Below are positions 1-64,000 of a stretch of DNA of 64,000 nt, piece by piece (position 1 is the first letter of the stretch; the number at the start of each line of letters is the position of its first letter). A program made the translations under genes and the position numbers. The DNA is from Phallusia mammillata. Its lineage: Eukaryota. The notes beneath the pieces were generated by a model that saw only the letters and a list, made by a program, of their open reading frames with translations, was not told where the DNA came from and made no database searches. Location of the stretch: the NCBI GenBank assembly GCA_965637545.1, contig OZ281497.1, forward strand, positions 21,204,001 to 21,268,000, written 5' to 3'.

Positions 1-3000
1 ATGTGCCCGGGCAGGTCAGTCAACTACAAAGTTGCAATCTTGCGCGGTTTAGGCGGGTTCCGCGGTCAACAACCTGTTGCATTGAAACTACGCTGAAAAC
101 AGCCTCGTATCGCAAACCCAAGTGTATGCTGTTTGCTCTGTAACAATGACAGATGAATATTTTCCACGTACGCCAACCAACGCGGCCTGGTTTAAAACCT
201 GGTGGTTGTGATGGTGGCTGGTCTGGTTTTGACGTGGCTTGCCGCCTGGGGAGACTCCAGGGCCTTAAACTTGCTACGTGTCGACGATTTAACTTAATTG
301 CGTCTTTCGATCGGCGCTAATCGCCAACTGTTACGTCACTCTCACGCGCGGTATGACGTCACACACTGCGGTGGAAAGTTTCGACTTTGCGTTGTGTAAT
401 TTGTGTTTGCCCCACTTTTCTGATTGCTATCGGGTCTACGAGGCGATCGTTGGAGAATCAATACTGTGTGTAACCTTTCAGTTCACTGCAATGCTAAACA
501 GTCCGTTTACTTTTTTCTGTTAAAGACATTACGCTATCTGCATGTTGATATATGGCATTGATTCGCACTGTCAGTACACAGTATTCTTTTAGTTTACCAT
601 AAACACGCGATTCAGTGGAATTTTTCTGTTTGATGTTGCAAAACACACGTATAAAATACCGGATTAACACTGCATGACAACTGCATGGTCTGTTCCCCGC
701 AAGGCCTTGGTATTACTCGCTGCCATTTTCCGTCGTTTTTCCGTCGTTTTTCTGCGAAAACAATCGCGTTTCCGCTGTGCCATAGGAAATTACAGTTACG
801 ACTGGCAAAAATTTTACCCGCACTGTTTGCCAAAGTTTATTGTTACTGGAAGCGTATGGCTTGCCAATAGCAAATACGGTGAAAAATGAACCCGGATAAG
901 CAAAGTCTAGCATGACTCTACCATTTTAAGGGACTTCCCTATCAGTTTTCTGATCTTTTAGGGGCTGCATGTATGGTTTTGAAACATAAACTTTTATTGC
1001 TTTATTTTTATATTCTGAGAAACGATTGCATTAATTTTGAGAGACTACTTTTTGCATCAAAAAACTGTGATTCAACTAATAAGTCCTCTAGCTTTATAAT
1101 TGCTTTCGTTTAACGTGGCATGTCAATTTTTTACAGTACACAGAAAGTAATGTACTTTTTGTTCGTGCTATATATAGATTTCGAATGTTGTCCAACAGAT
1201 TTATAAACTTTACAATAATTGTTACTTGACTTGTCAATTGTCATTCACTCGGGCACTCAAAAACCGGATACAGACGTTTGTCATGAGATCATTGAACTTC
1301 TCTAAGCAGCCAGTTATCTCATGCTTACGTGACAGACGTGGCAAGTGTGACGTCATAGGATAGCATTCCTTGTGGAATCGCAGACGTCCCTTCAAACAGG
1401 CATGCAACATATGTCATTTAGTTGGCGCTTGTAATGCTCCCGACTTGGTCTGCTCTTTGATGACGTTTGTAAGTCACAAGGTCACGTGGTTTAGATTGGT
1501 CTGGCGTTGCCTGGAGATACCAAGGATTTTGGAGTTGGGCACACTTGACTTTGCTTAATTCGTCCCAGCAGACACGTTATTTGTGTCCAGTCGCGAACTC
1601 ATGGTAAAATTATTAGAATGACCCCGAAGCGGAAATAATTCATGTAAGGTCGAACAAGGTTTTTTAGTTTTCTGGAATATTTTTGTTTTTATTTCGAGCA
1701 CAATATTTTGAGCGCAAATTGTCCAGTCCGTAAATCGTTGTGCCGTCAAAATATGTCATAAAACGGTTTCCTTTAAACCTATTGCACAAAAATTCGCCTA
1801 AAAATGCCTGATCCTGGCCTGTATGTGACAACCACACCTGTACTATGTTTGTCCGAATGCCAGCACGAAGTTGTTGCCAATCAGGGCGAACTGCCTGACT
1901 TGGTTTCGCTTTACTGGTTTCGTTGCAGGCACACATTGTAACATTACGTGACGCGATTAGAGGTGCTCGCAACGTTGAAATTGGCCTGATCGATAAAAAC
2001 GTTGTCGGTCCCCAAACGTGCTTTATCGGCCTAGTGTGTTTTACTGCTTATTACTGTATTTATTACCATGTTAAATTGAAAAATATTTGCATACAATTTT
2101 GGTTTTTCAACATTTTTGAACCTTTAGTTTGGAGATGCAAACGTTTAAGCAGAAAAATGTAACCAAAATCACCTTACTTAGGCGAAACAATGTTTTATTT
2201 TTAAATATCCGAGCTTTTTATATCAAATACTTAAAACTCAATTGATGATTTGCGAATTTCCAAATGCAAGTTCTTGTAATTTTCCGGGAAAAATGTCATA
2301 GCGTGTTAAGTTGTATTTAAATTCGTAATTAACAATTCCAGTAGTGAACTAACAGCTATTTTTGTCGCCGATTTTGCCCAAATTAAAATTGTGAAAAACA
2401 TACAATAGCTTTTTAAAACAATCCAAAAATATTTTTAGCTTTTTGATGGGTCGCTTTTTACTAATCCTGGTGACGCATAGTTCACTGCCATACGAAATCG
2501 TGCTTCCCGGAGGCTAAAACTTTTTTGCCATTGTTGTCAGCATGCTGTGTTGATGGCGGACACCTTGGCCGCATTGTGCTGTAATTCCCCCTTCGGGAGA
2601 CTTCGAAGTATTTCCAAGTAACTTTATGGTTCCGGTCTCGCTGGTATTTTACGAATGCATTGGGTTCATGGTCTGTCGTGCTGCCCTTATAATATTGTTT
2701 AAAGTTAAGGTACTGGAAACACCCCTTTTCCTAGGCACTGATAGCCGAAAAACAAAAACAATAAATTTATTTAAAAGCCTGTAAACGCATAAACACGAAA
2801 CGAATTTTAGGTAGTGCGGGAAAATGGAACGCATCAGTAAATTTTTTCGCCTTTTTGTAAACTACATTTTGCGAAAAGAGTAGTTCTTTTTTCGTAGGCA
2901 GGCTGTCATACACCACAACAAATTTGGTTTGACGATCTGCAAATTTTCAATGTCCCACATCTCGTAATTGACTTTTCGTGGCCGAGTTGCCAAGCGTGAC

Positions 3001-5246
3001 TGGCCCAGTCATTACGATTGGGAAATTTTACTCCAGTTTCAGTCATGCGACATTGCTCATTAAAACTTTCCGCTTGCGTTCCATAATTGCGATCTTCTTC
3101 CAATCTCAATGCGTATTCCTATTTAGTATATTGTGACGCCGCAATCCACTCAAAATATACCGTGCCCGGTTCGTTTATCACGTGACCAGACAACGTGATT
3201 GTCTGCCCAATATCGATAATCGTGGTGCATTATATTACACAGTGTCTTTGAGATATTTTTGCCTGTTTGTGAAACTCTCCGGGTGAATTTCCATGGCACG
3301 CATTTCACGAGTTTCCGGTTTGAGCTCGATTCCTGTTATACGTCACTTCCGCTTACTGGGAATCTGTTGTTGAAGACATATGGAATTGAAATGACAAGAA
3401 ATTACGCGATAGCTTTGGCGTCGCGCGGGTCTTAGTTCTGTGACATCATGACTTAACACAGTGCCAGGATGGCCGTACGCCGTATTGTCTTAAAGTACAC
3501 GAACAAAGTTGCTCATAAGGGGATTCGCAATTTAACGTTCGAGATTTTTCGTCGTATTGATCCCGGTTTTTATGGACAAGGGCGTTTTGCAAAATTAGGA
3601 GGATGGTTTGACCTTAGTTCAACATACATCAGTTTATGTTTGTGGGCAAAACTATTTGTATTCTAAAGAATTGGTGTAAAAGTAGACCAAAATGAAAACA
3701 TGTTTGGGAGCCCTGATCAATTGAAAAACCTTTTCCAAGTTTACAGTGTTTTAAAAATATAGCTTGGTTCGGGTATACAGAAAACGAAATAAAATTCCTT
3801 TTCATTCCATGGGCATTATTTTGTTCTTGGGTGACCACTATAAAATTGTCAACTGCTTTGTTGATTTGGGCCGGTTTGCAAACGCCTAAAATCCAGTCTT
3901 CTGTTTTTACCTAAACAGTTTCATCGGTTTGCGGTGTGACACGTTACATAACTTATCATACCGTGTGATCTCCTAACCTACAGTTCCTAATCGTGAAGCT
4001 CAATTACAACGTCGTACCCTCGAGCTGTTGTACACCTGCTCTACATGTGGTTTTAGTGGTAGCTATGGACGCTTTTGGAAATAAATGGTGCGTCCTTGTT
4101 GTAATTAGACGGCCTAATCGGGACCAATTGTCGGGCTGTCGGGGTCGTTATTTCATTACCAGTCGTGGCCTTTTCCTACTTCCTAGGCAAAAAAACACAG
4201 GAAAACGTTAGTCGTGACCGAAGAAGACGTTGTGAGTTGAAGTAAACAAAAAAATCTCCAGTTTACAAAGCTGTCTGTTAATTTGTGTTCAATAACTGGA
4301 CTAAAACCAAACTAAAAGCCAAGGAAATAAAGAAGTTTGTGAATTTTTCTGACAACAAAAGCGTAAAGTTGATGGAAAACTGCTAGTTTGGACACTATAA
4401 GCCATGTTCAAATTGGGTGAAAATCGAGGTTTTACTTATCTCCTTTACGGGTCGCTTTTCCTAAAAACCGTAAACGTTCAAGTTTTGTTTTTTTCGCCAT
4501 TATTTCAAGGTTGGTCGATTTAACAAATCGATGTAAGGGACTCACGATAAATGGCACAGTTGATTGCAAGAAGCGATTTTCATCGATTAAATCGTCATTA
4601 GCCAACAGACTAACGTCCGTTATAATTAATTGCGACGCCCATCTTGGATTAGATGTGAAGCATGATGGTCAGGCGACAAAAAAGGCAGTGCGTGATGACC
4701 GACTTCTGGCATCGTTGAGACCTTGTTATCGTTTTTCTCACACGTAAAAAACATTTTTTTTTATTTAACTGTTCATCAATGACAATTGGGTATAGTAACA
4801 ATGCAAATAAAAATTTGACTTGACTTTAGGTTCCATGTTTACCAAAGCATGTTCAGTATGCCTGTTGGTGTAAAATGTACCACCGGATAAGAACCTCGAG
4901 TTCTAAAAATAAATTGGCATCCCTGAACAATGACACAGCGAACCTTTGTAGGTGGGGTGAAAAAAACCTTTATGGCGTCTGAATTAAACGTTTTTTGTTC
5001 GTGTTCTGCTAAAGATGGCTGGGTCGTACTGTTTCAACACATTTTGAAAACCGCAATCTGCTGCGTAATGTTGTGACGTAGCGCCGTCACGGTGATGATG
5101 CTCTTTTTGGGGCGGGCTGCTTGGGCGATGAACCGTGGAGAAAATCCATGTTGCACCAATAATCGCTTCTTTATGTAATCCGTGGCATGTAAATGCGCTT
5201 TTGGCATGTTTCAACATTTCAAAAGACGCGTTGAGCTGCTGACTTG

Positions 5247-5292
5247 GCACGAGGGCACGTGATTTGGTCATGGCGACACGTGAGGTCACGTG
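5247..5292. promoter_or_regulatory. Cluster of bHLH sites (three CACGTG E-boxes plus a CACGAG N-box) in a GC-rich island
   Basis: CACGTG at 5256-5261, 5277-5282 and 5287-5292, CACGAG just upstream, inside a locally GC/CpG-rich segment (about 5050-5720). Function is inferred. Confidence 0.35.
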
Positions 5293-5769
5293 AGCGCGAC
5301 TCAACGCACCCTGTTGACACCAGAATGTTTCCCACCCGATTTCGCCACAAAAGTCAGCTAACCGGCGGGTTTTCGGCGATTGGCAGACGGCAGGCCGTGT
5401 TCACACGAGAACTGCTCAGTTGCTGTGCAAATTACGCGTAGAATAATATGCCCACAGCGCGAACAATCGCTTCCTGCGTTAATACACAGTCGTCGTTCGG
5501 CAGGAAACGTACAGAGTGTGCCACGTAAGCCCGGGCGGTACTGGTGTTTCTCTACAGACAGATAATGCCTGTGTGTTTTGCGACCTAATCACGCGCAAGC
5601 ATTTGTTACCGCGAACTGTTGACTTACCAGCTCAACCAGCCGCCGCGTTCCACTGAGCGAGATCGCCAATAAACTCGTGGACAAACGCTTTGGTGCCTTT
5701 CGCCGATGTCGTTACACCTATATGCCTGTAACACGTTTTTTGCTATGCTGTTGTACAAATGTAGACTCA

Positions 5770-5928
5770 TTTAATCATAAACATTACTGCCAAGGTAGTG
5801 GTGTATATAGAATACATCGTGTAGACGTTTCGACAATCTCTGTTGTCATCATCAGTACATCGAAACGAAACGTCTACACGATGTATTCTATATACACCAC
5901 TACCTTGGCAGTAATGTTTATGATTAAA
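5770..5928. repeat. Perfect 63-bp inverted repeat with a 33-nt spacer
   Basis: 5770-5832 is the exact reverse complement of 5866-5928. Spacer 5833-5865 is ACAATCTCTGTTGTCATCATCAGTACATCGAAA. Confidence 0.95.
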
Positions 5929-5958
5929 CTACTTTTCAAGTCCGTGCATAGTGTTCCT
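5772..5958 (-). mobile_element. Short Penelope-like (pLTR/retrozyme-type) retro-insertion with an inverted terminal segment
   Basis: Flanked by a perfect 13-bp direct repeat ATGTAGACTCATT (5759-5771 and 5959-5971). Contains a minus-strand hammerhead and a perfect 63-bp inverted repeat. Confidence 0.75.
5818..5862 (-). ncRNA. Minimal type I hammerhead ribozyme (HHR1), core intact
   Basis: Minus strand reads cgatgta CTGATGA T GACAA-cagaga-TTGTC GAAAC GTC tacacg. Stem II is 5 bp with G10.1-C11.1. The palindromic ACGU helix III is the dimer-cleaving Penelope type. GUC triplet; stem I TGTA/TACA plus CG/CG around a bulge. Confidence 0.8.
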
Positions 5959-8900
5959 ATGTAGACTCATTGTTTTCAAAGAGATTGAAGATTTTAAAGC
6001 CCGTGGTTTACCAAATCGTCCTGAACTAAGCTATGACGGTGTTTAATTATGCGTAACTGGTGTCTTTATATGGAGAGCTGTTTTTCCATGCTATTCTTTG
6101 TACACGTTTCATAATTGCGGTGATTCCTATTTATAACCAATGCTTTTAATGTACGTTTCTCCATCGTTTCTCAAAAAAACTTTAACAGATAAAGTCGAAT
6201 TATAGTTGACAGCACGTAAAAATCAGTGCTGGTCGTTAAATAAGGTCTACATTACTACTAAACCTTTTATTTTTCGAGGTTCAACCATTGCTGTTTACGT
6301 GCACAATGGGGTGGAACCTCTGGTCATGCTCTTGGAACAATGTGTTTTTGCTGGCGAAACCTGTAACACCTTAAACCCGTGCATCCTGCCAAGGTCGTAT
6401 TATTCTGAATGGATTCAACTCCAAAATAAGTTTATATCATGGTGTATTAGTTTCAAAGCGCTTTACAAATAGCGTTGTGGTGACCTTTGTATCCCTGTTT
6501 TTCAAGCGAAATAGTCAGTACTTGCCGAAGCGTGTAGCAACGGCGGCTTTTCCAGTTTTAACTTGTGAAGTTATCACAACTCCTGGCGTTGCCCTTTTTT
6601 ATTTTCAGTTCCTTGTAGCAACGCCTTTGTTGTCATGATAAACTACTGAAAAAACAAGCCTAATATCACGCAACAGGTATTACCGTTTGTAAGGGGGAGG
6701 TTTGTCCTTTGAACAAGCGTTTTGATTCGTCCGTTTGCAGTCACGTGTTTTTGGGTGATAAATGCCGTATGTACGGTGGCAATTGCTCACGGATATCCTG
6801 TGGACGAGTTTTACTACAAAAAGCGATGCTACTGCTCTGTTACACCAAATGCGAATTGCCCCGAACACGTATTTCGTGTTTTTTGTTGTTTTGTATGTAA
6901 ATGACTGTTTTCCGCGGTAGACATATGCTTAAGTGCTTGTGTACCGACTTGAACTCTGTTTTAAACCACGTTTAATGAAATTCCAGAAAACGATGAACCG
7001 TCGTCAAGGTGCTTAAACCTTTTTCACGAACTAGTCTATTTTTGCAATTACTAGGAAACAAAGTTATATTAGTGATTCACACTATTCACGTAGCTACAAA
7101 CTTGCTGGAAACCACCAAGTTGTGCCGTTGAAAAAAAGCATTCGAATCGTGAAATAGCTCTTGCTGGTTTGGAACTCCGATTTGTTTGTTCGCCGTTACT
7201 TCGTTTTCACGCACGCATGAGAATTCTTGGCGGTTTCTTATCTTCGTGCTTACCAGCCGCAAGCTCCGTCCTGTCTACACGAAATTCCAGTTGGCAACGC
7301 GTCAGAACGTGGTCAGTGGTCTGTAGGGTCAATTAATATGCGTACCATGTAAAAAGCCTTACTTAAAGTAACGTCTGTCAAACGGAGACTCATGAATTTT
7401 TGGAAGAATTTTGAACCCGAATCACCTACGTTGCCATATATTGTGGTTTCTACCGATTCGCCAAACAACCTACTGTTGGTTAGTCCTGTTTTGCCCAATT
7501 TTTACCGCCAATGTACTTAAAATATAAAATCATGTCGAGACCAAGCTCTGTAAAGTTCAAACGTTAAGCCAGCAAGCTTTTGCGGAAGTCGTGCACTTAG
7601 CTTTAGGCGTTGCGGCATAAATTCATGCAAACTTAGCTAAAAATTTGTAAACAAGTGGCTACCCCCACCCATCAGGTCCCGAACGGATGTTTGGTAGCTT
7701 TATTGGGCATACAAGCTCCCCAACTTTGCTGATTCATTGCACGGAAAATGCTGACTAAGCGCAGCATCGGCCCTGTCTCTTGGTAACTTCCGCGCACACA
7801 ACCATTTTCCTCGGAAGATGTTAGAGTTATTTGTCTATTTTATAAATTGATGTGAACTTTTACGACAAAACCTGTATCTGTATCTTGGTTTGGTACACAG
7901 TCCTATTTTCTGTTAAATGTGCGTTTTTTGCAAAATGTGGTACAGTGTTTCACAATATAAAACTGCCTTTGATAAAAAATAATTTGGCCTTTGGCGTGTG
8001 GCGCACATCAAATCTTACAGTCAACAGTTTATACTTTGGGGTTAAAATCCAGCGTTGGCCTAGCTTTGTCAAGGTCCAAGGACACGTAAACAGCTTGCAT
8101 GACCTTCATTGTGTACTTTTTGCCTTTTGCTTCAATTAGTGACATGCAGTGACTCTGTTTGGACCGAATGTACCTAGGCGATGTTAATTGATCTCCTGTG
8201 TAACATTAACTAAAGTGTCTATGTCCGTTAAAGCAAGTCAGTGACGGTAAATGTCAATTAAGCGTTAGGCTGTGGTATTAGCCTTTTCTTGTTTCTTGGT
8301 AATTGCTTGGTGCAAACCGTTGGGCAAAATTTTTTTTTGCGATTTGTTGCAAGAACAAATGCCATATTAAAAACAACATTGACCAATCATGCTGTACAAA
8401 TTATACCTTACATGCGTAGGTTTTCGACACTAATATTGCTATGCAGGCTGACAAAAACAAGATTACCAAAGTTATTTCGAACCGAAAATTCCGCGAACAC
8501 TTCAGGCGCGTTTGTCTTCCTTGCTAATTTTAGTCCACGACTCATATACAATGGTTAAGTTGTGATGAGAAACACATGACAGATTGAAGTTGGTTTGCAC
8601 AAAAGATCTTCCAGCTAAAACCAATCGGTCTAGGAAAAGCCTGAACTTAGCCTCCGGCTTGATTTGTGAGTCAGAGAATAATTAAAGTGCTAATCCTCAA
8701 AAGTATATTGAGTCTGTTCGTGTTGTATGTAATTACCGATTGAATTAAATCAGGTTGTTTTTTATTCCACGGTCTTGTTTTTAGCTCTGATCCTTTGCCA
8801 CGTAATCATTTTACCATATCGTTTGCATACACTGCGACCCGTTGTAACATTACAGTACATTTTGTGTTTTGCATGCAAAGGAATGAGCTGTACAAGTGCC

Positions 8901-8966
8901 TTCATGCGCTTCTGCCACATCAAGATATAACCTAAATGCTAACGTTTGCATTTTATTTGTCTGCAG

Positions 8967-11900
8967 GCAAGTGGATGGACATGAACAACGACATATTGTA
9001 CGAGGATGTGAATCCTATTGCTCCGAATCTCAACAGTCATCTCTCACCACTGCTCGGAGAGTTTGCGCGTGACCGCTATTCGCGCAAAGTCTTTGTAGGC
9101 GGCCTTCCACCGGACATAGACGAAGGTCAGTAGTAAAAAATCGGTTCAGTGTAATTTTGTCGCATGGTATTGACTTCAGTTGAGGAATGATCGTGTTTGT
9201 GAAGAAACTGTTGCTTTTTTTCTAATTTTAATTCCTTTTATTGCTCTCTATAGACACTGAAGATGCTTTTTAGCGAACTTAATTTGTTTTTATAACACTG
9301 TCATATGTTAACCTGGAAATAAACATTTTCCAAACTTGTGGTATTGACTTCCTATACATTTTCACAGCATTGTAGATTGTATACCACAATGTACCCCGAC
9401 TGTTTGTGTATGAGGCTATAAATTTTACTTTCCAATTTTCCTGTAACGGCGGTTACAATGTGGTTGTCTTTTACACAAAAATCCATGTAGATTTAAAATT
9501 ACATAACCCTCAATCTAGTCAATATACGGAGGTATTTGCAATCGTTATTTCGTTATAATATGCAAAATATTTTACTGTGTTATGCAACGAAATTGCAAAA
9601 ATAAGGGCATAAGGGATTATGGTTTGGTGTTATATTCATTTACTGCCTTGTTTGAGTAAACTGTTATCCTATAAATACAATTCGCTTGTTTTGCAGAAGA
9701 GATTAAGACAAGTTTTAAGCGCTTTGGGCCACTGGTTGTGGATTGGCCCCACAAGGCTGAAAGCAAGTCATATTTTCCACCAAAAGGTTAGTCAAGTTTT
9801 TTTTACTAGTTTATTGCATGTTCTGTCGTAAAGAACATTTTTTGGATGCACACTTGAACATCATGCCTGCAGTGTGTGTTAGACTCGAACGCTAAAATGT
9901 TGGAAGCCAAGAGTATTTATAACCAGTATTTCCTGATAAATCTTTTGCAAAAGAATACAAACCTAACCGCTGTTGATTTACTCCACACTTTGTTGAAGTA
10001 CAGTGGAATGTAAGTCATGCTGACAATATGTGTTGTGTTATTACTGCGCATGTTTTGCCATCGTTAATGCAAACAGCCTTTGTTTCAACTGTTGCCATCA
10101 TGTCATCAGCCATTACAAAACCCACAAAACCCTCTTTAACGTGTCGCTGTAGCTGGATAAAGGCTGTAGAGTGGCCTAAACCACACAGATGTTGCTTTGA
10201 AGTTAAATACAAGAGCTGGCTCTTCCCCACTGTTCGTCCCATTGGGCTTCGGCTTCTGTGTGTTGTTATTGCCGTTGCTATAAGTTCGTGTTGTTTTTTT
10301 GCAGGGTATGCTTTCCTGTTGTTCCAAGAAGAGCTTTCCGTTCAGAATCTGATCGGGTGCTGCATGAAGGACGGCGACAAGCTGTACTTGCGCGTTTCCA
10401 GTCCCACGATTCGAGATAAACCCGTAAGTACGGTTGTGCACTTTAAGAGACTTCCTAAAACCAAGAATCCACGGTTCCAGATTGGAATAAACTACAATTG
10501 TGAAGAAGCTTTGGCACAATAAAAACAATCGGGCTTTTAATGCTATACGTTTGTACAATATATTCTTTAACGCTCAAACAAATTATATTCTTACCTATAT
10601 ATAAAAATATATATATATATACACGTTACCTATATAAAGACATTATACGATTGTAGCAATTTAGTGGTGGCCAGCCTTATGAATTTGGTGAATTAAAACG
10701 CTGACTTCAGCACTGAAATACGCTTTTTGATTTTAGACCTATTTTTGCTTTGTAAAGATGAGTTAAAAAAGAGGTAGGGCACAACTGGTCGATAATGACA
10801 AAAAGCGCCGTAGCTATACCGTATTTACGAGTACCGTTGCTTACAATAGCATAATTCTGTCTTTGACCGATATTCAATATCATCACCAACATGGTGTTTC
10901 ATATCTACTCATAACACTAGCCAGTAACCTTCGTCAATGGAATTAAACTATCGCTCTTGGTTAAGTTGTCGGTTAAACGTCATGCCTTGACATCAGTCAG
11001 GTTGGAACGGTGCCAAAAACCTGCGGTTGTGCGTTTACCGGCGTGCTTTCCCTTATTTGTGTGTTGTGCCGTGCGAATTTTTCTTGCCCTCGTAACCAAC
11101 GTCGTCGGGTATAAATATTTGATGGCAACAGGTGGTCCTGCCTCTGTGCCACGATACAAGGCGATGCTTCTACGTACACCGATCGAAACAGGAATATATG
11201 TCTGACGGAAAACTGACGCACGGCGAAAATCCGGGTCGGTGAGGTCGCCTAGGCTTGGGCGTTGGCTCTGGAAAAAACATGGCCGCGTCCAAACTTGCTA
11301 ATGTTGTTAGTACCATAAAGTAAAAAATTGTACTTTGTATGGTATATTTGTAAATTACACTTTACTATTTAGGAGGGGAATTGTTATGGGTTTGCTTGTG
11401 TCAGATAACTGCTATTTATTGCAACTCGTATTAAGTTTCCAAAACCTGTATAGCTGATGGTTTTCTGACAAATAAGAAGCCTTGTCATTGCCATAGGTCC
11501 GAATTCTAAAATTTAATGAAAATGATTTTTATTAGCCATGTTAATAACACTTCCTCTTTGTTCGCGTTAGCCTATACAGTTTGACCTTAATCGCGTCCTT
11601 TTCTCGAATGCAATAACTTTAACCAGAGCTTCCTACCAAAATGACGTCATTGTGACAATATATCTTCCTTGATCCCGCGCTCGATCCACCCGGAAGTGAC
11701 GATTTCCTTCCTGGCGATATCCCACAATGCACTCGGTCATACGACACCATTTGGCTTGATTGCAAAAAATTAACACTATCAAATGCCACAGAATTGTTTT
11801 TAAATGTACGACCACGTGCCTTAAATCATGGCGTATGCTCAGTGGCAAAGTTAGACTGTCTCGTGACAGCCGTTAATGCACAATGTGGCCGTTCACGTTT

Positions 11901-14900
11901 GTTTAGAATATCTTGCGACGACCAGTCACGAACGCGGCTTGGTTTTGCTAGTAGCTGCTCAAACGCACGGCATTGCGGACTGTTTAATAGCCGTTGCCAA
12001 AGTTTGCATACCATAGTCATGATTGCAAACACAGATTTAATGTTTGATGATCATTTTATGATCCGATGACATGTTGCTTTGTACTTTGCTTATTCTATTC
12101 TACACAACAAACTTGTATAAGCTGATCAAATGTGATTACCGTTCTTAAATTGATTATAATATTAACAATGCCATTTAAGATGTAGAGCTTACCGCAGGAC
12201 ATATTAGGCCGTATGTAGAATTAAGAACAAATATTGATTTCTGGTAATTAACTAATATTGAGCGTACATTGTATCGTGTTTTGGTCTCTAGTCTGGTTGG
12301 ACATTGTACCCTTGGGCAGACTCAAAACAAGTGTTTATAACTGGTCTTGTGTTTTCACACATAGGTGCAAATCCGGCCATGGAATCTTTCTGACAGCGAT
12401 TTTGTGTTGGATGGTTCGCAACCTCTAGACCCGAGGAAAACCATTTTTGTTGGCGGCGTGCCAAGACCACTGAGAGCAAGTAAGACCGGTGGATTGTGGC
12501 TGTTTTGTAGATGTGACTGAACCATGGCCGAATTTCCCCGTTTGCTAAATTATTGATGCTTTGTTTTTTACATATTTTTTCACACTGTAGGAACATTACC
12601 CCATTTAGTTTTTTAGTTGGTATGAAGTAAGCTTCGTATAAAAATTATCATAAAACAGTTACTCAGTTCCATAATTTGCCCTTTGCCTTTTTTGGCAAAA
12701 GGCAGAAAATGTAAGGACCCAGGCATTTGTGGCTGTATGTCATATATACTTTGAAGTGCTTCAAAAAATGTAACTGTAATTGAATGCTTATTTCAAAAAC
12801 TGCCATAGTGTATTTATATTGGCATTAGAACAAAATCAACCCTTTCGATTTTCTGTTTTAAACGTTTAATATATTTTTCTAGTTGAGCTCGCAATGATCA
12901 TGGACCGTTTGTATGGCGGAGTTTGCTATGCTGGAATCGACGTGGACCCGGAGTTGAAATATCCGAAGGGAGCTGGTCGTGTCGCTTTCTCCAACCAGCA
13001 GAGCTACATAGCTGCTATCAGCGCACGGTTTGTGCAGTTACAGCACGGCGACATCGACAAGCGGGTGAGTAAGGATATGGAAATAAGAAACGTGCCACAC
13101 AGAAAGAAAAAACAATAAAAAATAAACATCGATTGCATATTGGTAAATTTCCATGAAATAACGTACAATTAGCTATTGCCTTTCGAAGTCGTTTGTTAAC
13201 CAATAAATTTGCAAATTTTGACGAAGATAGTAATCAGAAACACTAGACACAGACTTGAAATGTAGCTTTACCAAAAACTGTCACAAGTAAGGCCGGGTTC
13301 GTGCTTAAATTAAAAAAAAAACGGACTTAGTTCGGACCTAATTTCACCCTCCACATCAGTTTTACAAACTTTTAGGCCTTAATCAGGTTTGTTTGTTTTT
13401 AAAATCGGGTTAGGGTCCAATTTGCAGGCCGGCATATCACTCTGCGTTGGTAAGCTAATACCTTGTGAATAATTGCTGAAAAAGTCAGAAATAAAATGCA
13501 ACTAACTTTCTAAAAGTTTTGATTTTGAACCGCATCAGTCAGTGGAAAAACGTTAACACCTTAAAATGTGGTATCTTCCTTGAGTGTGAACTAAGACCCG
13601 GAAGTAAAGTGTCGGTACCACACTTCCGGGTGATAATGTGGAAACCTCTCCCACGTATGGTGATGTATATTGGTGCCAACAGCATATCTCAGTTGGCGGG
13701 TGCACTTGCAACTAATAACATGAGCCTATGACGCAAGGCAAAATATGAAACGGAAGCATACGGCGTTACGTAATCAAATTGAAAATATCGAAGTTTATAC
13801 TAGGGCTGTATAGAGGTTAGGAAATTCTTTAATATGTTAGTTATGGCATCGTTAACTGAAACCAACCGGTTACCTGTTTCAAATTCAGCTGCACGTAGAT
13901 AAAATGTAGATGCCTACCTTTTATCTTTTGATTTCCTTCCTTGGAGCTATTAAACACTAAGCTATTTGCCTGACCGGATAAATTTATAAATTGTAACAAA
14001 CATAGAGCAACAGTATGTATTTGTCGAAACTGGACATTTATAATACAAACATATTACCAAATAGCACATTTGTAACCAATTGGGTAAAACGGAACACGCA
14101 TATCCGTTTTATTACACATACTGGTAAAAATATGTGCGTAAGTGTGTTTTTCCGTTAAGCCTGTCTGGTCAAGTTTACGGCTTGGATAGCTTAGGAAAAT
14201 GTGTTTAATCTCTATTTTTCCTCTCAGGTGGAAGTAAAGCCATATGTATTGGATGATCAACATTGTGATGAGTGCCAGGGCGCCAGATGTGGCGGAAAAT
14301 TCGCTCCATTCTTCTGTGCAAATGTAACGTGTCTTCAGGTACGATTTGTTGTACTTTTTTTGGGTTGAACCTTTGTGTTGATAACCGACAAGTTCCCTGC
14401 ACAATGCTAAAAAGGAAGAGTAGGTAATGTAAAAAGGAAGACAAAGGAATAGAAGAAAGTAACAGAGAAGCGAAGAAAAGTAGCAGTGAAAAACAGACTC
14501 TTATGACTATACGTTTCGTAACTGTTCAAATAACTCGTCTTATAAGTGAAAAATGAGGACAGATGTGTTCAGAAAGAATTAGAAAACAGTGAAGAAACTG
14601 ATCAGGAAAAAAAGTTAAAGCCTTTATGGTAAGAACTGTGTTTTGGTATTAGAGAAACTTCTAGAAAGCATGCGTTATTCAACAAAAAATGTATAAGTAC
14701 CAAGATTTGCAAACAAATAGCTAGACAAACATCTACATTCCTTGTAAATGTCCATAATTAATCGTTTGTATAACATTATATCATGTTACAGTATTATTGC
14801 GAAAACTGCTGGGCCACAATTCACTCACGTCCCGGAAAGGAATTTCACAAGCCTTTGGTGAAGGAAGGAGCAGACCGCGCATCAAGATCCATGACTTTCC

Positions 14901-14908
14901 GTTGGTAA
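8967..14908 (+). CDS. CPEB2/3/4: Cytoplasmic polyadenylation element-binding protein, CPEB2/3/4 (Orb2) subfamily; C-terminal RRM1-RRM2-ZZ exons (5' exons not located)
   Basis: GT-AG exons 8967-9125, 9697-9786, 10305-10423, 12365-12479, 12883-13064, 14228-14338, 14792-14908 splice in frame. They give RYSRKVFVGGLPPDIDE..FGPLVVDWPHKAESKSYFPPKGYAFLLFQ..VQIRPW..RKTIFVGGVPRPLRA..YPKGAGRVAFSNQQSYIAAISARFVQLQHGDIDKRVEVKPYVLDDQHCDECQGARCGGKFAPFFCANVTCLQYYCENCWATIHSRPGKEFHKPLVKEG..FRW*, near-identical to vertebrate CPEB2-4. Confidence 0.97.
9178..9338 (+). mobile_element. 161-bp Penelope/retrozyme-type insertion in a CPEB intron
   Basis: Flanked by a perfect 13-bp direct repeat TGGTATTGACTTC (9165-9177 and 9339-9351). 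Contains a T-rich tract, a hammerhead relic and a downstream AATAAA (9318-9323). Confidence 0.65.
9248..9293 (+). ncRNA. Degenerate minimal hammerhead (HHR2), sense to CPEB, probably inactive
   Basis: tagaca CTGAAGA T GCT-tttt-AGC GAAC TTAA T T tgttt. Core 9257-9263, 3-bp stem II, palindromic TTAA loop 3. Deviations are A15.1 to C and U at position 17. Confidence 0.6.
13289..13435. repeat. Degenerate CCCGA/TCGGG-motif MITE-like fragment
   Basis: ggccgggttcg..gttcggacc..atcgggttagggtcc..caggccgg resembles the better-preserved element at 62535-62703. Confidence 0.35.
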
Positions 14909-17520
14909 AACAAGCTTCCCACGAACCACTCCTAATAATAGATCAAACTTTTGAGTTCCACCAATACCTAATGTCCCTGATTTACCTTGATCACTTGAGT
15001 TATTTTTTTGAAACGATAAATCATTCACCGAATCGACATGCGGGCAATCATATGATCAGAATCACGCCGTGATTCTCACACCCGCATGCCTGTGAACTAC
15101 CACCCTCTTTTACTGCTATTTGTCAGCATTCTGCCATATTAACAATATTCTCATCGTTTTGTACACTCTACATCCCTGGTGCATTATCTCTTTGTAGAAC
15201 CCGATTTACCGGCATCCCGCCAAAGCGCGTTACCTCGGGCCCACGCATGCGCACTGACTCGTGACGTCACAATGTGTAGTTTTCTTATTTTTGGTGTTTG
15301 AGGTTTTAAATTTTAGTTTTTTTTATAATTTTGCAAGATTGTGTAGCTCTTTTACAGTGAATTTTTTGTTGCAATCGTTTAAACAGATTCTTAACGCGAG
15401 TTTTCGGTTTGTTGGATTATTGTTATCCAAAATCTGTTCTGCACATGCGCGTGGCTCGAGCGTAATACGGCAGCGGCCTTGCTCTATCATTGTATGAAAA
15501 ACTAAATCTTGCCAATGACCCGTTTTCAAGTTGTACGGATTTGCTTACCGCTTTGCGGTCCCTATAGCAGCGCGATGTATTTTCTTCATTTTTACTTCAT
15601 TCTTTTGTAAGACTCCCCCTTTTTTTTCAAGTGGAAACCAGCGACTTTTTGCTATAAGTATCATCGCACCGTATGCCGGGCAATTTTACGCCAAATTCGT
15701 CTTCTGAACCGACCGAAAAAATGCAGAAGTTTCATATTTCGATACATCTGACTTCACTTGACGTTAACTCACATTCTAGCCTAAAATGCCCATGTTCCAT
15801 CCCCTAATATTGGTGACGTCATATGCTGACGTAAGTTTACACACCTGTTTTTAATACAATTGCGTGTATGACCCTTCAATACTTAGTTGGCCCTAGGTTT
15901 AGACGCATCGAAACGTCTTGTACATAATCCTCTATTCATTTGCGTTCTACTGTGCAAACTTTCAGTTCCACCGCTTTTTCTATTCGACTGGAATTTATAG
16001 ACATTTAGTTTTTTTGAAACGACAAAAAAGCGCACATTTGTCGACAAAAAAAAAAGATTTCTTATGTTCAGTCCTACTGTTATTTTCCTGTTTCGGCCTG
16101 TGCAATGCATTTCCAAGCTCTGCACCCCTCTCTATATTTCTTGCTTGTAACCCATATTCTCTCACAAGTCACTGTGTCAACTCTGAGAGAACGCTGACGA
16201 ATGACGGATACCGGCGCGTTCGGGACAATTTTACTACTTTTTCATCGTTTATTATAACGTAGCGATTATTTTTATACGGTTTCTTTAGAGGAAAAGTTTT
16301 TGTTTTATATCATTTTTGTATCCTGGTGTGTGTATTTTTGTGGAATTCTAGCGCCACCCTGTGTTCAGTTTTTTCTTTAGTTTTTTTCAAGCTTGAGGAA
16401 TTTTCTCCTTGTTTTTGTCCAAGTAGTAATTTTTATTCTTTTGATCGCGTCCTTATTTTTTTGCCGCCGTGGCTATACATAGCATTTTTTAGCTTTTATT
16501 TAACAGAAACAGAAAATGGCTGCGATTTTTGACCCCAGCTGCACGCTCTACTTTGTTACAGCTTTTTTTCACAAAACAAAACCGACCCCAAAAAATTCAA
16601 AATTCATCTTTAATCTAGTACATCGGTATTACCTATAACTTATAAACGGGCGTTGGGTGGTCTTTTTCTCCGCTCGCCCTGGAGTATAGTAGTGTAGGCC
16701 TGGACTTATGCAATGTCTCGTCATCACTTTGGTGTGCCGTGTATCTCTTATATAAGTGTATCTGCGCGTAACTTGTCTGCCGCCTTGCACACAGTAATTA
16801 GTCAGTAGCAGTAGTACAGCTGTATGCCACATCTTATGCATAGTTTTCTACATTTTCTATAACAAACGGGCCGCAACTTTTTCTAACATTTCTACGAACA
16901 CCACCTTCTTTCGATATCATGCAAGACTTCCCATATCGTGTGTCGTCGTCTATATTCATACGTTTATTGCGCGCTAATATTCACAATCTACTGCCCGATC
17001 GCAAAGAGCCATCAAGAGCTAAACAGTGCAATGCGTAGCAGTGTAGGAACGTCCACTTTAAAACGAAATCCGAAAAAATACAAACATATGCTTCTTCCGA
17101 GGGCCTCTGCAATTTGTACCAGCTTTTTTGTCCTTTTCTTTTATACAGCCTCCCATTTGTGACGGGAACCCCCGTATTGCTCTATGTTCCACCTCAAAAT
17201 AGGCCTAGTCCTACCCTTGTTTATAGCGTACGAGTCTCTTTCTCAAATCGTTTACATAGAAATCAGCAATGGTATCCGATTTACGGAAGATCGGTTTGTA
17301 AATAGCTTTTGTGTCCGCGCACCGTCGCTACGCAACCGCTTTTCCATGACAACCGGGCAACCGCCCCTTTCCGTTGTAAAAAAAATCAAATTTTGTTTTT
17401 ATGGATCCTTCAGTTCTTTTCAAAAAACAACCTTACCCACTAGCTGCTACACCAGAATCCCCTACCGGTCGTTCATTGTTCATTTCCTGTGCAATAAATA
17501 GGCTTTTTGTTCTTTTTATT
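14909..17520 (+). other. Putative long CPEB 3' UTR with CPE and Pumilio elements
   Basis: No further coding exons seen after the stop. TTTTAT at 15321, 16270, 16303, 16431, 16494, 17139, 17397, 17514 and TTTTAAT at 15849. TGTANATA at 15919 and 17297. AATAAA at 17493 (another at 18182). The true 3' end is not determinable from sequence. Confidence 0.5.
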
Positions 17521-18644
17521 GCGGCGCGAATCCTTTATTTATTCACAATATATAAATATATATATTTTCGTCGTCTCACTTATGCATTCGTAATTGCTGC
17601 TTTTTTAGCCAGGATGGGAGAAAACCGTAGCTTACCGTGTTTTGCGTTTTACCCCTGGGTGTTTGTCGGGATTTCCGCGACCAATGCATGCATTTGCGCG
17701 GGAAGACTACAAGCGCCCTGGGGTCGTGTTGTGCTTGCGTGTGGCGGCGAATAACTGAAAGTGCACGTGCGTTACTCGGAGTGGAACTTTTCTGTTCGTC
17801 GATTTACGTCCTGAATTTTTTTACGGTGTATGTCATAATCCAGAAACTAACTTTTTTGTCAGCCACCGTTTTGCATGTGCTATACTATCATAACCCATCT
17901 TTTCGTTGTTGACAAATACAATTCGCTTTCGTGTGGTAAAAAGGGGTCTTTGACGCAGAAAGCAATCCTTAGTTTACTACGCGAAGACGCTTTCGGGCTG
18001 ATTGAATTTTTGTTTGTCGTAAATGAATATTTTGAGAAGTTACGAATTGCGGGATTTAAAAAAGGTATCTAATTTGTTTCGCATTTAGGGTTTTGTTGTC
18101 AGTGTAGCATTGATAGTACAGTATGTTATTTCGACTAAAGCCTGATGCCTGGTTTTACTTCATCAATCAATTCAGGTACAAAATAAATTTAACCATCTTC
18201 AAATGGTTGCAAAATGTCTGTACATTACATGTAGTCCGTTTCTGGAGTAAACGGAATGTTTTTGACAACATTGCCGTAGCATCGGCTAGGAGCTAATCTT
18301 GAAAAGGTACTTAAACATGGAAGTAGTTGCAATTATAGTCTTTAAATTTAGTTGAGTTTTCTTGCTTTGATTTTCAGCCTTTGTAGGTAACAGAGACGAG
18401 ACATTCATTACAAACATTTCATTTTGTGGCGACACATTCCGGCCACGCAACATAGAAAGAGAAAACAAACGAGGCGCTTCAACCGTTATTTACAAACCGA
18501 CTGGTGGGGCCACAGAGCAGGTCTGGCGCGGAGGGCGTCTGCAAAAATGTGTAAACGTTTGATAACCATTTGTTCGCGTTGCGATGCTGACTGCAGTTCA
18601 TTATTACGACGTCACGTTCCTCCTCGTGACGTCATCAGCGCTGA

Positions 18645-21600
18645 TCAGGTGTCTTCGGATAATGGGACTGCTTCATTGCCTGAAAATGAAAGCGAGATAG
18701 TTCAAAACAGTTTGTGGTCATGGCAAAATTTATCGTACAACCTATATGTGCAAACTGCAGCCTTTTTGCTTGTAAACTCAAGTAATGCTAATTTCAGCAT
18801 ACAAAAGGTGAAATTGTAATTCAGTGGTTCCCAAATGGGATAGCCTTTAATTTGTACATGTGGTTTGTAAATAGACATTTTAGCTTTGGGAATATAATCT
18901 TGAAAAAGACTAATTTTAAATGATCTTTGTATGGGTTAGCATCTACTATGTAGTCTATTGCAGAGATACGAAATGGTTTTAAATGGTTAAGTGAGGAATT
19001 CGTCGATAAAGGTTGGAAACCTCTTTGATAAATCTACCAATCAAACAATATTAAAATTAGAACCGACTTACCAGTATTCGCCATTTCCTCCGTGGTACCG
19101 TTTTTGCTGGGCGATGCTTGGTCCGATGATGTCATAACTTGTTCGACGTCAGCGCTTTTCAGTGACGTTGAATCGCGCGATGACGAAACATTAGTGTCAA
19201 CGTCATTGCTTTCACCCTGTTCGGTGATCAATTCGCCCGGATTGTTTTTCGTTAAATCGACGCCGTCACCCACACTGTCCTTTGAGGTTATGTCGATTTG
19301 GTCTTCAACCACCACGTCATCATTTCCTTCGCCATCAAAATCTGCCGAGTCACCGTCGATGACGTCATCGTACCCTAAATTATCCTCGTTGCCAACAACG
19401 TCTTCCTCTAATCCCTCTTCAAAATCTCCATCATCTGTGTGTTAAGTAAACAGGCGATAGTGTGTACTACATTTGAACTTAAATGAAAAGAAGTGCGTTG
19501 CAGGATAAAAATAGGTTTAGGTTGCATGAGTCCAAAATTACCTTCATCATCAATAATGAAGAAGTCATCTTTGCTGCTTCCACCTGGAACTTCTTTGCCT
19601 TGACAAAAAGACATGACCATGAGCTATTCTGATAATTATTCAATTAAAAGGCACAACCATGTTGATATACAGGATATTTCACCTTGAACCCTTCTTGTTT
19701 TCCATTCTTCTTCATCTTCATCACTGCTGATATACTCAGGAGCATCATCAGCAATGTACACAGGTCCTTCATCTTGAGTTGTGGATCCCTCATCACTAAA
19801 AGGTATATGTGTATTAGTACTCAAACCGAAATTGCAGAGTCAAAATCAAAGGGAGTTGGCAGTTTGGCGGGTTGAATTTTGAGTTCTCTTTCAGTTAGAT
19901 AGTGCAATGTCAAGTATCCTTATGAATGCAATAAGAATTTACCCTTCAGTAGTGACAGATCAAGAAATAGGCCCAAGTTATGCATTAATGTAACAGTAAA
20001 CACATGAGAATGATTTTGTGTTTTAACCTGGGTGCATTGGAAAGTTGTTGTCGATATTTTTCACTCAACAAACCAGACTTCAAGGAGTCACAGTTGATAT
20101 CCATATTTATTGGAAGTTTGAGCCAGAAATTTTTTATAAGCGCCATTCTAATAATACTAGGAGTTAAAGTTGAGACCTTGAACCACAGGCCTCTGCAAAC
20201 CAGCCCAAGCTTACACTAAGTACATAAACTAATTGGTACCAAGTACCAACCTTTCATCTTCTGATCCACTGTCTACTACCAGTTCCTTCCCTGTGTAGTT
20301 TTGCAGGGGACTGGGCCACAGTTCCTCACGAATAATCTGTAATAAGCAATAGGATACCATAATAACCTCTGCAAAAAAATGATGTAGTCTGTCATACCTC
20401 TGCAATATCATCAGAAGATGCATCTTCCTGTGCACAAAACCAGCTGAAAAAACTTGACGGCTTTTTGGTCAAATTATGTCCTGGCTTCCATTCAATTGCA
20501 GTGCAATAGCAAGATGGGGAATCTGAAAGAAATATACCTTTTTAAGTAACCTTTATCTTGAAGCAAATATCAGGCACATATTTGTTAATTTAAGGTATAT
20601 GATACTGTACTAACCATTCCATGGCATATGATACTCTTTGGTAATGGTGGTATTACTAAACCAGGGGTTTTCTGCAAAGCGGAATTTGATGCTGTAGCCT
20701 GAACGAGTATCTTCGAAATCATCAATCTGCAAAAGTTAGCAAACTTAGTAAAATATAGATAGTGATCAAATGTCCATGTTATATATACCTGTAAATGAGT
20801 GCAATATCTTAAACATCTGATATCTTCTTTGGTCAACACACGTTTCAACTGTGGATGTTGGGTAAACTTTAACAATTTTTAATCTTGAGTTAAGAATAAA
20901 AACATTTTTAAACTAGAAAATTTGAAAAAACATGATCATAATTGCAACTTGTCGAAGTAAAAATGTTAAAAATGGGACAATATAACAAATGAAAGTTATG
21001 GTAACAATAAGGATACAACTGAAGCCCAGAAATGTGGTATCCTCTCAATGTAATTATTTCTGCGAGTGTAAACAGGCTGTCGCAGTTTGTTGTACTTTTG
21101 TTCAACTTTTAAAATTTCATCATTGGCCTTTTGGTTGAGTGAGTCTATGTCAGTTTGGCAATCCTCAATGTATGCAAGGTTTGCTTGAATAAATTCATCC
21201 ATGTCTGTTGATGCTGTGAATATAAACAAATTTAACAATGACATTTAGCCTCATTCATGATTACAATATAGGCCCAATTTAAACGACATACATTCCCCAG
21301 TCTCATCGAATATATTTTCCTCATTTACAGCATCCAAATCCCCATCTTCTTCTTCATCTTCCCCATCAAGCTCTAAATCTAAAATATCATTTTATCAGAT
21401 ATTTTTGTATTTTTAGTGTTTATTGCTTAAAACTTGAAAAATATTTATTTTTAGACAAGTGTTTCTAATTGAGTATGAAAACAACAAGTTAGATTTGAGT
21501 TTCAAGTGACAAAACTTAGTTTTTGAATGAATTAGTGAATAAACACCTGGAAATTTGGAAATATATTTGCTAATATTTTTTCAATGCGTTTTTTTAACAT

Positions 21601-21984
21601 TAATTGTTTTTCAAAGTGACTTTACAACATAAAAGAAAATTAAAAACAGAATTTCACACACTTCAAAAACACTCCCTTGAACTTAAAAACAAGCTTAATT
21701 TTAGAAATGACAAATAGTAAATCAGCAACCTAATAATAGTAATAATCAGCATTTATAACCCTTAACTTTCAAAATATAAACTACTAACCTCCTTCTGGGT
21801 CTTCTTCTTCCTCTTCATCATATTCATCTTCATCTAAAGCTACAACTTCATCACTTTCATCAATTTTTACAGCTTTTGCTGGAACTGCATCAATGCCACT
21901 GTCCTCTTCCGCAGGTCGCAACCTTGAAATCTTTTCCCCATTCACGTTGTCGGCGTCACCACCAGGTCCAGGCGAGTCTGACAT
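18645..21984 (-). CDS. SET/TSPY-like nucleosome assembly protein (NAP family) with long acidic N- and C-terminal tails
   Basis: Minus-strand exons 21789-21984, 21292-21378, 21017-21213, 20789-20866, 20615-20726, 20398-20522, 20251-20336, 19683-19795, 19542-19598, 19072-19434, 18645-18679 with consistent phases. NAP motifs: IDSLNQKANDEILKVEQKYNKLRQPVYTRRNNYIERIPHFWASVFTQHPQL, FAENPWFSNTTITKEY, SFFSWF, DDIAEIIREELWPSPLQNY. Confidence 0.9.
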
Positions 21985-24443
21985 ATTAGTTCTTATTCTT
22001 AATGATTGACTGATCTACAAAATACAACAATACAATCTCTGCAAAAGATTTCTTACTAAACCGTTCTTTCGCACATTGGGGCTCAGTTTAACCACATAAC
22101 TTGACAATAAACCACATGCAAATGTACACAATCGTTTTACTAAGGGCTCTCGTCTGTATATGAGTTATATGAGCAATAAACGATATTACATCAAAAGAAC
22201 TACGCTGTCCCTTCGCACAAAACTTACGCTATCTCGCCATTATTATTTTGTAAAAATACATATTTTGACAACGATTGAAATAAATGCAACCTAATCGATC
22301 GAATTTTAAGCAATGCTTGACCATTCATCCAATAAAAAGGCTAAGGGAGAAAGATAAAGTAAAATTATTACAATTCCGGTTGTGTGCAATTAGTCACGCA
22401 TTAGCTTACAAAGACAAAATTGTGATTTTACCATTGGTGTTTGTTAAATAAAAACTTTCAAACAAGGTGGTCATAAAGTAGTAGAAAATCACAGTAGATT
22501 GTGGTTATTTATTAACTTATTGTATAGGCACAACTTAAAACACGTTTTTTTTGTTTTAAATCTTTCCCGAATGGACCGGTTTCTTATGACGACGTCAATC
22601 ATTGTGAAAATATGTGTGGCGGCAAACGCTGCACAGTTTCAGTTTGCAGAGTCATTTGTCGTTATTTGCTCAAGAAATCTGCATTTCTGCAATGGTATTC
22701 GTTGTGGTTTTATGTTGCTGTTGCTATAGTTCTTTTTGTAACGATTAATTAGTAAGATGGTAACGTTACGAATCCCTACGAGAAAATTGGTTTGATAAGC
22801 CGACATTCAAGTAATGTGAAAAAAAGACATAGTGTATTTTTTGCAGAACACTGGTTTGCTAAAGAACTTCACTGTCGAATATGACAATAGATAGATCAGG
22901 AGATTTCGGTGCGTATGTCTTTATCAAACTATATTAGTTTGTAACAATGAAATGGTGAGATAAAATCGTTGCCAGCAATTCAGGGACATGCGAAACGCCA
23001 CCATTTCATTCCGTGCCCACTCCGAAAACCGTCGGTTGTCAGAAGCTTGCAGAATTTTTATTGAAAGGTTTGTTAAAAAACATACATTTCTCTTTGCGAC
23101 ACGGAATAAAACATTTCAAACTTGGAAATGCGATGGCACTTTTACACTGGCAATGTGGTGACAAGTGTCAACCACCCACAAACCCTGAAAGCCTTGGGTC
23201 GGTAATTGGTGCCGCGAAAAACAATATAACGTAGCCTAAGTTACGGCTGCTGTACACACGGTGCACAATGTGGATGTTATTGGAAACACCTTATTATGGT
23301 TAAGCCTAAATCATTTAAGCGCCTATAAGTTTACCCACCCTGGCCTAAGCAAGCTGTAGCCTATATCTGATATACGAACTAACTCTAAAGCATCCTATAC
23401 TTCACTAATTGCCCACAAAATTAATATTCTGCGACTTGGTCAATCGCTGTTGTCCTTCCTTCGAGGCACAATTTTTATCAGAGCAACGTGATTCAGCCAT
23501 TTATTTCAAATACAACAGAACAAGCAGAATTAAAGCACGATCAACGAGCAGCAAAGGGAATGTTCGAGTTAACGCAGGCAGGACGATACTGAAACATAGT
23601 AATATCCGAATACATTGAAATGTAAAACTGTTGCAGTCATAACATTTTTTTCAGTTAAGTGTACAAAGCAGGTGATATACATCAATATATCTCACTACAC
23701 AATAACAATGTTATTTGCACAAGCGTGTACCTTCACAATAGTCACAACACATACACACACGTATTACAAGTGGCGCACACAATACAACAGTGACCGTATG
23801 TGTTGCAATGTTCTCAAATCCGTTTCTGTGTATAACTGTACGTAGTTACACATTACCTAACACACAAGAAAGTACTTTGATCGCAGAAGTAAAGACAAAA
23901 GGGTAGACTTGTGCACAGCCACCATGCACCTACACACAATATACGAAACAGGCATACGCACACACAATAAGCAGGGCACCAACATGTAAAAACTTGAGTG
24001 TAAATTTGATATATAATGCATGTGGAAGGTGGAAAGGCTAATCATTGGGCCCATTCCTGGTGCATTTTGAGATTTTAATCTGCAGCAAAAGCTTTATAAT
24101 TACACCTTATGATTATTGGCAGCTCATTCAGCTTTGAAAAATCACACAACGATTGCTTGAATTTTTTGTTGGATCCACTAGATCGGACAAAAATACCATT
24201 GGCAAAAAAAAAGCTTCTAATGATTATTATCAACTGGGAAAAAAGCAGTTTGGCTAAATTATGAAAATAAACTAATATGAATAACAACTAGTCAATAAAA
24301 TGAATTTTCTGCATTTTATTAATTTATGAGGTTTTAAGTTGGTGAGCACACTATTGCTCGAAAACACATAACAAGCAGCTGTGTGGGAAAATGCACAGTG
24401 AGCATTTGTAGCACAGAGTTTTACCAGGTTCAAGTACAATTGG

Positions 24444-27400
24444 TTATCCTTTCTTGTTCTGGTGATCTATTGCTTGCCGAATGTCTTGGGATCGGTTCTT
24501 GTACTTGCGTTTGATTTCTGTGATGTAATCATTTTCCTCTTTATCGAGGATCTTGATAAACATCTGCAGTTCTCCAACAGAAAATGACTCCCACTATGCA
24601 AAAATATGTGTTAAAACATTTGGTCAGTGTCGGGTAAATAGGTCCAATATAATACAACAAAGAAACACAGAAGACAATATCACATCACACTGCTAAATTA
24701 AAGTTTAATACAGGGGTGCAAAAATGCGGTAGCGCGGTCGCGCCGCGCGATTATAAATTCGGCGTGTGCGACTGTAATTTCTTCCCATCTACTTGGAGGT
24801 AGTATATATTTTTTGAACTAATTTACTCAGATAGTGCTAAAACACTGAAGAAATGGCCCCACTTGAGGACAAAATGAGTTTCAGACAACGATCAACCAAT
24901 ATTGCCTTTTCCATAAAAACACGCATGGATCAGCCCGCTACCACAATAGGTTGGTCGCATGCTAAATTTTTAAATTTGCCACACTTTTGAGGCACTGTCG
25001 CGATGCTATGCAAACTGCGCACAAAGTGCCGATTCTGCAAACACCAATTGACATAGCTTAACAATGACCGTCGTAATTAGAAGTGACTTACTTCCTCTCT
25101 TTTACAAACGCGATATACTCTCTCAGAATAAAATCCATTCCCACACCTCGGGCGCAGAATGTGACGTCACTCATGCTAAGCGCCGTGGGGATGGTGCAAT
25201 CGGTCACGTGTTCGGTCACAAAATGATTTGCAACGCGCATCCACTCAACAAAACGACACATACGCCGCACATACATATCTTACGGATTCGTGGCTCACAG
25301 CGCAATTTTTCGGCAACCTGTGAAAAGTACCTTTCTCGTATCAAGCTACAATGTTTCGTCTTGATCGTTTTTACGTTTGTTTAACTTACACTTGTGTTTT
25401 ATCCAGTAAATGTTTAGCTAAGTTAACAGAACTAAACGCGTATAACCACACCAAACAAGCCAAGGTCATTTTTTTCAATTCCTCGTATGGTGCGTCGGAA
25501 AACACAGATCATACGTTGTCGTATTGCAGACTTTTTTGTTCGGTCGCAATGAACGAGTGTAGAGGAAATTCCCACGAAATTCGTTTGAAATTTCTGGAAA
25601 AAAACCTTCTTGCCAACAGGCTATGCTTTGTCCTGATGCCATGCAAGCACAGAAGTGCACAACGTGCAGCCTTCAAGATGAACTGGTCCAGCCGGGAAAA
25701 TTTACATTTAAATATATGTGCTGGTGGCTGTGAGTTGATTCAACCTTTAATATTTGTGTGCAAACAATGCTAAATATACAGCCAGCACACAACCTAACAA
25801 TATTGTTAATGAGAAGTGGTAAGGACATATATGTATGTTATATTAGCCCCTACACTGTTGGTGTAGATAAGGCTAAAACACATGCGCTACTAAAAATTAT
25901 GGCGCGCTACCAAACTCCGAAAAAATTTTTGCACCCCTGGTTTAATACTCCTTATGCCAACAAACCAAATGTCTTTCAGAGTATTACTTTCTAAACTAGG
26001 CGAAGGAAATATGGATTTAAATTCTTTTCAAGGTGCAAAAGGGCAAAATTTAGACAAATATCATGTTTAGCAAGAAACCAAAGTTAGATATGTTTCAGTA
26101 AAGCTTAGCACTTGAAAACATCTAACAAAAAGTCACTGAATTGAACCCCACCACTACCCCAGTAACGCTTTTCAACTTACATGTATATCTCTAGATTCAT
26201 TTTCTTGCAAAATAAAGCCCTTCTTTTCACTGCTTCCATTTCCCCATAAAAGTCGAAGAAACAACGGCCTCTCTTTGGGGAGCATCTTTCTCAAAATCAC
26301 TGCATGATAAAAAGTAACGGTTGGTAACAGCATGGCCTAACAGCCTTGGTTCAAGTATTACCAAGCTTTTGTGCTAATTCAAATGAACCCACCATGTCCT
26401 TCTTCTCTGAACTGCTTCTCAAACAGAGCAAACTTCATTGGATTATCACTGATGTTGTATTTGGTAAGAAGAGCTTGAACCACCTGCGCTGCTGTTGTGT
26501 CCGATGTCAAATGCAAAGCCTTGACTGCTCCCTAAAATACAAAACAGTTTTTACTAACAGGCATTTAAAGCAATAGTAATATTTGGAGCAGTGGTTCTCA
26601 ACCTGTAGTACGCCAGAACTTTTAAGGTGGTACCCGTTTCAAGTCAGATCATGAAATGCAACTTAGCTGACTCAACTAATCTGCCCTGGTTATGTGCGAC
26701 ACTCATGTCATTCCTTTGGAATTGCTAGCCTTGCTGGTTGCAGAAATATGCTAGTATAGTCAAGAAGAACAGGCCAAGCTCTTGGTCTACCCATCCAAAC
26801 AGGGTTTAGGTGGAGCGCCATCAGTATATGGTTGAGAACCACTGATTAACAGTTTTGTTTGTTTTTGTGATTTCAACACGCAGCACACAGTTTTGCAGTT
26901 ACACTACACATACCTTGTCAATGTAAAAAGACGATTTCTTTGGATTTTTCCTGGAAGTTTTAGCAGCATCCATTACACTGACTGGTCGAGTAAGGTTCAT
27001 TGTCACACGGATAAAACCTCTAAATGTTTCCCCGTCCTCTTGCTAAGTAGAATACAGTTCAACACGTTAAAGTGTGCTTATTTTGGTCTGAGATATAATC
27101 GTACATCATTTTACATATTTTAACAATCTAGTGCCTTATGGATGTTGACACAAAAGTTAAGTGCTTTTGGCTAAACAGAAATTATAGGTTCTATTTAGTG
27201 TGTGATGCTAAGTTCAAAATATGACTGGTTTAACGTTTTCAGTATATTTTCTTCACTAAACTTTGACATTAATTTAATGCTTGTCTCTGGGACAGCTAAT
27301 AAAAACAATAGTGAGTGGTGGGTTTTAGTTCATACCAGTGTCATTTGTTGACTTCCTTTAACTGTAAGATTGAATTCCTCAATTTTTTGTTGAATCTCCT

Positions 27401-30400
27401 CAATAGAGATGACCCGTTGAATTGTGTTATATTCCTTCAGTGTTGACTACAAAACAATGTTAATCATACATAGATCATTGACTGTACAAGACAGACATAC
27501 TTCAAATATTCAAAAGTATTGCAAGAGTAATGTTTTACAACCAAGCTTACAGATAGGAGAACATGCTGTAGTCCAGAGGTCTGTGTACCCTCTTAGACAG
27601 GTGGTTCTTAGCCAGGGGCACATGTACCCAACCCCTAGGGATATGAAGCACCCAGGCAGGGAGGTATTAAATGGCATGCAAACAAATGTTCTTTTAGGCT
27701 TATTTGTTAAAAAGTAATGTTTTAGTATGGCTTAGAATATTTATCAATAACATACATAAAACATCACTGAATATGCAAAAAGGTTGTTTTTACTAGAATT
27801 TAGTTCCGTCAGAGTGCAAAACAAATGAAAAACTACTTGCTTATAATCTCTTTCTGGTTCAAAAAAGTTCAAATTATGTAATACACCCACCTCGTCAGTT
27901 GTTTCCTGTACAATAGTTTTGTAAAGGCTCAAAGCACTCGTTTCATTTAGCGTCAAACTTCGTGCTTGTTGCTGATCTGCTTCACAGGTGAGAGAAACTG
28001 TAAGAGCACACTTTCCATGACACACCATCTTGCATTCTGCACAAAAAAATACATCAAGTTTCAGCCACTGCTTGGTTCCCAGCTGCATCTAGATCTTAAC
28101 CATGCTTGCAGCCTTTAATAGACTGATGTGAAATCAATGATGCAAGTTTTGCACTAGAACTTTGTTTCTTTTGTATTTTTATAGTTTTAGGTATCTTCCA
28201 AACTAAACTGAGATTTAACTTTTGCCCTGATGCTAAAAATACCTTGTTTGTGTTAAACAACAAACAGCAAAGATACAACTATTTAATCAGTCAAACTTGA
28301 CAAAACTTAAAACATAAGTGTTTAGCAAAAAAACGGTCTCAAAACAATTATTGTGATGAAAAAAATATCAGCAAAGATTATTCAATCAATGGTTATATTC
28401 AAAAACAAGTAAATGCGCAGAGAGGGTCAGTAAATAGTAGGTGTCCCTTGGACTTGGGTAAGCAAACTTTATGCCACACTTTTTACCATTGCACAACACG
28501 CTACTATAGTGCAAAAATCACTACAAACATTATATTTTTGAAAATGCCACACTTAAAATCATTGTGAAGTTTTCAAGTGTGCAGTGTTAGAAAGTGATGG
28601 AAATTGATACAGTTGAACTAATAGTCACCATAATTTTACTGTCAATTTAAATTAAAGCCTAATAATTAGCCTGGGAAACAAGCAATTAATGTGTTTCATC
28701 AGCCTGACACTTGGCACCTTTGTGGGACTATTATTCTGTAAGATGGTATATAATGTGCTGACCAGTGATGGTTTTCATATTGAAAAAAAAACAGGGAAAG
28801 AGGTTTAAAATTCTACAAAATGTAATGAGGTAAAATGGATACACTGACCCCAACAGGAAATTACACATGAGTAATTCTTATCAGAAGCAAAAGTAAACCA
28901 TTAAGTAGGTAATACATAACAATAGCTAAGTAGTTTGATCAATCTACTTGCAAGCCATAACTTGCACAACCAAAAATACATAAATCAAGATTCTAACTAT
29001 AAACACTTTTTGAACTTCCTTCTAAAAAATCAACATTTATTGATATTACAATATAAATAAATTAAAGCTTATCAATAAATTGATCAATGGTGTGGCATCA
29101 GACTTACTTGTACATGTTACACATTTTCCGAAAAGCGAAAGAATAACACTTCCACAGGCATCGCACCAGTTCACCCATTCCTTTAATTCGTGAGGTTGGA
29201 AATCATGACCCACCTTGGCTGGTTTTATGTTTGTAGTGGCTAAAAAGTAAATATTTATCATTCATATAAGGTTCTGTTGACCGACTATTACTTTTTAAGG
29301 TTTGACTGCCACAATATCACTTTAAACACACTTTATGATTTGTCTAATTAATTGCTGTAATGTCAATTAAAATATCTTTTAATGTTTGTCTGATTTAACT
29401 ACAGTTAGGTACATTTACCACAAATTTTACAGTATTGTATTCAAACCTTTTGTTTTTTTTGTGATCTCAGAATTAGCTCTGGGTTTTCTTTGCTGTTGTG
29501 GGGGAGATTGCTTTTCTGCCTTATTTGACACCATCTCTGGTAGTACCACATCTTCGCTTGATCGTTGATATGACACAACAATATCACTGCGTGACTTAGG
29601 GGGTATGACTGGTGAGGAAACAGCTCGCGATCGACCTACTTCTGGGCTGCATGAATCAAGGCAAACATAAAAGATAAAGTAAACTATCTGTGAATCACAG
29701 GGAATAACTGCCCGAGTTTTCTGCAACTTAGATTAAAAGGTTAGTTACGTACACATAATGAAGAGTGTAACACTGAAACCATATCACACAGCATTGCAAC
29801 AAACGAATGACAAAATGCTTCATATGCCTATTTGGACAAGGATTGCATGCATGTTTTTATCATGAGTGAAAATCATTTAGACTTTTAAACACGAACACCC
29901 AATCACTATTTGAATTGTCAGTTATGAAAGTAAGTGTCAAAAAGTTTTAGTGTGGCAAATGGGCAATGACTGGTTAAGTTCTGTACCTATGTGGCTGAGT
30001 TGCTTTTTTCACAGGCGGCGATGTAGGCTTAGGTTGCATCGGCGCAACTACAGCAGTAGGTGGGGTGCTGCGAAATAACAAGCAAGTGTAGCAACATTAC
30101 ATAAGTTAAATTAACAATGCTGATGTTTACATGGGAAGTCCCATACCTGGGTGAGGTTGATTTTTCTTGACTTAGTGGTGGACCAGCCCGTTGCCAAGCT
30201 TTAGGTGGTTTGTTTGCTGCAGGCTTTGGTTTATTTGCTGCAGTGTTTTGTACTGCTGCTGGTGGTGGAGCAGCTGCAACACTTGGAGGAGACCATCTAA
30301 ACAAACCAAATACAGGAAAATATGTGTTTTTGTTTACAGAAATGCAAACAAATAAATTCAAGTTTGACCAATATATATGATTTACAAAACAATTTGTTGA

Positions 30401-31626
30401 GAGAGGTTGCCAATTACAAACATTAAAAACAACCAGTCAGTAATAACTTACCACACTCATACTTCACACAAATTAGGATTACCATACTTACTTTGTGGAG
30501 GCACTGTTTGTTGCATTGACTCTTGCAACCACTGCTGGAGTTGTTGGTTTTGGTGGAGATGCCATTGGGGTGGGTTTCTTTTCTGCTTGAACTGAAGCTG
30601 GAACTGTCTTCTTAACAGGTTCAATAAGAGGCTTTGGTTGTGGATATGATTGTTTTTTTGGAAAAGCTGGTGGTGACTTTGCATTGTTCTTTGTTTGATT
30701 TGGTTGAAACCTGTTTGCCATTGATTTTACTGATGTGTCAGTTTCCTTAGTAACAGGTGTTACTTGTGTGGCAACCGGAGTTGGTGCTTTCTTTTTTGCC
30801 TGATGCAAACTTGGATTGATTGCAGCCTCTTTAGATGTAAACATCTGAACATGTGCTTCATTCAGTTTGGGCATTATGTCAGCAAGGTCTTTTGAAACCT
30901 TGGGACTGGGTGACCTTTCAGGTTTGGATAATCCCTTGGCCGGTGTAAAATTTGAATTGTTGTTTTGCCATCTATTGGGCACCGTGTTTTTTGGTCTAAG
31001 AAACAAAAACATGTGTTTATTTACAAAATTATAATAATAGTAGTGGTAGTGCTATAGAGAAGTGTACCAAGGGTGTTGTATCATTATTTGGGGCAAACTC
31101 AAATTTAGTTATGATTTACAGCTTCTACACCAAGGGTTGCCAACCTTTGCAGCTAGAATTGCAAGTTGTTTAGTTAATGATAAAAAATGAGCACTATTGC
31201 AATCACATGACCAAAATTGTCAATGAAAATCAGCAATAGTTGTTTTTATGGTTATTTAGGTGTTTCATTCAGTGTTCCAGGCTGTACCATGCATCAAGAG
31301 CAGCAGGTTGGTGAAAACAAAGTGTTGAGTTCTTTCTTTTGGGACATTAAGATTATTAATGATATGCAGAGAGACAGCAAATTGAAGAGTACCGAGTCAA
31401 ATTTAAAACAAGTTCAATTATTTAATAACCTTGGCGGATTGACTGATGATATACCACGTCCACTTGAAGCTGTTCCAACAACAAATGGCTTTGGTGCTTG
31501 ATTGTTGACCTTTGAGGCACTTTTCTTGGGACTTCCAGGGCCTGACTGACCAACATGTCGCATTAATCTATTTCTTTCATGAGGAGATAAGTTTTTCATC
31601 AAATCGGCCTCAGAAGAATTTGCCAT
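24444..31626 (-). CDS. RASSF1/5: Ras association domain family protein, C-terminal RASSF (RASSF1/5 type: C1, RA, SARAH) with a long Pro/Lys-rich N-terminus
   Basis: Exons 31430-31626, 30492-30995, 30147-30296, 29447-29646, 29108-29239, 27891-28036, 27336-27446, 26914-27042, 26393-26531, 26181-26299, 24444-24593. C1 domain HDFQ..WCDACG..CVTCTKCKMVCHGKCALTVSLTC. RA domain IQQKIEEFN..FRGFIRVTMNLTRPV..ALHLTSDTTAAQVVQALLTKY..NPMKFALFE. SARAH WESFSVGELQMFIKILDKEENDYITEIKRKY. Confidence 0.92.
24711..25939. mobile_element. Non-autonomous hAT (Buster/Charlie-type) DNA transposon, 1229 bp
   Basis: Perfect 15-bp TIR CAGGGGTGCAAAAAT and perfect 8-bp TSD GTTTAATA (24703-24710, 25940-25947). Lies in the last RASSF intron; no transposase ORF recognised. 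Confidence 0.9.
26589..26844. mobile_element. hAT-type MITE
   Basis: Perfect 15-bp TIR CAGTGGTTCTCAACC / GGTTGAGAACCACTG. The 8-bp flanks match only partly (ATTTGGAG / ATTAACAG). Confidence 0.7.
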
Positions 31627-31699
31627 GTTTTGTGTATTTTTTTAGTACAATTTAAACACACATCTTACATCAAACATTAATAAAAATCTAAAGAAAATG

Positions 31700-33000
31700 C
31701 TTAACATGTTAACAATGTCACAAACAAGAAAACGAATATTTTAGGTTAAGACAAACTCACTGTGCTTGGACAATATGCACTAATTTACAATATCGTTTCT
31801 TAGAAAAAAATTAACGAAACAATTGAAACGAAAATAGAATTGTGCTAAAATCACAAACATTACAGACTAAACAAACTGAGTAAACAACACCATTCTCTGG
31901 ATTTTCATTGTGAATGTGAAGTAGTGTGGTCAGTCAACCGTGACTAAGTTCCGACACGCCGAAAATAAATATTTTTTATGTTTTGGAGATACCGATACTA
32001 AAATTTACCAGAGTGAGTAAATTTGTGCTTAAAATACCAGTTTTATTTGGACAAATAGCTTTAAAGTTGAAGTCATACTCCGACTGTTTTGCTTTCAAAA
32101 ACCTTTGAAACACTGGGTCACAAATTAAGAATCTCAAAATAAACAAGTTTTTGTGTGAAAGAATCTGTGTTATTATTTATATTACGGTGATAACTACGAT
32201 GTGTCAAAAGATTCGCACATTCAGAACACAACAATTCTTTCGGTTATGACACTCAGACGTACACAGCGGCAAAGCATTTTTCAAAACCTCTTGTAAACAA
32301 TTGATTGTTCACTGATCGTAATTTGAGAATGGTAACGCGACGCATGCTCGCTTGACTGGCACTAGTTTGGAAGTTGCTGGCAGCAGCAACATACCAACTA
32401 GGTAACGGCAAAAGAATGCCAACTAATATCGGCAAACAGCATTATATGGGTGTTTGATGCAATAAGTTCACTTGTTTTTCATGAAAACCAACGCAGCTTG
32501 CATTTTTAAACAGTGATCGTCCTCTATTGTCAGATGCCTTCAGTGCGAAATTTGGTGTTAACTTAACTTAGCTGGTGTAAATAAGCAGCCCATTGTCAGC
32601 AAAATAGCGTTTAACGTGAAATTTTTCTGTAGACTTGCGAACTCAGGTTAGCATGCGCATTTGATTTGTTTTTGTCACGTGACCAAAACAAAATTGTGCA
32701 TTGGTGCAAAGCGTGTGTGAACTGTGAATATGTCTGTGTGTGTGGCTGTGTGCTATTCTTATGTATCTGGCAGAAAAAGTGATGTTTGGATGTTTATGTT
32801 ACATTGTTAGTTTTGGGGTTAAAATGTTTAAGTTCGCAATTGCTGTGTTTATTGGACCCTCACAAGCACTTAAGTAAGTTGTAAGACCTCTCAAGATTGG
32901 CACTTGACTGTTTTTAAAGTGCTTGAAACATACCCAGTACAAATTTAAATGTGATACTTTGCTTTGAACAGCATTAACATTTTGTAAATTAAGAGTGCTG
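31700..33000. promoter_or_regulatory. Probable divergent promoter region between RASSF (-) and SFI1-like (+)
   Basis: Head-to-head start codons at 31626 and about 33058. GCATGCGCAT (NRF1-like, about 32651) and GTCACGTGAC (about 32675) motifs lie between them. Confidence 0.4.
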
Positions 33001-33057
33001 GTTGTGTTTGCCACTAGCCTGGCAAGTGGTCTTGCGCCTTTGATATGTTGGTGCACT

Positions 33058-36000
33058 ATGTCTCAAACTGGGCAAAAGAGAAATGCAAAAAAGCAGTGCA
33101 ACATGTCCGATGTAAGCATGTTGCAAGAGAGCACCACACCAAGGATTCAATACAGTCCTAGAGATGCAAAGGAGTCCAAGTTTTCACTGCGACAGACCAA
33201 CATCTATTCGTCACCTGTGGTATACCAGCACGCTGCAGGGAAATTTCAATCCAATTTCCATAATCCTTTGACAGCTTTGTTGCCAGTATCAAGACATTAT
33301 CTTAGCGATGATGTGGTGAAATGTAAAAGTCCACAAACATCAACCAAGACCAAAAATGTTGTTACCAAATCAAAACTCAGGCAATCCACAGCTGAAGCAA
33401 ATAAATTTGTTGATGATCCTACTCCAATCACATTTCTACCACATGAGAACGATCAGTTTTCTGCAAGTTGTAATTTCAAGAAAACAGACTTTAGCAATTG
33501 TGCCTATCCTCAGACAAAGCTTGAAGACACCTCCACCAAAAGGGAAAATGCGAACTTTGAGACTTTTGTCAAAACCAAAAAAATAAGTAAAAGTCCAGTG
33601 CCCCAACAGATCAAAAATAATATTGTAGTTCCTGAATCTGGGTCTCAAAAAGAACTGAAAAACTTTTTATCAAGCATCACTAGCTTACTCAATTTATCAG
33701 AAGATGAGCTTCAAGAGCCTGAAGAAATATGTGCAGTACATGAACCAGAACCTGATTACGAAACCCTATTAATGCTTAATTCCCAAACTTGTGAAAGAAG
33801 CAAGGAAATCCATGATGAAGAACTGGGGTGTCGCAATGAAAATGTTCAACCATATGCAAAAGATGGCAAACCTGCAAAACCGTCTAAGTTGTTTAGTACA
33901 ATTCATGCACCACTACTTACTGAGAAACCAGGTCAATGTCAATTAAGGACACATAAACTTACTAGAAACAGCACAAGATCCAAATATTCCTTGAAAACAA
34001 CTGTAAAGCCTGCAAGCTTGACAACTAAAACCATTTTAAGTAAATCAGTTGCACCAGTTCATAACCCAGATGTCTTAGCCTCCAAAAAAAGATCTGAAGA
34101 TTCCTTAAAAACTGTAAGGCCTATACACTTGGCAACTGACACCTTTTCAAGTAAATCAGTTGCACCAGTTTATAACCCTGTTGTCATAGTCACCAACCAT
34201 GTCAAAGGTGACTTTATTAAGCCCGAAAATAAGGATCATGAGTACTCGGAATCAGTACAATGTGAAGTGACGAGTGATGATGAAGATGATTTGATCACTA
34301 GTTTGGATCACTTCCTGCATTCTGGCACAAATCATGCATCTTCATTGGGCACATCTTTAAGACTAATGCGTGTTTATCAAAGATTAAAAGGACAGAATGA
34401 GAAGGGCCGGGAAAGCACCTTAATCATGTCAAGGTCAGGCACTTTTATTTTTTAAGTATTTGCAATTGTTGTGATTTATTATAGTTGTCGCAAAGTTGGT
34501 TGATCTTGTATCTGAACAAAGCTGGTAAATTTGCTGTGATTTGAGTTAAATATACGACACTTGTATTACAGATATTTTCAAAAGTGGAAGCAGAACACCA
34601 AGTTGCAGCGACACTCGAAACAACAGGAAGTGCAGAAGTTGAAAAGGTAAAAAAGTGTTGTGCGCAAATATATGACAAATCCAATATCATTTGTGAGCTG
34701 TTTATTGTCAGAAGAAACTTAAGTAAACAAATTATATGATATAATGCTGGCATATTTTCATGTGTTTGTGTTTTTAATCAACTTGTGTGTGCAGTGCAAC
34801 TTCATTTCATTCACTTACATTGATCAGTCAACATTTCTATGCATGGAGGTTTTACTTATTAAAAAGGAAATTACAAGCACAAGAATTGCATCGCCTTCAT
34901 TTGCTTTCCAAGGGCTTGACTGGTATGCTTTACCATACGTTGTAATTGGAATATTTTATCGTCATCAAAAACATTCAAAACTTTAGAAAAAATGAAATAA
35001 CATCTATATTCTTAACAATACATTTGCTTAACAGGTTTAAAATGGTTTCATGGAAAATGCAAAGAGCGAGATGAATGGATAAGATCCAGATGCCAACACA
35101 AACTTTTGCATTCAGCCTTTACCCAATGGAAAGCTCAGTATGAAATTTTTGTTTAAGCATGCTAATGTGACAATTTTAAATAATAAGGAATCTGTTCACC
35201 AGATACAACTTAGCCCAACAAAGCAAACTAAAATCCAGTTTCCAAAGATGGAAATCACAATTGTTTCAACAAAGAACTTTAAATCAGTTGCTTGACAAAA
35301 AGAAAAGGATCACTTTGTTTAAGGTGTGGTGCTAAACATGCATTTTTTGTCAAGAAAGTTTATCATCTTTGAATTCATGTGTTATTGTAGAGTTTTTGCA
35401 CTTGGAAATTGGTGCATGAAAATCACCAGGTGGATTTAATGGCTCAGCATGTTTGGTCTGTAAAAATGAAACGGAAAATATTAGTTCGTTGGAAGATTTA
35501 TGCAGGTTTGTTATGTTACATGCCTTATTGTCATTCAATAACTACCCTAACTTGTTTGTTGTTGTTTTTGGAGAATTTTTTTCAAATGCATTGCAATTTT
35601 AATAAATTCAAATCATAGTGAAATCACAAATAATCAATCGGAAAATAATCCAAACTTCTGCAAACCAAAAATGTCACTTTTAAAGCTATGTGTTTTTTAT
35701 GTTTCCTTTTCGACATATTATTGCAAATATGTCCTATAGGTGCTTGTAGGATCCAACACAGTCACAATCAGACTGCAAACCAACAATTTGAACATCGTCT
35801 ACTGCATAAAACATTCCTGAGATGGAAAGAATCAAGAAAACATATCCAAGCAGCACAATGCATGTCAAATAAAAAGGTAATGAATCAGGGACCAAGTAGA
35901 GCACTAAAACCATAGTGTGTGAAATATATATGTGTATCCTCGCTTATCTGGAAAAATCTGTTGTTTGCTTGTCTTAATAAAAGCTTCATTTGTATTTGCA

Positions 36001-39000
36001 GATTTTGTCAACTTGGTTCAAAAATTGGCTGTATGTCACAAAGTTCATAAAATCGTCCCGTCGCAGACAATTTGCTGTTGTGGTGCAGATCAGACAAGCA
36101 AGTCTTATCAAACAGTCTCTTGGGATGTGGAGAAGAGAGTTAAAACTGAAAGTCTTTGTGTCTGAATCAAACAGGACAAAGTTAAGGTGAAACACTGCCA
36201 CAAATCCTATAGTATATATTATGCAGTCCCAAAAAGGATAAAAAGGCACTAAAATTGCTAAATGTGCATTTGCTTAATTACAAGCAATTGGTTTGTGATT
36301 GAACAACATTTACAGTATTATTAATACATCACAGAAAAAAGGGTAAATTTTAATCATATTTCATTTATATGCCGGCTAGTAAGTAATATGTTTTATAATG
36401 CATTCAGGGTTTTGTTTCACATTTGGAACAAATCCTTGCTTTTGGCTCTGAGAAAGAAAAGTGTTGCTGATCAGCACTGGCAAAAACTCAACCTCAAGCA
36501 CAACTTTCATGCTTGGAAGTCACATTGTGATGTCATAAAAAGGAACAGGTTGGCACTAGATTTTCTTGTTTGTATTTCCAACATTTAATACAACATTCCC
36601 TAATTGAGCTAATAGATAGAACTGTTAACAGCACAAATAGCATGAATTATTCAGTGGAACAGATGTTTGAATGCAATGTTTTATCTTCGCTAGAAAACAA
36701 GCTTGTGTGCATTTGATAAGATGCAGAGTGATTCCTCCATTCATGGACTGGAAATTGTTTGTACAAAAGAGAAAACTAAATGAGAAACGGTTGCAAGCAT
36801 ACACAACTGAACTTAATCAGGTAACCCTGGTTTGGACTAATCTTGTGTTTTACTAAACTGAATTTTTGGGTCTCCAAAGTTGGGATCTAGTATTTTCACA
36901 CAAAAAATTTAGGGTACCGAGTCTTCACTTTATTGCAATGACATTCAATTAAAAAAATATCCACAACTCTTCTGATTTTTTCCCCAAAGCTATAACTTAA
37001 AATAATATAGTGTAAGTAAAATGTTTCATTTCAGGATATTTGCTACAATGCTTTTATGACTTGGCGAGCAGCTTTTAACGAAAAACTGCTGACAATACAC
37101 TGGTATGAGCAATGGAGAGATGCTTGTGTGATGCAAGCTGTCAAACACTGGAAAGGATTTGTGCGCAAAAGAAGGTTCTACAGAAACCATGACAAACTTA
37201 TTGTACAAAGTAAGCAAAAGATATGACTGTTGTACCTATATAATTGATTTTTGATTTGATTGAAATGTGTAAGCTGCACTAAAATCAGGTGAATAGTAGT
37301 TATTTTCCAGGAGAATATATATTTAAATTAGATACTAAAATTGACATGAAATTGTGTGTACTGTTGGATGCTGTTTGTCCTAGGGCAGTAGTCGCGACGC
37401 CCTGGTGAGTCATTTTAATTTTCCAAGGGTGTCACAGAATAGTTCTGTTTCGTGGCTTTTTGTTGCTGTATCAATAAACACAACTTTAATAGTAAGTTTC
37501 CTCATTAACTTTTATTTGCTGGTGTGTCGCAAGTCCTGAAAATTTTTCCAGAGGCGTCGCAACAAACCACTGTTCTAGGGTTTTGCATGCTGAGTTTTAG
37601 AATTGTTGCTACAAAAGATTACACTAAAAAAGCTGTTGTTTCCAAAAATATAAAAAGATAAGTGAATCACACTTTAAAAAATATATAAGACCTGTTTCAA
37701 CAACACCTTCAGTGTACTATTCACACAGAATCAGTTACAGTTTATGTCCATGTAACCTACTAAAAAATAAAGAAATATGTTTTCTAATGAATATCAGTTT
37801 TCTAACAAACCATTATAACAAACTTATATTACAATCTCATCTATATTCTGTGTTCAGGGTGTTTTAACATATGGAAGGATGACCATCGTCATGAGCAAAA
37901 CTTGAGAGCTGACAAACTAGCTTCCATTTTGTTGAGAAAACAAGTTCAAAAGATGTTCTGTGCTTGGCATTCTGTGTGCCAGAGTTCCAAGTTAATCCAG
38001 CCTTTGGCCAGAAGAAAGGAAAGAAAAATATGTGCAAGGTAATAGGCTTGTGTAGAATAAAAACAATTAATCCACTTTATAACTCTGTGATCAGGACTTC
38101 CAAACACACCAGGTTTGTCACAATCTAAACTACCTGGTTCTTGTTAATGACATTTCAACATTTATTGTTATCTTATAGATTTTGCTTATTAATGTTTCAT
38201 CTGCAAGATTTACTTCTTAACCATTACCTGAATTAGTCAATACAAGTTAATTTTAAGCTGTCCCTCTGTTTCCTAGTGTAAATATTATATATTTCCAATT
38301 AAGGTATACCGCAAGGAAGTAAAGTGAATCAAAAATAAAGAACAATATATCATTTGCCATCTTTGTAAAAGTAAATTTACCAATGTAGGGCATTTGATGC
38401 TTGGAGAGCATGGATAGCAAGAAAACAAGCAATGGAATCTCTGGCATGTGAATTCACTCTGTGGAGAATGAAGCAACATTTCATGCACTGGAGAATGGAA
38501 CTAGACAGAAAACAAGTTGTTTGTGATTACTTGTCAAAAAAGAATGAGTACAAAATGAAGAAGTGCCTTATTATTTGGAAATTGGTAAGTGCATTTTGGT
38601 GATAATCAATTTGAATCTTCTATCTTAATTTGAAACGCGAATTAGTAAGACATGTTTTTGTGTCTAGCTCTTTTTTGTCACAAAACTCTTATCCATATTT
38701 TTTGTTTGTAGAGAACAATTAGTTTGAAGAAATCTAAGAAAAGACAACAGCACAAAACTCAAGTGGTTGTGGAATGCTTTGACAGGTAACACTGAGGTTA
38801 TCCATATGTAGAACTGTTCATTCTTGTGTGTCATTTAGCCAATTAGGTTTCAAGGACAACACTTTTTGCTGTTAACACACATAATGTTTTATCATGTAAT
38901 TGTCACAAGGTAATACTCCAAAAGTGCACAAAATAAAAAGTTTGATAGTAATCTCTATCACCACGAATTTAATTATTTGACTTACTAAAAGAACAAACAG

Positions 39001-42000
39001 TACACAAGCTTTCTTTTCATTTGTGAACAAATATGTTTAATCGTGTAAAAATGGAAATAAATCGCATAGTGATCTCTATTATCATAAATTCAATTATGCT
39101 ACTTACAAAAAGATTATACAGTGGTAATGTTTTTTCATTAGAGCACATGCACCATTTTTGACAGTAACCCATATGATTGTTAAAATTTCATGAATGTGGG
39201 TAAAACATAGCATTGTTTTCTTGCAATACCAGATGGAGAGAAGTGGCTTATGACCAAAGGATGATTACTGAAGACTCGCTGTCTTGGTTCAGAAAGGTTC
39301 ATGATCGTGAAACAAAACTTGTGGCCTTGAAATGCTGGAAACAATCCTTAATGTACAAACGGTTTGCACATGACCTGCTTGCAATGAAACAACAGCATTT
39401 GCTCAGTGTAAGTTGTCTATTGTGGAAAAGATAAAGCCTCACACATAAAACACCCAATATACTAATTTCTTTTAATCGCATTTTTGATCTACTATATGCT
39501 TCATTAAATGACTTTTAAGGAGATTCGTGTTTTTGACTCTGTAATATTTCTGGTGATGCATAAAGCAAATTTTAAAATTACAGAATATATTCTAAAATCC
39601 ACTACTTCTCCAGTAACCAATTTTCTACTTTTATTCGCAGAAAATCTTCAAGGAATGGAAAAATATGTCCAAACTGAATTTCCAAATAAAGATGGCAAAT
39701 TTCACAGACAGACTGCACACATCAAACTATACAATCTCATCTTTTTCCAACAGTTCCATAGAAAGTTGTGAAGATTTTTCACATGCTCCTGAGTCTTTGT
39801 GTAATCGGAAAACGGTGTTTAATGATTCTGGTGTTGAAACAGCAAAAGATTCATCATCTGAAGTTTCAAGTCAATGTGATCGCATATTACAGGACAAAGA
39901 ATTCCAATCGAATGCCCTTATTCCTTCAAGCTTTTCACCCCATGACACTGAATCATGTGATTCATATGATCGTGAGTGTCGGAGCATCATTTCATACAAC
40001 CTGGATGATGATACAACTTATGAAGACTCAAGCACAAACAAAGCTCATTCTAGCAATGACACCATGACAATAGCAGAATTAGATAGTGATTTCGATAACA
40101 AAACTTGTTTTGGTGATGCAGAAAATCAACTGTTGTCCAACCGTACTGTAGTAGAGTTATCGTGCATAGCAACCAACCATGACAACTGCAGTGTCGCCGT
40201 ACATGACTCAGCACTTAGTGATCACCTGGCAGACATGGAGGTGGAAAGTCTTATGCAGCAAATAGCCACTCCTGTAGAAGTTAATGCTGATGGAGATGTG
40301 AATTTTAAAGCTGTTAGTGTTTGTGAATTGAAGGTTGACCAACCCGTGACAAGTTTTTGTAGAAGACCAAAGCTGGTCACTGATGTGATTGGTCAAAGTA
40401 AGTAGCTGTACTTGTATATGTCTGTTTGTTTTTTAAATCCAATTTACATTTTAGTTTTTGTCTAACTTAAATAAAGAGAGAGTTATTGTTGGTTAAAATT
40501 GGGTCAATTTATTTGTGACTTCTTTTTTAATCATTTTGTTAAAACCTAAAACGCAAATCTGCCAATCCAAGAAAAACTCTTACATTTTTTAAAAACTCTT
40601 TTATTATCAAAAATAAACCTTTTTATAGGAACAGATAAAGGTTGCTTGTCACAGATAGCATCCTTTGCTCTTCACCGACTTAAATATCCAACACTGAGTT
40701 TGGTTTTCTATCAATGGAAACTGTTTGTCAATGAAAAGAAGTGGAAAAGAAATGCTCAACAGTTGGCAGAATCATTTCAAAATGAGAAGCAAAAACAAGT
40801 GTCCTTCAGGTAACATGAATCAATGATGTAATATGTATGGCTTGACCGTTTTTTAAATGGTAAGTAATACCATTGCTTAAAAGGTCAGGTTTGAGTTAGT
40901 TCTGCTCGGTGAAATTATGTTTTATAGAGTTGGGTCTGAAGTGAAAGTCATGAGAACGCACTTAGTTACAATGAAATCTGCTAGTTTTTTACTGTATCTC
41001 ATATTCTTATCTCATAAATTGTGACAGTTGTTTGACGTGTAACCCTTTTCTGTTTTTTTTTGTTGTGTAGTGACTTGATTTTTCCATATTAATATCATAA
41101 ACTGGTCAAAGTATGTTTAACTGCACTGTACTGGTTGTTGTTTACATATCAAAGTCTTTTGGTTCAGGAAATGGAAGTTTCTGATCATCTCACTGGCAGT
41201 TGCTGACAACCATTATTACCAGAGATTATTTGAACAAACCTTTTCATCTTGGCTTCATTGGGTTAGATTGAAAAAGCACATCAAATGGTAGACACATTAA
41301 AACCATAGTAAACATGCATATTGTATTGTAAAAATTACATTGGTTTTGCAGCATGCATCAAACTGCCGATAAAATGATAAAACGGAGACTGACATCGGTG
41401 AGCTTTGGCATTTGGCATCAAAACTACAAACAAATCTGTGAATTTAAAGGTGATCAATTTATACCCCAAAATGCTCTAGTTATAATGCTTAAGATAAAAC
41501 GATTTTCATTTTTTGGTATCCGCCTTGGTTGTCAAATTGAGTTGTTTACTAGTTGAGCACTTATATAATGAGCAAATGGTCCTTGTTTTTCCGAGCCTTC
41601 CTGTTAAAATCGCATTATTTTATCATTGTCCCATACGTTTGTTTCATTTTACCGTGTTTTCAAGGTTTGGGCGTTTTCGTAGTTTTTTTCTGTGTTTTAG
41701 AATTGCCTACATACGTAACACTAACAGAGTAACTAATGTTACAAACTTGACTTTGTTTTTTATGCCAAATCAAATTTACATCAATGCAACACTTACAGAT
41801 GCTCTTAACAAGTTGGAACTTGAGCAAGCAGATGTTAAACGTTTGGAAGGCGATTGTTCAGACTTTCAAAAGAAACAAAGGAATGCTTTGCTCAAAAAGT
41901 GCATGAAAATCTGGACAAAGAAACACCACCAGCTCAAACTTTGCGATAGACACAGCGAGCATAAACTAACACAAAGGTCTGTAACTTGAGATATTAACTG

Positions 42001-44895
42001 TGGGACCGTGTTTAAACTCAATGGTATCAGACCCTCCCATAGGGAGCATATTCACTGTTTTTGTAAGTAAAAAGCTGATTGAAAAATTTTTTGTACCAAA
42101 ATCAGTCAATAGATTAACATGGAACATATGTATTTCACCCAAATGGCATATTCAGTTTCTTATTGTATTTAACTTGAATTATGAACTGCAATTTAGGGGA
42201 AATATATATGTTCAATATTTACCACTTGAATAATTCTGCAACTTAGAATTAATTTTCCATTCTCAGTTACTTTGATGTGCTGGTTTATTTTTGTGATCAT
42301 CAATCTTTGAAACAATAACACTGTGAATTTGTTCGAACAAGCTTTACCAAATTTTTGCTGTATCAGCTCCTAATACTGTACTCTTTGTAGATGCTTCTTG
42401 CATTGGGAGTATTGCACTGAGAGAAAGCAGTGTCAGAGAAATAGGGTAAAAGCAGTCAACGAAATTCTATTCAAATACAGATTCCTGACCACCTGGAGAA
42501 GGTAACTTACTTGCATTTAATCAAATTTGTAATGTTAAATCATGTATATCTGGTTATCTGTTTTTTTTTATTTTTTCCTATAAACACTAAAAATGACCAT
42601 GTCACATATACAACTCAATAATTTTACATCAATAGCTTGTACTATAAAACTTGTGGGTCAATAACTATAGTAAGTTTTTTTAATGTTATACTTTGTGAAG
42701 AATGCTTCACCAGAAAAAAATGGCGGAGTTTATTCATGCAGACAACGTAAAGAAAAGAATGCAACATCTGCTGACACATTGGCACAGGTTTGCTTTAGGT
42801 ATGTATTTCTCGGCAATTGGTGACACAAATTTTCCATTGTACAAACTTTTTCCATTTTCAAAAATACCCAAATTAACCTTGTTTGCACGTGACCTCATGT
42901 TGTGTCATTGTGTTAACCGTGCCGTTGAAATGACCTATCAAAATGTTAGTTACGGAATGTTAGCAATGGCATATTTGTTAGTAAACTCTGTTGTGAAGCG
43001 TCTGTTGACCAAGGTTAAATTACAATCCGGTCTTAATTCAGAACCACAACCATTGCAATATACTAATGTAGCCATTTGTTTGCGTATCGCCTCTTATACT
43101 TTTTGGTGTACCAATCCGCGGTTACCGAAATTTCTCCATTTTATCGTAACTGAAAGTGTACCGAAGATTCAGTTTCATATTTTTTTGGCCTTTCTGTCGA
43201 TACCGAAACTTTTACACACAAAAAATATATTAGGTTTCGGTCCCAATCTGATTTTGTATTATCGGTGCGCCACTATAGCATATACTAGTACAGATATTAA
43301 AACATAGTTTGGGTAACGTAGGTAAACTCATTCGTTTCATGCAAGAAGCTTTTAATTTACAATTCGTTTCACAGTTCAACGCAAGAACCGAACCTTTGGT
43401 GAAGCATTTCTCGCTCGAAGCAAACACGCTAAACTTACCTTTTGCTTTTCCTCGTGGAAGCACAGAAGCAAACTCCAGCGGTCGGCTATAAACTTCCACA
43501 CATCAAACTTACTCCGCAAATCCTTTTCAAGCTTGCAACAATTTGTCCTCGAAAAAAGCGCCAGAAATGAAATGGCAAAAATTGTGGATAAACGAAACAG
43601 TCGCCAATTGGTAAGGGAGAGCACACTTTTTAAAAATACCTGGATAGTTATACGGACATACTTTCTGAATATTGTCCATTTTTATGTCATTTTCTGTTGT
43701 TACTGCATTATCTTTGTACTAAATTGAAAAAAGCCACTTCCCATTTTTAAGACACCTGTAGTTTTGTTAATATCTGTTCGTAACAGCAAAGTCCAGTTTG
43801 TTTAATTAGTAAGATCGAAATCGAAGTCATTTTACCATTTTGTCATACCGATTGAAAACCTAAACTCTGAACCGTTTTGTTTTAGGTAGCGCGTTGTTTC
43901 AGCCGATGGCAAGAAGCAAAAAACAAGGGCGAAATTTATCGTCATTTCGAAGTCGCCCGTTTGCGATCTCTATGGTTGCTATGGCGCCGTAGAACTGAAA
44001 ACAGGTGCGCTTTTTCTTCGTTTACAATTTTCCCCAAGCGGTATCAAAGGCTTTTCCAGGACATACACGTTTATCATTTGCATTGCAGGAGAGTCACAGT
44101 TGAAAGAAACAACCCACTACTTCGCCGTTCGTTCGATGTTTGGTTAAAAAGGTGCAGGGAGGAAAAGAACGCGCGTTGCACAACCAGACATATTATTACC
44201 AAGTGGTAAGCATACGAAATCTAGCACACATATATTGTTTGACTTTCTGGAACTCAAAAGGATCTGCCGATCGTGTATACACGGTATACCAAGCGTCTTA
44301 TATTGACACTTAGACCAACGCCTGACTTGGGTGGGATATTATGACGTCATAAGTGAACGGTATATCTAATATACACCAAAGCTGTTATTCTTTAAAACGT
44401 CCATGGTGTGTTTGCGTTGCAACAACCGGTCAGTTGCTTCAAGACAGTATTACATAACTTGACGCCTACTTGCTGTCCACCATTATGCATTGCAGCGTGG
44501 TGACATTTTGACGATTTAGCAATTTCCGCTAGTTATACCCTTAATCCGTATTGAAACTGAAATACTGAAACACTTTTTTTCAAACGTGCAGTACTTGTTT
44601 GTTATAGGCACAATTTGACTGTCAAGCAACGACAGTTACAAGAAATGTCGGAGTTGATCGAAATTGGACAACGCGCTTTGTTAAAAGAGACCACTTTTAA
44701 CCGCTGGATTGAAAACTGCGTGCAAAGCATTGAGGCGAAACGACACTTTCGTAAGACGCAGTTGCGAAGGTGCTTTTATAATTTGCTAAAATGGTTTTGT
44801 TTTTCGTGCACAAAATAAACAATACGATCTTATACAGGTTTTTCCGTGCCTGGCAATCAAATACACTTGAAAATATCAACGAAGATGCAATTTAA
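33058..44895 (+). CDS. SFI1: SFI1-like centrin-binding repeat protein (many short W-containing helical repeats)
   Basis: A large disordered exon (to donor 34433) is followed by many small exons with SFI1-type repeats, e.g. RYFQKWKQ (34572-34646), ANQQFEHRLLHKTFLRWKESR, LIKQSLGMWRRE, ADQHWQKLNLKHNFHAWKSH. A second low-complexity exon lies at about 39650-40397; the last exon 44838-44895 is RFFRAWQSNTLENINEDAI*. The start codon and some exon boundaries are tentative; orthology to SFI1 versus CCDC191-like proteins is not tested. Confidence 0.65.
37386..37572. mobile_element. hAT-type MITE (left TIR partly deleted)
   Basis: Starts CAGTAGTCGCGAC and ends AACCACTG; 8-bp flanks TCCTAGGG / TTCTAGGG (7/8). 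Confidence 0.6.
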
Positions 44896-46640
44896 TCATA
44901 AAAAAATCGAGGATATATTCTGAACATGGGTGGACAACAGTTGCTTTTACCCTATTAAGGGGCAATTGTGCCAATCCACATCTTTCACCGTGTCTAACGA
45001 ATGACCAAGCTGATTTTAGTATTGTACAATGGGCATTTTTCGACTATTTTATTCCAGCTGGCATATACCACCTACTTTGTCCCTTAGTTCCCAAAGCTAA
45101 TTGGGACACCACCCAAAATCAAAGTACTTTTTACATTGTACCCCCTGCAACTATGTCGAAGTAACCACTGTAAATACTTGCCTTTGATACTAGAGACCTA
45201 TGAGATTTCTGAATTCCTTTTATCTTGCCTTAAACAACGTTCTTCAGCAAATCGCTGCTTACTAGTTCCGCTTTCTGTAAAGCCTCATTTGGTGATGCTT
45301 GCTTAGATGTCCATACGTGTCGATCTGTTGCTGCTTTTTAGCTGTAAAGTGTACCAGTCTGCAGTGTTAGATATGTTCCAAGCCTTTTTACATGTTGTGT
45401 TTTTTTATCAACGATCTTGCCCTTACTTTTTGTACGGTACAAACGGATTTTTTACCTTTGCAAGTAGGAGTGTAGTTTAGCTGCTATTAGTGTAAAAATT
45501 GCGTTTAGGCCTCATTTTGGGCCAAGTTTTGTTCCTTTACGATAAACTGAATTCCGTACCAAAAACTCCCAATATCAAGTCGATGCCTTTATATTGCTTG
45601 AAAAAACAGTAGGTCGATTTTGACAGTCAGTTTTGCTTTTGTATGTAGCCTATATAAGTTATGCTTGTTTGATTTAAAGCAAAACAGTTTTGTCTTTGAC
45701 CAATTTTTGTACTTTACGTCACTGTGTTCTGTACAACGTGTTACTAAAATGCGAAAACATGATTTTTTTTGTCTCGCTAGGTTGTGCGTTTCCCCTCAGT
45801 AAACAGATTAAGTACTGCAAAATACAAATCCCTGTTTGCATTCATTCAAAGTAAGCGGGCAATATTTTCGTGACATAGTGCGCTGGCAAGCTGGTTGGCG
45901 GCAACACGCACTAGTTAAGAATCGTAAGTAAATATTAGGAGGAGCTCCTGAACACAGCGATTTTCAGCTTTTTTGAAAACACAACCCTGCAGAACAAGAA
46001 AGTAGCTGTGGTTTTTCCCAGGCCAAAAATATGTCTTAAATTGAAACAATCATAAACGGTAATTTTCACAATACGGTCATAGCACACAGTCACTTGTGTG
46101 TGTGTGTTTTCACTGCATTCAAGTGATTTTGTACGAAAAAGTAGAGATCTTCTTTTAGCAGTAATAATATTCAATAGTTGTTGTACAAAGAAATGACCCT
46201 CTGTATTTCGACAAGTTTTGTTCGATTTTGGGTCAAAATTGAAAACTGACAGTTACGCCATAACATTTTGCATCAATATTGCAATTCAGATCGGATTGTT
46301 TAGGATGCTCAGACAAGTGGCATGCTTATCAGACATTCACATATATTTATGTTTTATGTAGTCTTTAGTTTAAAGTAAAAGTTTAGTCAAATTTGCAGAT
46401 CCCACTGAACAAAAAATCAGTGGTTCATTTTCTGTCACTGGCACGTGTCACAAACTTCACGTGTCATGAAACGTGCCAGACTGCCAGACAAGGGTTTTTG
46501 GATTTTGCAATTACAGAAGCAAAACAAACGTGTGTTTTGTGTGCACTGTGCAATGATAATATATTTCACTCCTGTTCTTTTATTCCAAGATTCAAAGCAC
46601 AGTTTTGAATGTGATAGAAGTAAATTCAGTTTGATTTATC

Positions 46641-49600
46641 ATGGGAGATTTACGATTTGATGGAAAGGTAGTTCTCGTCACTGGTGCTGGAGCGGGTAAG
46701 TTAACAATCTATCAGCTTAATTGCAAAGATATAGCTTTACGAATATCGGCTTTAAAAATAAATAAGGATTATTGCACTTAGTTTGCATTTCATTTTTTGG
46801 AAACATCTCTCTCATCATTTATGTATTGGTTTATCTCAAAAAAAAATAACAAACTATAACTGCTGGATTAGGCCTGCAAAATGTAAGATACAAATCTTTG
46901 CCTTGGCTAAGTATGAGCATTTATTTTTGTCAGGGCTTGGAAAAGTATATGCTATTGAGTTTGCCAAAAGAGGAGCATATGTAGTAGGTAAGTAATGTAT
47001 GACAAATAGTTTCAAAGTTGTTCAAATCCAAAAAGGCTAACAAGTATTTTTACTGATAAAAGTTAATGATCTTGGTTCTACACCTGGTGGAGTTGGAAAG
47101 TCAGCTAAAGTTGCAGATCAAGTGGTTGAAGAAATTCAAAGAAATGGTGGAAAAGCTGTGGCAAATTATGGTAAAGTGTTGTAAATGAATTACTTTGCAA
47201 TTCTTGTGCAAAAATTAAAAAGTACTAAAAAACCCTTTTAGATTCTGTGGAGTTCGGGGCTAAGTTGGTACAAACAGCACTTGACAACTTTGGAAAAATT
47301 GGTGAGTCATTTTAAATTTTTTGACCAAACTTCACCTTATAAGTATATTAAGTAGAGTTTGAAATAAACATTTAAGTGCAATGCAAACTATATATATATA
47401 TAAACAACTTTATACTTATTTTTTTTGTGTTTGTAGATGTTGTGATCAACAATGCTGGGTAAGTATGTATGATAGTGATGGTTGGTAGCAGTGGAATATG
47501 CAATATGTATGAGCATAGTTTGAGATATTCGCCAGCTTGTACTGACATTAGTTACTTATTAACTAGTCTGGATCAGTTTGTCCATTAACTACATATATGC
47601 TTTGTCATACCTCGCTTTAAAATATGAAATTATGGCTTTTTTATTAAAAAGGTTTGTTGCCAGAATGTTTTAAAAATATTACATCACAGAATCAAACTAA
47701 AAAGTCAACCATAAAATTGTATAGTGCAATATCATGCAGTTCTTGTTTATGACTCAGCAATTGCCTCATCATCTTTTCAGCATCTTGCGTGATCGATCAT
47801 TTGCTCGCATGACCGAACAAGAATGGGATTTAATCTTAAAGATTCACCTGAAAGGAAGTTTTTCTGTGACAAAGGCTGCTTGGGACCACATGAAAAAACA
47901 AGGCTATGGTCGCATTATTATGACATCGTCACCATCTGGCATTTATGGCAACTTTGGGCAATCAAACTACAGTGCAGGTTTTTGTTTATTTTGTCTGTTA
48001 ATTTTATGTAATGGTCCGTGGTTCAAATGTGTGCAGTTTGATTTTTTTTAACATGGCTGTTGTGTCACCTAAATTGTTGCAAACCTTGTTTATGTGATCA
48101 GCAAAGATGGGACTTGTTGGATTTGCTAACACTCTTGCACTGGAGGGTCAAAAATATGGAATCCATGTCAACACTATTGCACCAACAGCCTGGACAAGAT
48201 TAACTGAGTCCCTCATGCCTCCAAGTACGAAACTGCACTTAGATTTTTGTTTGGGTCAAATGAATCGACAATAATGGATTGCTTAGGAAACTTAATAAAC
48301 TTAGTTAACAGTTGTGTTCTTCGTTTCCCATTTAGGTTCAGAAAAAGAATTGCGTCCTGAATATATTATGCCTCTGGTTGTGTACTTGTGCCATGATTCC
48401 TGCACTGAGAATGGTAAGTTGAACAAATAATCTTGTGCAATGAACACTTTGAATGTTTAATAAATGTCTGTTTATCAAACTGTCTGCTGGTTCAATTTTT
48501 TTTCATTGTTGAACAGCAACCACAATCCATACATATTTTTTTGCATTTTTAAACAACCTTGTAATCATCTGCACCACTTTTACAGGTGGACTCTTTGAAC
48601 TTGCTGGTGGACTTATCTCAAAACTGAGATGGCAAAGAACAAAGGGAGCAGTACTGCGAGAAATCGGTCGTGACATGAGACCAGAAGATGTCAAGGAACA
48701 TTGGTCTACCATCACTGATTTTTCTGAGGCCTATTCACTGAAGGTTTGCTAGTGTTAATATTACATACCCAGAAGCCTAGAAATTTTTACATTTACCTAA
48801 GCATACGTTGAAATTGTATTATCGCTGTGTTATGAGTTTTTTTACTTTTCTTATACATTCTGAGGTAACATTTCCCTAACACACGACAGAAACATAGAGA
48901 AGCTGTTTTACAAGGCGCTACTTTATAGACCAACACTGAATCGTCAATGAAAACTGCTGAAGCGATCGCCCGCATTCAGTCTGGAGATAACGACCTCGGA
49001 TCAAATCACCCGATTCGTCCCAACGTTGCTAAAAAGCATAAATTTGCACCTTTGGTTACAACTCACGATCGAAATGCGATAATACTTTACGCACTTGGAG
49101 GTAAGACCATTGTTTTACAATAATGTTTGTCCTGTTTGTTGCGGTTATATCCTCCCAGGCTTCAACATTTTAGTAGCAGCCTGCGACGGCGGATACCCTC
49201 TTATAAGCGGCGCACGTGTATATGTTTGAAATATTACTGACAAAGCACAAGCTGTTACGTCCCACTTCCAGACTTTAGTAAAAAGAAATTTTTAACGCCC
49301 CAAAACGATTCTAAATTATATTCTTTCAACCACGAAATGAAATATTTAGATATTTTCATCTGAAATTTTTTTGAAAACCACAACACAAATTTAACTGCTA
49401 GGTAATTTGACCAGAAACATTTGCATTTCAGTTGGAGCTTCGACGAAACGAAAGGACAACTTGAAATTTTTGTTTGAGCTGCATGACGAATTTTGCGCTC
49501 TTCCCTCATACGGAGTGGTTCCCCCTTTTGGTAGCATGATGCTTGGTAATGTCGAAGGACTCGAAATTAATCCTACGCAGGTAATATTTTAGCGGGAAAA

Positions 49601-52600
49601 GAAAACGTATAAATAAACTACAAAGACATAAAACTGAAACACGAGAAAGATACTAGGTTTAAGGAAGTAGAAAAAATTGTGAACTTCTGTATGACCTGTG
49701 GGCTTCTGTGATACAGAAATATACTGCGTGCTCAGCTGCCGTTTGCGCTACTCTATTGCCTTTTTGCTGCTTATACTGGTTTAACTTTTCATTTGATAAT
49801 GACATAAGTTTTACGTCGTGCTATATGACATACTGTCAAAGGAACATTTGAATTGTTAAAACGTCATATTCCTTACAAATGTATCGGCATGTCTATTTCA
49901 TGTTAGAAATTTCAAAACCCCGAATTGTGTACCTGAGTGAAATTTCGCGTTTAAAACTTACCATATTAAATGTTGCAGATTCTTCATGGCGAGCAATACC
50001 TGGAGATTTATAAACCGATTCCGGTTGAAGGCAAATTGACAAGCCAGGCTCGTATAGTTGATGTTTTGGACAAAGGTTCGGGTGCCGCAATCATCAACAA
50101 CGGTGAGTAAAAGTTGCATAATTTTTGTGTAAAAACCTCCACTGGTTAAAAAACTACGCTACGCTAATTGTGCCATTTTGTAACTGCACGTGGCATACGC
50201 AGGCACTCAACGTATTGTGGTCTGTACTGTTATGCCGTTTAGAGATCACGCGAGTTATTATATATGGCGTAACCATAGACAGCATAGAAACAATAATATA
50301 AAGGCGGTCGGAGCTAAAATAGCATCTATAGGCTAGAACTTATTTCATGTTTACGACATCTTTTATCTTTTTCAGTTGAAACCTTCGACGAATCTGGTGA
50401 GAAGGTTTTTTTCAACCAGTTTGTGACGTTTGTTGTTGGAGCTGGAGGATTTCGGGGTAATAGATCATCCGATGAGATGAAGGTACAAGTGTGCGCGTTT
50501 TATCTCATCCTTCTTGCGTTTAGTTTGTCTAAATCAGGGGTTCCCAAACATTTATGGTCTGTGGCCCATATGTCTATTTAATAGCGATTCGTGGCTCACC
50601 ACGTGCTGTAAATTTGGGCACAAACAAAAAAACTCAAAAATAGGCGAAATGGTTTCTAGCAATTTATTTTTAATGAGATACACGCTCCTCAAATTTGGCT
50701 ACAAGATTCGGAATTCTTTGCAAATATTATGTTTTTCAAAACAAAGCGCATAATATCTACAGTATAACAAAACAGTAAAATCTGTTCAAATGGCTCTGTG
50801 GCCCATAGAAAATGTCTTGGTGGCCTAGTACTGGGCCATGGCCCACAGTTTGGGAACCACTGGCCTAAACTTTATGTAAGGTACTTAAATAATTTTTTTT
50901 ACTAATTGAATAAAAAAGATCTCAATATATACGGTTCACAAAGTTTGTCACTTGTTCGTTCTGTATTATAGTTTTTAAGTTGTAGGGAGTAAGTTACAGG
51001 TGTTTATTAATAGCTGCATTAATACCTTAGTACCCATTATTCTGTCCCATATCCTATGTATTTGGCATAGTATCGATAGGAGGTGTTTGTTTCTTGCTTG
51101 TTGACGTCATGAGCAATACCACAAAGCTTGAAAAACAGTCAATGTGACTGGATACGCACATTAAAGCTCATTAAGTGGTATCGTAGCTAGCTCATGTGGT
51201 CAACTACTCTGCAAGGTTTAAAAGCACATTACCACCAACTTCGATCATTAGATATCGGTCCACTTGCAAATCAAGTTTATTTATGTGCCCAGCATTTACA
51301 ATAACGCTTCTTTATTAGCTAATGTTGAAAGTCGCAACAGACCATTTGTTCATCTGGTATAAGATTTTAAATTCCGTTTTTGTCTGATCAAAGTGTGATG
51401 TATTATTTTCCATATACCAGGCTGTGGCATCACCACCAAAGCGAGCACCAGACGCAGTAATTGAACAAAAGACCAACATCGACCAAGCCGCCTTGTATAG
51501 ATTGAGTGGTGATCACAATCCATTGCATATCGACCCTGGTTTTGCCGCTATGGGTGGCTTCAAAGAACCAATCTTACACGGTCTCTGTTCGTTTGGCTTC
51601 TCCACTCGACATGTAATGGAACAGTATGGAAACAACGACCCTAAGATGATCAAAGCTGTCAAGGTACTAAACTTGCGATGTTCGTTTGTTTGCAATACAT
51701 TCTTGTTACATAATGGACTTTTTCGAGATTGATACCGTAGGTCTGTTCAAGATTACCCACAGTTTACAAATGTTGTACATTGACAGGGGTCGTTTTATCT
51801 GGTTTATTAGTTCTGTCGCTATGTTTTTATATCCTTGTACAGTAAAGTTTGGTTAATCCGGACCCGTTTTGAAAAAAAAAAAACTGTCCGGATCAGACGA
51901 AGGTCCGGATTAACCGGTGTCGATTAGTTAAAGCCGTACCACATTATATATCATTTGTATCTCACGTTTTGTCCGAATTAGGCAAAGATTCGTATTAGCC
52001 AAATGCGGTTTAACCGAGGTTTACTGCATTTGTTGATCGGTATTAATTAGACAAACTGTAGATGCAAACTGAAACTGCTAGAATTTTCACCGACAGCGAT
52101 TTTTGTTTTAGGTTCGTTTTGCTTCGCCGGTTATTCCAGGACAAACTCTTCGCACTGAAATGTGGAAAGAAGGAAGTCGTGTGTTTTTCCGCTCGGTGGT
52201 AGCCGAGAGCGGTAAGGCGTGCTTGACCGGAGCTTACGTTGATCTCAACACTGATGCAGCACCAGCTTCAAGTGTACCCAAGCAGGTAACAGTAAACTGC
52301 CGTCACTGACTTTCTGTTTTGTCATAAGACCTTTAAATGTTTCGAAGTGCATTTGTTTGTGAAGCATTTTATTCGATCAAGCAAAAAGTCGAAGGGCCAT
52401 GAAATTGTCCTTATTTTGGGAAAACCTGTTGATTTTTTCTGCGTAGATAACACTTGGCACTGGGGTTCCTTTTTTCAGTTAAAAAATGTTTCATGAAAAA
52501 ATATGTTTTTCAAAACTTTTTTAAATCGAACATTTAGCTAATCTGTCGATAAAAGGTCGGTTCTGTTCATAAACAAACTTTCGGCTGACAGAGTTTGCAA

Positions 52601-53961
52601 TTTTTAAAAATGGTTTTGGTAACTTTGCACGGCTCTGTTGCAGGAGCCTTCAGATTCGTTGGCGAGCGACGCGTTGTTCGAGGGAGCTGCGGAAAAGTTG
52701 ACTCCAGAGATCGTGAAAAAAGTCAACGCAATTTTCCAGTGGAATATCACAGCGGGTGGAAAAGTGGCAAGAGAATGGGGTGAGTGTGTATTGTAAACAA
52801 TATCAGGTGATCGAAAGAGTTGTGCCGGGCAATCACTGCTGATCATTATTCACGGGCAACGGTTGCCATGATCGAAAAATAACTTAAAAATACAATATTT
52901 CATGAAACATTTAGTGTAAATAGGCCTACCCTTCTTTGCATTACCAGGTGAGTACAATCGTACTTTTTAGCTCCAGTAAAGTTATGACTATGAGGTATGT
53001 GTAGATTGTACCTATTGAGCGTAGAAGAACCTTAATTACAGTTTGTACGTGCAATGTTGCCAGCCACACACTGCACACTACAGTAGAGGGTGCGACATTT
53101 TTTTGCCATTTACCAATGCTTTGCTGGAGGTAAATTTTTGCAGTAGAAAAAAAACAGTGCCATAGGTCATAACATGGTTGGAACTAAAACAGATAATTAA
53201 ACATCAGCAAGTTTAACGGGTCCGAGCCTGAATACAACTGATGTTGTTGTTCGCTTGGCACAGAAATGGACTTGTCTGGTGGATCCGGTAAAATTGCCCG
53301 CGGAAAAGCTGCGAATCCTGGCTGCACTATTACAATATCCGATGAAGATGTGATGGGAGTATTTAGCGGGACTGCAAATCCTCAACAGGTATGTGATAAT
53401 CTAACTGTCGATGATTTAAATGTGCTGTGTCAAGACTGAAGGAATTAAACTGTAGGATGAATATGTTATATGTCAGGGGTGGCCAAACTGCGGCTCCCGA
53501 GCCGCATGCGGCTCTTTGTGCCTTTGATTGCGGCTCTTTAATGTTGCATTAAAGACTGCAAATGAATAACTGCAAAGTTTAGCCAAAAAACGTTGTTGAG
53601 AAATAACTGCAAAAACAGAAAGAAAAACAGGAAAATCAAACTTAAAACAGAATGGGAGGAGGAGCTTCCTGTCGCGTACTAGTTTGCAATTATTCACACA
53701 AGTGCGACGTGCGTAACTTTTCTCAAGGTCAGAGATTACACATGTAAAAGCCATCTGCTATGTTAAGTTTCGAACTAAAATAGTCATTTCACATTATTTG
53801 TTTTTATGTGAAGCCCATTTCCGATAAATATATAAAAATTTGGACTTAAAGGTATTCGTTTTGTGTTTCAGCTGTTTTTTAGCGGCAAGATGAAGGTGAA
53901 GGGCAACATTATGCTTGCCCAGAAGCTGGAAGTGCTCTTTAAATCACACTCAAAGCTGTGA
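46641..53961 (+). CDS. HSD17B4: Peroxisomal multifunctional enzyme type 2 (SDR dehydrogenase, hydratase 2, SCP2), copy a
   Basis: 18 exons: 46641-46695, 46934-46987, 47063-47170, 47242-47301, 47437-47458, 47781-47977, 48102-48224, 48336-48413, 48586-48743, 48929-49100, 49432-49580, 49979-50102, 50376-50482, 51421-51663, 52112-52285, 52644-52779, 53264-53388, 53872-53961. Motifs [64 protein letters not shown]; C-terminal PTS1 SKL. Confidence 0.97.
50535..50862. mobile_element. hAT-type MITE
   Basis: TIR CAGGGGTTCCCAAAC / GTTTGGGAACCACTG (14/15); 8-bp flanks GTCTAAAT / GCCTAAAC. Confidence 0.8.
51840..52026. mobile_element. Tc1/pogo (Tigger-like) MITE
   Basis: Ends CAGTAAAGTTTGGTTAA / TTAACCGAGGTTTACTG, flanks TA / CA, internal repeated (C)CGGATTA motifs. 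Confidence 0.65.
53474..53720 (+). mobile_element. Left-end fragment of a hAT (Charlie/SPIN-like) element
   Basis: CAGGGGTGGCCAAACTGCGGCTC..GAGCCGCATGCGGCTC subterminal repeats; right TIR not found, so the right boundary is approximate. Confidence 0.55.
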
Positions 53962-54456
53962 ACGGGCTTGCGCTGTCCAAACTAATTTCTACCTTATGCA
54001 AAATCGTGTTGTTTATAATTTATAACCGTTCCACTTTGTACTAATTTTATTTCATCTACATAAGTGCAATGTTTGCTTCGAAGAATTGACTTGAACTGCA
54101 AGTGATTGAAGACCGACCCCAAAAGGAAAGTGTTGGCAAAAAGAGAGCATGTGTATGTAGCAAAAAAAGCGGTACCCCACTTTGTATTTTGTAAATTTGT
54201 GATTTGCAGTATATAACGAAAGCTCATGGTTGAAATCACGAAATAAACTAATCTTAAAGATGAACACATGGTATTGCAATATAATTTGCAACTTAAAAAA
54301 ATGTTGGCCATGGTGTGAGCCAGTTTCCTTTGTGGTGTATGCCCACTTATGGCATCGCACAGAATAGATGAGGCATGGGTTTTTACCCTGTTACCCCAAC
54401 AACATGTAGTGCCGTCGTATGGCTACACTAATCAATACGGCCGATCTCTTGTCACC

Positions 54457-54506
54457 AGCTGCACTGATGATACCGTATAGGTCTAAACAGTACACTGTCT
54501 GCAGCT
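54457..54506 (+). ncRNA. Type I hammerhead ribozyme relic (HHR3) with G12 to U change
   Basis: AGCTGCA CTGATGA T ACC-gtata-GGT C TAAA CAG-taca-CTG TC TGCAGCT. Perfect 7-bp stem I, 4-bp stem III, GUC triplet, but TAAA replaces GAAA and G10.1 is missing. Confidence 0.75.
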
Positions 54507-55156
54507 TATAAAAACTTTTGTTTGCAAAAACTATAAGCACTCCGACGTTTCTCTAATTTCCAACGATACTGACAAATCATATATTTTAGACCAGGGCGCT
54601 ACGCACAACCGTCTTATAATGCATCATGTATATTCAGCTTATGTTTGTGGGTATTAAGGCTAAAAAATCATGAATAACACTTGTTTCAGAGTAATCAGCC
54701 TATATCGTACTCCCTAAAAGAAAAATTGATCAAAACATTAACGTACAACAGCGGCGTTGGAAATGTTTCAATTTCAATTATTTCCGAAGCAATAAATAAA
54801 ATAACGTTGAAGCCGTTACTTCAAACAAATGTAGTTTTCTATACATAATATACCATGAAAAGAGACACCTCTTATTTGACACTTTTTGTTGTTGATTATA
54901 TTATTAACATAACAATCTTATTGGTAGAATAACAGCTGACACATTCGCGTATAGACAGCGAAAGTCTGGAGTACAATCCTTACATGTAGCACGAATAACC
55001 AACACTTTTAAATAAAGTTCAATTTTATCAGTAGTTCGCCAAAGACAATAATAAACAAGTGCATTTGTAAGGTAAAAATTTGCGTCAGGTATAACTATTA
55101 TGTAGCAAAGACGCCAGTTTCTGGATATCTGATTGATTTATTATTTTCGGGTCTGT

Positions 55157-58100
55157 TCACAACTTTGATTGAGATTTGAAAAGCACTTCTAGCTTCTGTG
55201 CTAGAAATACGTTTCCCGTTGCTTCAATATTCCCCTTCAAAAACAGCTAGAATGCAAAAAAAACTTACATAAAAATTGTACTGATAAGCATTTAAAAAGA
55301 GTAATTACACAAACACTAACTTAATTAAAACCAACTAGTCATTTGGGGAAAATACAAAATATCTGTCGTGTGCAGTTGTACAAAACTTTTTTAATTTACT
55401 TCTTATAACGGTTCCTTTGCAACTTTTCGAGCAATCGCGGTCCAAGCCAAATATATTTGTGAAATTAAATGATTAACTAGATTCTATTTGAATAAGAACG
55501 ACTGAAGATGCGCTTTTGGGGTGAAATATATATCGTTAAACAACTTTGTTGACTGATTTTGATTAGGAAGCACGGTTGCTTCGTCAATTATTCTTACATA
55601 TCATTTTAAATATAATCAGTGATCGTCGACAAAAAAGATGCCTAACTACTTGCGGGAGATCCTGTACCAAACACTAAATGTCAGTTAACTAAACCCGGTT
55701 TTAATTATTTCTATTCCCACAACAAAGGTAATTTATTCCTATTCCCACAACAAAATGTAGGACGCATTTTGTTTACTGCAGTTTCGTAAGATTAACTTGC
55801 GTGCAAATGACTCAAGTTCAGTGCCGGATTAACCATTAGGCAAAGTAGGCACGTGCCTACAGGCCAGTCAAAAATCCAGGCCACTTTAAAATCAGGCAAC
55901 ACTGATAATTCTAATTTTTTAGTTGACAATCCCGATTTCCGGACCACTTATACATTGTGCCTACAGGCCTGCAGACCCTTAATCCAGCACTGCTCAAGCT
56001 CAATTTATTAAGTCAGAAATAAGATGAAAATAGTAATAAAATTGTTCTCGAATAATCGCATTTTGTGTTACTTGAAAATAAGAGAACAGCTGGTCTATTA
56101 TATTTAAAAATACACTTTCTTCATAAACCAACTTTTATACCTGGGTTACGTATTTTGCATTGTTACGTCATCACTTGCCTTTTTGGGGTTAGTAGTCCCT
56201 TTGAATAGTTCGATCACATCTTCTTCTGCTATAGTAATAGTACAATCAGCGTTGGCAGCTTTTCCGCGGACTATTTTACCACGTCCACTCAACAGGTCCA
56301 TTTCTGCAGCAAAAACAAAAAATATTTTTTCACCATATACTTACTATTTTTGACTTCCCTTTATGTCAAATAAAAATATCATGGGCGCCGGCAGAAGAAT
56401 TTGCAAGTTTGTGAGGACAAATACTTTTACAAAGCCTACATACTTCATGGATGGATTACGATAAAGCTGAAACATTCTACGATGTAAAAAATTCCCCAGC
56501 ACGTCCATTACGTGATACCATTTTGTTTGTTCGAAACACAGTAACGGCAGAATATAGCCATTTTAGGGTATACATTGAAATATCAAAGTGGAAGGGGAAG
56601 GTTCTCGGTTTTGCAGAAAAGCTGACTTTATTTTTGAGCTCAGACCATGAGTGCGCAAACTTCTCGCTGTGACGTTTGCATCATAGAATTCTAAATCTAG
56701 ACTTGTATGTAAGCATCGCAGATACATTTTTCACCAACGGCCGCCCAGTGTCTTGTTTTTGTTGATAAAATATTGAAGAAAAATAGGTTCGTCTCATATA
56801 TGTACTATCTAATTGCGCCAGGATTAATTTCTAACTTAATCCACATATTAAGCTGAATAGTCTAACGATCTGTCCTTATTGCTTATGACGTCACCATCGA
56901 CCTTGTGACGCTTGAATTGGTGCCTTTTTTCGCAACTGTGGCTCACAATGGGTGTACAAAAAGTTGGACACATCTGCCTACTGGGCTGACAATACTCTTT
57001 TCAGGTTGTGCACCCCCGGCTTAGAAAGACCTCCTGGCTTGCAGTACACACTCACCCCATTCTCTTGCCACTTTTCCATCCGTTGTGATGTACCATTGGA
57101 AAATCGCGTTGACCTTTTTCACGATCTCTGGAGTCAAAGTTTTGGCAGTTTCCTCGAAAAACGCGTCGCTCGCCAAAGAAGTCGAAGGTCCCTGCTAGGC
57201 AGCAATACAGATATTTTTGTTCACAATGTTTTAGCACATATACATGAAGTTACCGCAATTCCTTTACTATCAGATTGTATGTGACTATTACTAATTACCG
57301 TTTATCGACAGATTTCCTTTGGGTTATTATGCTTTAACTGTGTAGAAAAGTGATTCTAAACCTTTTGTGGTGGAGCCACTAAAATTTGGCGTTAACTAAT
57401 AGCGCAAAGTTTTGGCGACCCAAATCTTAAAATAAATTATTTCAATGTCACAGAGCCTTCCTTGAACCGCTATACTTGACAGCCAAACCAAAGCAAATAA
57501 CGTACTATTTTTGGGTCGTGACTGAGGACTGAAGAAGCACTGTTGCAGAGCCAGAAGATACATAAAACTTGTAAACAGTCAGTTGACCCCTAAACTATAA
57601 TATACGCCTTGTAGTGACGGTGCATCTGCAACGCGTTTAGCTTTCATCCACCAATTGTGCCCTCCATTTTTATGCGCTCCAAAACGTTTCACCGTTGCGC
57701 AGCTATTTACAGCTTGGTGATTGTTTTAGTGCAGTGGTTCACAACCTCTTTGTTGCTACAGTACAGAACTTTATTGAGATTTAGAACTGTGAATGTTGAT
57801 TAAAATGCTGCGCAAAAAGTATAATAATGTATAATGCAAGAAACGAAAAACATAAAGAGACTTACGAAAAATTACGTTGGCGGTCCTCTGGCGTATAAAA
57901 TTTATAAAAGGGGTCCGTGACTACAGAAAGGTTGGGAAGTGTAATTGTGTCGCTATGTTGTCTTTCACCAAGCGAAATAAACTCAACAACTCATATCAAC
58001 CAGTTTCGAGACCAGAGAACAAGTTATTGCCTATAGTCACAATCAAAACCGTATTTTAAACAGAAACCTTTATTTTATAAATTAATAATCGGGATATCAG

Positions 58101-61100
58101 TCATAGCCGCTAAAGATACCTCCTTTGGTGCACTAGAAGTTGGTGCTGCATCAGTGTTAAGATCAACGTAAGCTCCGGTCAAGCACGCCTTACCGCTCTC
58201 TGCTACCACCGTCCGGAAAAACACACGACTTCCTTCTTTCCACATTTCAGTGCGAAGGGTTTGTCCTGGAATAACCGGAGATGCAAAACGAACCTAAAGC
58301 AAAAAAAATACCGCTAAAAATTGTTTGAAACATTCCAATGTAATATATGTGGGTACTGTGATGGGATTTTAGGCAGTCAAATTTCTTAACAAATATCCCA
58401 CACATGTAAATAAAAGTTTTCTTCATTTAAAGTCGGGATTTGTTTGAGTTTTTTTACGAACCTATAATTCATTTGAACGCCTATGATGGTTTTACACAGT
58501 TAAATATGTTTTGCGTACATTTTCACCGACATTGGGCCTATGTGTTTACACTTTTGCTTTTAAATACTGATGATGCTATAAAGGCGAAATATATGTATCG
58601 CAAAATATAAAGGATGAATGACTTGATATTTTTCATAAACTTCAATTAATTAAGATGCTGTTACATCATTTTATGATATAACACGGTATATAAGTCAAAG
58701 GAACATTTGAAATAAGCAACAAGAACTTGGTCACACAAATAGCCATAAACACTCGGAACCCTCATCCCTTTTATATTCGGTTATGTAGTAAAGCGCATTT
58801 GTCCAGTCAGCATCTCTAGGTGAATGGTCTTTTGTTTTTAGATCAACGTCTTTCAAAACGCGATTTCGTAGTATTTGGTTTGTACGCAATGTTTTATGAT
58901 TCGCAAGAACTGCTAACTAAAGTCGCATTATCGGTGCCAACTCAAGTGTAACTGAGAACTTCATCTCTCGAGTAAATGCCCTTCTCTCTCCTTTTTCAAA
59001 TATTGCTCTCTGGTTTTCAGTATATATGGACTGTAAGAGTTGGAGTTAATACTCCACTGTGCATTTCTCGTTTACGTTGTAGTTCGCTGAATTTCGTGTC
59101 TCTTTGCTAAATTTCGGTATTTTGCTAAATATAATTCTAACCATATAAAATGCAGTGGCGTTGCACTTTACTTCAGGATAGGCAACTGAGAATAAATAAG
59201 ACTCATCACAGTGGTAAAAGGAACTCACGAGCGACCTATTTTAATACGTAGCAATAATCACTTGACAATCCCGATTAGTTCACACTCTTATCGAATAAAC
59301 AGATACCAAGTTGATCGCAATATTTCTGGTGCCCCAATAGATGCGTTAATAAAATAAGCAACGAGCTGGGATATTCTAGTTTCAAGTTTAAAGTGTTAAG
59401 AACGCCTATGAAGTCTTTTTTTTTCTTTTAAACCAGTGGTTCACAAACTTTTTTATTATTTTTTCAAAACGGCCCCTTTGCCATTATTTCGAGGGCTCGC
59501 GGTCCTTAATGTGTATTTCAGAAAAACGAAAGTTGATTGCAGGATTTTAGCTAGTTATGCAAAATTGCGCATAACAAAGATCCAAAGACAGCATGTGACA
59601 TCACAGACAAGACAAAAACATTACGATTGTGCGCGAAAAATTACATTTTTGTTAATTGTAATGCAATAAAGGCTATTGTTTCGCAATGGATACAGTCGAT
59701 TCTCAATCCTACTTTGATTTAAACATATTTAGAGGCACAAACTGACTCCAAATAAGATTATAAAATTATATCAACCTTTTCGCGATCCCCCAAAAATTGC
59801 CTCACGGACCACAAAAGGACCGCGGACCCCAGTTTGAGAACCGCTGTTTTAAACGAATAAACAAACTCTCCAAGCTTTTATCAAATGCTTCGCGTTACAT
59901 AAAAATCGCACATTTTTAGCACATACCTTGACAGCTTTGATCATCTTAGGGTCGTTGTTTCCATACTGTTCCATTACATGTCGGGTGGAGAAGCCAAAGG
60001 AACAGAGCCCGTGCAAGATCGGCTCTTTGAAGCCACCCATAGCGGCAAAACCTGGGTCGATATGCAATGGATTGTGATCACCACTCAATCTATACAAGGC
60101 GGCTTGGTCGACGTTGGTCTTTTGCTCAATTACTGCGTCTGGTGCTCGCGTTGGTGGTGATACCACAGTCTGGTATATAAATATAAATTAGCTTTTTATT
60201 TGTGCAGATATGCTTTGACAGCTCAAAAGTTTTAGATTCCTCCCCCCAAAAAAACGATAGAAAAACGCATACTTAATTTTGAGCGTAAGCTTGCTCTCGA
60301 CCCAACATTTTATTCCTACGCGTCTTGAGAAAATATGTTTTGCGTGCACGCACATAAAGAACTATAGCGTTGTATATATTATAGATATGCAAAATCTTTT
60401 AAAGAAGGTTTGGTTATAGCACTTTTTTTATTTTTTAGATTTAATATGTTTCACGCTTTACTTTGCACTAAGTAATAAAAATCCGTTTTAAACGCTCGTT
60501 CGTTGTAGATTTGTCTAAATGTGTTTGGAAAGTTAACAGTTCAACACAGAAGACTCCATTTTCCCGGTAATATACCGGATGCGTACAAAAGCGTAAGCTC
60601 TGGGCAAGCACAAGCATATGGGTACAGCCCTTTGTGGACAACAAAAAAACTGCATGAGCAAACCCACGTAATTTTACCTTCTGCTTATCGGATGTTCTCT
60701 GTCCCCGAAAGCCACCAGCTCCAATTATATACGTCACAAATTGATTTAAACAAACTTTATCACCTGATTCGTCAAACGTTTCAGCTGTAAAAACAAACCG
60801 TTTTCTTTTTTGAGCTTTAAATGGATTGTAAATGTTTAAAACTAGCGTTGAAATTTGTCAATGCGGTTCCGATTTTTTCAGTTTTTAATTTGTTACAACA
60901 GTATGTTAAATTTACCGAATAAACAAAAAAGTCTATGAAATATGCTTGGTAACAAAACTAAAAGTTTAGCAGTCTGTTATAGTTTTTTTAATGTGTGTGT
61001 GTCAAATTCTTTGGTGTTTACTTTAAAGTTTGTTGCAAGGAACCAAGTGCGTTGCACCCTAACTCACCATTGACAATCAGTACGCAACCAGAGCCCTTGT

Positions 61101-64000
61101 CTAACACGTCAACGACTTTAAATTGACTTGTCAGTTTTCCTTCAACAGCGATTGGCTTGAAAACCTCCAGGTAGTGCTCTCCATGAACAAGCTGGACAAC
61201 AAGCATTAATTTGCAGACAGTACTGTTTCAACCTATGTAAGGTCTTATTAGAGCACCTGGTGACAGGAAAGGCTATTTTTTACGTTTTGACATAAAGGGC
61301 GCTTGATACGTAAAGTAATGATACGTTGTCACATGTCTTGTTGAAAAAAAATTGTGCGTACCAAAAACGGCTTATTTTAAAGCTTTTGGTTCGCAACTGG
61401 TTTTCATGGCTTTGTTGCTACTTTAAGTCAACTAAACCTTTGCGAAGTTGATGTTCAGTCCGTCGATCCCAGTAAGTTTTAAGTCAATTACGGCATAGGT
61501 CGGCAAAGCACAAAAATCTTTATGACCCTCGAACAAAAACTTCAAGTTGTCTTTTCGTTTAGTTGAAGCTCCGGCTGAAAAATGCAAAAAAGCATTTACT
61601 TCAAGCCCTTTGCAGCGAATCCCAATGTGGGAAGTTCGTAGGCTTTGGGGACAAAAACAGCAAAGTTAAATTAAAAACTAATAAACCAATATAAATTTAT
61701 TTCTACGGTGTGGACATTTTTTGTCATCAATAGCCCTAAGATGGGCGTTTAATCACATATCGAGCTTATTTAGCAACCAAAACCATCACAAAAGATTCCT
61801 TACTTCCCAGTGCATAGAGTATAACCCCATTTCGATTGCATGTTGTACTAAATGGTGCAATTTTGTGTTTCTTGATGGCTTTGGGACGAATCGGGTGCCT
61901 TGACCCAAGGTCGTTGTCTCCCGCTCGTATTCGGGCAATAGCTTCGCCGATTTTTATTGACAATTCATCAATGCTCTGAAAGTAAAAGAAGATTTTTGTA
62001 GCACACTACAACATTTACTTGCCGTTTTTCTATTGAACGACTATGAAAATGACTAAAAGAAACAATACCATGGTCTATAACTTTACAATTTGCACAATGT
62101 AAATTTACTGTATCTTCAACTATTTTAAGGTTTTCAAAGATGTGCAGGTTAGACAATATCATTTCTTTATGTGTTGTATTTTAGGATTTTTCTCTTGAAA
62201 ATTGTGGGGCTTTTTCCAGTAAAGACAGAAAACTTAAATAGAAATAAAGTGAGACTGTTTACACGGGACACAGTCTTTGTTCAACTTCGCCAAAATTAGT
62301 CATGCTTTATCGTTTTTCTACGCTATCTTAGATCCGGTGTAAACGGACCTTGATGTTTGATGATTCTTATAATTCATTTTAAAAGCAACAGTTTAGACCC
62401 GAATATCCTGTATGTATCCACATAACATTCAGATAATGTCGCAAAACTGACTAACACAAATCTTCTTCTTTTTTTCGCTAAAGTCAGATTTAACATTACT
62501 TATGTATACACATATAATTACACAATCTCGGGGTTGTAAGTCGAGCCGGGCTTTTTTGGTCGGGTTCGGTTCGGGCCAATTTCGGGCTTTAGTTTCAATA
62601 AATCAGTATTCCACACTCCATTTTGGGGTCTAATTCGGGATTTGTTTGTGTTTTTAATTAGGTTCGAGCCCGGTTTCGGGCGTGTACTTTAGGGTTCGGG
62701 CCTGCTTAGTATAATCTGCACTAACATTTAATGAATCGGCCTCCGAAAAATCAGTGACAGCAGACCAGTTTTCTTTCACATCTTCCGGCGTCATTTCGCG
62801 GCCGATTTCTCGCAGTACTGCTCCCTTTGTTCTTTGCCACCTCAGTTTTGAGATAAGGCCACCACCAAGATCAAACAGACCACCTAAAAGATAAAGAATT
62901 TATTTGATGAGGTAGCTCAACGGAGGACAGTTTTTTTGTCAAGAAAGTCAATAACCTAAAACAAGAATTTTGTGTTTGAACTGATTTTGGGTGCGTCATT
63001 TTTCTGTGGAACCATCACCTCCGATGGTTTATGTACAGAATAAACTAACTTTGCAAGTGTGGCGAAATCTTGCTTAATTTTTCTAAAGATCCCGACCTAA
63101 CTGACAACTATGCCATAACATATTTTCATTAAAAATAGCAATAACAATATATTTACCATTCTCAGTGCAGGAATCATGGCACAAGTATACAACCAGAGGC
63201 ATGATGTGGGCAGGTAGCAATTCCTTTTCTGAACCTATATGTATATTTTGTACAGTTTATCCTTGACGACGCATATTTAACACCCGCAATATTTTTGAAT
63301 AGGATTGGTGCATGACATCTTTGTTAACTTAACTACATTGGCTTACCGGGGGGCATGACTTTTTCGCTTAATTTTGTCCATGCTGTTGGGGCAATGGTGT
63401 TGACATGGATTCCATATTTTACTCCCTCCAATGCAAGAGTGTTGGCGAACCCAACAAGTCCTAGTTTGGCTAAAAGCAAAAATAAATTTTTATTGTTTTT
63501 TAAAATACTGCTTAACCTGGGTTGCCATCGACATAGGTCCAGTTGGACCCCTAAATAAGAACAACCGAAATATTAAATTTTCCCACGAAACGAAACAAAC
63601 GTTTTTAAACAAATCTTTGCATTTATACGAGCCATGACATATCGCATGCCATATTTTTTTGCCAGAAACAATCTGTTCCAGCAACTTCTTGTTTGTAGAA
63701 AATATTTCGTGCATCTTATGACAGTTTAGGTCTAGGTTTACTTTTACTTGTAGCAGCGATTTAGGACTCAAGTCAAAAACAAGGACATTTCTTAGAAGTA
63801 AGGACAATCAAATTTTCTATGAAATTGCCCAACAAAATTGGAACTAATGTTAGAAACAAGGACGGTAGAGTAACCCTGGCTATAACCTTTAATTCCTACT
63901 GCTCTTGAAAAGAAAAAATGAGTCAAGCGTTTGTTTGTTTCATACTGATTGTGCTGAATCAACAAAAACCTGCACTGTAGTTTGATTGTCCGAAGTTGCC
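55157..64000 (-). CDS. HSD17B4: HSD17B4 paralogue, copy b (5' exons beyond the window edge)
   Basis: Minus-strand exons homologous to copy a, with identical sizes where checked: 63970-64000 (partial), 63347-63469, about 63116-63193, about 62727-62884, about 61804-61975, about 61438-61574, about 61069-61192, about 60680-60786, 59927-60169, 58120-58293, 57056-57191, 56179-56303, 55157-55246. [20 protein letters not shown] and terminal SKL are intact; no stop or frameshift seen. Confidence 0.93.
55481..55496 (+). other. Exact copy of the 16-nt ascidian (Ciona-type) spliced-leader exon, not followed by a GT donor
   Basis: ATTCTATTTGAATAAG matches the published Ciona SL as I recall it. It is followed by AACGACTGAAGA (hammerhead), not GT. 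Confidence 0.85.
55497..55537 (+). ncRNA. Minimal type I hammerhead ribozyme (HHR4), core intact, abutting the SL
   Basis: AACGA CTGAAGA T GCGCTTTTGGGGT GAAA TATA T A TCGTT. Perfect 5-bp stem I, palindromic TATA loop 3, U16.1-A17 cleavage site after 55532. Stem II is weakened (G.U closing pair, one G/G mismatch). Confidence 0.8.
55711..55754 (+). repeat. 16-bp direct repeat pair
   Basis: CTATTCCCACAACAAA at 55711-55726 and 55739-55754. Confidence 0.85.
55819..55992. mobile_element. hAT-type MITE (CAGTGCCGGATT family)
   Basis: TIR CAGTGCCGGATTAA / TTAATCCAGCACTG (13/14); 8-bp flanks CTCAAGTT / CTCAAGCT (7/8). Confidence 0.85.
58487..59399. mobile_element. Possible decayed Penelope-like insertion (913 bp) in an HSD17B4b intron
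   Basis: 12-bp direct repeat GAACGCCTATGA at 58475-58486 and 59400-59411. Contains HHR5. The minus strand near 58790-58915 gives frameshifted peptide VLANH../NIAYKPNTT/..KTKD../TNALYYI, reminiscent of the Penelope RT-to-GIY-YIG linker (weak). Confidence 0.45.
58552..58605 (+). ncRNA. Minimal type I hammerhead relic (HHR5) with non-cleavable G17
   Basis: TTTTGC ttttaa ATA CTGATGA T GCT-ataaa-GGC GAAA TATA T G TAT c GCAAAA. Core intact, palindromic TATA loop 3, bipartite stem I (3 bp, internal loop, 6 bp), but the NUH site reads UG. Confidence 0.65.
59434..59846. mobile_element. hAT-type MITE, 413 bp
   Basis: TIR CAGTGGTTCACAAAC / GTTTGAGAACCGCTG (13/15); perfect 8-bp TSD TTTTAAAC (59426-59433, 59847-59854). 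Confidence 0.9.
62535..62703. repeat. TCGGG/CCCGA-motif MITE-like element
   Basis: About ten copies of (T)TCGGG / GCCCGG in 170 bp within an AT-rich intron; ends not resolved. Confidence 0.55.
63517..63878. mobile_element. hAT-type MITE (CAGGGTTGCC family), degenerate
   Basis: Ends CTGGGTTGCC / GTAACCCTG, internal AGGAC repeats, similar flanks GCTTAAC / GCTATAAC. Confidence 0.5.

Follow-up and report, generated by a model that had tools for sequence, protein, structure and literature searches.

An SL (spliced leader) or a trace of the cap at the 5' end of a retrocopy identifies mature RNA as the template. SL relics are known from dinoflagellates, and an extra 5' G from L1 elements and processed pseudogenes. 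SL sequence is also joined to retroelements when the non-LTR elements NeSL and SLACS/CRE insert into SL RNA genes. In this report, we describe a sea squirt locus that shares features with both situations. However, in contrast to the known relics and cap-G retrocopies, the template appears to have been a retrotransposon's own ribozyme-bearing RNA, copied by the reverse transcriptase (RT) of a Penelope-like element (PLE), and no poly(A) tail is present. Unlike the sequences joined by NeSL and SLACS/CRE, the sea squirt SL appears to be added during RNA splicing, and the copies occupy unrelated sites.

A comparable placement of a splice site is found in the Penelope element of Drosophila virilis, in which the 3' end of an intron maps to the 5' end of hammerhead helix I (Cervera & de la Pena 2014, PMC4209133). 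The 3' splice site is located exactly at this position in both systems. In Drosophila Penelope it ends a cis-spliced intron, whereas the sea squirt site appears to receive the SL in trans and, again unlike the fly element, its spliced form has given rise to hundreds of retrocopies in the genome.

Insertions of PLEs consist of head-to-head inverted, 5'-truncated arms with short duplications and a tail at one insertion end only, the last being a hallmark of these elements (Craig et al. 2021, PMC8557442; Frangieh et al. 2024, PMC11167929). According to the same reports, reverse transcription of uncleaved RNA is initiated at two sites that lie downstream of the hammerhead. The sea squirt family has this anatomy and appears to be copied in the same manner. 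It differs from the PLEs of those reports in that its end sites are ~87 nt apart rather than 30-40 nt, its main and inverted arms systematically use different end sites, and one or both of these arms carry the SL as a mark of the RNA 5' end.

Metazoan non-LTR retrozymes (PMC7229834; preprint 10.64898/2026.07.22.740005) are, like the sea squirt copies, short, non-autonomous, PLE-dependent units with type I hammerheads. Retrozymes form tandem arrays and are thought to spread via circular RNA after self-cleavage (Cervera & de la Pena 2020, PMC7229834). In contrast, the copy described here is solitary and dispersed, begins at a putative trans-splice junction and has an uncut cleavage site. It has no tandem partner, and its closest hammerhead neighbours are members of other families.

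The window, that is, the whole stretch of DNA analyzed, comprises 64,000 nucleotides of Phallusia mammillata (contig OZ281497.1, positions 21,204,001 to 21,268,000, forward strand). We conclude, with a probability of roughly 0.87, that positions 55480-55684 (or up to 55686, according to the reading of the right TTAACTA) of the window are a dead-on-arrival retrocopy of an SL-trans-spliced PLE RNA, made by the PLE machinery. Our search of the literature on SLs in connection with hammerheads, Penelope or retrotransposons in tunicates and rotifers, which had incomplete coverage, found no description of such an arrangement.

The SL-hammerhead copy and its ribozyme

The insert of SL and hammerhead is ~206 bases long and forms a single arm with a duplication. 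An earlier note on this DNA, made from sequence alone, had described an SL joined directly to a hammerhead, with no GT after the SL, and all of these features are present (Table 1). The SL 16-mer occurs once in the window even at 2 mismatches; shuffled sequence gives a mean of 0.11 matches at this tolerance.

Table 1. Features of the SL-hammerhead copy and of related hammerheads in the window
Feature	Position	Strand	Remarks
Left putative target-site duplication, TTAACTA	55473-55479	+	Repeated at 55685-55691
Extra G between duplication and SL	55480	+	Interpreted as cap-derived
SL exon, 16 nt, ATTCTATTTGAATAAG	55481-55496	+	Exact match
Minimal type I Penelope-type hammerhead (predicted)	55497-55537	+	AACGA-CTGAAGA-T-GCGCTTTTGGGGT-GAAA-TATATA-TCGTT
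Hammerhead helix I, 5' strand	55497-55501	+	
Hammerhead CUGAAGA box	55502-55508	+	
Hammerhead bulged U	55509	+	
Hammerhead helix II	55510-55522	+	One mismatch relative to consensus
Hammerhead GAAA box	55523-55526	+	
Hammerhead palindromic UAUAUA	55527-55532	+	Predicted cut after 55532
Hammerhead helix I, 3' strand	55533-55537	+	
Element body to proximal end site	55538-55599	+	End site at family positions ~96-103
"Tail" extension to distal end site	55600-55684	+	End site at family positions ~184-190
Right TTAACTA copy	55685-55691	+	Part possibly element sequence or microhomology
Parent-type (unspliced) ACA-family copy	9248-9287	+	..ttattgctctctatag then ACA-CTGAAGA..; decayed GAAC box
ATA-type PLE hammerhead without SL	58564-58598	+	Upstream pyrimidine tract ends AA, not AG

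The assignment of the 16-mer as a Ciona-type SL is borne out, because it is both the exon of the host's SL RNA genes and the published Ciona SL (PMC1488885). These genes are arranged in tandem as 553-bp units in which the same 16-mer exon is followed by GTAAG. They share conserved upstream sequence ..cctcaaaacggc, and the base just upstream of the SL is C, not G. An Rfam scan of the SL gene unit gave no match.

The predicted hammerhead contains the CUGANGA and GAAA core boxes in type I order, as expected for minimal hammerheads of the PLE type (PMC4209133), and its extra nucleotide is U, as in 28 of the 30 parsed SL-linked hammerheads, a set that includes the window copy. It had been called intact, which is an overstatement: the family consensus for helix II is GCCC..GGGGT, and GCGC in the window copy creates one internal mismatch. 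Helix III/loop 3 is a small palindrome, UAUAUA. The short helix I exhibits seven different pairings across families, with compensatory changes (covariation includes AAA/UUU, GAA/UUC, AUA/UAU, ACA/UGU, AACGA/UCGUU and AGCGA/UCGUU). The 10.1-11.1 pair is G-C in the PLE minimal hammerheads described previously (PMC4209133) and in most of the families here, whereas it is G-U in the window's family; a copy of the related AGCGA group (L074) has G-C. Fold energies of the hammerhead region are no better than those of shuffles, with unremarkable z-scores, and Rfam hammerhead models gave no match in the window at gathering thresholds or in positions 54000-57000 at E values up to 10. The predicted structure is supported by cross-family covariation, not by fold energy. 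Poor cleavage in vitro has been reported for PLE minimal hammerheads.

Both copies of the proposed TTAACTA target-site duplication are present, but up to 5 nt of the right copy may be element sequence or priming microhomology. The right copy is partly ambiguous because, beyond this point, other family copies run on as ..AAATGTCAGTTTAC or ..GTCAGTCAAC. Acceptors had also been proposed for two further hammerheads in the window. One of these is the ACA-family copy of Table 1, which is indeed a parent-type copy with a TAG acceptor, but the other (from 54453) is doubtful, as its GAAA box is absent in register. SL+ACACTGAAGA copies elsewhere in the genome (L046) share their junction with the ACA-family copy.

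Parent element and exchange of the acceptor for the SL

A search of the genome with a 194-nt query (55497-55690; the repeat proper ends by 55686) yielded at least 54 matches. Positions 55497-55686 are part of the 3' tail of a PLE that carries an ORF with RT and GIY-YIG. In one insertion (L069), this ORF encodes 905 aa, with matches to RVT_1 (residues 423-572) and GIY-YIG (797-830), neither of which reaches the Pfam cut-offs. Its neighbours in the Atlas are animal RT/GIY-YIG clusters that carry RVT_1 and GIY-YIG, and a PDB sequence search with the ORF found no relative. Judged from sequence, the parent is a Penelope-like element (EN+) with a single ORF containing an RT and then a C-terminal GIY-YIG. 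The ORF stop in L069 is followed by ~360 nt (excluding an inserted 480-nt MITE), the acceptor and the hammerhead. A spliced intron was considered as the cause of the 480-nt difference between the L069 arms and rejected, since the extra segment, which has terminal inverted repeats and a separate duplication, is a MITE.

In two-arm insertions, the short arm stops at the proximal end site, ..CAATTATTCT(TACAT), which is also where the ORF-bearing main arms of L069 and L077 stop. The distal end site, ..ACACTAAATGTCA(G), terminates the long arms as well as the window copy. No tandem junction of the pLTR type (proximal end site, then ORF start within 30 nt) was detected. Also, the 30 nt that precede the ORF ATG contain no SL, and no full-length SL-tagged PLE was found.

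The earlier note had proposed a check of whether parent copies carry a genomic AG at the position of the SL, and they do. Parent-type copies (~29 inspected) read ..gtttgttttacttttacacccgttgtttcacag up to the junction and AACGACTGA after it; that is, they have a pyrimidine tract plus CAG (..ttgtttcacag) directly before AACGACTGA, where SL copies carry the SL. Among the 51 exact family matches, CAG is present at the junction in 41 and AAG in 10, and those AAG copies that were inspected carry the SL. In the SL copies (the window copy, L002, L003, two at L025, L028 and L071-L076), everything upstream of the AG is replaced by the SL.

An acceptor is likewise replaced by the SL in another four families, ACGA, ATA, GAA and ACA. 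Their acceptors are tag before ATACTGACGA (L068:6194), acag before GAACTGACGA (L072:1055), gacag before ACGACTGATGA (a loose end in run X11) and tatag before ACACTGAAGA (window 9248), as read in the window and a limited set of extracted loci. Genome-wide, a search for SL+hammerhead fusions, also suggested previously, turned up many further examples, 241 in all, compared with 0 for a reversed-pattern control.

An extra G precedes 61 of the 111 full-length SLs in SL+hammerhead fusions, where 18.8% is expected from the G content of the window (P ~2e-17). This excess, together with the C found at this position in the SL gene, gives statistical support to the proposal that the G is a copy of the cap. 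The SL copies are independent insertions, whose target-site duplications directly flank the SL and differ from one another (6-13 bp in the family; TTAACTA, TAAACTAATAG, TGTAAA, GATTAGGGGTCG, ACTATTGTG and ATTTTTAATTTTA). Two head-to-head insertions, L025 and L042, have the SL on both arms. The flanks of L001 and L002 are not homologous. An origin of the window copy and L002 from one duplicated event was rejected, because the flanks have no similarity, and the two copies are treated as independent.

One contig (record 10 of run X5) consists of 2 nt, G, the SL, family positions 1-101 and a 94-nt flank. The genome contains this flank a single time (at L077), and there the DNA has the acceptor form. 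The contig is a single, k-mer-assembled sequence from a run guessed to be RNA, and the stretch of repeat that separates the SL junction from the locus-specific SNP and flank exceeds one 31-mer, so that a chimeric path is possible; its value as RNA support for the SL-hammerhead junction is weak.

Proposed origin and competing explanations

In the pathway that we propose, the 3' tail of the parent would present its pyrimidine tract and CAG as a 3' splice site directly at the 5' end of hammerhead helix I. The host spliceosome would then trans-splice the capped 16-nt SL to this acceptor in a sense-strand PLE transcript. The product RNA would consist of the SL, the hammerhead and a tail of ~150 nt, and would be left uncut by the hammerhead. 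The PLE RT would start at the distal of the two internal start sites, on the nicked target TTAACTA, and would extend the copy through the 5' end of the RNA and its cap, which would account for the extra G, before the cDNA was integrated. Because it has no ORF, promoter or acceptor, the window copy is probably inert. The same pathway would also account for the 241 or more SL+hammerhead fusions that several PLE families have left in the genome. Trans-splicing may serve the PLE or may be a by-product.

This pathway corresponds to the first of two models in the earlier note, in which an SL-trans-spliced PLE RNA was copied back into DNA, and it is supported by the acceptor-type parents. Moreover, the host's SL is the 16-mer, the parents are without it, and further genomic examples of the fusion exist. 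The main competitor is a chimeric cDNA, formed when the PLE RT reaches the RNA 5' end and jumps to an SL-bearing RNA or to free SL RNA, with no trans-splicing involved. PLE insertions do exhibit signatures of template jumps: their arms lie head to head, and filler nucleotides are present, for example aaacgatatattg in L003. In L032 and L033, a partial SL precedes the full SL. However, the junction falls exactly after the acceptor AG in five families with different helix I sequences, and a jump has no reason to select that base. Also, a jump onto free SL RNA would carry along the intron (GTAAGC..), none of which was seen, and in the one contig the SL is joined to a locus whose DNA contains the acceptor. 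We therefore regard a template jump as unlikely.

The second model in the earlier note, in which a hammerhead element landed precisely where exon and intron meet in an SL RNA gene and pieces of that gene were later dispersed, appears more improbable still. Potential targets are plentiful, given more than 3000 SL+GT sites in the genome, and retroelements that target SL genes exist elsewhere (NeSL, SLACS/CRE). Yet in none of the fused copies that were read is the SL preceded by the conserved SL-gene sequence ..cctcaaaacggc, nor does the SL-gene intron occur on them; instead they have unique flanks, duplications that directly flank the SL, and the extra G. The junction is already explained by the acceptor-type parents, and the several families would each require a separate, equally precise event. 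The least credible explanation is that the 16-mer is native to the element, or matches the SL by chance or convergence unrelated to splicing. The AT-rich composition of the SL is all that favours it, whereas 41 of the 51 exact members are without the SL and have a different conserved upstream sequence, and the count of 241 fusions against 0 in the reversed control concerns a 16-mer that is the SL gene exon.

Implications for PLE mobility and trans-splicing

The mobility of PLEs is poorly understood with regard to the template RNA, the origin of head-to-head arms, and the roles of the hammerhead and of retained introns. The SL provides a natural tag of the 5' end, which indicates that the templates are capped sense RNAs processed by the spliceosome and that copying extends to their extreme 5' end, cap included. 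In some head-to-head insertions, both arms begin at the 5' end of capped sense RNA. Such SL-tagged 5' ends on both arms fit priming on both strands of the target (PMC11167929), not self-priming on an antisense template (PMC3846280), and so bear on the question of sense versus antisense templates that was raised by intron retention in PLEs (PMC3846280). Since the cleavage site is intact inside the copies, their templates were presumably not cut by their own hammerhead.

A 3' splice site is found at helix I in a fly PLE and in at least five tunicate families, which suggests that splicing and the ribozyme are connected. We tentatively speculate that splice site and hammerhead together might form a conserved PLE module, which would end an intron in cis in flies and recruit a capped SL in hosts that have one, possibly setting in this way the 5' end of the RNA that serves for translation or copying. 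The short SL units might then be more than by-products and represent a retrozyme-like, non-autonomous lineage dependent on PLEs.

For tunicate biology more generally, the few hundred genomic SL copies may confound the mapping of trans-splice sites and operons based on the SL. The same copies are usable as dated markers of trans-splicing in the germline.

The spliced leader at the insertion

The layout proposed in the earlier note, in which TTAACTA, one G, a spliced leader (SL) and a hammerhead follow one another with neither a gap nor a GT donor, was borne out (see table). The SL matches the window only once, even when up to two mismatches are allowed (shuffles, mean 0.11). The insert is a single arm that finishes at the distal of two end sites. 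TTAACTA is present on both sides, as expected of a 7-bp target-site duplication, but up to five bases of the right copy could belong to the element or reflect priming microhomology, because other copies run on as ..AAATGTCAGTTTAC or ..GTCAGTCAAC. Just to the right (~55820-55993) lies a MITE-like unit with inverted ends CAGTGCCGGATTAA / TTAATCCAGCACTG.

The 16-mer is the real SL of the species, as had been supposed: it is identical to the published 16-nt Ciona SL (PMC1488885) and is carried by tandem SL genes with a donor. In the 240-Mb assembly searched (window, C4:21204001-21268000), we found 3179 copies followed by GT, among them long tandem arrays of a 553-bp unit on contig C3. One unit reads ..cctcaaaacggc/ATTCTATTTGAATAAG/GTAAGCATCATACTCCTCGGAGTAACTTTTTTCC.., that is, exon, consensus donor, hairpin and U-rich stretch; the 553-bp unit matched no Rfam family. 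At six other loci (L061-L066, near position 1501 in each), the SL precedes unrelated sequences that begin with GT by chance, often with G or TG before the SL, and at L061 a 5' UTR-like stretch and an ATG follow. They resemble SL-tagged retrocopies derived from other trans-spliced RNAs.

Coordinates of features in the window and at compared loci of the assembly
Feature	Location	Sequence or structure	Remarks
TTAACTA, left	window 55473-55479		putative target-site duplication, repeated 55685-55691
Extra G	window 55480		between left TTAACTA and SL
SL 16-mer	window 55481-55496	ATTCTATTTGAATAAG	exact
Hammerhead	window 55497-55537	AACGA-CTGAAGA-T-GCGCTTTTGGGGT-GAAA-TATATA-TCGTT	gapless after SL, no GT donor between
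TTAACTA, right	window 55685-55691
SL RNA gene array	C3 (G000) from ~11.108 to at least 11.147 Mb	553-bp unit	sampled as L070, G000:C3:11108000-11109700
MITE, 480 nt	L069 3376-3854	ends CAGTGCTCTT / AAGAGCACTG	duplication CTTAGAC; internal 65-bp tandem duplication
ATA family, acceptor form	L068:6194	..ctgcttgttcgtag/ATACTGACGA	counterpart SL+ATACTGACGA copies
GAA family, acceptor form	L072:1055	..ggttttacag/GAACTGACGA	counterpart SL+GAACTGACGA copies
ACGA family, acceptor form	loose contig end, run X11	..tgtttgacag/ACGACTGATGA	counterpart SL+ACGACTGATGA copies
ACA family, acceptor form	window 9248-9287 (+)	..ttattgctctctatag/ACACTGAAGA	pyrimidine tract + TAG; GAAA decayed to GAAC; counterpart SL+ACACTGAAGA copies

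Penelope-like parents and their hammerheads

The repeat region of the window has 54 or more genomic matches. In about 29 inspected copies, the hammerhead is preceded by conserved ..gttcattgcttggtttgttttacttttacacccgttgtttcacag/AACGACTGA, a pyrimidine-rich tract ending in CAG, and the SL takes the place of everything upstream of AG in the window copy, L002, L003, both arms of L025, L028 and L071-L076. Exact-pattern members of the window's family (AACGA, after the helix I 5' strand) number 41 of CAG type and 10 of AAG type, a count that leaves out the window copy owing to its helix II change. The same exchange occurs in four other families (ATA, GAA, ACGA and ACA). Parent copies with a genomic AG where this copy has the SL, which the earlier note had suggested seeking, were thus found, and they favor trans-splicing.

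Two further sites in the window lack an SL. An ATA-type PLE hammerhead at 58564-58598 (+) follows a tract ending in AA, not AG, which may be a decayed acceptor. A proposed third hammerhead (from 54453, +; CACCAG/CTGCA-CTGATGA..) has no GAAA box in register, and its identity is doubtful.

The parent is a Penelope-like element (PLE). Locus L069 carries a 905-aa ORF in which RVT_1 is followed by GIY-YIG (both matches under Pfam cut-offs), and whose Atlas neighbors are animal RT/GIY-YIG clusters; a PDB search found no relative. The stop codon is followed by ~360 nt and then by acceptor, hammerhead and element end. A 480-nt segment in the tail of this full-length copy was considered as an intron and rejected, as it is a MITE with its own ends and duplication. 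No SL was found within 30 nt of the ORF's ATG, nor was there a tandem junction with an end site running into the ORF start. At L068 (3021-5756, +), PLE fragments adjoin an LTR retrotransposon with a 911-aa gag/protease/integrase ORF. A typical insertion consists of two head-to-head arms with the duplication on both sides, the main, ORF-bearing arm ending at family positions ~96-103 and the inverted, 5'-truncated arm at ~184-190. This agrees with published PLE anatomy, namely an inverted truncated copy, a one-sided tail and two internal RT start sites downstream of the hammerhead (PMC8557442, PMC11167929); here the two end sites are ~87 nt apart.

Among 30 SL-linked hammerhead motifs parsed, the hairpin helix II is mostly closed by G-C (G-U in the window's family), and palindromic UAUAUA follows GAAA. 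Helix I covaries across families (AAA/UUU, GAA/UUC, AUA/UAU, ACA/UGU, ACGA/UCGU, AACGA/UCGUU and AGCGA/UCGUU). These features are those listed for minimal PLE hammerheads, which are reported to be poor cleavers that probably act as dimers (PMC4209133). The minimum-energy fold places helices I and II where expected, with an energy no better than shuffles, and Rfam searches around the site, at gathering thresholds and at E up to 10, gave no family match, hammerheads included. The window hammerhead had been called intact, which overstates it, as its helix II is weakened (GCGC versus GCCC in the family). In nearly every family, A9, a bulged U and G10.1 spell ATG. The ORF of the Anolis PLE starts at the corresponding place, whereas in the window's family it opens a frame of only 14 codons.

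Independent insertions and RNA evidence

Genome-wide, TTTGAATAAG followed within 0-8 nt by CTGANGA occurs 241 times and the reversed pattern 0 times. Before a full-length SL, the base is G in 61 of 111 fusions and another base in 50, against a background of 18.8% G in the window (P ~2e-17 if copies are independent). Because the SL gene has C at this position, the extra G is most readily explained as having been copied from the cap, in keeping with the earlier note's guess. T precedes the G in 29 of the 61, mildly above expectation; L071 has its duplication, TTG and then the SL.

Between the window copy and L002, which lies 280 kb away, no flanking similarity is seen, and the duplications differ: TTAACTA (window), TAAACTAATAG (L002), TGTAAA (L003), GATTAGGGGTCG (L028), ACTATTGTG (L071) and ATTTTTAATTTTA (L025). 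By these sequence criteria, the SL copies are independent insertions. Within the head-to-head arms of L032 and L033 (~1500-1560), a partial, diverged SL abuts a full one (..TCTATTGAATAAG/ATTCTATTTGAATAAG/CAACTGATGA), and a template jump between SL-capped RNAs may account for this.

Assembled contigs of four public runs were aligned to L003:1442-1741. Of these, X1 and X5 are presumed RNA runs. The unique flanks of L003 are uncovered in them but covered in the DNA-like run X9. X1 and X5 both contain the unspliced form, with loose ends ..TTTTACACCCGTTGTTTCAC before AG. One 214-nt X5 contig (record 10) begins with two letters and a G, continues with the complete SL and then family positions 1-101 (parent-type T at position 1559), and closes with 94 nt that start TTTAGCGATATGATTAAAAGG. 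These 94 nt have one genomic match (C3:6733398, L077), where the DNA has the acceptor form ..ttgtttcacag/AACGA and no SL. Most simply, the contig derives from an L077 read-through transcript that was trans-spliced. Because the evidence is one contig, assembled from k-mers through a repeat in a run of guessed type, it is supportive of trans-splicing but not decisive.

Proposed mechanism and precedent

We propose that trans-splicing of a sense PLE transcript used the acceptor directly next to helix I, and that the PLE RT then began at the distal internal site on a nicked target and copied the RNA through its cap. The predicted cleavage site is uncut inside retrocopies, which implies uncleaved RNAs as templates, as with the Anolis PLE in vitro (PMC11167929). 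At L025 and L042, the SL begins both arms (one SL truncated); each arm was therefore copied from the 5' end of a capped sense RNA. This agrees with a model in which both target strands are cleaved and extended (PMC11167929), and not with antisense self-priming, which has been considered to explain intron retention (PMC3846280). We rejected a strict retrozyme because there is no tandem array. The earlier note's second model, an element targeting SL genes, was also rejected, because no SL-gene flanks are attached in the fused copies examined.

We found no description of SL-tagged PLE or hammerhead copies in the literature, of which our coverage is incomplete. The closest precedent is Penelope of D. 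virilis, whose spliceosomal intron has its 3' end mapped to the point where hammerhead helix I begins on the 5' side (PMC4209133). These tunicate PLEs have the same arrangement of splice site and ribozyme, but where the Drosophila element ends its intron, the tunicate host joins its SL.
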